Below are positions 1 to 64,000 of a stretch of DNA of 64,000 nt, piece by piece. Positions within the stretch are counted from its first letter, which is position 1; every line of letters starts with the position of its first letter. Both the position numbers and the translations under genes were made by a program. Under the pieces are notes generated by a model that saw only the letters and a list, made by a program, of their open reading frames with translations, was not told the origin of the DNA and made no database searches. Source of the stretch: Macrostomum lignano (lineage: Eukaryota); NCBI GenBank assembly GCA_002269645.1, contig NIVC01002277.1:1-64000 (forward strand). The letters are read 5' to 3'.

Positions 1-209
1 CATCTATTTCTTTCACGGCGCTAGGAGACTAGGGGATGAGGCCGAGCGGGACAGAAATTGAATTATGACTCAAATACGCGCCAGTTTTTTCTCTTTTCAG
101 GGAGGAAAGCAGCGGAAAGAGCGGGTGGAATGATTGAATTTCCCAACGGGCCGCCCCCCACCAGCCCGGTCACCTACTCGACTGATATTATTTGGCGATA
201 GGGCGCAGC

Positions 210-372
210 TTCAGATTGGCTCTTCTATCACTTCCACTCAGGCCAGCGCCTGCCACTAGGAAGGAGAGAGATTGGCTCTCGGAGGTTGATGGCGCCCGCA
301 AGATAAGTAGGGCCTCATTTTTGCCGGCTATAAGCAAAGAAGGGCGAGCATATTAGCGCTCCGAGCCAATAA
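210..372 (+). promoter_or_regulatory. CCAAT-box cluster upstream of bHLH gene
   Basis: GATTGGCTC at about 213 and 270 and GAGCCAAT at about 363, just upstream of the ATG at 385. Motif match only. Confidence 0.35.
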
Positions 373-384
373 TCCGAGCCAGGA

Positions 385-1682
385 ATGACGGAACCGTCCA
401 GTGTCACCGTTAGAGATAAAGCCGCCGAGGACCGGGCAAGCGGCTACTTCTACGATGACAACGACATCGACGTTGACAACGAGGACGACGACTTCGGCGA
501 CAAAGAAAGAGCTGAGTTGGACGACGACCCCGGCTGCTGCAATGAGCTTCCGCAACAGCTGCAAGCTTCGTCGTACTCAAGCGGACTTCAGTCAGCTAGG
601 TTCGGTGAGAAGGTTCCGCAGCCGTCGCGGCCGCCGCAGTCTCACGGCCGGCACCAGAAGAGCCAGCAGTTGCAGCCGCAGCCCGGCAAGGAGTCCAAAC
701 GGCTGCGGCTGAATGTCAACGCCAGGGAGCGCCGTCGAATGCACGATTTGAACGACGCCCTGGACGAGCTGAGGAGCGTCATTCCCTACGCCCACTCGCC
801 TTCGGTACTCGACGATTAATAATTTGCTATTTTTAAAGTAGTTTGTTAATTGAGCTCAACTTGAAGAGGCTCAGAAACAAAAACTGTCTTGTACGTGGAT
901 TGTCGTGTCGTCACGCTGAGACCGTACGGGCCTGAGGACCCGATAAAAAGCAACACTGCACTGCCATTTCTGCGCCAAATGACACAGGGAAAAGACCATA
1001 AAGGCTAAAACCAAAATATGTGCCATAAACATGTAGTTCCATTTGGCACAATATCCGATTGAAATAACTGTGCCAATATGCATACTCGTTGAGAGCACAC
1101 TTTTACACAACTCTGCCAACTGTGACACAACCCACGTCAGTTGGGCTCACTTGGGGGCACTGTTGGCACATTTATTTTTGGTCGGGGATTAGAGGGAATG
1201 TTCAGGGGCCGCCGTACATGTACACCCGCGAGAGCGTGGGTGCTCAGGGATCAGCGGAAGGGACAGGGCCGCTTGCCTTCTCCTTGCAAAGTAACTATAG
1301 CTCAACCAAAGAGTGTCTTGACCAATCCTTGCAACCTCAGGTGAGAAAGCTGTCCAAGATAGCCACCCTGCTGCTGGCCAAGAACTACATCCTGATGCAG
1401 GCCAACGCGCTGGAGGAGCTCCGACAGATCATCACCAGCATCAACCGGCAGACTGGGGTGCTCGGTGCACCGCGCCCCGGCGCAACGCCGGCCGGGCAGG
1501 CGCTCCATCAGACCGCGGCTGCCACGGCTGCGCTAAATGCCACGGAGCACGAGCTGGCGGACGCTGCGGCCACCGCCACTTCGGCATGCCGACGGCAAAG
1601 TCTCGACGGCGAAGGCGACGACGGCGATATGAACGACGCCTCTGCTGACGATTCTGCCGACTCTCAGAGTAGATCTCAGTGA
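385..1682 (+). CDS. BHLHE22: bHLH transcription factor, BHLHE22/23 (Beta3)/Olig family, 253 aa, 2 exons (385-804, 1341-1682)
   Basis: Joining TCG|GTACTC (donor 805) to CCTCAG|GTG (acceptor 1340) gives [62 protein letters not shown], the characteristic Beta3/Olig bHLH. Both introns boundaries are phase 0. Confidence 0.92.
1200..1262 (+). mobile_element. 3' fragment of the local tRNA-derived SINE family, in the bHLH intron
   Basis: CAGGGGCCGCCGTACATGTACACCC...GTGCTCAGGGATCAGCGGAA resembles the copies at 48520-48625 and 62950-63045. Confidence 0.5.
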
Positions 1683-2935
1683 AGCCGAGTGACTCAGAGA
1701 ACGTGATCCTGATGAAGCAATTAAGCTTCTTTACATTGTATTAAAAACTAAATTTCCTCACAATTTGTCGCACATAATTACTTGCATCAGAACTACTTCA
1801 AGTAGTTGACTAAATATACTCGAACATAATGAATTGCCTGCTGACCACGAAATTCCAAGATAATTTTTTATTCGAAGTTGTAGAAAACTCGGCGAAGTAT
1901 CTTTTATCGAGTTTCAGGCGTTCCTGTAACGAAGCGGACTGTTAATAAATGTCAAATTCTAAAAAACCTGACTCAGTGTCAGGTTCAAACTCTCAGTGTA
2001 TAAATAAAAAGCGAAGAAAAACGGTAACTTATGTACTGTTTCGATACATATCGGCTACGCATTTATGCATGATTCAGCTGGCCTAAAAGTCAATTCGACT
2101 CAAGAGATGACAACTTGTTTACAATAGTAATAATTTTCGATTAATTTTGTTCGATCAATTAATTCTACGAAGCTAAAATAAAAGAATGATCATATACGAA
2201 CATTCGAACTTCGAATAGCCAAGACTCCGCTGACAAAAGGATAGGGTTGCATAAGCGGATAATGCTAGCTCAGAGCGACAGAGAGCGGAAAGTCACGATT
2301 TAACCTCGGCGCGAAGGTCGCAGTCATGGATCCCCTCAGTTCTGTGGAATTTGGCGAAGTAGCCGCTTTACTTAGCCTACCCCAGACAGAGGCCGGCGTC
2401 ACTGCCCTTTTATACCATTGTGCTCAGCACTTGTGCAATATTATTTGTTGACAAAAAATTATTACAAGTAGCCTCATCAGACTACTCATATCAACTAAGT
2501 AGAAATGTTAAAGTTTTTCCTGTATTTTTGCAGGGAAACTAAAAAAGACAAAACAGTACGTTACAATATTATGTTAACTGTCTCAACAGAACACAGACTA
2601 TTCTTCAAATAAATTTTGATTGCAATCAAACTTTCCAATATGTTTATTTACTTTTTATATTTTTATTTATCATCAAACTTCTGCGATTCGGACAACAATC
2701 GAATGTATCAATAATAAGGATTATTGAAATATTCAATTCAATTTGCAACCTCGACACAGACACGCATAGTTAAACACGCATAGGTGTACAATATATATCA
2801 TATGCTCGCTTTGCTTGTGAATAAACAGAATATAGACGGGAAATAATATTTTATTTTCATTTGCAGATGTTTGACGTCATGAAATTTCATATTCTGAGGA
2901 ATAAACTCGTTGAATTGAACAGGGTATTATAAGCC

Positions 2936-3255
2936 CTGGATTTGGGATTTAGAATCCTTAATCCGGGGATTTAGAGATCCCTTAATCCGGGTATTTAGAA
3001 TCCCTAATCCGGGGATTTAGAGATCCCTAATCCGGGGATTTAGAATCTCTAATCCTGGGATTTAAAATCTCTAATCCGTGGATTAATAATCCTTAATCCG
3101 GGGATTTAGAATCCCTAATCCGGGGATTTAGAATCCCTTAATCCGGGGATTTAGAATCCCTTAATCCGGGGATTTAGAATCCCTTAATCCGGGGATTTAG
3201 AATCCCTAATCCGGAGATTTAGAATCCTTAATCCTTAATCTAAGGGGTTATTAGA
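2936..3255. repeat. 21-22 bp minisatellite (CCTTAATCCGGGGATTTAGAAT), about 14 copies
   Basis: Visible tandem units with an internal AATCC/GGATT dyad; lies between the convergent bHLH and AsnRS 3' ends. Confidence 0.9.
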
Positions 3256-3576
3256 GCTCTGCTCTGCCTTAATCTAGTAATCCAATACTTTACTGTCGGC
3301 CCAAAGCAGTTGGTCGCGCAAGCAAGACGCGGACATCCGCAATTTAACAACACATCACGCAAGATGAAAACAAAGCGACAAGTACTAATAAAAGTGCAAG
3401 TAATCCGTAAAGAAAAACGAAGCAGCATTTTAGGGGTCCAGTTAAAGCAAGACAATCCCAGATCCAAAACAGCCAAGTCAGTCATAGTTAATTTCATATC
3501 TTTAGTCAGTTGCTTTGCTTTTTAAAATTGAAAACAGAAACGCAGAAATTATATTTTGCATTAATTAATTAATCAA

Positions 3577-6500
3577 TCAAGGCTTGCACCTGCCGGTCAT
3601 GCGCGGGTACAGGCAGACATCCCGGATGTGCTCCTGGCCGAACATCCACGTCATGAAGCGCTCAACGCCAAGTCCGTAGCCGCCGTGCGGGCAACTGCCG
3701 TATTCGCGCTATAATTAATTACACAATGCGACAAGTTACATGTGTGTTTTGCATTTTTCGATACATATCGGCAAAACAGGTATTTCGATTTTCTTGCCCA
3801 AAAGATTTTTTGCGTACCAAAAGTTCCTAATACGCTGGTCAAGAAGCTGATGATGAAAGTTGGAGACTCAAAAAATGACTCGACTCTTTTGATATCTCAC
3901 AGAGGAGAAGCAATTAGGGCTGGTTTCAATTTTGAGTCAAAAATATTAAAAAGCATGACAATGACCTTCTTAGAGGAACTGCTAAAATCCTTGACGGTTG
4001 AAAATTGAATGCAAAGAAAGAGAAAAAAATTTATATCGGGATCGACTCGCGACCTTGTAACAAGATCATGATCGTAAAAAATCGATACATATTCGTAAAA
4101 TATTACTCACCTGTTGCGTGTACCAGTAGTAGGGCGACGGGTCGATACCCTCGCGTGCGTAGCCTTTCATTAGCTCGTCGTGCTTCCAAATCCTCATGGA
4201 GCCGCCAACAATTTCGCCAACCCCGGGAATTAGAACGTCGACAGATTCGGTCACCCGGTTGTCCTCCTGGCAACGGGGCATGTAGAATGCTTTGATCTCG
4301 GCCGGGAATCGGCACAGCAGAATCGGCTCATTGATAGTGTCCGTCATTTGCCGCTCCGGAGCCTCCGGGATGTCCTGGCGTCAAATGGGGAATGCGCTTA
4401 AAAACATTTTTACCAGTAATTGAAATCTATGCGTTGTTATATTGTTTTCGATACATATCGGGTACATATAGTGCGAGTAGATAAAACAGTACTTGAGTAC
4501 ATATACATAGTCTACTATATTTAGGTGTACAGCGGCCCTGACTTTCTACTCATCAGGCATGTACACTCAAAAGTAGAACCCCTGAAACCCTCAACTAATT
4601 TTCGTGCTCAAAGCTCCAAATCAATGTGGCCCTGCACGGAATCGAACCAGGGGTCGTGTGGTATTTATCTTATGTTGCGAAAGTTGAAAAAAACTACGAG
4701 AAATTCTTTTTACTTAAAGTAGTTAATACGGCTATGCAACACTGAAAGAATCTCACATCGCCAAACTCGTAGTTTTTTCCATCAGGCCGAAGCACATTGT
4801 TCTCCTTGAGCCAGACCAGCGCGTCCGTGTAGTTCATCCGCCTGAACGGCTTCTTCGGGGCGTTGAATTTCGGGTTCACCTCGCGCAGCAGATCGCCAGC
4901 CTCTTTTAGCACCCGTTCGGACACGTCCACAATGAGATCTTCCACGCGGTCAAGCAGATCATTGTAGGTGATGAACGGGCACTCGGCCTCCAGGTGGGTG
5001 TACCTGAAGGCGATGAAGTCTCGTGTGAATGCTCGCTGGTTACACTTTAAATACTAGGTACTCAGAATCTGGTCATTATACCCAACCTACTCAAAATCTG
5101 GTCATACACCAAACCTACTCAGAATCTGGTCATACACCCAACCTACTTAGAATCTGGTCATACACCTAACCTACTCAGAAACTGGTCACACACCCAACCT
5201 ACTCAGAAACTGGTCATACACCCAACCTACTCAGAATCTGGTCATACACCAAACCTACTCAGAATCTGGTCATACACCCAACCTACTTAGAATAGAATCT
5301 GGTCATACACCTAACCTACTCAGAAACTGGTCACACACCCAACCTACTCAGAAACTGGTCACACACCCAACCTACTCAGAATCTGGTCATACACCTAACC
5401 TACTCAGAAACTGGTCATACACACAATCTACTCAGAAACTGGTAATACACCCAACCTACTCAGAAACTGGTCATACACACAATCTACTCAGAAACTGGTC
5501 AGACACCCAACCTACTCAGAATCTGGTCATGCAGCACCCCCATCCATATTCTAATCCTGGACGACAACCAACCCCACTTAAGCAATAACTCACTCGGACA
5601 GGTGGCGCCTGGTCCTGCTCTTCTCGGCCCGGTAGCTGCGAGCTACGCAGAAGCAGTCGCCAACAACCGGCAGGCAAGTCTCCAAATAGAGCTGGCTAGA
5701 CTGGGTCAGATAGGCCGGCTCTCCGTAATAGTCAAAGCTGAACAGGGTCGAGCCGCCCTCCACCTGAGTCTGCACCATGGTTGGCGGGGTCACTTCAACG
5801 TAGCCCCGATCGAACAGGTGAGACCGGAACGCGCGCATCACGTGACAGGACAATTTGACAATCTTCGAAGTATGCTCGCCCCGCAGAACCAGATGCCGAT
5901 TGTCTAGCAGCACGTCGACGTCGCTCTCGACGTTGAGCACGGACTCGACGCCGCCGGGGGGAGCCGGGCCGATCTGCTCCCAGTAGTCGGCTGTTAGTTC
6001 TACGCCGCCAGGCGCGCTGTGACCTTCGGGCACGCGAGCCAGAGTGCCGTAGACTCGGATGGAGGCCTCCTGGCTCAACAGGATGGCGTCGTAGGTTTGA
6101 CACAGGCGGTCGGCCAGCAGGCACTGCAGGAAGCCGGTGCCGTCTCGGAGCACCACGAACATCAGTGCCTTGCCCTGGCGGCGCAGCCGGTGCACCCAGC
6201 CTGATACCTGCACTCGTTGGCCAACTAGCTCGGGCGCCTGGCGCACCTGGATTGAGCGGACCGGTGCACTCACTACATTAATAAATTAAATGAGGAATAT
6301 AGTGGGGTTTGAAGGGCTACGAATGAGGAGAAGTCAAAAAGATTATCACGGAATGGGGACAAAGCTGGAAGGGGATCGCAGAATGGGGAGAAATCTGGAA
6401 GGGTATCACAGAATGGGGAGAAAGCTGGAAGGGGATCACAGAATGGGGAGACAGCTGGAATGGGATTTCACATTCGGGAGACATCTAAAAGGGGATCACA

Positions 6501-7340
6501 GAATGGGGAGAAATCTGGAAGGGTATCACAGAATGGGGAGAAAGCTGGAAGGGGATCACAGAATGGGGAGACATCTGAAAGGAAATAACAGAATGGGGAG
6601 AAATCTGGAAGGGGATCACAGAATGGGGAGACATCTGAAAGAAAATAACAGAATGGGGAGAAATCTGGAAGGGTATCACAGAATGGGGAGAAATCTGGAA
6701 GGGTATCACAGAATGGGGAGAAATCTGGAAGGGGATCACAGAATGGGGAGACAACTAGAAGGGGATCACAGAATGGGGAGACATCTGAAAGGAAATAACA
6801 GAATGGGGAGAAATCTGGAAGGGTATCACGGAATGGGGAGACAGCTGGAAGGGGATCACAGAATGGGGAGACAGCTGGAAGGGTATCACGGAATGGGGAG
6901 ACAACTAGAAGGGGATCACAGAATGGGGAGGCAATTGGGAAAAATGAAGGTACAAATGGGATTACCTTGACAGCCTGAGCCTTGGGCAGGGAAGGATCCT
7001 CGCTAATGCAGATTTTTTCGGCGGCGCGCAGATTCTCATCTCGAAGGGCCTTGTCGGCGGCCTCGCGCTTTTCCCGCTGCTCAGACTGCCGCTGCTCTCG
7101 TTCTAGCAGTTTGCGGCATTTCTTTACCTGCGACTTGGCCGCCTCCTGCCATTGCGAACCACCGTCGGGGCCTTCAACCATGACGACGGCGCTCGAGCCG
7201 CCACGGCGCAGCGCATGCAGCACCGTCTTGAAGGGCCGGGACTCTGTCCCATCGCCGCACTCGTCGCTGCCTTTCGCTTCGGAGGCGTAGAAGCGGGTCG
7301 CCGATACTTCGGTAGCCTGCGGTAGTTTCGGCGCATCTTG
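3577..7340 (-). CDS. NARS1: Cytosolic asparaginyl-tRNA synthetase; exons 7340-6966, 6246-5594, 5003-4757, 4374-4111, 3708-3577 (556 codons plus an unlocated start Met)
   Basis: All four introns are GT-AG with matching phases. Motifs: N-terminal [92 protein letters not shown]. Colinear with metazoan NARS1 as recalled. Confidence 0.96.
4524..4655 (-). mobile_element. tRNA-derived SINE copy in AsnRS intron 3
   Basis: Reverse complement has a B-box (CCTGGTTCGATTCC) and the family core GAGTGTACATGCCTGA...AGAAAGTCAGGGCCGCTGTACACC. Confidence 0.75.
5060..5530. repeat. 28-bp minisatellite (CCTACTCAGAATCTGGTCATACACCCAA), about 16 copies, filling AsnRS intron 2
   Basis: Period 28 measured (GTCAT at 5101 and 5129); lies inside intron 5004-5593. 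Confidence 0.92.
6340..6932. repeat. 30-bp minisatellite (CAGAATGGGGAGAAATCTGGAAGGGTATCA), about 19 copies, filling AsnRS intron 1
   Basis: GAATGGGGAG recurs every 30 nt; lies inside intron 6247-6965; explains spurious ORF 6290-6970. Confidence 0.93.
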
Positions 7341-7429
7341 CTGTGATCAAGACTAAATAACGATGTCTCGAAATACGGGTCTAACAGTGATTAACGACCT
7401 GTAGCAGCAACTATCACTTCCTATATTAT

Positions 7430-8150
7430 CTCCTGATATGCATCGAAAGTATTATAAACTAAATATAATAGCCTGGTAACTGTTCCTTTCTTTAATTATA
7501 CCGATATGTTTCGAAAATATCAAGGCAGTATAAGAACACAGAAAAAGCAGATCCAAATCTAGACTAGCTACCGATATGTATCGAAAGTATCTAGGCAGTA
7601 AAAGAACACAAAAAAGCAGATCCCCATCTAGACTAGCTACCGATATGTATCGAAAGTATCAAGGCATTAAAAGAACACAGAAAAAGCAGATCCCCCTCTA
7701 GACTAGCTACCGATATGTATCGAAAGTATCAAGGCATTAAAAGAACACAGAAAAAGCAGATCCCCATCTAGACTAGCTACCGATATGTATCGAAAGTATC
7801 GAGGCATTAAAAGAACACAGAAAAAGCAGATCCCCATCTAGACTAGCTACCGATATGTATTGAAAGTATCTAGACACTAAAAGAACATAGAAAAAGCAGA
7901 TCTTCCATCTAGACTAGCTACCGATATGTATCGAAAGTATATAGGCAGTAAAAGAACATAGAAAAAGCAGATCTCCCATCTAGACTAGCTACCGATATGT
8001 ATTGAAAGTATCTAGACACTAAAAGAACATAGAAAAAGCATATCCTCATCTAGACTAGCTACTGATATGTATTGAAAGTATCTAGACACTAAAAGAACAT
8101 ATAAAAAGCATATCCTCATCTAGACTAGCTACCGATATGTACGACGTATC
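7430..8150. repeat. 70-bp tandem repeat, about 10 copies, each with CCGATATGTATCGAAA
   Basis: Motif at 7502, 7572, 7641, 7711, 7781, 7851, 7922, 7993, 8063, 8133; lies between the RRM gene and AsnRS. Confidence 0.92.
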
Positions 8151-8792
8151 TTAAAACCTGGAAAATTCAAGCCTACATAGTGCTAATAAAAACTAATAAA
8201 AATTCAATAAATTAACTAACAGAACAAACTGGCAAACGTCAGCAGAAACAAGACACCAACTTAGTAACCAGGTAAGGGATAAGAAGTCAGAGAGAGAGAG
8301 ATTTATTTGCAACCTCAGTAGCAGCTTTCATACAGTTGTTAAGGCAGCAGCGCGCAGCTGTAAAGGCGGTCTTTCTACAAGTCAATCTTTCGTGAATAAA
8401 GTAATCAACTATACATAATTATAAGCCTTTAAGATAGTAGCAAAGCATTTTATTAAATCGGAAAAAGGTAATATTTTTATACAAGCGCATAAGTTAGGGA
8501 GGGCTACGTAGAGTTTTGAAATAAAAGCACATGAAGTCTTAATGACTCTTATTGCTACTGTAAAATAAATTGCTAATTTATAAAGTCAGACTGGTCCAAA
8601 TTTATGGCTAAATTGTATAAGCAGAATTATATACTAATGTTACTATTAAGGAAAAAGATAAAAGCATGATTTAATGCACTAATTAAAACGCTGGAAGATG
8701 TACTTTTGATGAAAATTAAACAGAAAATGTTTTGAGAAGATAAACTAGAAGTAGTCAATGAGATTTTAAAATCAGTCGACAGTCCAATGGAA

Positions 8793-11700
8793 TCACTGCG
8801 TTAGAGCCATGTAGAGCGGGAGGCCTTTGTAGGGTTTTCTGCAAGCAAGCACGAAAACAAAGATTAGTTTGATAATAAAGTGATGAAAACGCTTTTTCGA
8901 TACATATCGGCTTATAGTCATTTGGCTTATAGGCTTTGACACTAGTTAACTTGCAATTGGTAAACGATAAATTGTTCGATACATATCGGCGCCTAATCAA
9001 ACAGATTAGCAACACTCGGATTTTAGTGGCATCCCCAATAGTGAAATGTTACATTTTCGATACATATCGGCGCCTAATCAAACAGATTAGCAACACTCGG
9101 ATTTTAGTAGCATCCCCAATACTGAAATGTTACATTTTCGATACATATCGGCGTCTAATAAACAGGGTAGCTGAACACCGACTGTAGTAGCATTCCAATA
9201 CTGAAATGTTTTACATTTTTCGATACATATCGGCGCCTAATCAAACAAAGTAGCGACACTCGTATATTTAATTAAGTATCATGTAGTTATGCTGAAAATA
9301 TGCATTTTTCGATACATATCGGCACTCAGTCAATCAAATCGGCACATTCTATGAAGCAATAATAAACTTGCCTGTTATAACGCTTCACAAACTCGGCGGC
9401 TTGTTGTTCGTTATAAAATTTAACAAACGCCTTATAAGTGCTGGGCACTAGTCGGTACTCCTGCAAGTAGTAAGGATAGGTTAACAGTGAAAAATGAATC
9501 AATTAAAAAAATAGAAGCGTAAATAAAAAAAAACGATGAGCCAGCGGAACTCACGCAGACGGGTCCAAGCGGGTCTGTCAGCGTGGCCAAGTCCTGCTCA
9601 GTGATGCCGTCCGGGCAGTTCTCAATCCGGACGCTGGTACGGCCGCTGCTGCTTGGATAGCCGATGTTGAACGGCAACGTCGGGCCTTGTCCGGTCCGTT
9701 CGAAACTCGACGATGTCGGAGCCGCCACCGCAGCCGCCGATGCAACGGCGGGCACATCAGCGGCCAGATGATGGCGCATCGCCTCGGCGGCCGCGTAGTT
9801 GGCGCCGGCTGCGCTGCACCAGCGACGATCAGCGACACGATGCTGCGGCTGCTGCTGCGGCTGCTGACGCGGTCGAGAAGCCAGCAGGCTGTTAACAGGC
9901 TCTATAGCAGTGGCGGCAATCGGTTGGGGAGCCGGTTGACCCCACGGCAGCTCATCGTCAGCGTCGGCGCCTGAGTCATAATTATAATAATGACGGTTGG
10001 CAATGGCGCTGCCAACTTGCCCGATTGACAGCGGCTGATGCTGTTGATGGTGCTGATGATGCTGCTGAGGATGCTGAGGATGCAGCTGGCGGATCTGTGG
10101 CGGCTGCTGCTGCTGAGAATGCTGAGGATACAGCTGGCGCATCTGTGGCGGCTGCTGCTGCTGAGGATGATACGGCTGGCGCCACGGCGGCCGATGCTGC
10201 TGCTGTGGCAGCATGGCACCTCCATGCGGTCGGACAATAAAAGCATTCTTCTGCTGCTGCTGGACCTGCTTCCATGGCGGGCACTGAAATCTACATGCGG
10301 CGCCGGAACTGAAAACGGCGCCACCAGCACCACGACCAGCTGGCGCAGCGGTGGCGGCAGCAGGTGCAGAGCTGGTCATCGAATGGCTTCGAAGCCCATG
10401 AAGAATTTCTGCTTGGCGACGCTTAAGCTGCCGCTGATTATTTATTATCTGGCGTAGGTCCGCACTGGCTTGTGTTACACTGCCAGATGTTGACGGGATC
10501 TGCTGCTGATTTTGTTGCACCTCAGCGGAGCCTCTATTATTATTATTATTATCGCTTACAGTTTTGTTAGTCTCAGCCTTACTGCAACCGCTGTTGTCAG
10601 CTTCGCCTTCGTCATCATCGTTGCTAGACTCGCCAGTCAGGTCGATAAACACCGTATTTGGATCGGCTAGCGGAAATGAGTGCCGGGGAGACCGACCGTC
10701 CCCGACGCCGCCGCTACTGCTAGGCGGCAACAGGCGCTTGCGCTCGCGCCGCTGCGGCTGCACGGACCCTGGCTGATCAGCGGTTGCCTCGTCAGCCGAG
10801 GACCCAACAGCGTCGCTAGGAGCAGCTTCAGTCGACAATAATGCGTTGCTGTTAGGGGCAGTTTTCGGCGACGCGGTTAATTTAGGCTCAGTAATAGCCA
10901 AGCCTTCGCCGGCAGCGTTGTTCGCGGCCTCGTCATTACTGCTGGCCGGGGCCGGCGAAATGTCGCTCGATGTTGACAATGGCGACGAAGCGATTGACGA
11001 ATTATTGCAGTCTTCCTCGGGCAGCTCGGCAGCGATAGCTGGCGGAGATGAGTCCGATGGCGGCTCGGGGACTGCGACAGGCTGCTGCTTCTGTTGCTGC
11101 TGCTGATTGCTGACGCCTTCATCAGCTTCGGCATTAATGGTGAGGACTAGAAATATGCATTGTTGACATTTTTTATGAGCTTAAGCGTTTTGACTGGAAC
11201 TGAGACCAGCTGACGAGAAAATTGCCGGTTAGACACACTCAATAAGTGCTTCACTAGTGACAGAGCTACCCCCTCTGCTAGCTACTCTCCATCAGGACCC
11301 TCAGTGCCCCCCTCCACCCCTCCATCAGGAACCTCAGTGCCCCCCACCCCTCCATCAGGAACCTCAGTGCCCCCCACCCCTCCATCAGGAACCTCAGTGA
11401 CCCCCTCCACCCCTCCATCAAGAACCTCAGTACCCCCCTCCACCCCTCCATCAGGAACCTCAGTGACCCCCTCCACCCCTCCATCAGGAACCTCAGTGAC
11501 CCACCCCTCCATCAGGAACCTCAGTGCCCCCCTCCACCCCTCCATCAGGAACCTCAGTGCCCCACTGCCCCACCCCTCCATCAGGAACCTCAGTGCCCCA
11601 CTGCCCCACCCCTCCATCAGGAACCTCAGTGCCCCACTGCCCCACCCCTCCATCAGGAACCTCAGTGCCCCACCCCTCCATCAGGAACCTCAGTGCCCCA

Positions 11701-12625
11701 CTGCCCCACCCCTCCATCAGGAACCTCAGTGCCCCACCCCTCCATCAGGAACCTCAGTGCCCCACCCCTCCATCAGGAACCTCAGTGCCCCACTGCCCCA
11801 CCCCTCCATCAGGAACCTCAGTGCCCCACCTCTCCATCAGGAACCTCAGTGCCCCACCCTCCATCAGGAACCTCAGTGCCCCACCCCTCCATCAGGAACC
11901 TCAGTGCCCCACCCCTCCATCAGGAACCTCAGTGCCCCACCCCTCCATCAGGAACCTCAGTGCCCCCACCCCTCCATCAGGAACCTCAGTGCCCCCCACC
12001 CCTCCATCAGGAACCTCAGTGCCCCCCACCCCTCCATCAGGAACCTCAGTGCCCCCCACCCCTCCATCAGGAACCTCAGTGCCCCCCACCCCTCCATCAG
12101 GAACCTCAGTGCCCCACCCCTCCATCAGGAACTCACCCACAGCATTCGGATCCTCTTGGCTAATAATCATAGGCGATTCCGTATCTGCTTCGTCATCTGT
12201 AGAGCCAAGCAGCTCAGCCTCCTCTTCCTGGGTGAGGGAGATTTTCTTTCCGCTGGTCCCCGGGTCGCCCAGCAGGTTCAGATCGTCATCATCTTCGTTG
12301 AAGTCGAGCCGCTCAGGGGACTCGATGGCTAAACGGAATGGAATAGATGGCTACAGTGCCGGACTGAGCAACTACCAATTATGGGAGACAACAAAGTCCA
12401 CTGTTCAGCTCAAGCCGGCATGAGCAGCAACATGTCCGGAGGGCTAATAACACAACTAACTTTCACTCGACTAACAATTTCACTCACTTGCAAGTTGTCA
12501 AAGCTGCAGTCTGCATTTATCAATGGGCTAACAAGAACTAGGAGACAACTTATTAAAAATGGATTAATATTAATAATAATAATAGGAATATAGTACTCAC
12601 AGTGCCTGCTTGGCGATCTAGCCAT
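8793..12625 (-). CDS. 647-aa low-complexity (acidic/Q/P-rich) protein with one C-terminal RRM, POLDIP3/ALYREF-like fold; exons 12625-12601, 12328-12137, 11146-9555, 9460-9372, 8838-8793
   Basis: Phase-consistent splicing (1,1,0,2), total 1944 nt. RRM: TSVRIENCPDGITEQDLATLTDPLGPVCEYRLVPSTYKAFVKFYNEQQAAEFVKRYNRKPYKGLPLYMALTQ*. The last intron needs a GC donor (AG|GCAAGT at 9371). A likely 5'-UTR exon ends at 12788 (CAG|GTAAGT). Confidence 0.8.
8890..9325. repeat. About 81-89 bp tandem repeat, 6 copies of TTTCGATACATATCGG, inside the GC-AG intron
   Basis: Motif at 8898, 8977, 9058, 9139, 9221, 9310, in opposite orientation to the 70-bp array. Confidence 0.85.
11290..12135. repeat. 27-34 bp C-rich minisatellite (CCCTCCATCAGGAACCTCAGTGCCCCAC), about 28 copies, filling intron 2 of the RRM gene
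   Basis: Visible tandem units inside intron 11147-12136; explains several spurious Pro-rich ORFs. Confidence 0.93.
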
Positions 12626-13104
12626 TTCTGGAATAATAATGTGTCTGTCAATGACAGTGCAGGGTTTAGTTTATCGGCAAGGATGGCATTAGCATCAGAA
12701 TATATGGTTATCATTTATGTCTTATATAAAAGCAATAATAGTTTATAAGGTAAAACAAGATCATAAATTTGAATGTTATATACTTACCTGACAGTGCAAT
12801 AACCACAGATATGAGAATGACTAGATATGTCGCTCGCAACATGCGGTGAAGTTTTACAAGATGTTTAAAGTTCTTTAAAATTCAACAATCACCTCTGGCT
12901 TTCTACAAGCAGACCCATTTAATTAGCATCTTCATCCTGTTTTACCGACTCAAGAATGTCTCAGATTTGAATTGTGGGAAAACTTAAACAAATTCATTCC
13001 AGTGCGTGTGCATAGTGAACAAGAGAGAAAAGGGGTGGCTGCCCCAAGCCCCCACCAGGCCAATAAACAGTCAGGTTTTCCTCTTGACCGCTTCCTTCTG
13101 ACGT

Positions 13105-13325
13105 TGACCTCTCCTTGGCTGCTCTCTCATTGGCTGAGCTAGATTGGGACTGCCCCCTTGACTGAGTTTCGTCCGTCTGACTTTGAACTCTCTCCTTACT
13201 GCTCTCTCATTGGCTGAGTTATTGATAGATTGGGCCTGCCCGCTAGACTGAGTATTGTGCGTCTGACTTTGACCCCCCTCTCTCTCCTTACTGCTCTCTC
13301 ATTGGCTGAGCTAGATTGAGCCTGT
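13105..13325 (-). promoter_or_regulatory. Three-copy repeat, each with an NF-Y-type CCAAT box, upstream of the RRM gene
   Basis: CTGCTCTCTCATTGGCTGAG three times (about 13120, 13200, 13292), reading AGCCAATGAG on the gene strand, 300-500 nt above the putative 5'-UTR exon. Confidence 0.45.
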
Positions 13326-16300
13326 CCCCTAGGTTCTGTTTCGGTCTGTCTTGCGTACACTTGTGTACGCTCGTACATCGAGTTGAATGCCTGCTCATTT
13401 TTAACCCCATATAGAGGCCACAAATCCCGAGAAAGGAAAGGAAATGTTTGCTACCATATTAAATTTAAATGACACTGCGCAGACAAACTAATGGCAAAGA
13501 GTGAACGCTCTCTGTTTTCACAACTTAATTGCGAGTGACACATCTAGTTGTTATAGTATGTGCATAATATCAAGCCTAATACTAATAGTAATATGAATAG
13601 GGCCAACAATAGAGCTGGATGGCATCTATAGTTGTAACCCTCTAGGCACAATTATAATTATTATCATACCACAATTGAATGCAATTAATGTAACCACCAA
13701 TTTACAGTCGACAAGATTTCAGACTGATTAAAAAATCTATCTGCCAACAATTCAAACACCAATAGGTAACTGAAGGCAGACAGATATTATGGTGGAAGAA
13801 TGGAGGATATGTATTGGCTTACTTTATGCTTTAATTGACAATTGCAGCATATGACTATAAATATAGTGTGTTTACAATCTGTTGAATAATGCAGATATTT
13901 TTCTAATACACTGGTCAATAAAACATTTTAATAGCATAATCCATTTGGATGCTAACTACCATAAAATATACTGAAGAAGTTATAGATATAAGATATAGAT
14001 AAAGATATTAATTAATACTCAAAAATTTCATTTTCAAGTATCCATCAAAAAATTGCAATAAACATTGATTAAAATGAATAAATAATTAATATTTATTAAT
14101 TATTTTTATTATTTTTATAATTAATTAACATAATTATTTTTATAGCAATAAACATCATTAAATAAATGTTAGACAAAATTAATTTGGTTTTAGCCCTTTA
14201 GGTCCACACAAACTAGACTAGACAAAAATGTTTAGCAATTTTATATTCATTTGAATGTTTTCTTAAAACAAATAGATATAAGCAAAATATCAACAAGAAT
14301 TCTATGTTTTTATATAATTGTGTATGTCATGGTATATCAATGTTAATTCTAGTATATTGAATTTGGACCCCAATTCTAAATTAGTATCCTGTTTTTCAAG
14401 TTAAAAAGATACTATTCAAATTAGGTTGAATATTTTCTAAAATTTATATTTCAATCAAATCAATGTGGGTTCTTGCTGACAATAGGTTGCAGTTAGCTAG
14501 CACTAATCAGCTGGCATCTAAAAACCTGCCTTTAGATGCCAATGATAATAAGGAAGATGCTATTCCAATATCCAATGCAAACAAGCTGCCCAAAGACCAA
14601 CAGGCCCAGCTGCAATGAAGTTTGCCAGACCATTGACCACCCAAGAGAGATTTACCCAGTAGCATTCTCATGAGTTGCAGTGAACAATAACTACCTTGCC
14701 TATTAACAATGAACTGAATAAAAGATGTATTCCTGCTTTAATAGTTTCCCCATGCAATTTTATACTTTATTCATATAACCCATACATATAGGTCATATTT
14801 GTAAGCAGCTTCTGAAGAAGGGGTATGTGCATTAAGAGAATGCACATACAAACCACCTCATGCTACCGCAACTACCACATTATTATGGTAGATCTAATGC
14901 ATCATTATTACATCAAGTAGTACAACAAACTATGGCACTGATGTACTATTATCAATTTTCTTATTGTTTATTTGGCGAAGCCACTCTCTTGTTCCATTCA
15001 AGTTTTGCTTTTGTTTATGCCATATCTCTGCAGGCATTGGTATATCCCAGAACACTGCTCCCTTGTTTTGTTTTCCCAAAATATGCTTGAGCCTAAAGGC
15101 AAATTGACAAGAATAAAAGTGCATCAGCACTTGCACTGCTTTGATTCCTTAGAGAAATCCACATTTTCCTGATGACTGTGTATGAGCCATCACAGTATTA
15201 TTATCTTTAGAATTCCTAGGATTCTTGAAATTTAGATATTATCATTGACTATTTGTTTTGAGGAATCTGTAAACATGAAGTCTGTAGACTTTTGTACTTC
15301 TATAGGTCAGGTAGGCTTAGCAATAGGAAGGATAAAGGAGACTATATCTGCAGTCTATATAGATAGTATTAGTAATTGGAAATACAATATGAAGATATTT
15401 GTTTTTTTTCAAAATCTTTTTCTAAATTTTTTACTTTTTTATCTTATGTTTTACATATGTATTCTAGTTATATTTATAATCTTTTATGCTTTGGTACTTT
15501 CACTTCATTTTTATCTTTATTTAGTTGTCTTTAATTGCTAATCTAAGTGTTTAATGCTAAATAAGCATAATTTTATTGTATCAATTTTTTTACTTGATTC
15601 ATTATAATTTGTAACAATTACTATAAACAATTTCTTTAATGTCATAAATAGATACAAAGCTATAAGACTATACCTTATATAGAATGAATAAAAATGAGAA
15701 CACCTTTTTATATCTAATATGTATGCATTCTATTTAATGGCTATCTGATTTTTTTGAGATATGCAAGGCCCTATAAATGATATATATGCTTATTCTAAAA
15801 GGTAATTAATAATATGGCCAAATTCTTCTATTAACAAATAGAAGTAAGATAAAGAGCCTAATTTTCATATGAAACAATGGAAAATGGTTGTATGAGCAGT
15901 GGAAGCAAACTAGTCTAACTAATAGATGAAGGTTAAATAGAATCTTAAAGTATATAATATATATTGTATATTGTTTTATATTGTATTTTTATATGTAGAG
16001 TGAATAAATTGTGAACTAATCTTATCCAATGTTAAAAACAGTGATCCCATTTTTTAAAAGTTTAGAATAATTTTTATAAGTTTTTATAAGTTTATAGGTC
16101 AATCTTAATTGTCAACTTAGTATTTATGGTTTTTTGTTTCTTTTTATTATGCAACTTGTATTTATTTTTAACTAACTAGTTTTTTATCTTTATGTTGTTT
16201 TTTATACTTGTTTTGATGATTATATCTGTTTTATATGATTGCAATTTAGGCCTACTATTTTTGCACCTGTTTATATTATGCAATATAGTCATGATTATTG

Positions 16301-16754
16301 CATACATTTAGTGCAAAAGATATGTACCTTATGGGCAAGGATAAATATACACTTGGCCTTTTCTTAATTGAAAATTGACTAATACAAGTATCTTAAATAT
16401 TAAGTTAGCAGAATTGCTTATAAACTATGAGCATATAATGCACCTAATGATATTATTATATAATATAATTATATCTAACCTAGTCAATGCTTAGAGCATT
16501 TTCTGGATATATATATATATCCTTTGGAATACAGATATTTTTTTTCTATTATATCTATATTAATATCCCAAATCTTATAGGTTCATCAATAGTAACATTA
16601 GATTAATAGTAAAAATACAAAAATATAAGCTATAAAAATATATACCATTGACTATTATAATATATAACTTAAAGAACTTTTCATTATGTTGCATATATTA
16701 TATATGTTAAAGCAGTATCTCTGTAAGCTCTTGAGTTTCTAAGGCCCTAGCAAG

Positions 16755-16967
16755 CAGGGGTGTAGGGAGGGAGGGATAGGGGGGATGTATCCCCTTCAAA
16801 GAGCCTGACCAAAACTTTTTTGTTGCTCTTTGTTGCTATACATGCTATCATGTGACTTTTCATGTGACTGTGACTTATCATGTAGCACTTTTACCTTGGT
16901 GTATCCCCCCTTTAGAAAATCCACTTTGGTGTATCTCCCCCATAGGAAATTCCTAGCTATGCCCCTG
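16755..16967. mobile_element. hAT-type MITE, 213 bp
   Basis: Ends CAGGGGTGTAG ... CTATGCCCCTG (inverted), flanked by an 8-bp near-duplicate CTAGCAAG / CTAGCAAA (7/8), the hAT TSD length. Confidence 0.75.
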
Positions 16968-17299
16968 CTAGCAAACAGACCACATAGATAGACTAGGTCT
17001 TCTACCCTATTTGCATGAAGTCTAACCATAGCCTAATGGCCTGTGACATTGACCAATGCTGGACTAAGCTAAAGCCTTTCCCACTATACTTGCTCTAGGT
17101 TGACCAAGAAACTGGAGACTTGGGTAGCCTTTCTTAGGTAGAGTATATGCTACAACCCCAGTCTATTGACTTCTTTACTAGTGGTATTGAAAACATAGTA
17201 GCTATCCTACCAAGGCAGAAAGCATATCAACAAGACATTATAGGACAATGACCTGGAAATTCTATAGGCAAAACAACAGGTGTAACACTTTATTGTCAT

Positions 17300-17545
17300 T
17301 CATGGCCACAGAAGAAACTAGGCCAATATTGCTTAAGACCAGCTATAGAGCTTCTATGTCCAATAGACTATGATCTTTATCAAAGAAGCAGTAAGTGAAA
17401 TTCTAGTGACTAGTGACTAGCTATTGCTGCTACACTAATACTTGGTAGGCCATTAACAAGCTGATAGGCAGGAGGCCTAGGCCTAGTGTTATTCTTAGCA
17501 TAGACTCTATCTAATATTGCAAAGCCTAGCTAGTTTCATACTACA
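17300..17545 (+). pseudogene. Possible LINE ORF2 relic (endonuclease-RT linker), stop-riddled
   Basis: One frame reads ...TNTW*AINKLIGRRPRPSVILSIDSI*YCKA*LV, resembling the W..IN.LTGR...R...W linker of RTE-like LINEs from memory. Weak. Confidence 0.35.
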
Positions 17546-18071
17546 ATGACAAGCTTTATCATTTTTTTATTTACTTTCTTATTTAAAAAAAATTATTTAT
17601 TTTACATTTGCATTTGTTTTGTTTCTTTATGATTTTTTTTTATATTTTGAAACATTTAGAAATATTAATAAAAAATCATTAAATGTTAGTTTATTAGCTT
17701 AGCTTATTCAAATTGACTTAATTTTGGTAACACTAAAACTTTTCTTAGTGCATAATAGACATGATCCTGACTTGACTACTATAGCATAAGACTATATAAA
17801 AAGCTAGATTTGATTTATATTGCATCAATGTCAAGATATATTTGCTTTTGATTTTCTCATTTTTACCTTTTTAAAATATCTAATAACTTTAATAAAGAAA
17901 TGACAATGGGTCTAATTGATTAAGAAATTGGTTATAATAAAATTGCCTCCAATAGGAGTATAGGTCATGGGATTTTTATTTTAATGGATATAATTTAAGA
18001 ATAAATTTAAATTTTATATACTATATTTCATATTATTGATTGGTTAAGAGTTAATTTAAATGTAAAGGGGC

Positions 18072-18364
18072 TCATACATGCGCAACAGTCGGCTGAGTCG
18101 GCCAATCAACTGATTTGGCGGCCAACCAATGTAAGTTGCAAAAATGCCCACCCGAATAAATATCAAAGTAATACTAAGTAGATGACAAGGCATTCTGTCT
18201 TAATAAGACAGTCATAGTTATTCCTGCCATTTACCCAAATTTGCATTAAATTTGCTTTAGGTTTTGTTTACATGTAAGTCGCATTTTTGGCGAAAAACTA
18301 TATTGCATTTTTGTTAAAACTAAGTTGCATGGCCAACCAAATTTTGGAGGTTGCACATGTATGA
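18072..18364. mobile_element. MITE-like element with about 15-bp terminal inverted repeats
   Basis: TCATACATGCGCAAC (18072-18086) and GTTGCACATGTATGA (18350-18364) match 14/15. TSD and superfamily unresolved. Confidence 0.55.
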
Positions 18365-20924
18365 AGGGGCTAATTTATTAATGTAATAACCTATAGTTAT
18401 ATTCAAGCTTTTATTTAAAAATATCTTTATCAATAGCTTTACTCAACTAAAGTAGATTTAACAAAAGTTAATAAAAGATTCCTATCAATCTCTTATAGGC
18501 CTAGACAAATTAGAATTTTTATAACTTTTTATATATTATAATCAGCATTTTTATTAATGCTTTTTAGTTCTACATTACATGGTTTTTTTAATGTGTAGGC
18601 TATGTGTATTTGTAATAGTGCTCAAATACTGTATAAGTAATAATGTACAATTTCTTAAAAACTGAAATTGCTCAAAATAAGTATTTTGTTTTAATGCACC
18701 AAATATTTTGTTTTACTACACAAAATAAATTGGGGAAATATTTTTCATTATAATTGTATTAGGAAACTTGGGGTATAAATAGGAGCAATTTTGCAGCCAA
18801 GTAAACTCAATTGTCTGGATATCTATGAAAAACTATAGCAAGCAATAAAAGCAGTTCAATCTATAAATTTTCAAAGTCTTTGGATTAAGTGACTTAATTC
18901 ATTTAAAAAGGCTAAGAACAATGCTAAGAACAGTGCTAAGAAATTGCTATGAAGTTGCTAAGAGAGGGAATTGCAAAATAATTTGTAGAAACATATTAAG
19001 AAAGGCACTGTGACCCTCTAGTCTTGGTAATGCCTGATTGGACTAATTCATATACCACTACTAGACCCCCAAAGTCATACATAAGACACTACCAGAGCCA
19101 TACATAAGATGCTACCAGATATACATATATCAAATGAAATTCTAGGAAATAAGAAGTTAGAAATACTAAAATAGAAGTTACGCATAACTTAGTGGCAGTT
19201 TGTAGGAAATTTAATAGACAGAGATCAACAATTATGATTTAAAAAGATAGAGCCATAAGGCTTGTCACATATTATAATATTCTTTTATGACTATATTACT
19301 ACTTGTATCTATAAGTTATAATTTTTTTAAATAATCAAAGCCAAAAGGATTAGGCCCTATTGGCTATTGTTTTAAATGTTATGCTTTTGCTTAACTTTAA
19401 GCTATATTCATGAAAATACTATTTTGTAAAGAAAATTTTAATATATAACAAGGTCCCATGCAGTCTAATAGGGCCTATTGCATTGCATATGCATAATATT
19501 ACATAGTATAATATAATATAATAGGCCTTAGGGAGCCTAAGTTTTTTATTTGCTTAAAATTTTTAATGCTTATTATTCTAGATAATGTATCCTCTACCAA
19601 GCTTTATGGATGCAAGACAAACAATTTGCATACATTATGCATATTCAGGACTTTGGGGGCTTAATGGTTCATAGGGATTTCTAAGTCCTACTAGGGCTCA
19701 GGCCTAATAAGAATTAAAAAAAGGAATAGTAAGTGAAGTCCAACACTTGGTGTAAGCTCCCCCAAAAAAGTGTAAATCTCTTTTTATATAGGCCCTAGCA
19801 TATAATTAAAATGAAAAACAAGTGAAAATACTGAAAAGTGATTTTTTCACTCAATGACCAATGTAACTACCGCTACAGGCCCAATTATAATATTCGGCAA
19901 TCTTCAAGTTTCGTTCGTTTAATTCCAACACCCACCCCCCACCACCCTTGAATAATATAATATTCTAATGTCATGCAGCAATATAATAATATTAATATGC
20001 CGTGCTTATTCCCACAGTCCTATGCAAATAATAAAAATATTATCCCCACGGGCCACAGCGTCATGCCAATAATGCTCTGCTTTTAGCTTAGTTGCACAAA
20101 ATATTACACCATTGACCATGTTAGAATAGGCCTATTACCAATGACGACTCCGACACAAGTGCAAGTTCGCAAGCACATTTTATTTCGTCAGCTTTAAAAA
20201 TTACAACACAGGTCCGTACCTAATAATGTACTAAAAACAATTTTCTGAGCCACAAAATTATTTTTTGTTTTTTAAGGGTTTTGCCCACAAGTTCATTGAC
20301 GTATTTTGTTATTTCAGTTGCTCTTTTAAAATATTAAATATTAGTTTCTTCCATTTACCAATTTTTTCGGGTTCGGGGTTTATTATGTTCGGCTTGGGAA
20401 CCGAAAGTTTCGGTGAACAGACGTTTCGGTTAATATAATATACCATTTTACCTTCGATTTCATTCAAACTACACTTCACTTTAGACAATTCGAAGTTCAA
20501 CTTTGACACTTTTGGCTCTATAAATGTAAATCTACATTCATTTTAGACAAACTCCTTTTCAATATCATGCTCTTTGTGCTCTTTCATGCTCTTTATGTGC
20601 ATGTCCCCGCCGCATGTATACGCTCTGAAGTCTCATTTTGGTTTGAAGGGCGCCCACCCCTCCGCGGTTGGGGGGAGGTGTTTTATTCCATCTGCTCTTG
20701 GTTCCCAGTCCCAGCAAACTTAACGTTCTTTTGCTGAAACATACATCTGACTAAATTATGGCAGTAGATTGACGATTTTGACGTACTTTGACGAAAGTAA
20801 ATCAGGTTTTTAAAAGTTGCGTCAATCAATTGTCAATAAAGAGTTGGAGTTTGATGAAAATGAAATTGAGTTTTGTCAGTGCCAACAACATAGGCTTTTT
20901 TCTTCCTCATAAAAATTTGTGCTT

Positions 20925-21175
20925 ACTGATGGATCCCAGGGCACGCGCAGGGTTTCCGGGGAATGAGCTGTCAGACACCCTCGCCAAGAGGGGCGGCTCT
21001 AGCTGGCTCTTTCTTTGGCCCTGCCCCCTTGGTCCCTATGCCCTCGACGGTCATCAATCGTCAGATCGATGACTGGGCTGACTTCCCTCCACAGGGACAG
21101 ATGGGCGGGCACCCAAAACCCCGGCAATCTCGTGCCGCGCGCGGTTCCGTGCCCCTCTCGCAGGCTCAGAAACGT
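20925..21175 (+). mobile_element. Non-LTR retrotransposon (I/LOA/R1-group) RNase H C-terminal fragment, frameshifted
   Basis: With small frameshifts reads WIPGHA-GFPGNELSDTLAKRG...GPAPLVPMPSTVINRQIDDWAD..HRDRW, matching the WVPGHxGIxGNExADxLAKxG motif and its downstream segment. Confidence 0.75.
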
Positions 21176-22797
21176 ACGTCCTTCTGAAGCAAAATCGAGG
21201 CAAATTGAAGCAAAATCGGAAGGATATTCGATCCCCTGTCATGACCCTTACCGGCCATGGTTATATATTGTTATATTAAATGTATAAATAACTCTGTCTC
21301 AGTTATTACTCATATAAGCCCGAGGTAGCAAACACGTCAACAAGTCCTAATTAGCCAAGAGAAGATGCGAGAGAGACAATTCAGGAAGAATTTGAAAGGG
21401 TACGAAATCAGCTAATCCGGAGATTAAGCCAATCCACCTCCACCAGGGCGACTAGCTTCACCAAGTCATGAGCTCTCTTAAAACCGGGTTTCCAACTAGA
21501 AGGGGCTCTTGAAGTCATAGCCGATTCCAGAGACACACAAAAAGTACAGCATGCTTGAAAATGGCAAAAACAAGTCCCGGAATAAATAGCTCGTAAATAA
21601 AGCAAAATCCCGAATTGCCTACTAAGAGTAGAAGGAAATGAGATGAGAAGTTTTAATGGTAATTGATTTAGCGAAGGATCTGCTACATTAGTTGTCCTAC
21701 TAATATCCCTGATGGAAGCTATATAATCAAATTAATTTGCTATACGTAATTTGCAGAAGCTGTTATATGCTTTAATATGTTATGACAATTGTTTCCTTTA
21801 TTGATTTATTGCTGCCTTAAAGTTATAATCGTTTTTATACATTATTATATATTCTAATTAAATAAAATACTCTATTTTCGTAGCTGCTGTTATTATATTG
21901 CTTTAAATGTCTAGATTGACATTTGAGTCCTACAGTATTTGAATTTATTGTATTCTTAATTACAGCCACATAAAAAAGTCCACGCACTCGTGTTGCACGT
22001 GTTCTGAGACTTTACGACTTGTATGATTAGCGAGTTATTATTGTAACAAAAATATGTATCAGAACAATTTTTAATTCATGAAAATATATTTTATCAATCC
22101 GTAATTCCAAACCGCAGAACTTTGAAAGATTACAAATACATGTAACTCAACCTCATAGTAACTGCAGAGTGCTGGGAATGAAGACAGGTAGGAAATGTTT
22201 CGGTAAGTTCATAATACATAATTGAAAGCTTACGTGTACTCTAAAAATATTTATGAGTATAGAACGATTTAAAACAAAAAACTGCTGACTTTTAAATTAA
22301 CAGAAACGACGGCGTTAACGGAAAATTCAGCAAGTAAAAAATCAATAAAGCTAATATGCTATGCCAAACATACTCTTCACAGCAAATTGCTCATGTGCAA
22401 TTGTTACTCATGTATGCATAAAACAACGAAGGGTGGGGATCAAGTAGAAAAAAAAAGTGAAAAGCAGCAGAGTGGTTAAGTCAGTTTTGCAAATACAGAG
22501 ACGGTTCGATGTTAGAATTTTAAATTAATAAAAGGTCACGTCCTCTAGCTTGATTTTACCGGCGAAAATATTTCATTATTTTGACTAAAAATATGCTTAT
22601 ATCGTATATTAGACTAAAGTTTGACAAAGAAGATGCGTTCCTTTTAGTGTAGCTTGGTATTAATTATCTATTCGAAAGAAAATAAAAGTTTCGCCACTTT
22701 CTAGCTGCCCCTTGACTTCTAGAATGTTTACAGAATAACGGGAAGTGAGTGATGCCGTTAGTTTGCAAATTATGATCAAACAATTTCGAAATCAACT

Positions 22798-24054
22798 TTA
22801 AAGTGTCGTCTCCTGAGTTGTCGCTTCCTCATCACCATTGTTCAGCTTCTCTGCAGCCGTCTTGCTGTCCCGCGTCTCGGCTCGAACCACCGAGGAATAA
22901 AAGTCCAACTGTTTCTGAATCGGACCGATGTAACAGTCGCGAATGCGCGGGAACACTCCGGCTAAAATTGTTGCCAGAGGCAGAGCGATTGTGCTGATAA
23001 AGTGGCACTGGCTCTGCGGCTTCCGTACAACTTCCGGGTCCATGGTGGGCAGCGGCTCAATGCCCATGCTGCGCTCTAGACGGGCTTCGTTGAAGAATTC
23101 GGCAAGCAGGCAGTCGATCCACCGGTCAGCTGTTGGGAACGGCCGCGCCTCGTTGCTGACATCCGAGGTTTTGATGAGCAGCCGGAGCAGCAGCTCACGA
23201 TGACCGGCGTTGCCAAAGTCCACCTGGCCGCTGAGAGCAGAAAATTCCTCGATAATTTCGTGGTGCCTGCTCATATCCGTGGCCAGGATGAGGCGGACAA
23301 CGGCTTCTCTGGCTTTCAGGTAGTCGCTGGGCGACAGGCCGCGAAAGATGTTGCAACTGGGATTGCTGAGAATGCGGAATGTCGTAGCCAGATGGTGATT
23401 CTCCAACGGGGACGCGTCGCTGTAGCGAAGCGCCAGGACAGTCTTTGCCTTGCGCTGGTAGTGATTGGAGAGACCCGGATGGTCCAGATCATGGCAGATG
23501 GCCGCGGTGAGGAGGCAGAACAGCTCCAGAGGGGAGTAAATCTCCGACAGGCTGTTTATCCAGGTGAGCGCGTAGGACATCTGCGCCACCATGAAGCAGT
23601 GATGGAAGTTGTGAAACGGCACTCGGTTGTAGTGACGGAACACATCGTAGAGGAAGTTTTCCAGAGTCTCCAAGTCAAAGTTGAACTGTTCGGGAAAGCG
23701 CAGATCGATGTACATCTGGCGCAAATAGAGGAACAGCTGGTACTCCGAGTGCTCCCAGTTTGAGAAGGTGGTCTTCCTCAGCGCTTCCCGTTCGTCTAAG
23801 CTGACGTTGTTGGCGCCGAATCGCCGAACACGCTCTAGCACGGCCAAAGAGTCGGCGTCCGAGGTTCGAATCTTGGCCGGGTCCGGACACGCCGGGCGGC
23901 CGCAGCAGCCGAGTAGCGGCCGGCCTGTGTTGGGCGAATGTTCGCCGTTCGTTAGCGCCGACGCCGGAGCGGAAGACCCAACGAGTTCGCCATTCGGTAC
24001 GACCGTCGTTTCTGTCGCTGCCGAGCCATCGTCGAGTCTAGCAGTAGAAGACAT
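22798..24054 (-). CDS. PDE9A: Class I cyclic-nucleotide phosphodiesterase, PDE9-like, 418 aa from the first ATG; catalytic domain in a single exon
   Basis: Motifs PFHNFHHCFMVAQM, AAICHDLDHPG, SPLENHH, LILATDMSRH, LIKTSDVSNEARP, invariant Gln (SQCHF). The frame stays open to a strong 3' splice site (CTAAC branch, pyrimidine tract, TAG at 24197-24195), so upstream exons may exist. Confidence 0.88.
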   Translation of the reverse strand: MSSTARLDDGSAATETTVVPNGELVGSSAPASALTNGEHSPNTGRPLLGCCGRPACPDPAKIRTSDADSLAVLERVRRFGANNVSLDEREALRKTTFSNWEHSEYQLFLYLRQMYIDLRFPEQFNFDLETLENFLYDVFRHYNRVPFHNFHHCFMVAQMSYALTWINSLSEIYSPLELFCLLTAAICHDLDHPGLSNHYQRKAKTVLALRYSDASPLENHHLATTFRILSNPSCNIFRGLSPSDYLKAREAVVRLILATDMSRHHEIIEEFSALSGQVDFGNAGHRELLLRLLIKTSDVSNEARPFPTADRWIDCLLAEFFNEARLERSMGIEPLPTMDPEVVRKPQSQCHFISTIALPLATILAGVFPRIRDCYIGPIQKQLDFYSSVVRAETRDSKTAAEKLNNGDEEATTQETTL

Positions 24055-24869
24055 GTTTGGTTTGGAAGGCTGACTGACTAATGAGCTGGTGGAGCATTCC
24101 ACCACCACCAAATATCCCTGAGGCCGGGCAGGCGGAGCTCCCGTGTCACTTTGCGAATCGGCTGGAACGTTTTGAAGGTTTTGCTGTTGCTTAACTAGTG
24201 GAGATAAAAGTTAGCAGCGTACAACTTGGCTGAATATTGTGAAAAATGAAGACTTTAGTAGTTCGACGCTGCAGCCCCCTATCCTTATTAACTCGATTCC
24301 CCGCTAATACACCGCAAAAAGTGCATTTTTTACAATTGAAAATAAGCCGGCTACCATTAAACGGCGTACAGTTGACTGTCAGAAAAAGATTAAATCTGAC
24401 AGCGCAGTGGAAGTTGAGAATAAAGTGGCCTTCAGCCTTTTATCTTCGGCCTCCAGCTCTTACATTCCCGAGTCCTAGTGAAGGCATGTATCTTGCTGCG
24501 TCTGATGAAGCTGCTTTCCTGATTAAAAATCGCATTAGACCCGCCTCTGCCTGCCTGTCTCTCCGGATAGCAACTGTCTCTGCTTATTTACTTGCACTAT
24601 GCACTTTCCCAGCTTTTTCTAGCCAGCTCCCAGCACTGCCTCTTGAGATGGGGTGCCTCCTGCTCTCTCGCTTTCTCCCTCGCACTCCTCCTCTCGACCA
24701 TAGCCTGGCTGGATCTATAGGGATTCGAATAATCCAATTTAATCAGGCTCTGCAAGTCGGATTAGCAGAAATAGTGCTTAAGCGGGCCCCGATTCGGGAG
24801 CCACTTCACACTGCGTGCGAGCCTGTCAGAAGGCGAGGTCGTATTGACTTGGAAACTGAAGGCAATTAA

Positions 24870-25027
24870 GAGAGATTCGAGACTGAGAGACAGAGAAAGC
24901 GAGATTGAAAGACAGACGGATTGGGAGACTAAGAGAAATGGAATTGAGAGAGACTGAGAGAGACTGAGAGAGACTGAGAGAGTTTAAGAAAGACTGAGAG
25001 AGACTGAGAGAAAGATTGAGAGAGACT

Positions 25028-25086
<59 letters not shown>

Positions 25087-25110
25087 AGAGAGAGAGAGAG
25101 AGACTAAAAG
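24870..25110. repeat. (GA)n/(GAGACT)n microsatellite
   Basis: Direct inspection. Confidence 0.9.
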
Positions 25111-25319
25111 ACAAAAAAGCAGATGAAGACACATTGGAGACGGACTATGAATCATCCATCTAATAAATGATCACAATGAACCACTTCCAGCTTCAGACTG
25201 CTGCTTGAAGAGGCCGGGTTGTACTGCTTTCTATATTAGTATGCAAAAATTAATCAGGAATTGCATCGGCAAAATGGAGTGCCGCTTTTTTCACTGTTGT
25301 TATTTTATGTCCTCCCGGG

Positions 25320-25333
25320 CCTGTCTGTCTGCC

Positions 25334-25423
<90 letters not shown>

Positions 25424-25457
25424 CCTGCCTGCCTGTCTGTCTGTCTGTCTGCCTGCC

Positions 25458-25514
<57 letters not shown>

Positions 25515-25595
25515 GCCTGCCTGCCTGTCTGCCTTTCTGCCTGTCTGTCTCTATCTCTGTCTCTGTCTATCTGTCTATCTGTCTGTCTGTCTGCA
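25320..25595. repeat. (CTGT)n/(CTGC)n microsatellite
   Basis: Direct inspection. Confidence 0.95.
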
Positions 25596-26927
25596 TGCAT
25601 GTCCTTCATACCTACATGCAAAAATCAGCAGTTTGCACTATAGAGAGCCTTGAAATTCCTGGCTGAGGCGGAGGAATTCTCATTAATTTCTAGGAATCTG
25701 CCGTCACCTCAATTTGGCCCTCGGATCTGTTTCCCGTTTCAACTCAGGGACCTCAGCGGCAGCCACTGAGCCCTGGAATATACGAGCGTATTCTGAATCG
25801 TATTTCCATCGAAATTAAAAGGCAAAAGATTGCTTTAAACATACCAGCCAAGCCACGGGTCGGCTTAGTCACAAGAAACCGATTCCGGGTTGCAAAGATT
25901 TGCCTAATTGCATTTCTAACTCAAAGCCCTCCCATGAGACGGTCTACGCGCTGGGTATCAGGACCTACCATCCTATTTTTCTACATCTACTGCTCTCCGC
26001 ACTGCAGCCAATCTGCAGCTTAAATGCAGCATTTTTTCACAAGTCTGTCAGCTGCTCACGCACTCTCTCCCAGTGTGGTTTTTTCGACATTGCTTTTTGT
26101 TGCCTTTTGTCCCCTGAGGGGCTCGGAGGGCCTCGGAAACGGTTAGGTTTCTGTTCTCCTATCATCATTCCGTCTCTCGCTCTCTAATAAGAGACAGACT
26201 CAATTTGATTCATTCTGTTGAGCAAAATGCGCAAAAAAGTGGCAGCAATGGCGCGAGCTCAGAAAAAAAATGCGTCACTCTTCTTACTGCGTTTGGTTTT
26301 TTTTCTTCTGGAACTGATGCTAGCAACAAAAGATGAGCAAGATGAAGCAAAATTAGTATAGCTACTCTCTCAGATGTATCTATCTGGCCTCTGTGCGCAT
26401 GTGGTCCCACCTTGCAGCTTTACAGCGACACTCTCGGGCCACTGCTATTCTAACGCGTGTTACTCATTTAACTCGCGTAAGCGCCAAACTCAATAGATCC
26501 GAGTGGCCTGGACTGAACCGCATGCTTTAACTAACTATTGTGCCAGAAAAGATGATGCGAATAAAAGAAGTTTAGTTAGATTTGCTTTAGTTTGCTGCCG
26601 TTGGCCGAAACATATCCGACCTAGGCAGTGTAGCTACGCAATACTCAATTCTTAGGCTTATATCAACGTCTTGTCAATTCGCTCAAGTTGGATAGGGTGG
26701 GGGGGGTTCGCTTGAATTCTGTATTTGCTATAGGCAATTTGCCGTATTTATCAACGCAATCTTTGCGAGTATTTGGATCTGTCAATATTTCTTTGGACTG
26801 ATAAGCTTTGTGCATTACTCGCAATGCGGCTATTTAGATTGGTATAAACTAGAAGTAAAGCTAGTATTAGCTAGATCAATAGGCTTAAGCTATTCAATAG
26901 CATGTCTTAAACACAGGTTCAAGAAAA

Positions 26928-28152
26928 GTCTCAGAAGTAGGTGTCAGTGACTGGTTTCAGAAGTAGGTCCCAGTGACGGGTTTCAGAAGTAGGTCCTCAG
27001 TGACTTGTTTCAGAAATAGGTCTCAGTGACTGGTTTCAGAAGCAAGTCTCGGTGACTGGTTTCAGAAGCAAGTCTCAGTGACTGGTTTCAGAAGTAGGTC
27101 TCAGTGACGGGTTTCTGAAGTAGGTCTCAGTGACTTGTTTCAGAAGTAGGTCTCAGTGACTGGTTTCAGAAGTAGGTCTCAGTGACGTGTTTTAGAAGTA
27201 GGTCCCAGTGACTGGTTTCAGAAGTAGGTCTCAGTGACTGGTTTCAGAAGTAGGTCCCAGTGACTGGTTTCAGAAGTAGGTCTCAGTGACGTGTTTCAGA
27301 AGTAGGTCCCAGTGACTGGTTTCAGAAGTAGGTCCCAGTGACTGGTTTCAGAAGTAGGTCCCAGTGACTGGTTTCAGAAGTAGGTCTCAGTGACGGGCTT
27401 CAGAAGTAGGTCTCAGTGACTGGCTTCAGAAGTAGGTCCCAGTGACTGGTTTCAGAAGTAGGTCTCAGTGACTTGCTTCAGAAGTAGGTCTCAGTGACTG
27501 GCTTCAGAAGTAGGTCTCAGTGACTGGCTTCAGAAGTAGGTCTCAGTGACTGGCTTCAGAAGTAGGTCTCAGTGACTGGCTTCAGAAGTAGGTCTCAGTG
27601 ACTGGTTTCAGAAGTAGGTCTCAGTGACTGGCTTCAGAAGTAGGTCTCAGTGACTGGTTTCAGAAGTAGGTCCCAGTGACTGGTTTCAGAAGTAGGTCTC
27701 TGTGACTTGCTTCAGAAGTAGGTCTCAGTGACTGGTTTCAGAAGTAGGTCTCATTGACTGGCTTCAGAAGTAGGTCTCAGTGACTGGTTTCAGAAGTAGG
27801 TCTCAGAGACTGGCTTCTGAAGTAGGTCTCAGTGACTTGTTTCAGAAGTAGGTCCTCAGTGACTGGTTTCAGAAGTAGGTCCCAGTGACGGGTTTCAGAA
27901 GTAGGTCTCAGTGACTGGTTTCAGAAGTAGGTCCCAGTGACTGGTTTCAGAAGTAGGTCTCAGTGACTGGCTTCTGAAGTAGGTCTCAGTGACGGGTTTC
28001 AGAAGTAGGTCTCAGTGACTTGTTTCAGAAGTAGGTCCTCAATGACTGGTTTCAGAAGTAGGTCTCAGTGACTGGTTTCAGAAGTAGGTGTTAGTGACGG
28101 GCTTCAGAAGTAGGTCTCAGTGACTGGTTTCAGGAGTAGGTCTCAGTGACGG
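26928..28152. repeat. 26-bp satellite (CAGAAGTAGGTCTCAGTGACTGGTTT), about 47 copies
   Basis: Period 26 measured (27121 and 27147); each unit holds the palindrome CAGTGACTG. Confidence 0.95.
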
Positions 28153-28849
28153 GTGATCACAGATCATAAAATTACATCATAACTTTTACTTACATGAAAC
28201 TGGTTGCTTCTCAAGCGAGGTAGGTATAAGTTGCAAGCTCCAACGAACAGGCAAAATCAACCGATCAAAACTGAATTCAGGCCAGGATTTGGCGGGAACT
28301 GCACATTTAGATGGGGAAGGCAAGCGGCTTTGCTGAGAGGCTTGGGTTTTTTTAGGGAAAGAGCTACAATTTGACTGAGAAGAGAATGAGTGAGCGAGAG
28401 GTGGGTGGTAGAGAAGAGGGAGGAGAGTTGAGCTCAGTGTCCGCTGGTAGCCATGAGGTTGGTGGGGAGGTGGGGGTGGGGGCCAGCCCCAGCAACCAAT
28501 TGAGAGCGAGTGGCTGTGCCTCTAGTTCCAATAGTCCGTGCCAATTCCCACCAAAACTAGACAGAAATAGACAGAGAGGCTAAGAAGTTGAATAAGCAAC
28601 TCTCCCCCAGCGCCCCTCACCCTTTCGGCCTTTCAGCCCTCCAACCCCCGTGCAACTCTGCGACCTTCAAAGACAGGGATTTTGCTATGCGACCGCCGGA
28701 CTCCTCCTACTGTTCTCCCCTTCAACCCCGCAAGCCGATTCCCATTCTAATAATCCCCCGGAATGAAATGGAAATGCAATGGTGGGGTAGTTAGGTAGGG
28801 CAGAGCGAGAAAGACAGAGAGCCAGACAGCGAGAGACGCCCGGGCCGCT

Positions 28850-28975
28850 TGCTCACTAAATATTGCAGGCGAGTGTGACGTCAAAGCAGGTCTCATGGCG
28901 CGCAGTTGATCAGCTATTGGGTTGCATTTTATTGGGCATGGTCTTGCATATATTGAAGCGGATTTTATTGGTTAT
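28850..28975 (-). promoter_or_regulatory. Candidate promoter: three CCAAT boxes, a full CRE and a TATA-like element
   Basis: ATTGG at 28916, 28931, 28967; TGACGTCA at 28876-28883; TATTTAG (minus strand) at about 28856-28862. Order fits a minus-strand promoter facing the PDE gene. Confidence 0.4.
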
Positions 28976-31199
28976 TGCGCAGGCAGCGTTATTCACTTCT
29001 AGGCCCTACTATAGACCCTGAAGATTACTGTTTTTATTACATGCTATAAGCCTTAGTCGGGAAATCCATCAGCTGCCAGCCGATGGTATTATTTACGCGA
29101 ATGTTCACCGACAATAAACATCATAATATTCGTTATAGACGCGAATGTGACTTCCGAAATTTGTAATATTGGGCTTGTTTACTGTTTTGTTGAGCCTTTT
29201 AGAGTTCAACCTGCACTTTGGTTATTTTTAGGCTTTTTGTTTTTTATTGATTTTCCTTTTAAAACAGCTCTCAGATAAATATAGGATCTCATGACCCGGT
29301 TACAAGGCGGTATAGAACTTGTTAATTAAGTAAAAATACAAATCTCTATTGAGCTCTCATATACGAGCAAGGTGCGAAGCTAGGCACATCTACTCAGACA
29401 TCCCCATTCCTTTTGTCCCCGATAATAGCTTGTTTCCATCCACCCTCACACCCGGCCAAATTTCCTGTCATTTTGCCTTCCCGCTCAGACTACCGCGGGT
29501 CGGCATTTTTTCATCCCGCATCTCGAAGCGGCCCCTTTTTCCCGTAGCTTTCCCTCCCACTTTGGCCTGAATTTTAGTCCACGTCCTCCTAAACGCGATA
29601 GGCTTCCCCGGAACACAGCGACTGGTTCGAGTGCTCACTGATGGATAGTGCTCCAGCTCTCTTTTCCTTCTTCTTTCTTCCTTTCTCCTCTCATTGTCCG
29701 ACTTCTTAGTGGGAATTTCCAGCATCTCGTCCGGCTCTAATGAGTAATTCTATAAGCGAACTTTATTTGCTTTAATTTCCCTTCAATTTCCGTGAATTTA
29801 ATATTATTCAACATTTGGCTATACTACTGATTTCAATTTCTTAACCTACATAGGGATTTATCGGAGTGTATGCCATTTTTATATAGCAGCCTCCATGCAG
29901 CATCAACTATCTATTAAATGTTGCTAATTCTTGTAAAAATTAACGGCTCTCGGTCAAAGAAGAGCCTTTGAATTCGATGTTTTATTTCTTAAAAAATATC
30001 CCAATTTTCGTCTTTTCCTTAAAGTCCCAGTCGGATATAGAATCAGGTGGTTTATTCAAAGGATTTTGGCTCTGTTCTTAAGCTTTGTACCGAGTTCTTA
30101 CTCACAGTAAGCCTCTGCATCCCCGCGCTGAGCACTCGTTAGTCCAAGTCCCTTTGCCTAACTGAATGATAGTCTGCCTGTATTAACGCGAACTAACGCA
30201 TGGCAGGCCAGCTGATAAACAGGCAGGAAAAGCACCCGAGGAAAAAGCGAAGAGGGAGCGGATTCGTGCCCCAGATAAAATATAAGCCAGCGCGGGACAG
30301 AATGATGAGGGAGCGAATGGTGCTCTGGTCCAGAGTGGCAGGAAGAGATGGGCAATTGTTAATTCGCGCAGAAAGCTCTGCTTTTTCTGCATGGAAAATT
30401 CGAGTTTTCAACGGAGTTTTCGGGTTGCATGTCCAGAATGCTTTCAGGCAGCCAAAGCCAAATCAAGACTCAGTCAAAGGCATGAGTCTTTCAGCGGCGG
30501 AAATTTGAGCTCCGCGCCTATAGCAACTCGTACAGCTTACGCCTTCGGACAGAGCAGGACAATATTTTGGAGTGGAATAAATCTTCTAATAAGCCTGGTG
30601 AAAAGCGAGTTTCGTCAGCTTCAAACCCACCCATTGCGCAAAGTCTGCAATATCCTCTTCTTCTTCTTCTCACCGCCATCCGGTGTGCCAGGGGGCAGGC
30701 AAAGTCTGCGTTGCCAGGCTGGGCAGCGATATTGATTTACTGACTATGACGCATATTGAAACAGTGGGAGAGCAGAGAAACTGCCACTCAAAAAACACAG
30801 ACTTAGCCTTGCTCTGCTCTGCTGCTTCCGTCACAGAGATCGCCAGAGCAGGCACTGGCAATGGCATGGTGAACTCCTCTTAGATGCCAGACTTGATCTT
30901 GTGAAGGAAACGAACTGTGAGTGGCAGTGGGTGAGAGCTTTTATTGCATGGAACTGACGGCAATACTGCACTGCAATTCCCACCCGCTCGCATACAATTA
31001 CCTTTTATTACCCAGGCATTAAGCCCGATAAATTCATCGGTAATTTTCAGTTTATTTAGTCGGCTAATGCTTGACAATGTCAATAAATAGTTTGTTATGA
31101 GTGCTTAATTAGTTTTCTTGGGGCTTCTGTACGACAACTCGCGAGCAGTAATTATGCAGCCTCTAACTGTAGGGGTCGAACCTTCTGCCTTACCTCTCA

Positions 31200-32110
31200 T
31201 TCTTATCAAAACTATCTCATTCTCACCAGTCTCTCTCATCTCTCACTACTCCGATGTATATTCTCACTAGTCTCTGTAATCTCTCTACTCCCATGTCTAT
31301 TCTCACTAGTCTCTCTAATCTCTCACTACTCCAATGTCTATTCTCGCTTGTCTCTCTAATTTTTCTCTACTCCCATGTCTATTCTCACTTGACTCTCCGG
31401 TCTCTCTACTCCCATGTCTATTCTCACTTGACTCTATAATCTCTCACTACTCCAATATCTCTTCTCACTAGTCTCTGTAATCTCTCTACTCCCATGTCAA
31501 TTCTCACTTGACTCTATAATCTCTCACTACTCCAATATCTCTTCTCACTAGTCTCTGTAATCTCTCTACTCCCATGTCTATTCTCACTAGTCTCTCTCTA
31601 ATCTCTCACTACTCCAATATCTCTTCTCACTAGTCTCTGTAATCTCTCTACTCCCATGTCAATTCTCACTTGACTCTATAATCTCTCACTACTCCAATAT
31701 CTCTTCTCACTAGTCTCTGTAATCTCTCTACTCCCATGTCTATTCTCACTAGTCTCTCTCTAATCTCTCACTACTCCAATATCTCTTCTCACTAGTCTCT
31801 GTAATCTCTCTACTCCCATGTCTATTCTCACTAGTCTCTCTAATCTCTCACTACTCCTATGTCTATTCTCGCTTGTCTCTAATTTTTCTCTACTCTAATG
31901 TCTATTCTCACTTGACTCTCTAATCTCTCAGTACTCTCATGTCTATTCTCACTTGTCGCTCTAATCTCTCATTACTCCCATGCCTATTTTCACTTGCCTC
32001 TAATCTCTCTACTCCCATGTCTATTTTCACTTGTCTCTCTAACTTCTATCTACTCCAATGTTTACTCTCCCTTGACTCTCCAGTCTCTCTACTTGCATGT
32101 CTATTCTCAC
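31200..32110. repeat. Degenerate CT-rich minisatellite (CTCTCTACTCCCATGTCTATTCTCACTAGT-like, about 30/60 bp)
   Basis: Direct inspection. Confidence 0.85.
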
Positions 32111-32499
32111 TTGTACATTCCTCCTTTTTTCCCATACACAATATTTGATTATTGTTTGCGACATTCTATTCAAATGAAACAATCACTTCGGTTCGCAAGT
32201 CACGAATATGCACCTGACTTTAATGACAGCCATAATTAAAAAATATGAAAGCACAGAGAAAGGACTTTTAATAACCAGACGCTTTATATCTCTCAAGGAG
32301 TCGGTGCCGCTACTCGCTGCGGCTCAAAGATAAATCCGATGAATTAAATTGGCAGAACCAACGTCACTCGCTGCTATTAATAGAAACCTAAGCCTAGAAA
32401 CCTATTATTCCCTAAATCCTCTCGCCGATGCATGAGGCGTATTTTACTTTTTGATTTATTGTGGATTTAAATGGAGAAAGGATGAAGGGGGTGAACTGA

Positions 32500-32950
32500 T
32501 AAGGAAAGTGAAATAATGAAGGGAGCGAAATGATGAAGGGAGCGAATTGATGAAGGGAGTGAAATGATGTAGGGATTGAAATGATGAAGGGAGTGAAATT
32601 ATTAAGGGAGCGAATTGATGAAGGGAGCGAATTGATGAAGGGAGTGAAATGATGTAGGGATTGAAATGATGAAGGGAGTGAAATTATTAAGGGAGCGAAT
32701 TGATGAAGGGAGCGAATTGATGAAGGGAGTGAAATGATGTAGGGATTGAAATGATGAAGGGAGAGAAATTATGAAAGGAGTGAAATGATGAAGGGAGTGA
32801 AATGATGAAGGGAGTGAAATGATGAAGGGAGTGAAATGATGAAGGGAGTGAAATGATGAAGGGAGTGAAATGATGAAGGGAGTGAAATGATGAAGGGAGC
32901 GAATTAATGAAGGGAGTGAAATTATGAAGGGAGTGAAATTATGAAGGGGA
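32500..32950. repeat. 17-bp minisatellite (AATGATGAAGGGAGTGA), about 25 copies
   Basis: Period 17 measured (32791 and 32808). Confidence 0.92.
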
Positions 32951-33654
32951 AAATCATATGAAGAGATTTAGACGAAAGGAGGAGAGGCTGAAGAGAAGGA
33001 TGAAAGAAGAAGTTCGGCAAAAGGAGAGAGAATAATTTGATGAAGGCCGAAGCTTGAGGAACAGGAGCAAGAGAAGGAAGGTGAATGCGGGCTGGCAGGC
33101 CATATAATTGTGTTTAGGGGGTGGCGGCAGAAGTCCAATCAGTCCCACAGGCGGTCAGGATGCGCGCAGGCCGTGGGGTCCGGGTCCTTTCCGCTCTTCT
33201 CCACTCTATTTTCTTTATATCCCATTTTTCCCATAGCGACTTCGCGGGGGGGTGGTCTCGATTTCCGCCCGATTAAATCCTGGCCAGTCCGGTTGCCATG
33301 GTGATGAGGTCGGGATTTTCTTCGCCTGAGATAATTTAAAGCAGAAGAACGAATCTTGGTCGTGGGCGTAGACTCGGAGCGCCTTTGGAACTGGTTGAGA
33401 TCGTGAGAGAGAGGCTGGAGAAGCTGAGCCATATGGCCAGAATTAATTCATTTTATACTGCGGGATATTTATGCTGCTGTAATGAAATTATGGCGAGCCT
33501 TAAGCCTGCTAACTCGATCACACCATTGGGCACTCAACCACCCGGGTAGTCTTGAGGATTTGCGGCAAGAACTTGAGACAGAGAGATGCATTGAGGCACC
33601 CTAATTGGGTTTGCTGGGCGCGCCGGCTCTTAGAGGGGCTGTCCGGCGTGCAGG

Positions 33655-34055
<401 letters not shown>

Positions 34056-34539
34056 GTACTTGTACTAGACTACTTGTAGTAGCGAATCTATTATCGTACC
34101 TGGCACTGTATTAAAACAGACAGCGCAGGGATTTCTATTTCGGCCACAACTATGCTTATGACCTCAGCAGCTTATTCATAAGCCTAAATAAGCTTAAGTA
34201 GTCCCTCAGGGCGATGAGGCGGTTCCTCCGCGGTCTCAGTTTGATTTCGAGTTCTGAAGAGCCGCTCGGTCGGTTAGGCAGGCCAGCGGGAAGGGACAAA
34301 GGCTAGCGGTCACACTCGGCGCTGCGCCTTGCCGTCTTCTCTCTGTATCGAATTGCTTGGACGAGATCGGCAACTTGTCTCTGCTGTTGCTCTTTTTGCT
34401 GCTCCCGACTTTTGCGTGTTCGGGCTGGGGGGCTGTGGAGGGGGCACCTGCTGAACCGAACCGACTCTGGCCCGGCTGCGCCAGCTATTCTGCTCTTTAT
34501 TCACCGTGAGCCTCCCCATCTAATCCCCGCTTTATTCTA

Positions 34540-35135
34540 CCTCTATCTCTTCCCTCTAATCTCATCTCTCTTCTCCCTCGTCTCTTCCATCTAATCTCAT
34601 CTCTCTTCTCCCTCGTCTCTTCCATCTAATATAATCTCTTTTCTCCCTTGTCTCTTCCATTTCATCTGATCTCTCTTCTCCCTCGTCTCTTCCATCTAAT
34701 CGAATCTCTCTTCTCCCTCGTCTCTTCCATCTAATATAATCTCTTTTCTCCCTTGTCTCTTCCATCTAATATAATCTCTTTTCTCCCTTGTCTCTTCCAT
34801 TTCATCTGATCTCTCTTCTCCCTCGTCTCTTTCATCTAATATAATCTCTTTTCTCCCTTGTCTCTTCCATTTCATCTGATCTCTCTTCTCCCTTGTGTCT
34901 TCCATCTAATCGAATCTCTCTTCTCTCTCGTCTCTTCCATCTAATCCAATCTCTCTTCTCCCTCGTCTCTTACATCTAATATAATCTCTTTTCTCCCTTG
35001 TCTCTTCCATTTCATCTGATCTCTCTTCTCCCTTGTGTCTCCCATCTAATCTCATCTCTCTTCTCTCTCGTCTCTTCCATCAAATCTCATCTCTCTTCTC
35101 TCTTGTCTCTTCCATCTAATCTCATCTCTCTTCTT
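34540..35135. repeat. Pyrimidine-rich minisatellite (TCTTCCATCTAATCTCATCTCTCTTCTCCCTCGTC-like)
   Basis: Direct inspection. Confidence 0.85.
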
Positions 35136-35611
35136 TCTTGTCTGGGTTACCTATGGTGCCAGTCTATACTTAATATAAGTAAACGTGTTTAGCCAAATCT
35201 CTGCATACAACATCTGATACGCATGTCTTTAGACTGTAAACAAAGTAAATTCGATTACTTTCAAACCTTGGCTCCACTTGTACTTTTGGCACTCTTAGAA
35301 CGCTGAAATTATTGAAAATGTAGATTATTGATTTCTGGACAGCCCCTCTGCGTATTCTGGCACCTGTTGGGAATGCTAAGCTGCCAGATTGACAAGCTCT
35401 GCGCATTTGTTTTCAGTGTGCTTAATCCATATCTCAGGATTGGAGTCATGGCTGTTAGACCTGTACATTTGCTCCTCGGATAATTCCGGTTGTTAGGGTT
35501 GGGGTTCGGAAATCATATCACTGAGCAAAGTAGGTTGAAATCCGATTAATTCAATAAATTCAAAAAGCTGCTTTGAGCAGGACTTCTGCTCTTTGTTCTT
35601 CAAAGATTAAT

Positions 35612-38600
35612 TACTTACTTCATCAAGTTGTAATTACTCACTCCATCAAGCTGGGATTACTCACTTCATCAAGCTGGGATTACTCACTTCATCAAGCTGG
35701 GATTACTCACTTCATCAAGCTGGGATTACTCACTTTATCAAGCTGGGATTACTCACTTCATCAAGCTGGGATTACTCACTTCATCAAGCTGGGATTACTC
35801 ACTTTATCAAGCTGGGATTACTCACTTTATCAAGCTGGGATTACTCACTTCATCAAGCTGGGATTACTCACTTCATCAAGCTGGGATTACTCACTTTATC
35901 AAGCTGGGATTACTCACTTCATCAAGCTGGGATTACTCACTTTATCAAGCTGAGATTACTCACTTCATCAAGCTGGGATTACTCACTTTATCAAGCTGAG
36001 ATTACTCAATCCATCAAGCTGGGATTATTCACTTCATCAAGCTGGGATTACTCACTTCATCAAGCTAACATTACACACTTCATCAAGCTGGGATTACTCA
36101 TTCCATCAAGCTGACATTACTCACTTCATCAAGCTGGGATTACTCACTTCATCAAGCGGGGATTACTCACTTTATCAAGCTGGGATTACTCACTTCATCA
36201 AGCTGACATTACTCACTTCATCAAGCTGGGATTACTCACTTCATCAAGCTGGGATTACTCACTTCATCAAGCTGGGATTACTCACTCCATCAAGCTGGGA
36301 TTACTCACTTCATCAAGCGGGGATTACTCACTTCATCAAGCTGGGATTACTCACTTCATCAAGCTGGGATTACTCACTTCACCAAGCTGGGATTACTCAC
36401 TTCACCAAGCTGACATTACTCACTTCATCAAGCTGACATTACTCACTTCACCAAGCTGGGATTACTCACTCCATTAAGCTGGGATTACTCACTCCATCAA
36501 GCTGGGATTACTCACTTCAGCAAGCGGGGATTACTCACTCCATTAAGCTGGGATTACTCACTCCATCAAGCTGGGATTACTCACTTCAGCAAGCGGGGAT
36601 TACTCACTCCATCAAGCTGGGATTACTCACTTCAGCAAGCGGGGATTACTTACTCCATCAAGCTGGGATTACTCACTCCATAAAGCTGGGACTGCTCACT
36701 TCATCAAGCGGGGATTACTCACTCCATCAAGCTGGGACTGCTCTCTTCATCAAGCGGGGATTACTCACTCCATCAAGCTGGGATTACTCACTCCATAAAG
36801 CTGGGACTGCTCTCTTCATCAAGTGGGGATTACTCACTTCATCAAGCTGGGAATACTCACTTCATCAAGCTGGGACTGCTCACTTCATCAAGCGGGGATT
36901 ACTCACTCCATCAAGCTGGGACTGCTCTCTTCATCAAGTGGGGATTACTCACTTCATCAAGCTGGGATTACTCACTTCATCAAGCTGAAATTACTCATTC
37001 CATCAAGCTGGGATTACTCACTTCATCAAGCTGGGATTACTCACTCCATCAAGCTGGGATTACTCACTTCATCAAGCTGGGATTACTCACTTCATCAAGC
37101 TGGGATTACTCATTCCATCAAGCTGGGATTACTCACTTCAGCAAGCGGGGATTACTCACTTCATCAAGCGGGGATTACTCACTTCATCAAGCTGGGATTA
37201 CTCACTTCATCAAGCGGGGATTACTCACTTCATCAAGCTGGGATTACTCACTTCATCAAGCTGACATTACTCACTTCATCAAGCTGGGATTACTCACTCC
37301 ATCAAGCTGGGATTACTCACTTCATCAAGCTGGGATTACTCACTTCATCAAGCTGGGATTACTCACTTCACCAAGCTGGGATTACTCACTTCACCAAGCT
37401 GACATTACTCACTTCATCAAGCTGACATTACTCACTTCACCAAGCTGGGATTACTCACTTCAGCAAGTGGGGATTACTCACTCCATTAAGCTGGGATTAC
37501 TCACTCCATCAAGCTGGGATTACTCACTTCAGCAAGCGGGGATTACTCACTCCATCAAGCTGGGATTACTCACTTCAGCAAGCGGGGATTACTCACTCCA
37601 TCAAGCTGGGATTACTCACTCCATAAAGCTGGGACTGCTCTCTTCATCAAGCGGGGATTACTCACTTCATCAAGCTGGGAATACTCACTTCATCAAGCTG
37701 GGACTGCTCACTTCATCAAGCGGGGATTACTCACTCCATAAAGCTGGGACTGCTCTCTTCATCAAGCGGGGATTACTCACTTCATCAAGCTGGGAATACT
37801 CACTTCATCAAGCTGGGACTGCTCACTTCATCAAGCGGGGATTACTCACTCCATCAAGCTGGGACTGCTCTCTTCATCAAGCGGGGATTACTCACTCCAT
37901 CAAGCGGGGATTACTCACTCCATAAAGCTGGGACTGCTCTCTTCATCAAGCGGGGATTACTCACTTCATCAAGCTGGGAATACTCACTTCATCAAGCTGG
38001 GATTACTCACTTTATCAAGCTGAGATTACTCACTTCATCAAGCTGGGATTACTCACTTTATCAAGCTGAGATTACTCAATCCATCAAGCTGGGATTATTC
38101 ACTTCATCAAGCTGGGATTACTCACTTCATCAAGCTAACATTACACACTTCATCAAGCTGGGATTACTCATTCCATCAAGCTGACATTACTCACTTCATC
38201 AAGCTGGGATTACTCACTTCATCAAGCGGGGATTACTCACTTTATCAAGCTGGGATTACTCACTCCATAAAGCTGGGACTGCTCTCTTCATCAAGCGGGG
38301 ATTACTCACTTCATCAAGCTGGGAATACTCACTTCATCAAGCTGGGACTGCTCACTTCATCAAGCGGGGATTACTCACTCCATCAAGCTGGGACTGCTCT
38401 CTTCATCAAGCGGGATTACTCACTTCATCAAGCGGGGATTACTCACTCCATCAAGCTGGGACTGCTCTCTTCATCAAGCGGGGATTACTCACTCATCAAG
38501 CTGGGATACTCACTTCATCAAGCTGGGACTGCTCACTTCATCAAGCGGGGATTACTCACTCCATCAAGCTGGGACTGCTCTCTTCATCAAGCGGGGATTA

Positions 38601-41600
38601 CTCACTTCATCAAGCTGGGATTACTCACTTCATCAAGCTGGGACTGCTCTCTTCATCAAGCGGGATTACTCACTTCATCAAGCTGGGATTACTCACTTCA
38701 TCAAGCTGGGACTTACTCATTCATCAAGCTGGGATTACTCACTTCATCAAGCTGGGATTACTCACTTCATCAAGCTGGGATTACTCACTTCATCAAGCTG
38801 GGATTACTCACTTCATCAAGCTGGGATTACTCACTTCATCAAGCTGGGATTACTCACTTCATCAAGCTGGGATTACTCACTTCATCAAGCTGGGATTACT
38901 CACTTCATCAAGCTGGGATTACTCACTTCATCAAGCTGGGATTACTCACTTCATCAAGCTGGGATTACTCACTTCCATCAAGCTGGGATTACTCACTTCA
39001 TCAAGCTGGGATTACTCACTTCATCAAGCTGGGATTACTCACTTCATCAAGCTGGGATTACTCACTTCATCAAGCGGGGATTACTCACTTCATCAAGCTG
39101 GGATTACTCACTTCATCAAGCTGGGATTACTCACTTCATCAAGCTGGGATTACTCACTTCATCAAGCTGATTACTCACTTCATCAAGCTGACATTACTCA
39201 CTTCATCAAGCTGGGATTACTCACTTCATCAAGCTGGGGATTACTCACTCATCAAGCTGGGATTACTCACTCCATCAAGCTGGGATTATTCACTTCAGCA
39301 AGCGGGGATTACTCACTCCATCAAGCTGGGATTACTCACTTCAGCAAGCGGGGATTACTCACTCCATCAAACTGGGATTACTCACTCCATAAAGCTGGGA
39401 CTGCTCTCTTCATCAAGCGGGGATTACTCACTTCACCAAGCTGACATTACTCACTTCATCAAGCTGACATTACTCACTTCACCAAGCTGGGATTAGTCAC
39501 TTCAGCAAGTGGGGATTACTCACTCCATTAAGCTGGAATTACTCACTCCATCAAGCTGGGATTACTCACTTCAGCAAGCGGGGATTACTCACTCCATTAA
39601 GCTGGGATTACTCACTCCATCAAGCTGGGATTACTCACTTCAGCAAGCGGGGATTACTCACTCCATCAAGCTGGGATTACTCACTTCAGCAAGCGGGGAT
39701 TACTTACTCCATCAAGCTGGGATTACTCACTCCATAAAGCTGGGACTGCTCACTTCATCAAGTGGGGATTACTCACTTCATCAAGCTGGGAATACTCACT
39801 TCATCAAGCTGGGACTGCTCACTTCATCAAGCGGGGATTACTCACTCCATCAAGCTGGGACTGCTCTCTTCATCAAGCGGGGATTACTCACTTCATCAAG
39901 CTGGGATTACTCACTTCATCAAGCTGGGACTGCTCTCTTCATCAAGCAGGGATTACTCACTTCATCAAGCTGGGATTACTCACTTCATCAAGCTGAAATT
40001 ACTCATTCCATCAAGCTGGGATTACTCACTTCAGCAAGCTGGGATTACTCACTCCATCAAGCTGGGATTACTCACTTCATCAAGCTGGGATTACTCACTT
40101 CATCAAGCTGGGATTACTCATTCCATCAAGCTGGGATTACTCACTTCAGCAAGCGGGGATTACTCACTTCATCAAGCGGGGATTACTCACTTCATCAAGC
40201 TGGGATTACTCACTTCATCAAGCGGGGATTACTCACTTCATCAAGCTGGGATTACTCACTTCATCAAGCTGGGATTACTCACTTCATCAAGCTGGGATTA
40301 CTCACTTCACCAAGCTGGGATTACTCACTTCACCAAGCTGACATTACTCACTTCATCAAGCTGACATTACTCACTTCACCAAGCTGGGATTACTCACTTC
40401 AGCAAGTGGGATTACTCACTCCATTAAGCTGGGATTACTCACTCCATCAAGCTGGGATTACTCACTTCAGCAAGCGGGGATTACTCACTCCATCAAGCTG
40501 GGATTACTCACTTCAGCAAGCGGGATTACTCACTCCATCAAGCTGGGATTACTCACTCCATAAAGCTGGGACTGCTCTCTTCATCAAGCGGGGATTACTC
40601 ACTTCATCAAGCTGGGAATACTCACTTCATCAAGCTGGGACTGCTCACTTCATCAAGCGGGGATTACTCACTCCATAAAGCTGGGACTGCTCTCTTCATC
40701 AAGCGGGGATTACTCACTTCATCAAGCTGGGAATACTCACTTCATCAAGCTGGGACTGCTCACTTCATCAAGCGGGGATTACTCACTCCATCAAGCTGGG
40801 ACTGCTCTCTTCATCAAGCGGGGATTACTCACTCCATCAAGCGGGGATTACTCACTCCATAAAGCTGGGACTGCTCTCTTCATCAAGCGGGGATTACTCA
40901 CTTCATCAAGCTGGGAATACTCACTTCATCAAGCTGGGACTGCTCACTTCATCAAGCGGGGATTACTCACTCCATCAAGCTGGGACTGCTCTCTTCATCA
41001 AGCGGGGATTACTCACTTCATCAAGCTGGGATTACTCACTTCATCAAGCTGGGACTGCTCTCTTCATCAAGCAGGGATTACTCACTTCATCAAGCTGGGA
41101 TTACTCACTTCATCAAGCTGAAATTACTCATTCCATCAAGCTGGGATTACTCACTTCAGCAAGTGGGGATTACTCACTTCATCAAGCGGGGATTACTCAC
41201 TTCATCAAGCTGGGATTACTCACTTCATCAAGCTGGGATTACTCACTTCATCAAGCTGGGATTACTCACTTCATCAAGCTGACATTACTCACTTCATCAA
41301 GCTGGGATTACTCACTCCATCAAGCTGGGATTACTCACTTCATCAAGCTGGGATTACTCACTTCATCAAGCTGGGATTACTCATTCCATCAAGCTGGGAT
41401 TACTCACTTCAGCAAGCGGGGATTACTCACTTCATCAAGCGGGGATTACTCACTTCATCAAGCTGGGATTACTCACTTCATCAAGCGGGGATTACTCACT
41501 TCATCAAGCTGGGATTACTCACTTCATCAAGCTGGGATTACTCACTTCATCAAGCTGGGATTACTCACTTCATCAAGCTGACATTACTCACTTCATCAAG

Positions 41601-42864
41601 CTGGGATTACTCACTCCATCAAGCTGGGATTACTCACTTCATCAAGCTGGGATTACTCACTTCATCAAGCTGGGATTACTCACTTTACCAAGCTGGGATT
41701 ACTCACTTCACCAAGCTGACATTACTCACTTCATCAAGCTGACATTACTCACTTCACCAAGCTGGGATTACTCACTTCAGCAAGTGGGGATTACTCACTC
41801 CATTAAGCTGGGATTACTCACTCCATCAAGCTGGGATTATTCACTTCAGCAAGCGGGGATTACTCACTCCATCAAGCTGGGATTACTCACTTCAGCAAGC
41901 GGGGATTACTCACTCCATCAACTCACTGCTGGGATTACTCACTTCCAAGCGGGGATTACTCAGCTGGGACTCACTCTCTGGGACTCATTCATCAAGCGGG
42001 GATTACTCACTTCATCAAGCTGGGAATACTCACTTCATCAAGCTGGGACTGCTCACTTCATCAAGCGGGGATTACTCACTCCATCAAGCTGGGACTGCTC
42101 TCTTCATCAAGCGGGGATTACTCACTTCATCAAGCTGGGATTACTCACTTCAGCAAGCGGGGATTACTCACTCCATCAAGCTGGGATTACTCACTTCAGC
42201 AAGCGGGGATTACTCACTCCATTAAGCTGGGATTACTCACTCCATAAAGCTGGGACTGCTCTCTTCATCAAGCGGGGATTACTCACTTCATCAAGCTGGG
42301 ATTACTCACTTCATCAAGCTGGGACTGCTCTCTTCATCAAGCGGGGATTACTCACTTCATCAAGCTGACATTACTCACTTCATCAAGCTGACATTACTCA
42401 TTCCATCAAGCTGGGATTACTCACTTCAGCAAGTGGGGATTACTCACTTCATCAAGCTGACATTACTCATTCCATCAAGCTGGGATTACTCACTTCAGCA
42501 AGCGGGGATTACTTACTCCATCAAGCTATTACTCACTCCATAAAGCTGGGATTACTCACTTCATCAAGCGGGGATTACTCATTCAAGCTGGGAATTCTCA
42601 CTCATCAAGCTGGGATTACTCACTTCAGCAAGCGGGGATTACTTACTCCATCAAGCTGGGATTACTCACTCCATAAAGCTGGGACTGCTCTCTTCATCAA
42701 GCGGGGATTACTCACTTCATCAAGCTGGGATTACTCACTTCATCAAGCTGGGACTGCTCACTTCATCAAGCGGGGATTACTCACTCCATCAAGCTGGGAC
42801 TGCTCTCTCCATCAAGCGGGGATTACTCACTTCATCAAGCTGGGATTACTCACTTCAGAAAGCT
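35612..42864. repeat. 23-bp satellite (CATCAAGCTGGGATTACTCACTT), about 315 copies, with duplicated variant blocks
   Basis: Period 23 measured (35644 and 35667); rare variants recur at fixed offsets (for example +2070 nt = 90 units). Confidence 0.97.
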
Positions 42865-43604
42865 GATATCCGACGAGAACCCGAGCTAGACTGAAGCCTA
42901 ATGATTAGCTCGTAAGCTCACTGAAAATGCCTTGATAACGTACCGAGCAACTCTTACGAGTTTCTCACGAACTGCCGTGGGCTGCTCTGAACCCCCCTCT
43001 CCTCCCCAGATCGCAGGTGGCCCACATCCCCCGCCCCTGACTTTTATCAGGCAATACGAGGCAACCAGAAATTACAGGACAGCAAACTGCGGCTGCATCT
43101 GTAATCACGGACAACTGCTAGAAGAAAATGAGCTATACTCATTTCTCATTTCCCATCCCTTTAGAATAGGAATAGAAATTAAATGGATGGGAAGAAACTT
43201 CAGTCTGTGACGGCGAGGCGAGGCAGCACTAATTGAAGGCTAAAACTGAAACAGAAGGGCGAGTAGCTGATGTCAAGGAGAGCTCGTTCGCTTCATTTAG
43301 GAGGCCGAGGGGCTGGCCCTTCCCGATCCTCAAATTATGGATCACTTTCCATTCTTTTTCTTTTGCTCCCTATTCTTGTTCAACTGCAGCTGCTCAACTC
43401 CGCCGGCTGATGATTCTGTTTACAGAGAATAGGCGTTGAGTCTCTTGAGCGCATGCGTGCCTGTCAGATGCACGCATCATGCGGTTCTCACTTGTTCTTC
43501 GCTGGATTGGATTTAGCACTTTGGCATGGCTGCTATGCCATCGAATGCTGGAAATATGCGACTCTAGTCTTCAGTAGCTCATTTTAGTAGTCCTTGGAGA
43601 ACCC

Positions 43605-44682
43605 TCAGTGAATCGCGTTTACTAATATTAGTAGTCCTTGTTCGATCTCATCGCAGTGAATCGCGTCCACTAATATTAGTAGTCCTTGTTCGATCTCATC
43701 GCAATGAATCGCGTCCACTTAATTTAGAAGTCCTTTAACGATGCCATCATTGAATCGCGTCCATTTATTTTATTGATAGTAGCCCTTTAACGATCTCATG
43801 AGTGAATCGCGGCCACTAATATTAGTAGTCCTTGTACGATGTGATCAGTGAATCGCGTCTACTTAATTTAGTAGTCCTTGTACGATCTAATTAGCGAATC
43901 GCGTCTAAATTATTTAGTAGTCCTTGTTCGATCTCAACAGTGAATCGCGTCTACCTAATTTAGTAGTCCTTGTACGATCTCAACAGTGAATCGCGTCTAC
44001 CTAATTTAGTAGTCCTTGTACGATCTCAACAGTGAATCGCGTCTACCTAATTTAGTAGTCCTTGTACGATCTTATCGCAGTGAATCGCGTCTACTTAATT
44101 TAGTAGTCCTTGTACGATCTTATCGCAGTGAATCGCGTCTACTTAATTTAGTAGTCCTTGTACGATCTTATCGCAGTGAATCGCGTCTACCTAATTTAGT
44201 AGTCCATGTTCGATCTCAACAGTGAATCGCGTCTACCTAATTTAGTAGTCCATGTACGATCTCAACAGTGAATCGCGTCTACCTAATTTAGTAGTCCTTG
44301 TACGATCTTATCGCAGTGAATCGCGTCTACTTAATTTAGTAGTCCTTGTACGATCTTATCGCAGTGAATCGCGTCTACTTAATTTAGTAGTCCTTGTACG
44401 ATCTTATCGCAGTGAATCGCGTCTACCTAATTTAGTAGTCCTTGTACGATCTCAACAGTGAATCGCGTCTACCTAATTTAGTAGTCCTTGTACGATCTTA
44501 TCGCAGTGAATCGCGTCTACTTAATTTAGTAGTCCTTGTACGATCTTATCGCAGTGAATCGCGTCTACCTAATTTAGTAGTCCTTGTACGATCTCAACAG
44601 TGAATCGCGTCTACCTAATTTAGTAGTCCATGTACGATCTCAACAGTGAATCGCGTCTACCTAATTTAGTAGTCCATGTACA
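43605..44682. repeat. 46/47-bp tandem repeat (AGTGAATCGCGTCTACCTAATTTAGTAGTCCTTGTACGATCTCAAC), about 23 copies
   Basis: Period 46 measured (43921 and 43967); 47-bp variant carries TTATCGC; units degrade toward the left end. Confidence 0.93.
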
Positions 44683-45224
44683 ATAGTTAAGCAGGCGAGA
44701 TGTGATAGACAGATAGGCAACTGTTCTTCGGATTCAACAAGGATTTCTATGAGCTCTTCGTCAGGGCCAGATTCGTTAAAAATATGAAATATGGAGACAG
44801 ATAAGGATCTATATTTCCAATTTATCGCAGTCTTGTATTCTACAGACATTCAGGCGCATAGTTGTCAGATTTTGCACAGGGTATGGCTAGTCACGAGTCT
44901 CCAGCTGCGTGCTCACGCTTTCCTGAGCACAGTAATAAAGACTGACTTGGCTATTTTCTTCAAAGATAGTTAATTTTTCCGAACGCATCTCGTAACTGTA
45001 TCTTGCATCGAACTTCGGCCAATACTACAGTCTACTTAATCTGAGTTACACATACGAGAGTCAAGAGGCGGGGACTTTGATCACACAAATAGTTTGAACA
45101 GTCACTTGTCGGATTTATTTTGATTTTGAATTTTATATTGTGCCAGAAATTTAGTTAGCGAAATGGAATGAAAAGTAGCAAGACAATTAGTGCGTTTAGT
45201 GATATGAATAGGGTTCTGGTAATA

Positions 45225-45555
45225 AGTACAGCTGAGTAGAGCTGGGGTAGTTATGAGTAGAGATGAGTAGAGATGACTAGACCTGATTAGAGATGAGCAG
45301 AGATAAGTAGAGATGAGTAGAGATGAGTAGAGCTGAGTAGAGATAAGTAGAGATGAGTAGAGCTGAGTAGAGATAAGTAGAGATGAGTAGAGCTGAGTAG
45401 AGATGAGTAGAGCTGAGTAGAGATGAGTAGAGCTGAGTAGAGATGAGTAGAGATGAGTGAGATGAGTAGAGATGAGTAGAGATAAGTAGAGATGAATAGA
45501 GCTGAGTAGAGATGAGTAGAGCTGAGTAGAGCTGAGTAGAGCTGAGTAGAACTAG
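45225..45555. repeat. 10-bp repeat (GAGTAGAGAT/GAGTAGAGCT)
   Basis: Direct inspection. Confidence 0.92.
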
Positions 45556-46413
45556 GGCCGATGCCTAACGATAAGTAATATAGAGACTGAGGATGAGTAG
45601 AGATGATAAAATATTGAATTTCAGTAAAGAATGGCTGGTTACAACACCGCAGTGCAGTTAAAGACAAAATAAGCTACAGAAAAGCTTGAAACGCAAGCAA
45701 AAAAGCCAAAAAAAGCTTGAGAAGCCAAAATAAAATGATAGCCAGTGTTTTTACGAGCTACAACGTACAATAAATAATTTTAAGCATGGAAATCGATAAT
45801 GTAGAAGTGGGTAATTTACACTTAGCAACATGTTAGAGTTTTCACGACGAAACTAGAGATCTGATACCATGACAGCCTTTGTGTGGTTGTTGCTCACTGA
45901 TTACTGGGCTGGAAACTTCAACATGAGCTGAGTGAAGAGCCTCGTTAATACTACAGCAATTAGGGCAATAAATTAATCTCTTGAGTAAATGAGATGCACA
46001 CAATACACATCGTTAATAACAAAAATTTATTGCAATTTTCAAGTAATATGATAGACTATAATTAAAACTAAAAAAATCATGTCATTCTCATTAAAACACG
46101 CTACGCTGGTCATCAGGTTTTACCGCAGACAATCTAGAAATAAAAATATCCATTCAAGAGATGGGAATAACGGTTATTCTGCTCCAGTTTTGAGCACTTT
46201 TTCTTGGATTCTGATTGATAAACTGATGAAGATGAATCTCGCCATTGAATCATCAGAGTCGTTGAAAATTCAGTGCAAACAAAATATGGTTAAAATATCA
46301 AACGTTAACTGACATAGATTCCATAAGATAATTTCGAACAAATAATGTTGGATATTCAAAACAAAAATAATATTCTTTCGACGGTGTCCCCAGCATCGAA
46401 TCCGGACATCGCG

Positions 46414-48309
46414 TCAATCTGTTTGGTGCAGCAGTGGCGTCTGGCCAGTTTCCGAAGTCTCCCCGCTACCGTCGCCCGTCTGCAAAGCTGCAACAGGTGC
46501 TTTAGGCGGCGAAGGCTCGGTGGACGGCTGCTGCTGCTGCTGCTGATGCTGCGCCATAGGCGCCGGCTCCTGGCAGTTTCGGCCCTGGCGAGCGAATCTC
46601 CTAGCCCTGTCTGTGCTCGTGTTGGTCAGGTAGTACACCTCCCGCTCCCGCAGCTTCTCCCTACGCTGCTTGGCCCGGCGGAGACAACCGCAGCAGCAAA
46701 CTAGGAGGGCCGTCTGGAGCAGGCGGCACACAATGTCCCTGGCGTGGGCTCGGTACTGCGGCCCGGTCAGCAAGTAGATTAGAAAGTTCAGCGAATAGTG
46801 CGAGATTGACACTTCGTCGATGACTTTCTTGATGCGCACGCTCAGGAAGTAGCTGCGCCACTTCGGGTCAGTCAGGACCAGCTCGTCAGGAAGGGTGTCG
46901 TTGCCAAAGTCGTTGGTGTTCTGCAGCGCGTAGACCATGCCGGCTGGCAGGGAGGTCAGGATGACAAAGAAGGACACGCAGACCAGCATCACCGTGGTCG
47001 AGCGGAAGCGCCTCTCGACACTGTCAGCCAGCAAGTCGGCGCTGTCGCTGCTGCCACCGCCGCCGCCGCCGCCACCGCTGGCGACGACGGCAGGTGTGAA
47101 TCGCTTGCTGCTGTCCATGATGCGGCGGAGCTCGCGTACAACTAGCAGGTTGAAAGCCAGAGCGGTGATCGGGACCAGGCCGCTGAACAGAGTCTCCGTG
47201 ATGATAGAGTACACCGTCCAGATAGGATTGTTCTCCGTGTTAAATACGCAGGTATTGGTTGCCGTGTTGTAATACCTGGAATTTGGTGACAATTTTGCTA
47301 GTCATAAAGGCAGGTGACTCAGTTACTGACATTGGGAACGCATGAATAGCAAATCCATGCAATCAAATCATCTGTCGATGCCTACGTTGCCAATGGTGCC
47401 GATTCTTCCATGGTCCAGCAAAGAGTGCAGAGCAGCTCACCAAAAATTATCTAGACGCGTCTGACTCTTGCGCCGCGACCCCTGGTTTGATTCCGTGCGC
47501 AAACGCATTCGTTTGGGGCTTGTGTGTGCACGAGAATTGGCCAAGGGGGGTTGTCGTGCGATTCACAGCCATGACGGCCAGCCCCCAAGGCGCAGGGAGT
47601 GTACATGCCTGACGTGTGTATGAGTGCGTGCCTCATACGAGCCGTACATATGTGCTCAGGGGTCAGTGGAATGGGCAGAATTGTCTGAGTGCTGGTTGCT
47701 GGACGATGTCTCTGAAGAAACCTACAAAACTCCTGAAATTCTTCTTACTGTGGTCCAGCAACCTTCCATAACTGAATAAGACGTAAATAAGTTTTACCTG
47801 AAGGCCAGGGAGATGAGGCTCCACAGCCCGATTGCGGCGATCATAGCGAAGGTAACTAGGCAAGCTCGTCGAGGTGTGCACAGCGACTCCCGACGGAACG
47901 GAAAGCAGATGGCGATCCAGCGTTCCACCGTGAAGCAGAGCACCAGAGCCGGTGACAGGTACTGGGCGGTGAGCAGCAGCACGGGGATCAGGGTGCAGTT
48001 CAGCATGTTCTCATCGTAGTGGCCCCAAGCCTCGCGCACCTCCTGAAACGGGTGCATGGCCAGGAAGAGCAGATCCCAGACTGACAGGGCGGCCAGGTAA
48101 ACGGCGGACGAGTTGTTCCGGCGCACCTTGGGCTTCATCCAGATGCAGGCGCTCAGCAGATTGCCAAACAGGCCGAGAAAGTACCAAAGCGGGGTGATGC
48201 TGCGGTCGATGATGACGATGGCAGGATCGAATCGCTCGAACACTTCCACCATTGTGGCGTAGCGCGCCCGCATCGAGCTGTTGCTGAAGTCGTGCGCGGA
48301 GACTGTCAT
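46414..48309 (-). CDS. Class A (rhodopsin-type) orphan peptide GPCR, FMRFamide/CNMamide-receptor-like, 457 aa; exons 48309-47798 and 47275-46414
   Basis: TM1 GLFGNLLS, TM2 YLAALSVWDLLFL, TM3 FTVERWIAICFP, TM5 GLVPITALAFN, TM6 STTVMLVCVSFFVILTSLP, TM7 YSLNFLIY, CCC after helix 8. Phase-2 GT-AG intron 47797-47276. Acceptor TAG at 48348-48346 and a candidate 5'-UTR exon donor GTGAGT at 48992. Confidence 0.9.
47470..47712 (+). mobile_element. tRNA-derived SINE copy in the GPCR intron
   Basis: B-box-like CCTGGTTTGATTCC plus GGAGTGTACATGCCTGACG...GTGCTCAGGGGTCAGTGGAATGG shared with other copies. Confidence 0.75.
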
Positions 48310-48399
48310 GGTCCGGTTGCGTTTGTCCTTGATAGAGTAGCTTATCTAGCGATTCTCAACGATTGTAACTGAAATGTTGATTTCGGTTAAACTTGAAGT

Positions 48400-48670
48400 C
48401 ATAGACGGGTACAGCAGCTCAGCTGTAAACGATCCTGGTTCGATTCCTAGCTGGGTCTTGACGTGCGAATCACCACCACCAGGGACAACCCTCAGGCACA
48501 GAGAGTGCTCATGCCTGACGATTAGAAAGTCAGGGCCGCTGTACACCCTGTGTGAGCAGTGTGTATGAGTGCGTGTCTGTGTACAGTATTGGCGCGCTTG
48601 CTTGTGCCCAGGAGTCAGCGGAATGGCCAGAATTGCCGTCAGCGCTGGTTGTGGGACGATGATGTTCGGT
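48400..48670 (+). mobile_element. tRNA-derived SINE, most complete copy
   Basis: B-box CCTGGTTCGATTCC at about 48434, core ATGCCTGACGATTAGAAAGTCAGGGCCGCTGTACACCCTGTGTGAG, 3' part GTCAGCGGAATGGCCAGAATTG. Confidence 0.8.
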
Positions 48671-50044
48671 GCCCGAAGCCCTCCTGCCAACAATATTTCA
48701 TTAGGTCTTGGACGCGTCAAGGATTTGATCGAACCTAAGCCTGTACGTGCCAATCCGTGACTCTAACCCAATTGAAACTGCGCCAGAAATACGCATCACA
48801 ATGGGCTCTTGGCTTCCACCCGAAATACTAGTATAGTCCAAAGCTCAGCTAAGCTGCGAGTGTCTTCCGTCAAGCTTGGTCGTCTGTTGGCCAGCAGCTC
48901 AGCTATAGCAGTTTCCCGGGTTTTCCGGGTTAATTTCATTATAAAATTGACAGAGAAGTCCGGATAAACCGCGGCCTTCTGTCCGTACTCACAGTGAGCT
49001 GAATAGCAGGAGTAGGAGGAATGAGGCGACCCAAAGGCCAGCCGAGGCGAGATGAGGAGGGCTTCCTTTTCTGTGCTCAGATTCAGGCTCCCAACAGTTA
49101 GTAACGGAAGCCCAGAGGACGGAGGGAAGTCTTGTTGAGCCCTCTCGGAGTTGACTGAATGCAGACGGTTGGATCAGCTTTATTTAGACATTCGCCTGTG
49201 TTTAATACACTCGTAGTACTTTTGTAGTAACCGTGCTCAGAGTTCGCGCCCCATTTTCTGTTTTAATGATTGACTCATTCTCTTTAGACTGAGCTGATCG
49301 GCGACTGCCACGCGGCGTGCATCGCAACTGTTGTTTGTCGCCCCATGCAGCAGTTGGCAAATGTTTTCTGAGCAAACTTTTGCCCGCCTACCCGCTTTGC
49401 TGCTCCTACTCGTCGGTGCGGCCAGTTCACTCTGAAAGTACATTTAACCCAGACTCATTCTGTCAGTCCAGTGTCGCTCTGTCTTTTGTCTACTCTCTCG
49501 CCATCCACAGTCTGCCTCTCGTCTCTTCCTCTCACAGTCTCCCTCTCATCTGCAACATGGAATTTGTGGCAAGAGCATCCGATATGCCTCCCACGTTTTC
49601 CAGTTATTCCGCCTGCGTCCCATCTGATGGGGGTGCAAGGAAGTTTGCCCAGCATTTGGCTCGGCGTTTGACAGGACAAAGCAGCCAGATGTGGGCGGAT
49701 GAAGCTCGCATCCTTTTTTGTAGACAACCAGAGCTGGAGATCCGGATACCCCCCAAAAAAAGAGAATTTCCTTCTGCAGGCTCTGCTACATGGAAATCAT
49801 CTTCATTCGGTCGCCCGAAAAAAGCGTCGATTTCCGCTGTTCGAGGCTCAATTCTCGGGTGGGGGGGGGGGTTCGCCGATGATTCAGCATTTTTTTGCTA
49901 ACTCAATTTCTGTGTCCCGCATTTTCTCAATTAAGGAACCTTTTCCTGATGAGACGATGAGATGGCTTGAACTTTCTGCAACTATCACTAATTGGTTTCA
50001 TTTTAATAAAAAATTCTGCCAAATGTGCCAAAGACGGGATCGAT

Positions 50045-50403
50045 TTCTTAGAAACACCGTGCAGTAATTTCTTAGAAATGTGAACTTGATTTTTAACAAG
50101 CGAAAAAGTGATTTCTCGTGACAGAGTCACTTCTAGGAAGCTTTGAGGCCATTCACTCAGCGTGAAATTTCAACGTGAAAATGTAATTTTTTAGAAGCGT
50201 GAAGAAATTTTTCAGGAAACTTGAAGCCAATTTCCTAGAAAATATTTAGTTTAAGGATTTCTAGGAAAAATCGAAGCTCTTTATCGGACACTGAAAAAAT
50301 GTTTGTAATTCAAATGGAATTTAGTTCTCAGAAAGTGTTAAACAATTTTTAAAAAGCTTCTAACTTTTTGATTTCTTGGAAAAGGACGAGAATTTTCTCT
50401 GAA
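50045..50403. promoter_or_regulatory. Cluster of 8 TTCN3GAA (STAT GAS / BCL6-type) palindromes
   Basis: Sites at 50045, 50069, 50131, 50232, 50259, 50325, 50373, 50395. Confidence 0.5.
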
Positions 50404-51316
50404 ATTGGAACCAGCTGATCTTATAAAAAGTTTTAACTGGATATGCATCTCATTTTCTAAAAGTTTGACACTTTTTAGATTGAAACTGAATTTTTTTAAA
50501 GTTCCACGCTGCTTTTTATCTTGTCGATCTATAGCGATTCGTGTCAGATGGGTCAGATGGAAAAATGCCCCAATCAGTTTGCGTTTTAATTATGGATTTT
50601 GAATAATTTTGAGATTTCGGGTTGGTTTCCAGTCCAGATACGAGTATTAAAAAAGGTCCTTGGAATTTTCAAATTCAGCACAAGAACTCGAGATTTGTTT
50701 GAACAGTGAAGTGAAGTTGAACTCCAGATCTCCAGGTGGGCGCCAATAAGGTTTTGCTCTCGGACTCATAAAAAAGCTCCAAGGTCCTCTGAGTGACCTC
50801 AAGAAGCCTGAAGGGGGAGGGGGCTATTTATGAGCAAACACGGGTGAATAAACCGCTCTACCACCAAGTCTTCCTTTCACCATCTGGTTCAACTATATAC
50901 ATGTAAGGTCCTGAATATAAGCAAAACAGTAGTCATGGAAATATTTCCACTGCCGCCTCATCATTTCAAAGTTGAGCCGCAAATCTGTGGAATGTTTTTT
51001 CTCGATAAAAGATTTATTATCAATTATGGTCCAACAGGTGCTAAGCGAGGCGCGGTGGAGAGAGTTTTGCAGCAATTAGCGAATCATTTATGCCAGTTAA
51101 GTCAAATTCTGCGTGTGCCAGCGACAGCTTCAAATGCGTTCAGGGATTAATTAGTAGCAAGGATCAAAATAGACTCCGGTGACAGATTTACGGCGCAAAT
51201 CCACGTAGGTAGATAAAAGTACATCACGTAGTTGAAATTCATGACATTCCATACTTACAGTTTAATGAAGCTAACTGATGTTACCATCTGTTGATGTTAA
51301 ACAAGGACACAAGAGA

Positions 51317-52221
51317 CTACTGAGTGATCAGTGACGCTACTGAGTGATCAGTGACGCTACTGAGTGATCAGTGACGCTACTGAGTGATCAGTGACGCTAC
51401 TGAGTGATCAGTGACGCTACTAAGTGATCAGTGACGCTACTGAGTGATCAGTGACGCTACTGAGTGATCAGTGACGCTACTGAGTGATCAGTGACGCTAC
51501 TGAGTGATCAGTGACGCTACTGAGTGATCAGTGACGCTACTGAGTGATCAGTGACGCTACTGAGTGATCAGTGACGCTACTGAGTGATCAGTGACGCTAC
51601 TGAGTGATCAGTGACGCTACTGAGTGATCAGTGACGCTACTGAGTGATCAGTGACGCTACTGAGTGATCAGTGACGCTACTGAGTGATCAGTGACGCTAC
51701 TAAGTGATCAGTGACGCTACTGAGTGATCAGTGACGCTACTGAGTGATCAGTGACGCTACTAAGTGATCAGTGACGCTACTGAGTGATCAGTGACGCTAC
51801 TGAGTGATCAGTGACGCTACTGAGTGATCAGTGACGCTACTGAGTGATCAGTGACGCTACTGAGTGATCAGTGACGCTACTGAGTGATCAGTGACGCTAA
51901 TGAGTGATCAGTGACGCTACTGAGTGATCAGTGACGCTACTGAGTGATCAGTGACGCTACTGAGTGATCAGTGACACTACTGAGTGATAGTGACGCTACT
52001 GAGTGATCAGTGATCAGTGATCAGAGTGATCAGTGATACTATAGTGAAAGATCAGTCGCGCTACTGAGTGATCAGTGACGCTAATGAGTGATCAGTGACG
52101 CTACTGAGTGATCAGTGACGCTACTGAGTGATCAGTGACGCTACTGAGTGATCAGTGACGCTACTGAGTGATCAGTGACGCTACTGAGTGATCAGTGACG
52201 CTACTGAGTGATCAGTGACGC
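51317..52221. repeat. 20-bp satellite (CTACTGAGTGATCAGTGACG), about 45 near-identical copies
   Basis: Direct inspection; highly homogeneous. Confidence 0.97.
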
Positions 52222-53544
52222 CAGTGAATATTCAGTGGCATTAGTAAATAACCACTTGACTCGTATACCTAAATACGAAATGAAGAACTTACCAAAGAAA
52301 ACTTCAATCAAGTCGGTTGCCTTATGACACACAAGTCTAAGCAGTGCTTTTAGGAGTTTCACCCTGAAATCTGCGCCGCTCAGGCCCGGGTATATGAAGG
52401 CCGCCCGCTGCTCACCGCTCAGCGTGTCCAATGAGCTCCCGTCATTTTCCTGATTATTCTACTCTTATAGAATCAGCTGCAAGCGATTGGTCAGTCAGTG
52501 AAGAGATTGTTGGGAAATCAAACTGATTTATGAATATGCGCTCGTAACGATGAGCCCTGTCCTAATTAATTAATGAGTTAGCATTTATAAAGTTAAACAA
52601 TGTCCAAAAGCAGAACAGGAGACCAATTTTAGCCTACCAAAAGCTCTGGACACTGAAAAAATGATACAACTTTCGCAAACGCAAAGTGAAAAAATTTGCA
52701 TTCAAATAATTTCCGCTTGTCAGGAGAGAGTTTTAGAAAGCCTCGTCTAGGGAGGGACTTGAGCATCTCCCAGAGGGAGATTTAGAAAGTTGGAAGAGGC
52801 TGAAGCCACTTCAAGCTGCGGGGGTTGACCTCTAATAATGAATTAAGGACTTGCAGGCAAGGATGCGGCAGAATGCTTGCAACAATATAAGCATGTGTAT
52901 GCCCTTTTGTGTATGCCATGTGTATGTCATGTGTATGCCATAGGTCTATATTTATCTTATATGTATATATGATCTTTGGTGTATGCTACGCGGCTTCAGT
53001 TTTTGCAATTGCTGCCGGAAAAGGGCATACAGATGCTTATTGTTCCCTTTTATATCTATGACCACAGTATATGTGTTTAGCGCTCTTATGTCTATGGCCA
53101 AGATATACCTTAGGTATATCGTGCGTGTGAAATGATTTTTGCCGACTGTTGGTCAGTCTACATGTATGTCTATGGCCAAGAAGTGGGCGGCAGTCTTAGA
53201 TCCGGCAATATATTAACAGTAGAACTACCAAGAGGGGGGGGAAAAATTTCTGCTATTAACATTTCTGAATCATTAAAAAATGAAAAAACGGATTGAATTT
53301 ACTGGCTTCTTAAAAGCATAACCCTTTCTGCATAAAAATTGGGTTCAATATTATAGTTGAATAAACTAAACAGCTTTTCGAATAAAATATGTATGTAGCT
53401 CGTATGCATAAAAGTATGTGTAATAATAATATAAATATACAGCAACATGAGTTCAAGCTTAACTATAGCAATGTCCGTGCTTTAAAAATTTTGAGAGCTT
53501 CAGAAATGTTAAGAGCATGATGAAAAATCACGCTCACGTGTCCT

Positions 53545-54330
53545 TACTCCCCTGGTGCCACCTGTTGAAGGTGCCGACGGCGTCGGGGTGATGGCTGAAT
53601 GCTTGACTGACTAGCTGAGGATGTCCAGCAGTTGAGGTTTGCTCATTATTGAAGCTTGATAAGAAAAACCTGACATATTTGCAACAGGATGTCCATAGTC
53701 ACCTGGTGTAATCTGTTGAAGGAGCCGACGGCGTCCGGTTGATGGCTGAATGCTTGACTGACTAGCTGAGGATGTCCAGCAGTTGATTTTTGCCCACTAT
53801 CGAGGCTTGATCGGCGAAACTAGAGAAATTCTTATCAGGCTGTCCATAGTCACCTGGTGTAATCTGTTGAAGGAGCCGACGGCGTCGGGATGATGGCTGA
53901 ATGCTTGACTGACTAGCTGAGGATGTCCAGTAGTTGAGATTTGCTCATTATTGAAGCTTGATAAGAAAAACCTGACATATTTGCAACAGGCTGTCCATAG
54001 TCACCTGGTGTAATCTGTTGAAGGAGTCGACGGCGTCGGGATGATGACGGAAGGCTTGAGAGACTAGCTGACAATGTCCGTCGGTTGAGGTTTGCCCATT
54101 ATTGAAGCTTGATAAGAAAGACCTGACATATTTGCAACAGGACGTCCATAGTCACCTGATGCCACCTGTTGAAGGTGCCGACGGTGTCGGGATGATGAAG
54201 GAATGAATGCTCAGGAGACTAGCTGAGGGTGTCTGGCAGTTGAGGCTTGCCTACTGTCGAGGCTTGATCGGCGAAACTAGAGAAATTCGTATCAATGTGT
54301 TCATAGTCACCTGGTGCCACCTGTTGAAGG
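53545..54330. repeat. 151-bp tandem repeat, about 5 copies
   Basis: GTCACCTG at 53698, 53849, 54000, 54151, 54306. Period is not a multiple of 3. Confidence 0.9.
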
Positions 54331-54724
54331 TCTAGAAGCTCCGTCTTGGTGAAGGCCAGTAACCAACGAAGTCAGAGCTGATGCAGACACATTTGGTCGA
54401 CGTGCTGATGAAATTTGGAGACTTGGCAAGGCTGCACTGAGGCGCAGTGCTATTTGGCGCACAGGGGTATACTGAATACACTAGCGCTTATGGGAAAAAT
54501 CCGACCTTCTGGCAGAATCGTCGAATATCTCGACGGTCCGGAGGGTTGGCGACTTGATTCTTGTTTGAGAAGGTGCGCAACAAAAGTTAGCCCGTGTTCT
54601 TGAATTTTGTGTGCCTGCGTTGCTCCGTTCCGGCGCAGCAAAAAAAATTGTCAGGGGGGGGGGAATTTTTCCCCCCCTCTTGGTAGTTCGACGGGCGGAA
54701 AAATGGCTTGGTATTCCTACTGTT

Positions 54725-54862
54725 AATATAGACTGGCTGTTGAGGACTGAAATGAACTGCAACGCGGAGCTACAGTAGATTTAAGAGAAGATTATAAACT
54801 ACTGCGGACAGCTACCGATATGCGTTTCAGTTCATTTCAGTCCTCAACAGCCAGTCCATATT
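54725..54862. repeat. Inverted repeat, 41-bp arms (39/41 match), 56-nt loop
   Basis: Arms 54725-54765 and 54822-54862. Confidence 0.85.
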
Positions 54863-55122
54863 AGTGTTATGGGTAGGCTGAAGCGCGGACGCACAACGCG
54901 GTTTCACGTCCACAGAAACTGTCTATGGTTGAAAAAGCTTTAGCTATATGCTTAGTGGCGGTTTCGCAGTCCGCGGAGACTGTCTATGGTTGAAACCCAA
55001 ATAGAGTTTGAAGCATTCTTCTCCTGGTGGGTGGGAGAGAAAAATAAGATTTAAACAGCTATAAAATCCGATTACTTATTTTATTGACATTTATTGGGCT
55101 CATTCTGAGCCAGGAAAGCCTA

Positions 55123-55237
55123 GTCTATGGTTTAAAGTGCTATAATTCCAGGCACATCAAATAATTTGATGGGCTCCAAAATGGAGACCATCAAATGATT
55201 TAATGGTCCCTAAATGAAAGCAGTTTGAACCATAGAC
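55123..55237. repeat. Short element with 18-bp inverted ends (GTCTATGGTT...AACCATAGAC)
   Basis: GTCTATGGTTTAAAGTGC versus the reverse complement of GCAGTTTGAACCATAGAC; internal palindrome CATCAAATAATTTGATG. Confidence 0.65.
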
Positions 55238-55404
55238 TAAACAGAACCAGACAGTGTACTTGGATGCAACAAAAAAACTGTTATTATATACTGTATAACG
55301 AAGCAACAAAAAACAATTTTCTAGCCAAGCCATGGACAATTGGTAGGGTTATATAGGAAACATATTACGTTTTTTTCAATAATAGGCAATGCATTAAACG
55401 TTTC

Positions 55405-55931
55405 ACAAACTCACTTAAACTGAATTTCGATTTTAGCTCCATCAATGATGATAGACTTGACACCGTGGTCAGTAATAGAAGCGCTGGAATCTCCAGAAGC
55501 GACAGGCTCACGTAAAAGTGTTGGATCATCGATACCAAGTTTTTCAGAGTTCCCGGCGGATATTTTTCGCCATTCTCCTTCCTCACCTCAAAAACGAAGT
55601 GCAACAGTTCGTTGATCTCATTCTTTGTAAGCTCTTCGACAGGCTTAATCACCGCGAGTCCTGACAGACGGCCTTGCATTTGCAGTTGGACACGATTCTC
55701 CTTCCACGTCTGGAACACATTCATCGCCCACTTTTCTCTTGCTAGTGTAGACTCAGGTGAGCTCTCTAGCATTCTGCGCTCCAAAGCGGTCTCATCAAGC
55801 AACTCACCGAAACGAGAGCTAGGTTTGGTCGGCAGTGTTTTAGCGTTTCCGAGGGGCGGCGGAACTACATTTCCAGCAGGGGCTAGATCGAAAAAATTAA
55901 AAAAGTTGTCGCTATCAAATTCTTCTTCCAT
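55405..55931 (-). mobile_element. Crypton-type (DUF3504/ZMYM-QRICH1-related) tyrosine recombinase, N-terminal part only, truncated
   Basis: SRFGELL...SPESTLAREKWAMNVFQTWKENR...KPVEELTKNEINELLHFVFEVRKENGEKYPPGTLKNLVSMIQHF matches the recalled CryptonA core-binding segment (T.WAV.VF..W ... F..EVRK..G..YPP.TL...IQ). No catalytic R-H-R-H-Y residues follow. Confidence 0.78.
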
Positions 55932-56150
55932 CGCGGCGTGGTTCAAGAGAAAGCTACGAAAGAAAGTAATTCGGATTTCGTCTAGCTAGTACTGTCTTAA
56001 ATTTATGGAAAATTTGTCTATGGTTCCAATGTGGGGGCTTCGCCCCCACACCCCCAGTCGAATCTTTGCCGACTGGCTGCACCGCATTCGGCCCGGCTCA
56101 AGAGAAAGCTACAAAAATAAGTAATTCGGATTTCATATAAGATCACGGTA

Positions 56151-56273
56151 GTTTAATGCGCATTCTATGGTAGAAAGTCCTCGGCCACACTTAATGGTCC
56201 TCGGCTCGCTTCGCTCGCCTCGAGACCATCAAATGCAGCCTCGGACTTTCTAACCCTAGAATGCGCATTAAAC
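56151..56273. repeat. Inverted-repeat element, 30-31 bp arms, with internal GCTCGCTTCGCTCGC
   Basis: Arms 56151-56180 and 56243-56273 differ by one mismatch and one indel. Confidence 0.8.
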
Positions 56274-57529
56274 ATCCATGATTATATACTTAAAGGTTCG
56301 GAATTAGCCATGTTTCACTGGGAATCAATACTAGAGGAAGATATTAGCGGTTTAGAAATGAATGAGATTGAGTTTCTGCAGCAACTTGGACATCGTGATC
56401 CTGGTGAAGAAGTTAGTCAATGGACTGGTCTGAGCGTAAGACAGCAGCAGTTGATTGACGCAGAGTTGTCCAATCCAAGCACATTCAACATTACACCACG
56501 CTAGACAGGTGTGTCGTGGATTGCAGTTTCTAACTACGACCATGTATTTGAGGTAACTATATTGATGAACTATCCAACCACATATCATTCTGTGTTCCCA
56601 AACGTTATTTACTGAATTATTTCGTTTATTTCGTGTTTCATTCATGTTGTGTTTGCTCTCGCAGTGAAATATACTGAGACGAAAAGTTATCCAATTTTAC
56701 CCATGCTTAAATCAGTCGTGAGCAGATTTGCTTTGACCATAGACAGTGACGGTCTCTGCGCCTTGTGGGGTTGATCCTCATAGGTGTGAATCGCACCAAA
56801 ACCTCAAAGGAAGAGCCGCGCTGCTTGCTGTAAAAAATATCTTCTTCGTTTTAATCGCAAAAAGACGCAGAAAACGACGAGAAAACTTTTTCACGGACGC
56901 TTTGCAAGCTGCTTATTGATCAACGCGACCTAAAACAAGTCGTCAACGGGACAGCTCAAGGTAAATGACAAGAAAACAACCTCGTGACATTGCGCACGTA
57001 CAATCAGTCAGAATCAAATTCAAGCTTGACGCAAATATGCTCTGGCCACAATTATCATTTCAACCATGCGAGTAAACTTCGGAGCTTCGGAATCCAGGAT
57101 GCGTACACGTAGCTTGCGTCGAAATTTACGTCTTTCGGGCCAACTTCCTTTAATTATCCGACTGCATGCGGGGACACGTGCCAATGCCATTATTTTAATT
57201 AGTCTGACATGCGCTGGTCCCAAGTGATCGACAATTTCCTCAGGACCTGTTCTATGCTTTACAGACTTAACTTTGTGTGGTATGCAACCACATCAGGGCT
57301 GTCTGGTGTAATATATCCGTGTTGTTTATCTGAACTTCACTACTTGAGTCTTCTTGTCATTAGAACCCAGGTTCGATTGACGGGGAATTCCGCTGGAAAA
57401 TTGATCATTAAATAATAGTATCTACCGAAGGGAGCAGATTGGCTCGGCGCTAAAATGTCAGGAATCACGCGTCAACGTCGCTTTTGTTGTACGATTCAAC
57501 CCCATTAAGTCCCAGGCCACATAGTCGTT

Positions 57530-57590
57530 TGAAATGTACATGCCGGAGAATGAAAGGTTCATAGGGCCGCTGTACATCCTGGGTGAACAT
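57530..57590 (+). mobile_element. Diverged SINE core fragment
   Basis: TGTACATGCC...AGGGCCGCTGTACATCCTGGGTGA resembles the SINE core. Confidence 0.5.
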
Positions 57591-59706
57591 CTGTCAAGCT
57601 GCTTGCCCTCTCGCTGGCTGCGGGTCAACTGTCGGCTTAGGCTAGGTCCAGAAGCCAGGGTAAAAGACCGGTCGGCCATCGAAGTCTGACCGATGACGCC
57701 AGACATGATGCGGTGGACGTGCTGATGAAGTATGAAGATTTGTGTTGGCAAGGCAAGGTCTGAAGCGCAGTGCTGTACTGAATGCCCTAGCAGCATTGAT
57801 GAAGTCTCCTTGAGTTTCGTGTACCTACGTTGCTCCGTTCTGTAGCAGAAAAAAGCAATTGTCAAGTGGTATTTTCTCAAAAATGGGTGGGTGCTCACTG
57901 ATTATGATAGACTGTGCATGGCATTTCGCTCGCTTCAAATAAAAACATATTGCCTACTTAATGACTGTAGCAAACACAGTCATTTTTCATTCACACAACA
58001 TTTTTCCAATGTTGCTCGAAAGTATTTACAATCACGAGTAATGGACCTCGCGGAAGCGCAAATAGGCCATCGAGATCACTCAAACAATCGGAGCTTATAT
58101 ATTTCAAACAAATGTCTGACTAAACTCAAGTCACTATCGCGGTCAGGATTTATGAGTAGGCCGGCTAGGCCATGTTGATTCAAGGAAATGAACTCTCTGC
58201 TGCGATGCAGACTGCATGGGTTGAAAAAAAACTTATTGACATATATTCCTCTACCTTTTTTCCTATAAAAAGGTGCCTCGAATCGAGTGAGGAATCCGCA
58301 TAGCCTGAATTATTCATTCTACCTTGGACTACATATAGCTCGTAAGAAGCCGAAGGCGTTCGAGAATCTTGAGGGCTCGACAAGCGTACAATATAAAAAG
58401 CATTGAAGGTGAATAGTTTATGCACATGTACTGTTTACAAAAGTGCTAGGAATTCGAGTAAAGGCATCAATCAAACTCTTTCTTCTGTATTCTTTCGCAA
58501 TATAAAATGTGTAGGTTTCCTAATATAGCAAAATACGTGATAAAATAATTTGAATCAGTAACAAAAACTTCGGTGCAGTAGGCGTCTGAATTTTACACCA
58601 TATTGGTTGGAATCAAGCAATTGCAGTCGCCAACATTGCAATAAATTCAAGCTAAGTACTACATACCTGAAAAGTGAAAATGACAACCAAGTACCGCTTT
58701 ACATCTATGGGCAGCTAAAGTATAATAATACGCTCTCAAATTCATGCAAATTTTGTCGGAAGCTGCTTTTCGCAGCAAAATGTACTACATGGGAATCCAG
58801 TGTTAAGGATGCTCGTATTTTAAAATCGTAATACATATACATGTGATATATCTCTCCGAGTTTGAACATCCGATGTCCAAATTGTCAATAAAAACAAAAC
58901 ATGTATTATTAATGTTTTATGTTTTATTAAAACATGTATATGTAATAAAACACATAGCAGGTGTGTGTTTCGTTTCAGTCCTCAAGCAGAGTTTTCACAA
59001 CTTGCGAGTGTAGCCTCATTTCTCCATGTTTACATCCTGTACGAATGAAAGGACCTCGTCCTTGTATGAATAGCTAGAGCCTACGTACGCCATTCATATG
59101 CTGTGCGCGTTTAGAGTCAGTCGAATGCACATAGCAAAAAAATGCACTACGGAGAAAATATGCACTAAAATAGTTAATATGATTTCGTAAGCGAAATTGA
59201 TAAAATAAAGACAAAAAACTGAGTATCTCAAAATGATTTCATATTTTGAACATGCTGCAGATTCGAAACGTAGATTCTCCGGTGTGGCAAAAGAAGTAAA
59301 ATAAAAGAGTACAGTTTTCCTTTTACTTTCTGTCGTTAAAATAGTATTTGTTTTGAATTTTGTGAAACAAACGAAAAATTTATTGTTTCTTTTGAAAATA
59401 ATTTTTTTAGCTACAAAATTCATAGCGGTATCTAATAAACCCAATAACTCAACTTCAAATATAGATAGCATGGACCGTTCAAGTCCGAGAGCGACTAGAC
59501 AGGGCCCTTGCCGTTTCGAACATGCGCTAGAATTTTAATTTAAACCTAGTAGTGGCAAACAAAAATTTAGAACTGAAAATGTCACTTTTTTCGCTTGCTG
59601 TAAAGAAAATAAATATGCGATTTCTTATCAAAGATTATAGCACCTACGTATGTGCATAATAGATAGCTAACAAATTGTCAAAGGCATTTTCTACAAGGCA
59701 ATAAGC

Positions 59707-62700
59707 ATGCAAGTTACATCCGTTTTCTTAACCATCCTCAATATCAGTGTGCCGTACTTGGTATTTTGTACCTCGCGTGTCATTCAAAATCAAAATACAA
59801 GTAAGTTTTGTGCTTTTTGGATCAGTGCTAATTGATAATGATATACAGAATTCTGCAAACTGCAGCTAGACAGGAACCTGTGTAAACATGAATAAGATTT
59901 TAGATAGCAAGTGCTAATATTATGAGTGGCTTGATTTAAATGTAGTTAAAATTTATAGTTCATATTTTATTACTTAAGGATGCAAATCAACAATGAAACA
60001 TTGACTAAAAATAAGATTCACTTTAGAAATGTTTTAAGCAGTGTCACAATTTAAAATATTTCACTTGAATTTGAAGTTTATTTTCTTATACTAAAAGAAT
60101 AAATTCGGGCAACTTAGGAAAATTAATTAGTTATTTTTAGTAAAAAATGTATTGCAGAGTGTTCACTTAATCTTTAATAATGTCTCAGAAATTATTGCCA
60201 ACGTGTGGTCAAATGTTCATAATTTAATTACAATTTATTTAATCATAGGCTAAGAGCGTGCATTGTAAAAATAGATTGATTAACTCATATTCTTGAATCT
60301 GAAGCAGGCAGTCCGAGCACTTCACCTTTGCCATCGGACAGAGCAAACGAATCAATAAAGCCAGGCTCTGAAAGTGCAACAACATTGAAACTGCCGCCGT
60401 CCACTGAATCAATAATCTCCCCGGATGCATCTGATACGTCTTCGAGACCTGCGCTGACAACAGAAGCAGCTACATCGCCAACAAGCACTCCAAAGCCATT
60501 CACAGTCACTATTTTGCCAGCGTCACCAGCCAACCATGCTAAACTGACGCCGTCAACAACTGAAAAATCTGTAGAACTGCTTGCGTCCCCAACTGCAGCA
60601 ACTGATGCGCCTGTGGCGTCACCAGCTGGGCCCAACGTCCAGTCAGAGAATTCGACGTCAAATGTCACGAAGTGTCAACAAAATTCTACTGCAAATTTGA
60701 AATTGTCGGCTTTCTGGGTGCAGACTGGTGAGTCCTTGATTGGTGCTAGTTAGTGACTGCGATAAATGATTATGGTGCTAGAGACTGGGTAGGGCAAGAG
60801 TGCCAAGCCCACATTGGCTGGCAAGAGTACATTTATATGGCACCCTTGGTGCTGGCGCCCCTGGTGCTGGCGCCCCTGTTGCTGGCGCCCCTGGTGCTGG
60901 CGCCCCTGTTGCTGGCGCCCCTGTTGCTGGCGCCCCTGGTGCTGGCGCCCCTGTTGCTGGCGCCCCTGGTGCTGGCGCCCCTGTTGCTGACGCCCCTGGT
61001 GCTGGCGCCCCTGGTGCTGGCGCCCCTGGTGCTGGCGCCCCTGGTGCTGGCGCCCCTGGTGCTGGCGCCCCTGGTGCTGGCGCCCCTGGTGCTGGCGCCC
61101 CTGGTGCTGGCGCCCCTGGTGCTGGCGCCCCTGGTACTGGCGCCCCTGGTACTGGCGCCCCTGGTGCTGGCGCCCCTGGTGCTGGCGCCCCTGGTGCTGG
61201 CGCCCCTGGTGCTGGCGCCCCTGGTGCTGGCGCCCCTGGTGCTGGCGCCCCTGGTGCTGGCGCCCCTGGTGCTGGCGCCCCTGGTGCTGGCGCCCCTGGT
61301 GCTGGCGCCCCTGGTGCTGGCGCCCCTGGTGCTGGCGCCCCTGGTGCTGGCGCCCCTGGTGCTGGCGCCCCTGGTGCTGGCGCCCCTGGTGCTGGCGCCC
61401 CTGGTGCTGGCGCCCCTGTTGCTAAAGCCAAGAAGCAATCTTTATATGGACTACTCGTAATTAAACTGATCAGTTTCTTGTTTACAAAACGCCATCTCAA
61501 CCTCAAATTTGCAGACTTACAATCTGTTCCCATTGAAACTAATGTATCGTCGTGCCCATGGCAGTTTGAAGTGACAGCCAGACTGCGGAAATTGTTTGAA
61601 ATTGTTACAGTTGGACAGGATGGTGGAAATGTCACTTTACAGGTACAAGTGAGTGAATGGCCTTACATTGTCTTTGCTTTTCCATTGCCACATTTATCTG
61701 GTAGATGTAGCGTATCTTCTTCTAGGATGGGAGGCCCGTGCTTGGGGTGAGGGGTGGCGGGGTTCGGAATGGGCAGGGAGCAGGGAGTGAGGTGGCTGTG
61801 GGGTGGCGGGGTTTGGAATGGGGCAGGAGGGAGGTGGTTGCGGGATGGCGGGGTTTGGAATCGGCAGGGAGTGAGGTGGCTGTGGGGTGGCGGGGTTTGG
61901 AATGGGCAGGGAGGGAGACGGCTGCGGGATGGCGGGGTTCGGAATGGGCAGGGAGGGAGGTGGCTGCGGGATGGCGGGGTTCGGAATGGGCAGGGAGTGA
62001 GGTGGCTGTGGGGTGGCGGGGTTTGGAATGGGCAGGGAGGGAGACGGCTGCGGGATGGCGGGGTTCGGAATGGTACAGGGAGTGAGGGTCTGGAACGGGC
62101 TTGCTTAGGCCTAGACTTGCTCAATGACTGCACTCTCTATACTCGTACCCACCAGTTGATGTCTTCCACTAACCGGGGCGGAAACTTCACCCAACAAGTT
62201 CGCCTAGTCTATGCAGTCCGACTCGACGGTGCCTACGTTTCAGCCACCCGATGCGCAGCTTTGATCAACAAGCGTATCACAGCCGATAGGGCCTCCCAAC
62301 TGCTGGGCTATAGGGTTTATCTGCCAATTGCGACAGGTGAGTGAGTGACTGTAATCTTATTGTCCCTAATCCATCCATAGAGTACATTAGTTCGCTTGCT
62401 ATCCTGCAGCTGTGCTTGCCGAGTCGTCCTCGACGATAAACAGCGCCGGCGAGACTGCTGGCTCGCACTGGCTTCAGCTGGCCATCGCTGTTGCCGGCGC
62501 GTCCGGCTTCGTCGCTGTCGCTGTCTGCCTCGTCGCCTCGTCTGTGCTGGCGTTGTACTTCGGCTGTCGACGACTGCGACAGAGCCAGTACGACGGCAGT
62601 CGACGGCGAGGATCAAATTGCCAGCGACGTCAGCGTCGTCGGCAGCGGAGACGGCAGCGTCGCCGGCAAGGCCCCGGCTGGTCGTCGGGCTACGACGGCG

Positions 62701-62798
62701 GATCTGCCGAGGACGACGACGATGACGACAGCGAGGACGAAGTGCGGATGCCGGCGGGGTCGACCTGGCCAGTGCTGGCGCACATGCGAGCGGTATGA
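59707..62798 (+). CDS. Type I membrane protein: signal peptide, S/T/P-rich stalk, SEA-like KIAA1549/DUF3827-like module, TM, basic-then-acidic tail; about 403 aa; exons 59707-59800, 60308-60727, 61515-61642 (or 61648), 62156-62336, 62410-62798
   Basis: Phase-consistent GT-AG splicing (1,1,0,1). Signal-like MQVTSVFLTILNISVPYLVFC; module VRLVYAVRLDGAYVSATRCAALINKRITADRASQLLGYRVYLPIA; TM LAIAVAGASGFVAVAVCLVASSVLALYFGC followed by RRLR. A GTATGA donor at 62793 means the C-terminus may continue. Confidence 0.75.
60845..61424. repeat. 15-bp GC-rich minisatellite (GGTGCTGGCGCCCCT), about 39 copies, intronic
   Basis: Lies inside intron 60728-61514. Confidence 0.95.
61745..62085. repeat. About 43-bp G-rich minisatellite, about 8 copies, intronic
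   Basis: GGGAGTGAGGTGGCTGTGGGGTGGCGGGGTTTGGAATGGGCAG-type units inside intron 61643-62155. Confidence 0.9.
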
Positions 62799-62864
62799 TG
62801 ACGTCATCAGACTTAGTAGTACAGTAAAGCACTGTCAGGCGAAGCTCCAGTTAAAAAGCCTGTT

Positions 62865-63050
62865 TTGGTGTAGTTGGCTGTCGTTCGAGTCACAGCCATG
62901 AGGGCCAACCTCCAAGGCACAGAGAGTGTACATGCCTGACGATTAGAAATTCAAAGTGCCAATGTACACCCTGTGTGAGCGTGTTTGAGTGCGTGCCCGC
63001 GTACAGTATTGGCTCGCTTGCATTGTGCTCAGGGGTCAGCGGAAATCATT
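62865..63050 (+). mobile_element. tRNA-derived SINE copy
   Basis: A-box-like TGGTGTAGTTGG, GTTCGAGTC, then GAGAGTGTACATGCCTGACGATTAGAAA...TGTACACCCTGTGTGAGC...GTGCTCAGGGGTCAGCGGAA. Confidence 0.78.
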
Positions 63051-63689
63051 GCTTTTTTGGCTCTCGTAGGCAGTCAAGCTGATCAATCAAAACTTTTCAC
63101 GCCAAGTTTAAAGCTTCGCCGCCAAGAATCGATCCCGGGACCTATGTAGGTGAGGATTTCCGGGATGAAGTCCCCTCAAAAGAAAGTGTAAAAAATCACT
63201 GAAATATTAATGGTACGGAGATCCTTGCTGCACTCTTCTGCTGTATCTTTCCAGTTCTACTAAAAGAAGACGGAGAGAGCCAAACCAGAAGCCACAGGAT
63301 GCCCGCCATCGGGTGCTTTCAGCTCGTGTTCCCCTCTGGATTTGTGGATTTAATCCCGCCCTGGGGGGACTAGAAAAATGGTTCCGCTTTATCCCCAAGC
63401 GGCACTGTAAACGCGCGGTGGAGAAAAGAATTTTCCCAAAACCATTTTCTTTCTCGTTTTCTCTCGCGGGACCCGAAAGATTTGTGAAATCCCCCACTCT
63501 GATCCACGGCTGCCAAGCGCTCGGGGATGCCTCGGTCGATTCGTTTCTCGGTTGCCTCGACAGGGCGAAGGTGTTCAATGGACCTTTAGATACTTTTTGA
63601 TAATCCTTAGAAGCATTGGGAAGAAACTATTGCCTCTGGGAGTTGGAATTTTCAGTATCGGTTAGTTATCGTGTCACTCTTGTGCCAGT

Positions 63690-64000
63690 GGTCCTGGTTT
63701 CGATTCCTTGCCACTCTGGCCGCAGGCACTTTTTAGAGTCACTAGCATCCTTGAGGTCCCGATCCTTGGGGTTCGATTCCTTCCTAGTGTGGCCATTGGT
63801 ACTCTCGAAGTCCCTTGCGACCATGAGGTCCCGGGTTCGAATCCTTCCCACTGCAGACATTGGTAGATACTCTCGGAGTCACTAGCGACCATGAGGTCCC
63901 GGGTTCGATTCCTTCCCACTGCAGCCATTTGGTACTCTTGGAGTCACTAGCGACTATGAAGTCCCGGGTTCGAATCCTTCCCAGTGTAGCCATTGGTACT
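63690..64000 (+). repeat. tRNA-derived tandem repeat (64-74 bp units, each with a B-box), cut by the window end
   Basis: GGTTCGA(A/T)TCC at 63770, 63834, 63902, 63967 and a variant at 63696, each preceded by a tRNA-like AGGTCCCG and an A-box-like TGGCCATTGGT. Confidence 0.85.

Follow-up and report, generated by a model that had tools for sequence, protein, structure and literature searches.

In Macrostomum lignano, a free-living flatworm, the gene for asparaginyl-tRNA synthetase (AsnRS) lacks its own start codon ahead of the conserved N-terminus of the enzyme, and the initiator AUG is in all likelihood donated by the spliced leader (SL) through trans-splicing. The gene lies on the minus strand of a 64,000-nt stretch of DNA (assembly GCA_002269645.1, contig NIVC01002277.1, positions 1 to 64,000; hereafter the window). 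The initial annotation had already proposed that the SL supplies the AUG, and this stands as the best-supported reading, given an SL that ends in ATG, public gene models that begin without methionine right after AG dinucleotides, constraint on the N-terminal residues and the lack of an upstream exon with a consensus donor. Both the joining of the SL at these AGs and the initiation of ribosomes on the SL AUG are what we infer from these observations.

The gene was mapped by tblastn with human NARS1, which served purely as a probe and aligned from 7292 to 3580 in five blocks of conserved order. As assembled in the window, AsnRS comprises five exons joined across canonical GT-AG introns into a 556-codon open reading frame (ORF). 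Exon 1 spans 6966–7340 (with 7316 as its start if acceptor B, described below, is used), has the donor GTAATC and is supported by the match to the deposited protein PAA48555; exon 2 (5594–6246), exon 3 (4757–5003), exon 4 (4111–4374) and exon 5 (3577–3708, including the stop codon TGA at 3579–3577) are supported by the tblastn blocks and by the same match, the window model and PAA48555 being identical from residue 9 onward. The Pfam domains of the model are AsnRS_N (PF20917, 3e-23, residues 32–119), an OB-fold anticodon-binding domain (PF01336, 1.1e-12) and a class II (D/K/N) catalytic domain (PF00152, 1.9e-74). Its best database match is UniRef A0A1I8G0B8 from M. lignano, with 100% identity over the full length, followed at 83% by a protein from a Logan RNA assembly, and all remaining matches are at or below 64%; among the top matches, identity to animal enzymes annotated as cytoplasmic AsnRS is 61–64%. 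Because of this three-domain order and of its orthology to animal NARS1, the gene is identified by its sequence as a cytoplasmic asparaginyl-tRNA synthetase of class IIb, NARS1 type. The M. lignano genome holds four AsnRS copies, which are 93–100% identical to each other, the locus designated L005 being the most divergent, and each of which has an intact five-exon ORF and canonical GT-AG introns. A separate irregularity concerns the database protein A0A1I8G4P8 (P0124), in which residues ~197–220 form an internal out-of-frame segment; exon 2 read in a different frame yields this segment, which probably derives from an indel error in an older assembly.

The AsnRS frame is closed upstream by an in-frame TGA (7347–7349, minus strand), kept in 4/4 genomic copies, after which the minus strand reads TCA CAG and then CAA GAT GCG, the C at 7340 being codon position 1. 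Not until 7179–7181 (minus strand) does the genome offer an in-frame ATG, which is residue 54 of the model and falls within AsnRS_N, and a conserved 24-residue N-terminal AsnRS motif (7224–7295, minus strand) is encoded 5′ of any in-frame genomic ATG. From the TGA at 7349 to an AAG at 7229 (about codon 40), the frame contains neither an ATG nor a near-cognate codon (CTG, GTG, TTG, ACG, AAG, AGG or ATH), so that non-AUG initiation cannot rescue the conserved motif. Just past the first of two candidate acceptors (acceptor A, below), an ATG at 7334–7336 (minus strand) lies in frame +1 and opens an overlapping 70-aa ORF (7124–7336); splicing at acceptor B would remove this ATG as part of the outron. 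Two further out-of-frame ATGs, at 7252 and 7216, precede 7181, in addition to 7336 when acceptor A is used. The position of the closing TGA, the phase-0 AG at 7342–7341 with 7340 as the next base, the out-of-frame ATG at 7336 with its 70-aa ORF and the placement of the conserved motif (7295–7224) upstream of the first in-frame ATG had all been described in the initial annotation and were all recovered at the same positions.

An ATG-free run of 56 codons is not unusual by itself, and the case for an absent genomic start comes instead from homology, which places coding sequence 5′ of the first ATG. The motif GSD..GDG...PFKT, common to animal AsnRS, is encoded 5′ of the ATG at 7181, and in other metazoan AsnRS 10–20 residues precede the Y-x-S-E motif. 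Metazoan cytoplasmic AsnRS of the NARS1 type and the M. lignano enzyme are alike in the order of AsnRS_N, OB-fold and class II core; however, orthologues in other phyla have their own ATG 10–20 residues before Y-x-S-E, whereas the M. lignano gene has none.

A second species adds to this comparison. The contig L001 is a 1,934-nt RNA contig from Logan run SRR30276804, assigned to a related Macrostomum-like flatworm, with 83% amino-acid identity to the M. lignano enzyme. Over the 36 codons that run through the first in-frame ATG, 13 are identical in the two species, 14 differ synonymously and nine non-synonymously, and the differences are distributed 6/6/20 over the three codon positions, with no indels and no stops. 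Such third-position clustering in an alignment free of indels and stops is the signature of translated sequence, and by this comparison selection at the protein level constrains the residues encoded upstream of that ATG. In L001, homology ends abruptly 30 nt from the 5′ end of the contig, right after a phase-0 AG (AAAAG); 12 nt upstream of this AG the frame is interrupted by a TGA, and no ATG occurs between the two. The anatomy seen in M. lignano AsnRS thus appears conserved, at the level of sequence, in a related Macrostomum. The 30 nt upstream of the AG are non-leader sequence and gave no significant alignment with M. lignano; they would represent unspliced precursor (outron).

Translation could instead begin inside exon 1, either at the ATG at 7181–7179, so that residues 1–53 would be missing, or at a codon other than AUG, the upstream frame then being 5′ untranslated region. 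This ATG is the first in-frame one in the genome, and the gene caller likewise started nearby on the related contig (P0002). The aminoacylation activity of AsnRS resides in the OB-fold and catalytic domains, both of which would be retained intact by a product starting at 7181. Nevertheless, we regard an internal start as unlikely, considering that the 35 codons upstream of this ATG show the coding-type conservation described above, that they encode the start of Pfam AsnRS_N with its universally conserved GSD..GDG...PFKT, that near-cognate codons are lacking upstream of the motif, and that the out-of-frame ATGs at 7252 and 7216 (and 7336 with acceptor A) come before 7181.

The favored alternative, initiation on the SL AUG, requires a trans-splice acceptor in phase 0, and two candidates lie 24 nt apart on the minus strand. 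Acceptor A (7341–7342) reads TCACAG followed by CAA, and acceptor B (7317–7318) reads CCGCAG followed by GCT. The AG at 7342–7341 had been pointed out initially and was rightly placed; the second phase-0 AG at 7318–7317 had been missed, and that account was therefore incomplete. Four AGs lie between the stop codon and the motif, and phase 0 is shared by two of them; the mere presence of an in-frame AG is therefore statistically unremarkable and expected by chance. The TGA and both AGs are kept in 4/4 genomic copies, acceptor A being CAG in three of them and a weaker AAG in L005, and acceptor B being unchanged in all. Each acceptor deviates at one position from the enriched motif [T/C]TNCAG.

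Public gene models bear on these two sites, as all seven M. lignano AsnRS models lack an initial methionine. The three UniProt/WormBase ParaSite models (A0A1I8G0B8, A0A1I8G4P8 and A0A1I8HLB2) begin with QDAPKLPQ at codon 7340, immediately after acceptor A, and omit the S-Q that a longer transcript would permit, which implies that their evidence begins at 7340–7342. The four NCBI Mlig_3_7 models (PAA48555/PAA59318, PAA60633 and PAA52419) are flagged “partial” and have their first codon at 7316, immediately after acceptor B. In the Mlig_3_7 annotation, transcript 5′ ends were derived by the TBONE pipeline from peaks of mapped, leader-trimmed SL reads (PMC5730564). The neighboring RRM-domain gene serves as a positive control: in locus L003, its model begins exactly at the G of TTATTCCAG, a perfect fit to the published trans-splice acceptor motif, and continues with AAATGG. 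Since that model starts on an acceptor G, Mlig_3_7 5′ ends can sit on trans-splice sites, and by the same logic the Mlig_3_7 AsnRS transcript starts at G 7317. Hence, two annotation sets both put the mRNA 5′ end on a phase-0 AG, but on different AGs. The acceptor used would be 7318–7317, 7342–7341 or both, and either would bring the SL AUG in frame.

A search with the first 250 aa yielded no M. lignano RNA-derived AsnRS fragment starting with methionine, the matches coming only from other phyla at 56% identity or less. Against the exhaustive representative set, exon 1 matched N-termini of distant AsnRS and a few giant proteins made of repeats, and nothing else. No flags that mark individual genes as trans-spliced were found in the supplements of PMC5730564, PMC5816591 and PMC8629364, and “Mlig030197” received no mention in the literature searched. 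A junction pattern made of the SL 3′ end, 0–24 nt and the exon gave no match in JGI metagenome contigs. The giant proteins that match the AsnRS N-terminus in the exhaustive representative search are 1,200–7,500 aa long, of unassigned origin, and contain 3–12 repeated modules each; they share with AsnRS the motif Y-x-S-x-x-G-S-D-x-x-G-D-G-x-x-x-x-P-F-K-T (residues ~14–57; window ~7300–7170), a resemblance that hints at a fold or motif common to the beginning of AsnRS_N and a repeat present in other proteins.

One SL has been described in M. lignano, a 35-nt sequence, CGGTCTCTTACTGCGAAGACTCAATTTATTGCATG, that ends in ATG; about 30% of genes receive it, among which genes conserved with human are enriched (PMC8629364). 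The possibility that the organism lacks an AUG-terminated SL, on which the initial proposal would have failed, is thereby set aside. At its 3′ end, this leader reads ...CAATTTATTGCATG, with the terminus ...TTGCATG, and Wiberg et al. (PMC10468722) noted the terminal ATG of the Macrostomum SL as a translation start codon. Within the window, no SL RNA gene was found, and an Rfam scan of the window was also empty. The sequence features of the class of mRNAs initiated on an SL AUG are found together at AsnRS: an AUG-ended SL, a phase-0 AG past a stop codon and no genomic in-frame AUG ahead of the conserved N-terminus.

According to the mechanism that we propose, the AsnRS pre-mRNA would receive the SL by trans-splicing shortly after the in-frame TGA, at 7318–7317, at 7342–7341 or at both, generating the junctions ...UUGCAUG|GCU ACC GAA... 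(7317/7316) or ...UUGCAUG|CAA GAU GCG... (7341/7340). The leader AUG would be the first AUG of the mRNA and in frame with exon 1, and translation from it would give full-length AsnRS with an intact AsnRS_N domain. With a U at −3, the SL AUG stands in a weak context. Since ribosomes that skip it would meet out-of-frame AUGs before reaching 7181, efficient full-length synthesis should require the leader AUG, and AsnRS production would in this way depend on trans-splicing. A far more extensive proposition, namely that SL-AUG initiation of AsnRS is obligate and genus-wide in Macrostomum, that the two acceptors give rise to two N-terminal isoforms, one of which would begin M-ATEV, that all copies depend on trans-splicing for a full-length product and that the gene possibly sits in an operon downstream of the RRM gene, is advanced only tentatively, and we doubt that it holds as a whole.

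Alternatively, an upstream exon with its own ATG could be cis-spliced to 7341 or 7317, the public models being merely incomplete. A candidate mini-exon, ATGAAAGCTGCTACTGAG followed by GTTGCA, is present in phase at 8314–8331 (minus strand) and is kept in the paralogs, where L005 differs from it by one substitution. It had been put forward initially as a weak candidate: the element and its phase stand, and its coordinates, given as 8330–8313, are corrected here to 8331–8314. In total, 18 phase-0 ATG...GT mini-exons can be drawn between 8792 and 7343, but none is followed by the consensus donor GT[G/A]AG (motif from PMC8629364), the donor of the candidate at 8331–8314 included. The two independent RNA-informed annotations, with seven models, contain no upstream exon, this mini-exon among those absent, and all of their models are still 5′-partial. 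Moreover, the candidate lies between the two AATAAA hexamers of the upstream gene, ~100 nt past the first and 6 nt before the second, and it may belong to the 3′ untranslated region of that gene; its retention tells little, the paralogs being so similar to one another. A cis-spliced start is consequently judged quite improbable. Lastly, although every database entry is labeled partial or fragment, the locus is hardly conceivable as a 5′-truncated pseudogene or an assembly artefact, in view of the four copies with intact five-exon ORFs and canonical introns, the exact match of the window model to a deposited protein, the strong purifying selection relative to the related species and a protein search that returned no other cytoplasmic AsnRS cluster of M. 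lignano.

Upstream of AsnRS, an AT-rich stretch from 7343 to 8448 (minus strand), delimited by the AATAAA of the upstream gene (8454–8449) and by the acceptor, presumably serves as the outron or intergenic region; it contains the second AATAAA of the upstream gene (8307–8302) and a 643-nt tandem array of 9.2 copies of a 70-nt unit (7499–8141). The upstream gene is the RRM-domain gene, on the same strand, with its last coding exon at 8793–8839 (stop codon at 8795–8793). The gap between this gene and the AsnRS acceptor is ~0.95–1.1 kb, which shrinks to ~300–450 nt once the tandem repeat is subtracted. In M. lignano, operons have been delineated by a same-strand neighbor, a repeat-adjusted distance of less than 1 kb and a trans-spliced downstream gene (PMC8629364), and the RRM-domain gene and AsnRS may form such an operon, with AsnRS in the downstream position.

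Two observations pertain to the RRM gene itself. Its model starts, at window ~12628–12623 (minus strand; L003 689–694), on the G of the acceptor described above, followed by AAATGGCT. SL addition at this acceptor would place the leader AUG 2 nt upstream of the gene's own ATG and out of frame with it (AUGAAAUGG), so that on the SL-joined RRM mRNA ribosomes must either pass over the leader AUG or start a short overlapping upstream ORF on it, unlike in AsnRS. Within the span of the gene, at 11287–12132, lies a C-rich tandem array of ~27 copies of a 28-nt unit, with a GC content of 0.65 and a GC skew of about −0.6.

Use of the 3′-terminal AUG of a flatworm SL as the initiator methionine was shown by Cheng et al. 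(2006; J Biol Chem 281:733), as reported in PMC9851317, and the AUG property has been stated for all reported flatworm SLs (PMC12582326, PMC5832876). The mechanism has thus been known in flatworms since 2006, and AsnRS is an ordinary further example of it, with no new mechanism. The Schistosoma mansoni SL-AUG mRNAs of Cheng, Cohen, Ndegwa and Davis (2006), as described in PMC9851317, PMC12582326 and PMC5832876, resemble M. lignano AsnRS in their AUG-ended SL, phase-0 acceptor and absence of a genomic AUG before the conserved N-terminus. On the other hand, M. lignano AsnRS belongs to another lineage (the free-living Macrostomorpha), is another gene, has two acceptors 24 nt apart and is a case predicted from sequence. 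Studies of the M. lignano SL (Wudarski et al., 2017, PMC5730564; Ustyantsev and Berezikov, 2021, PMC8629364) deal with the same organism and leader and with an enrichment of conserved housekeeping genes, and SL trans-splicing with a terminal ATG regarded as a start codon extends to M. cliftonense and M. hystrix (Wiberg et al., 2023, PMC10468722); neither the AsnRS gene nor a count of SL-AUG-dependent ORFs appears in PMC5730564, PMC8629364 or PMC10468722. AsnRS also resembles the slORFs found with slORFfinder (PMC9851317), ORFs that exist only in the trans-spliced mRNA and take their start codon from the leader, but the SL-initiated ORF of AsnRS encodes a canonical conserved protein rather than an alternative or overlapping ORF.

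Some points of the AsnRS case deserve mention: an essential aminoacyl-tRNA synthetase is concerned, all copies share the feature, and two in-frame acceptors are available. A housekeeping aminoacyl-tRNA synthetase of a free-living, early-branching flatworm would join the genes for which the leader AUG seems to be required, an example that supports the view that the conserved terminal AUG of flatworm SLs is functional. In practical terms, the SL AUG would explain the Met-less M. lignano AsnRS models (fragments in UniProt, “partial” entries at NCBI), which could be repaired by adding the SL AUG in front of the sequence that follows the trans-splice site; many other 5′-partial models in Macrostomum and other flatworm genomes can probably be corrected in this way.

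The window contains other features around AsnRS. A near-palindromic 15-mer, CCGATATGTATCGAA (core CGATA-TG-TATCG), occurs at 17 sites with at most one mismatch between 2040 and 9322 (among them 2040, 3757, 4447, 7571, 8896 and 9308), located in AsnRS introns 3 and 4, in the downstream flank and in 70-nt and 81-nt tandem arrays. It is absent from the remaining ~55 kb of the window, and shuffled sequences give none. Single copies have unrelated flanks, and the motif is also present in the paralogous loci L002–L005, where its copy number varies. AsnRS introns 1 and 2 consist largely of tandem arrays of their own, of 19.5 copies of a 30-nt unit (6345–6930) and 16.6 copies of a 28-nt unit (5059–5530), respectively; on the gene strand, the intron-1 unit holds CCTTCCAG, which creates ~20 matches to the acceptor motif [T/C]TNCAG inside the intron. 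Finally, ORFs with a bHLH-like segment, split by an intron, lie on the plus strand at 385–1682 and probably represent, judging from their translation, a gene for a bHLH transcription factor that is transcribed towards AsnRS.
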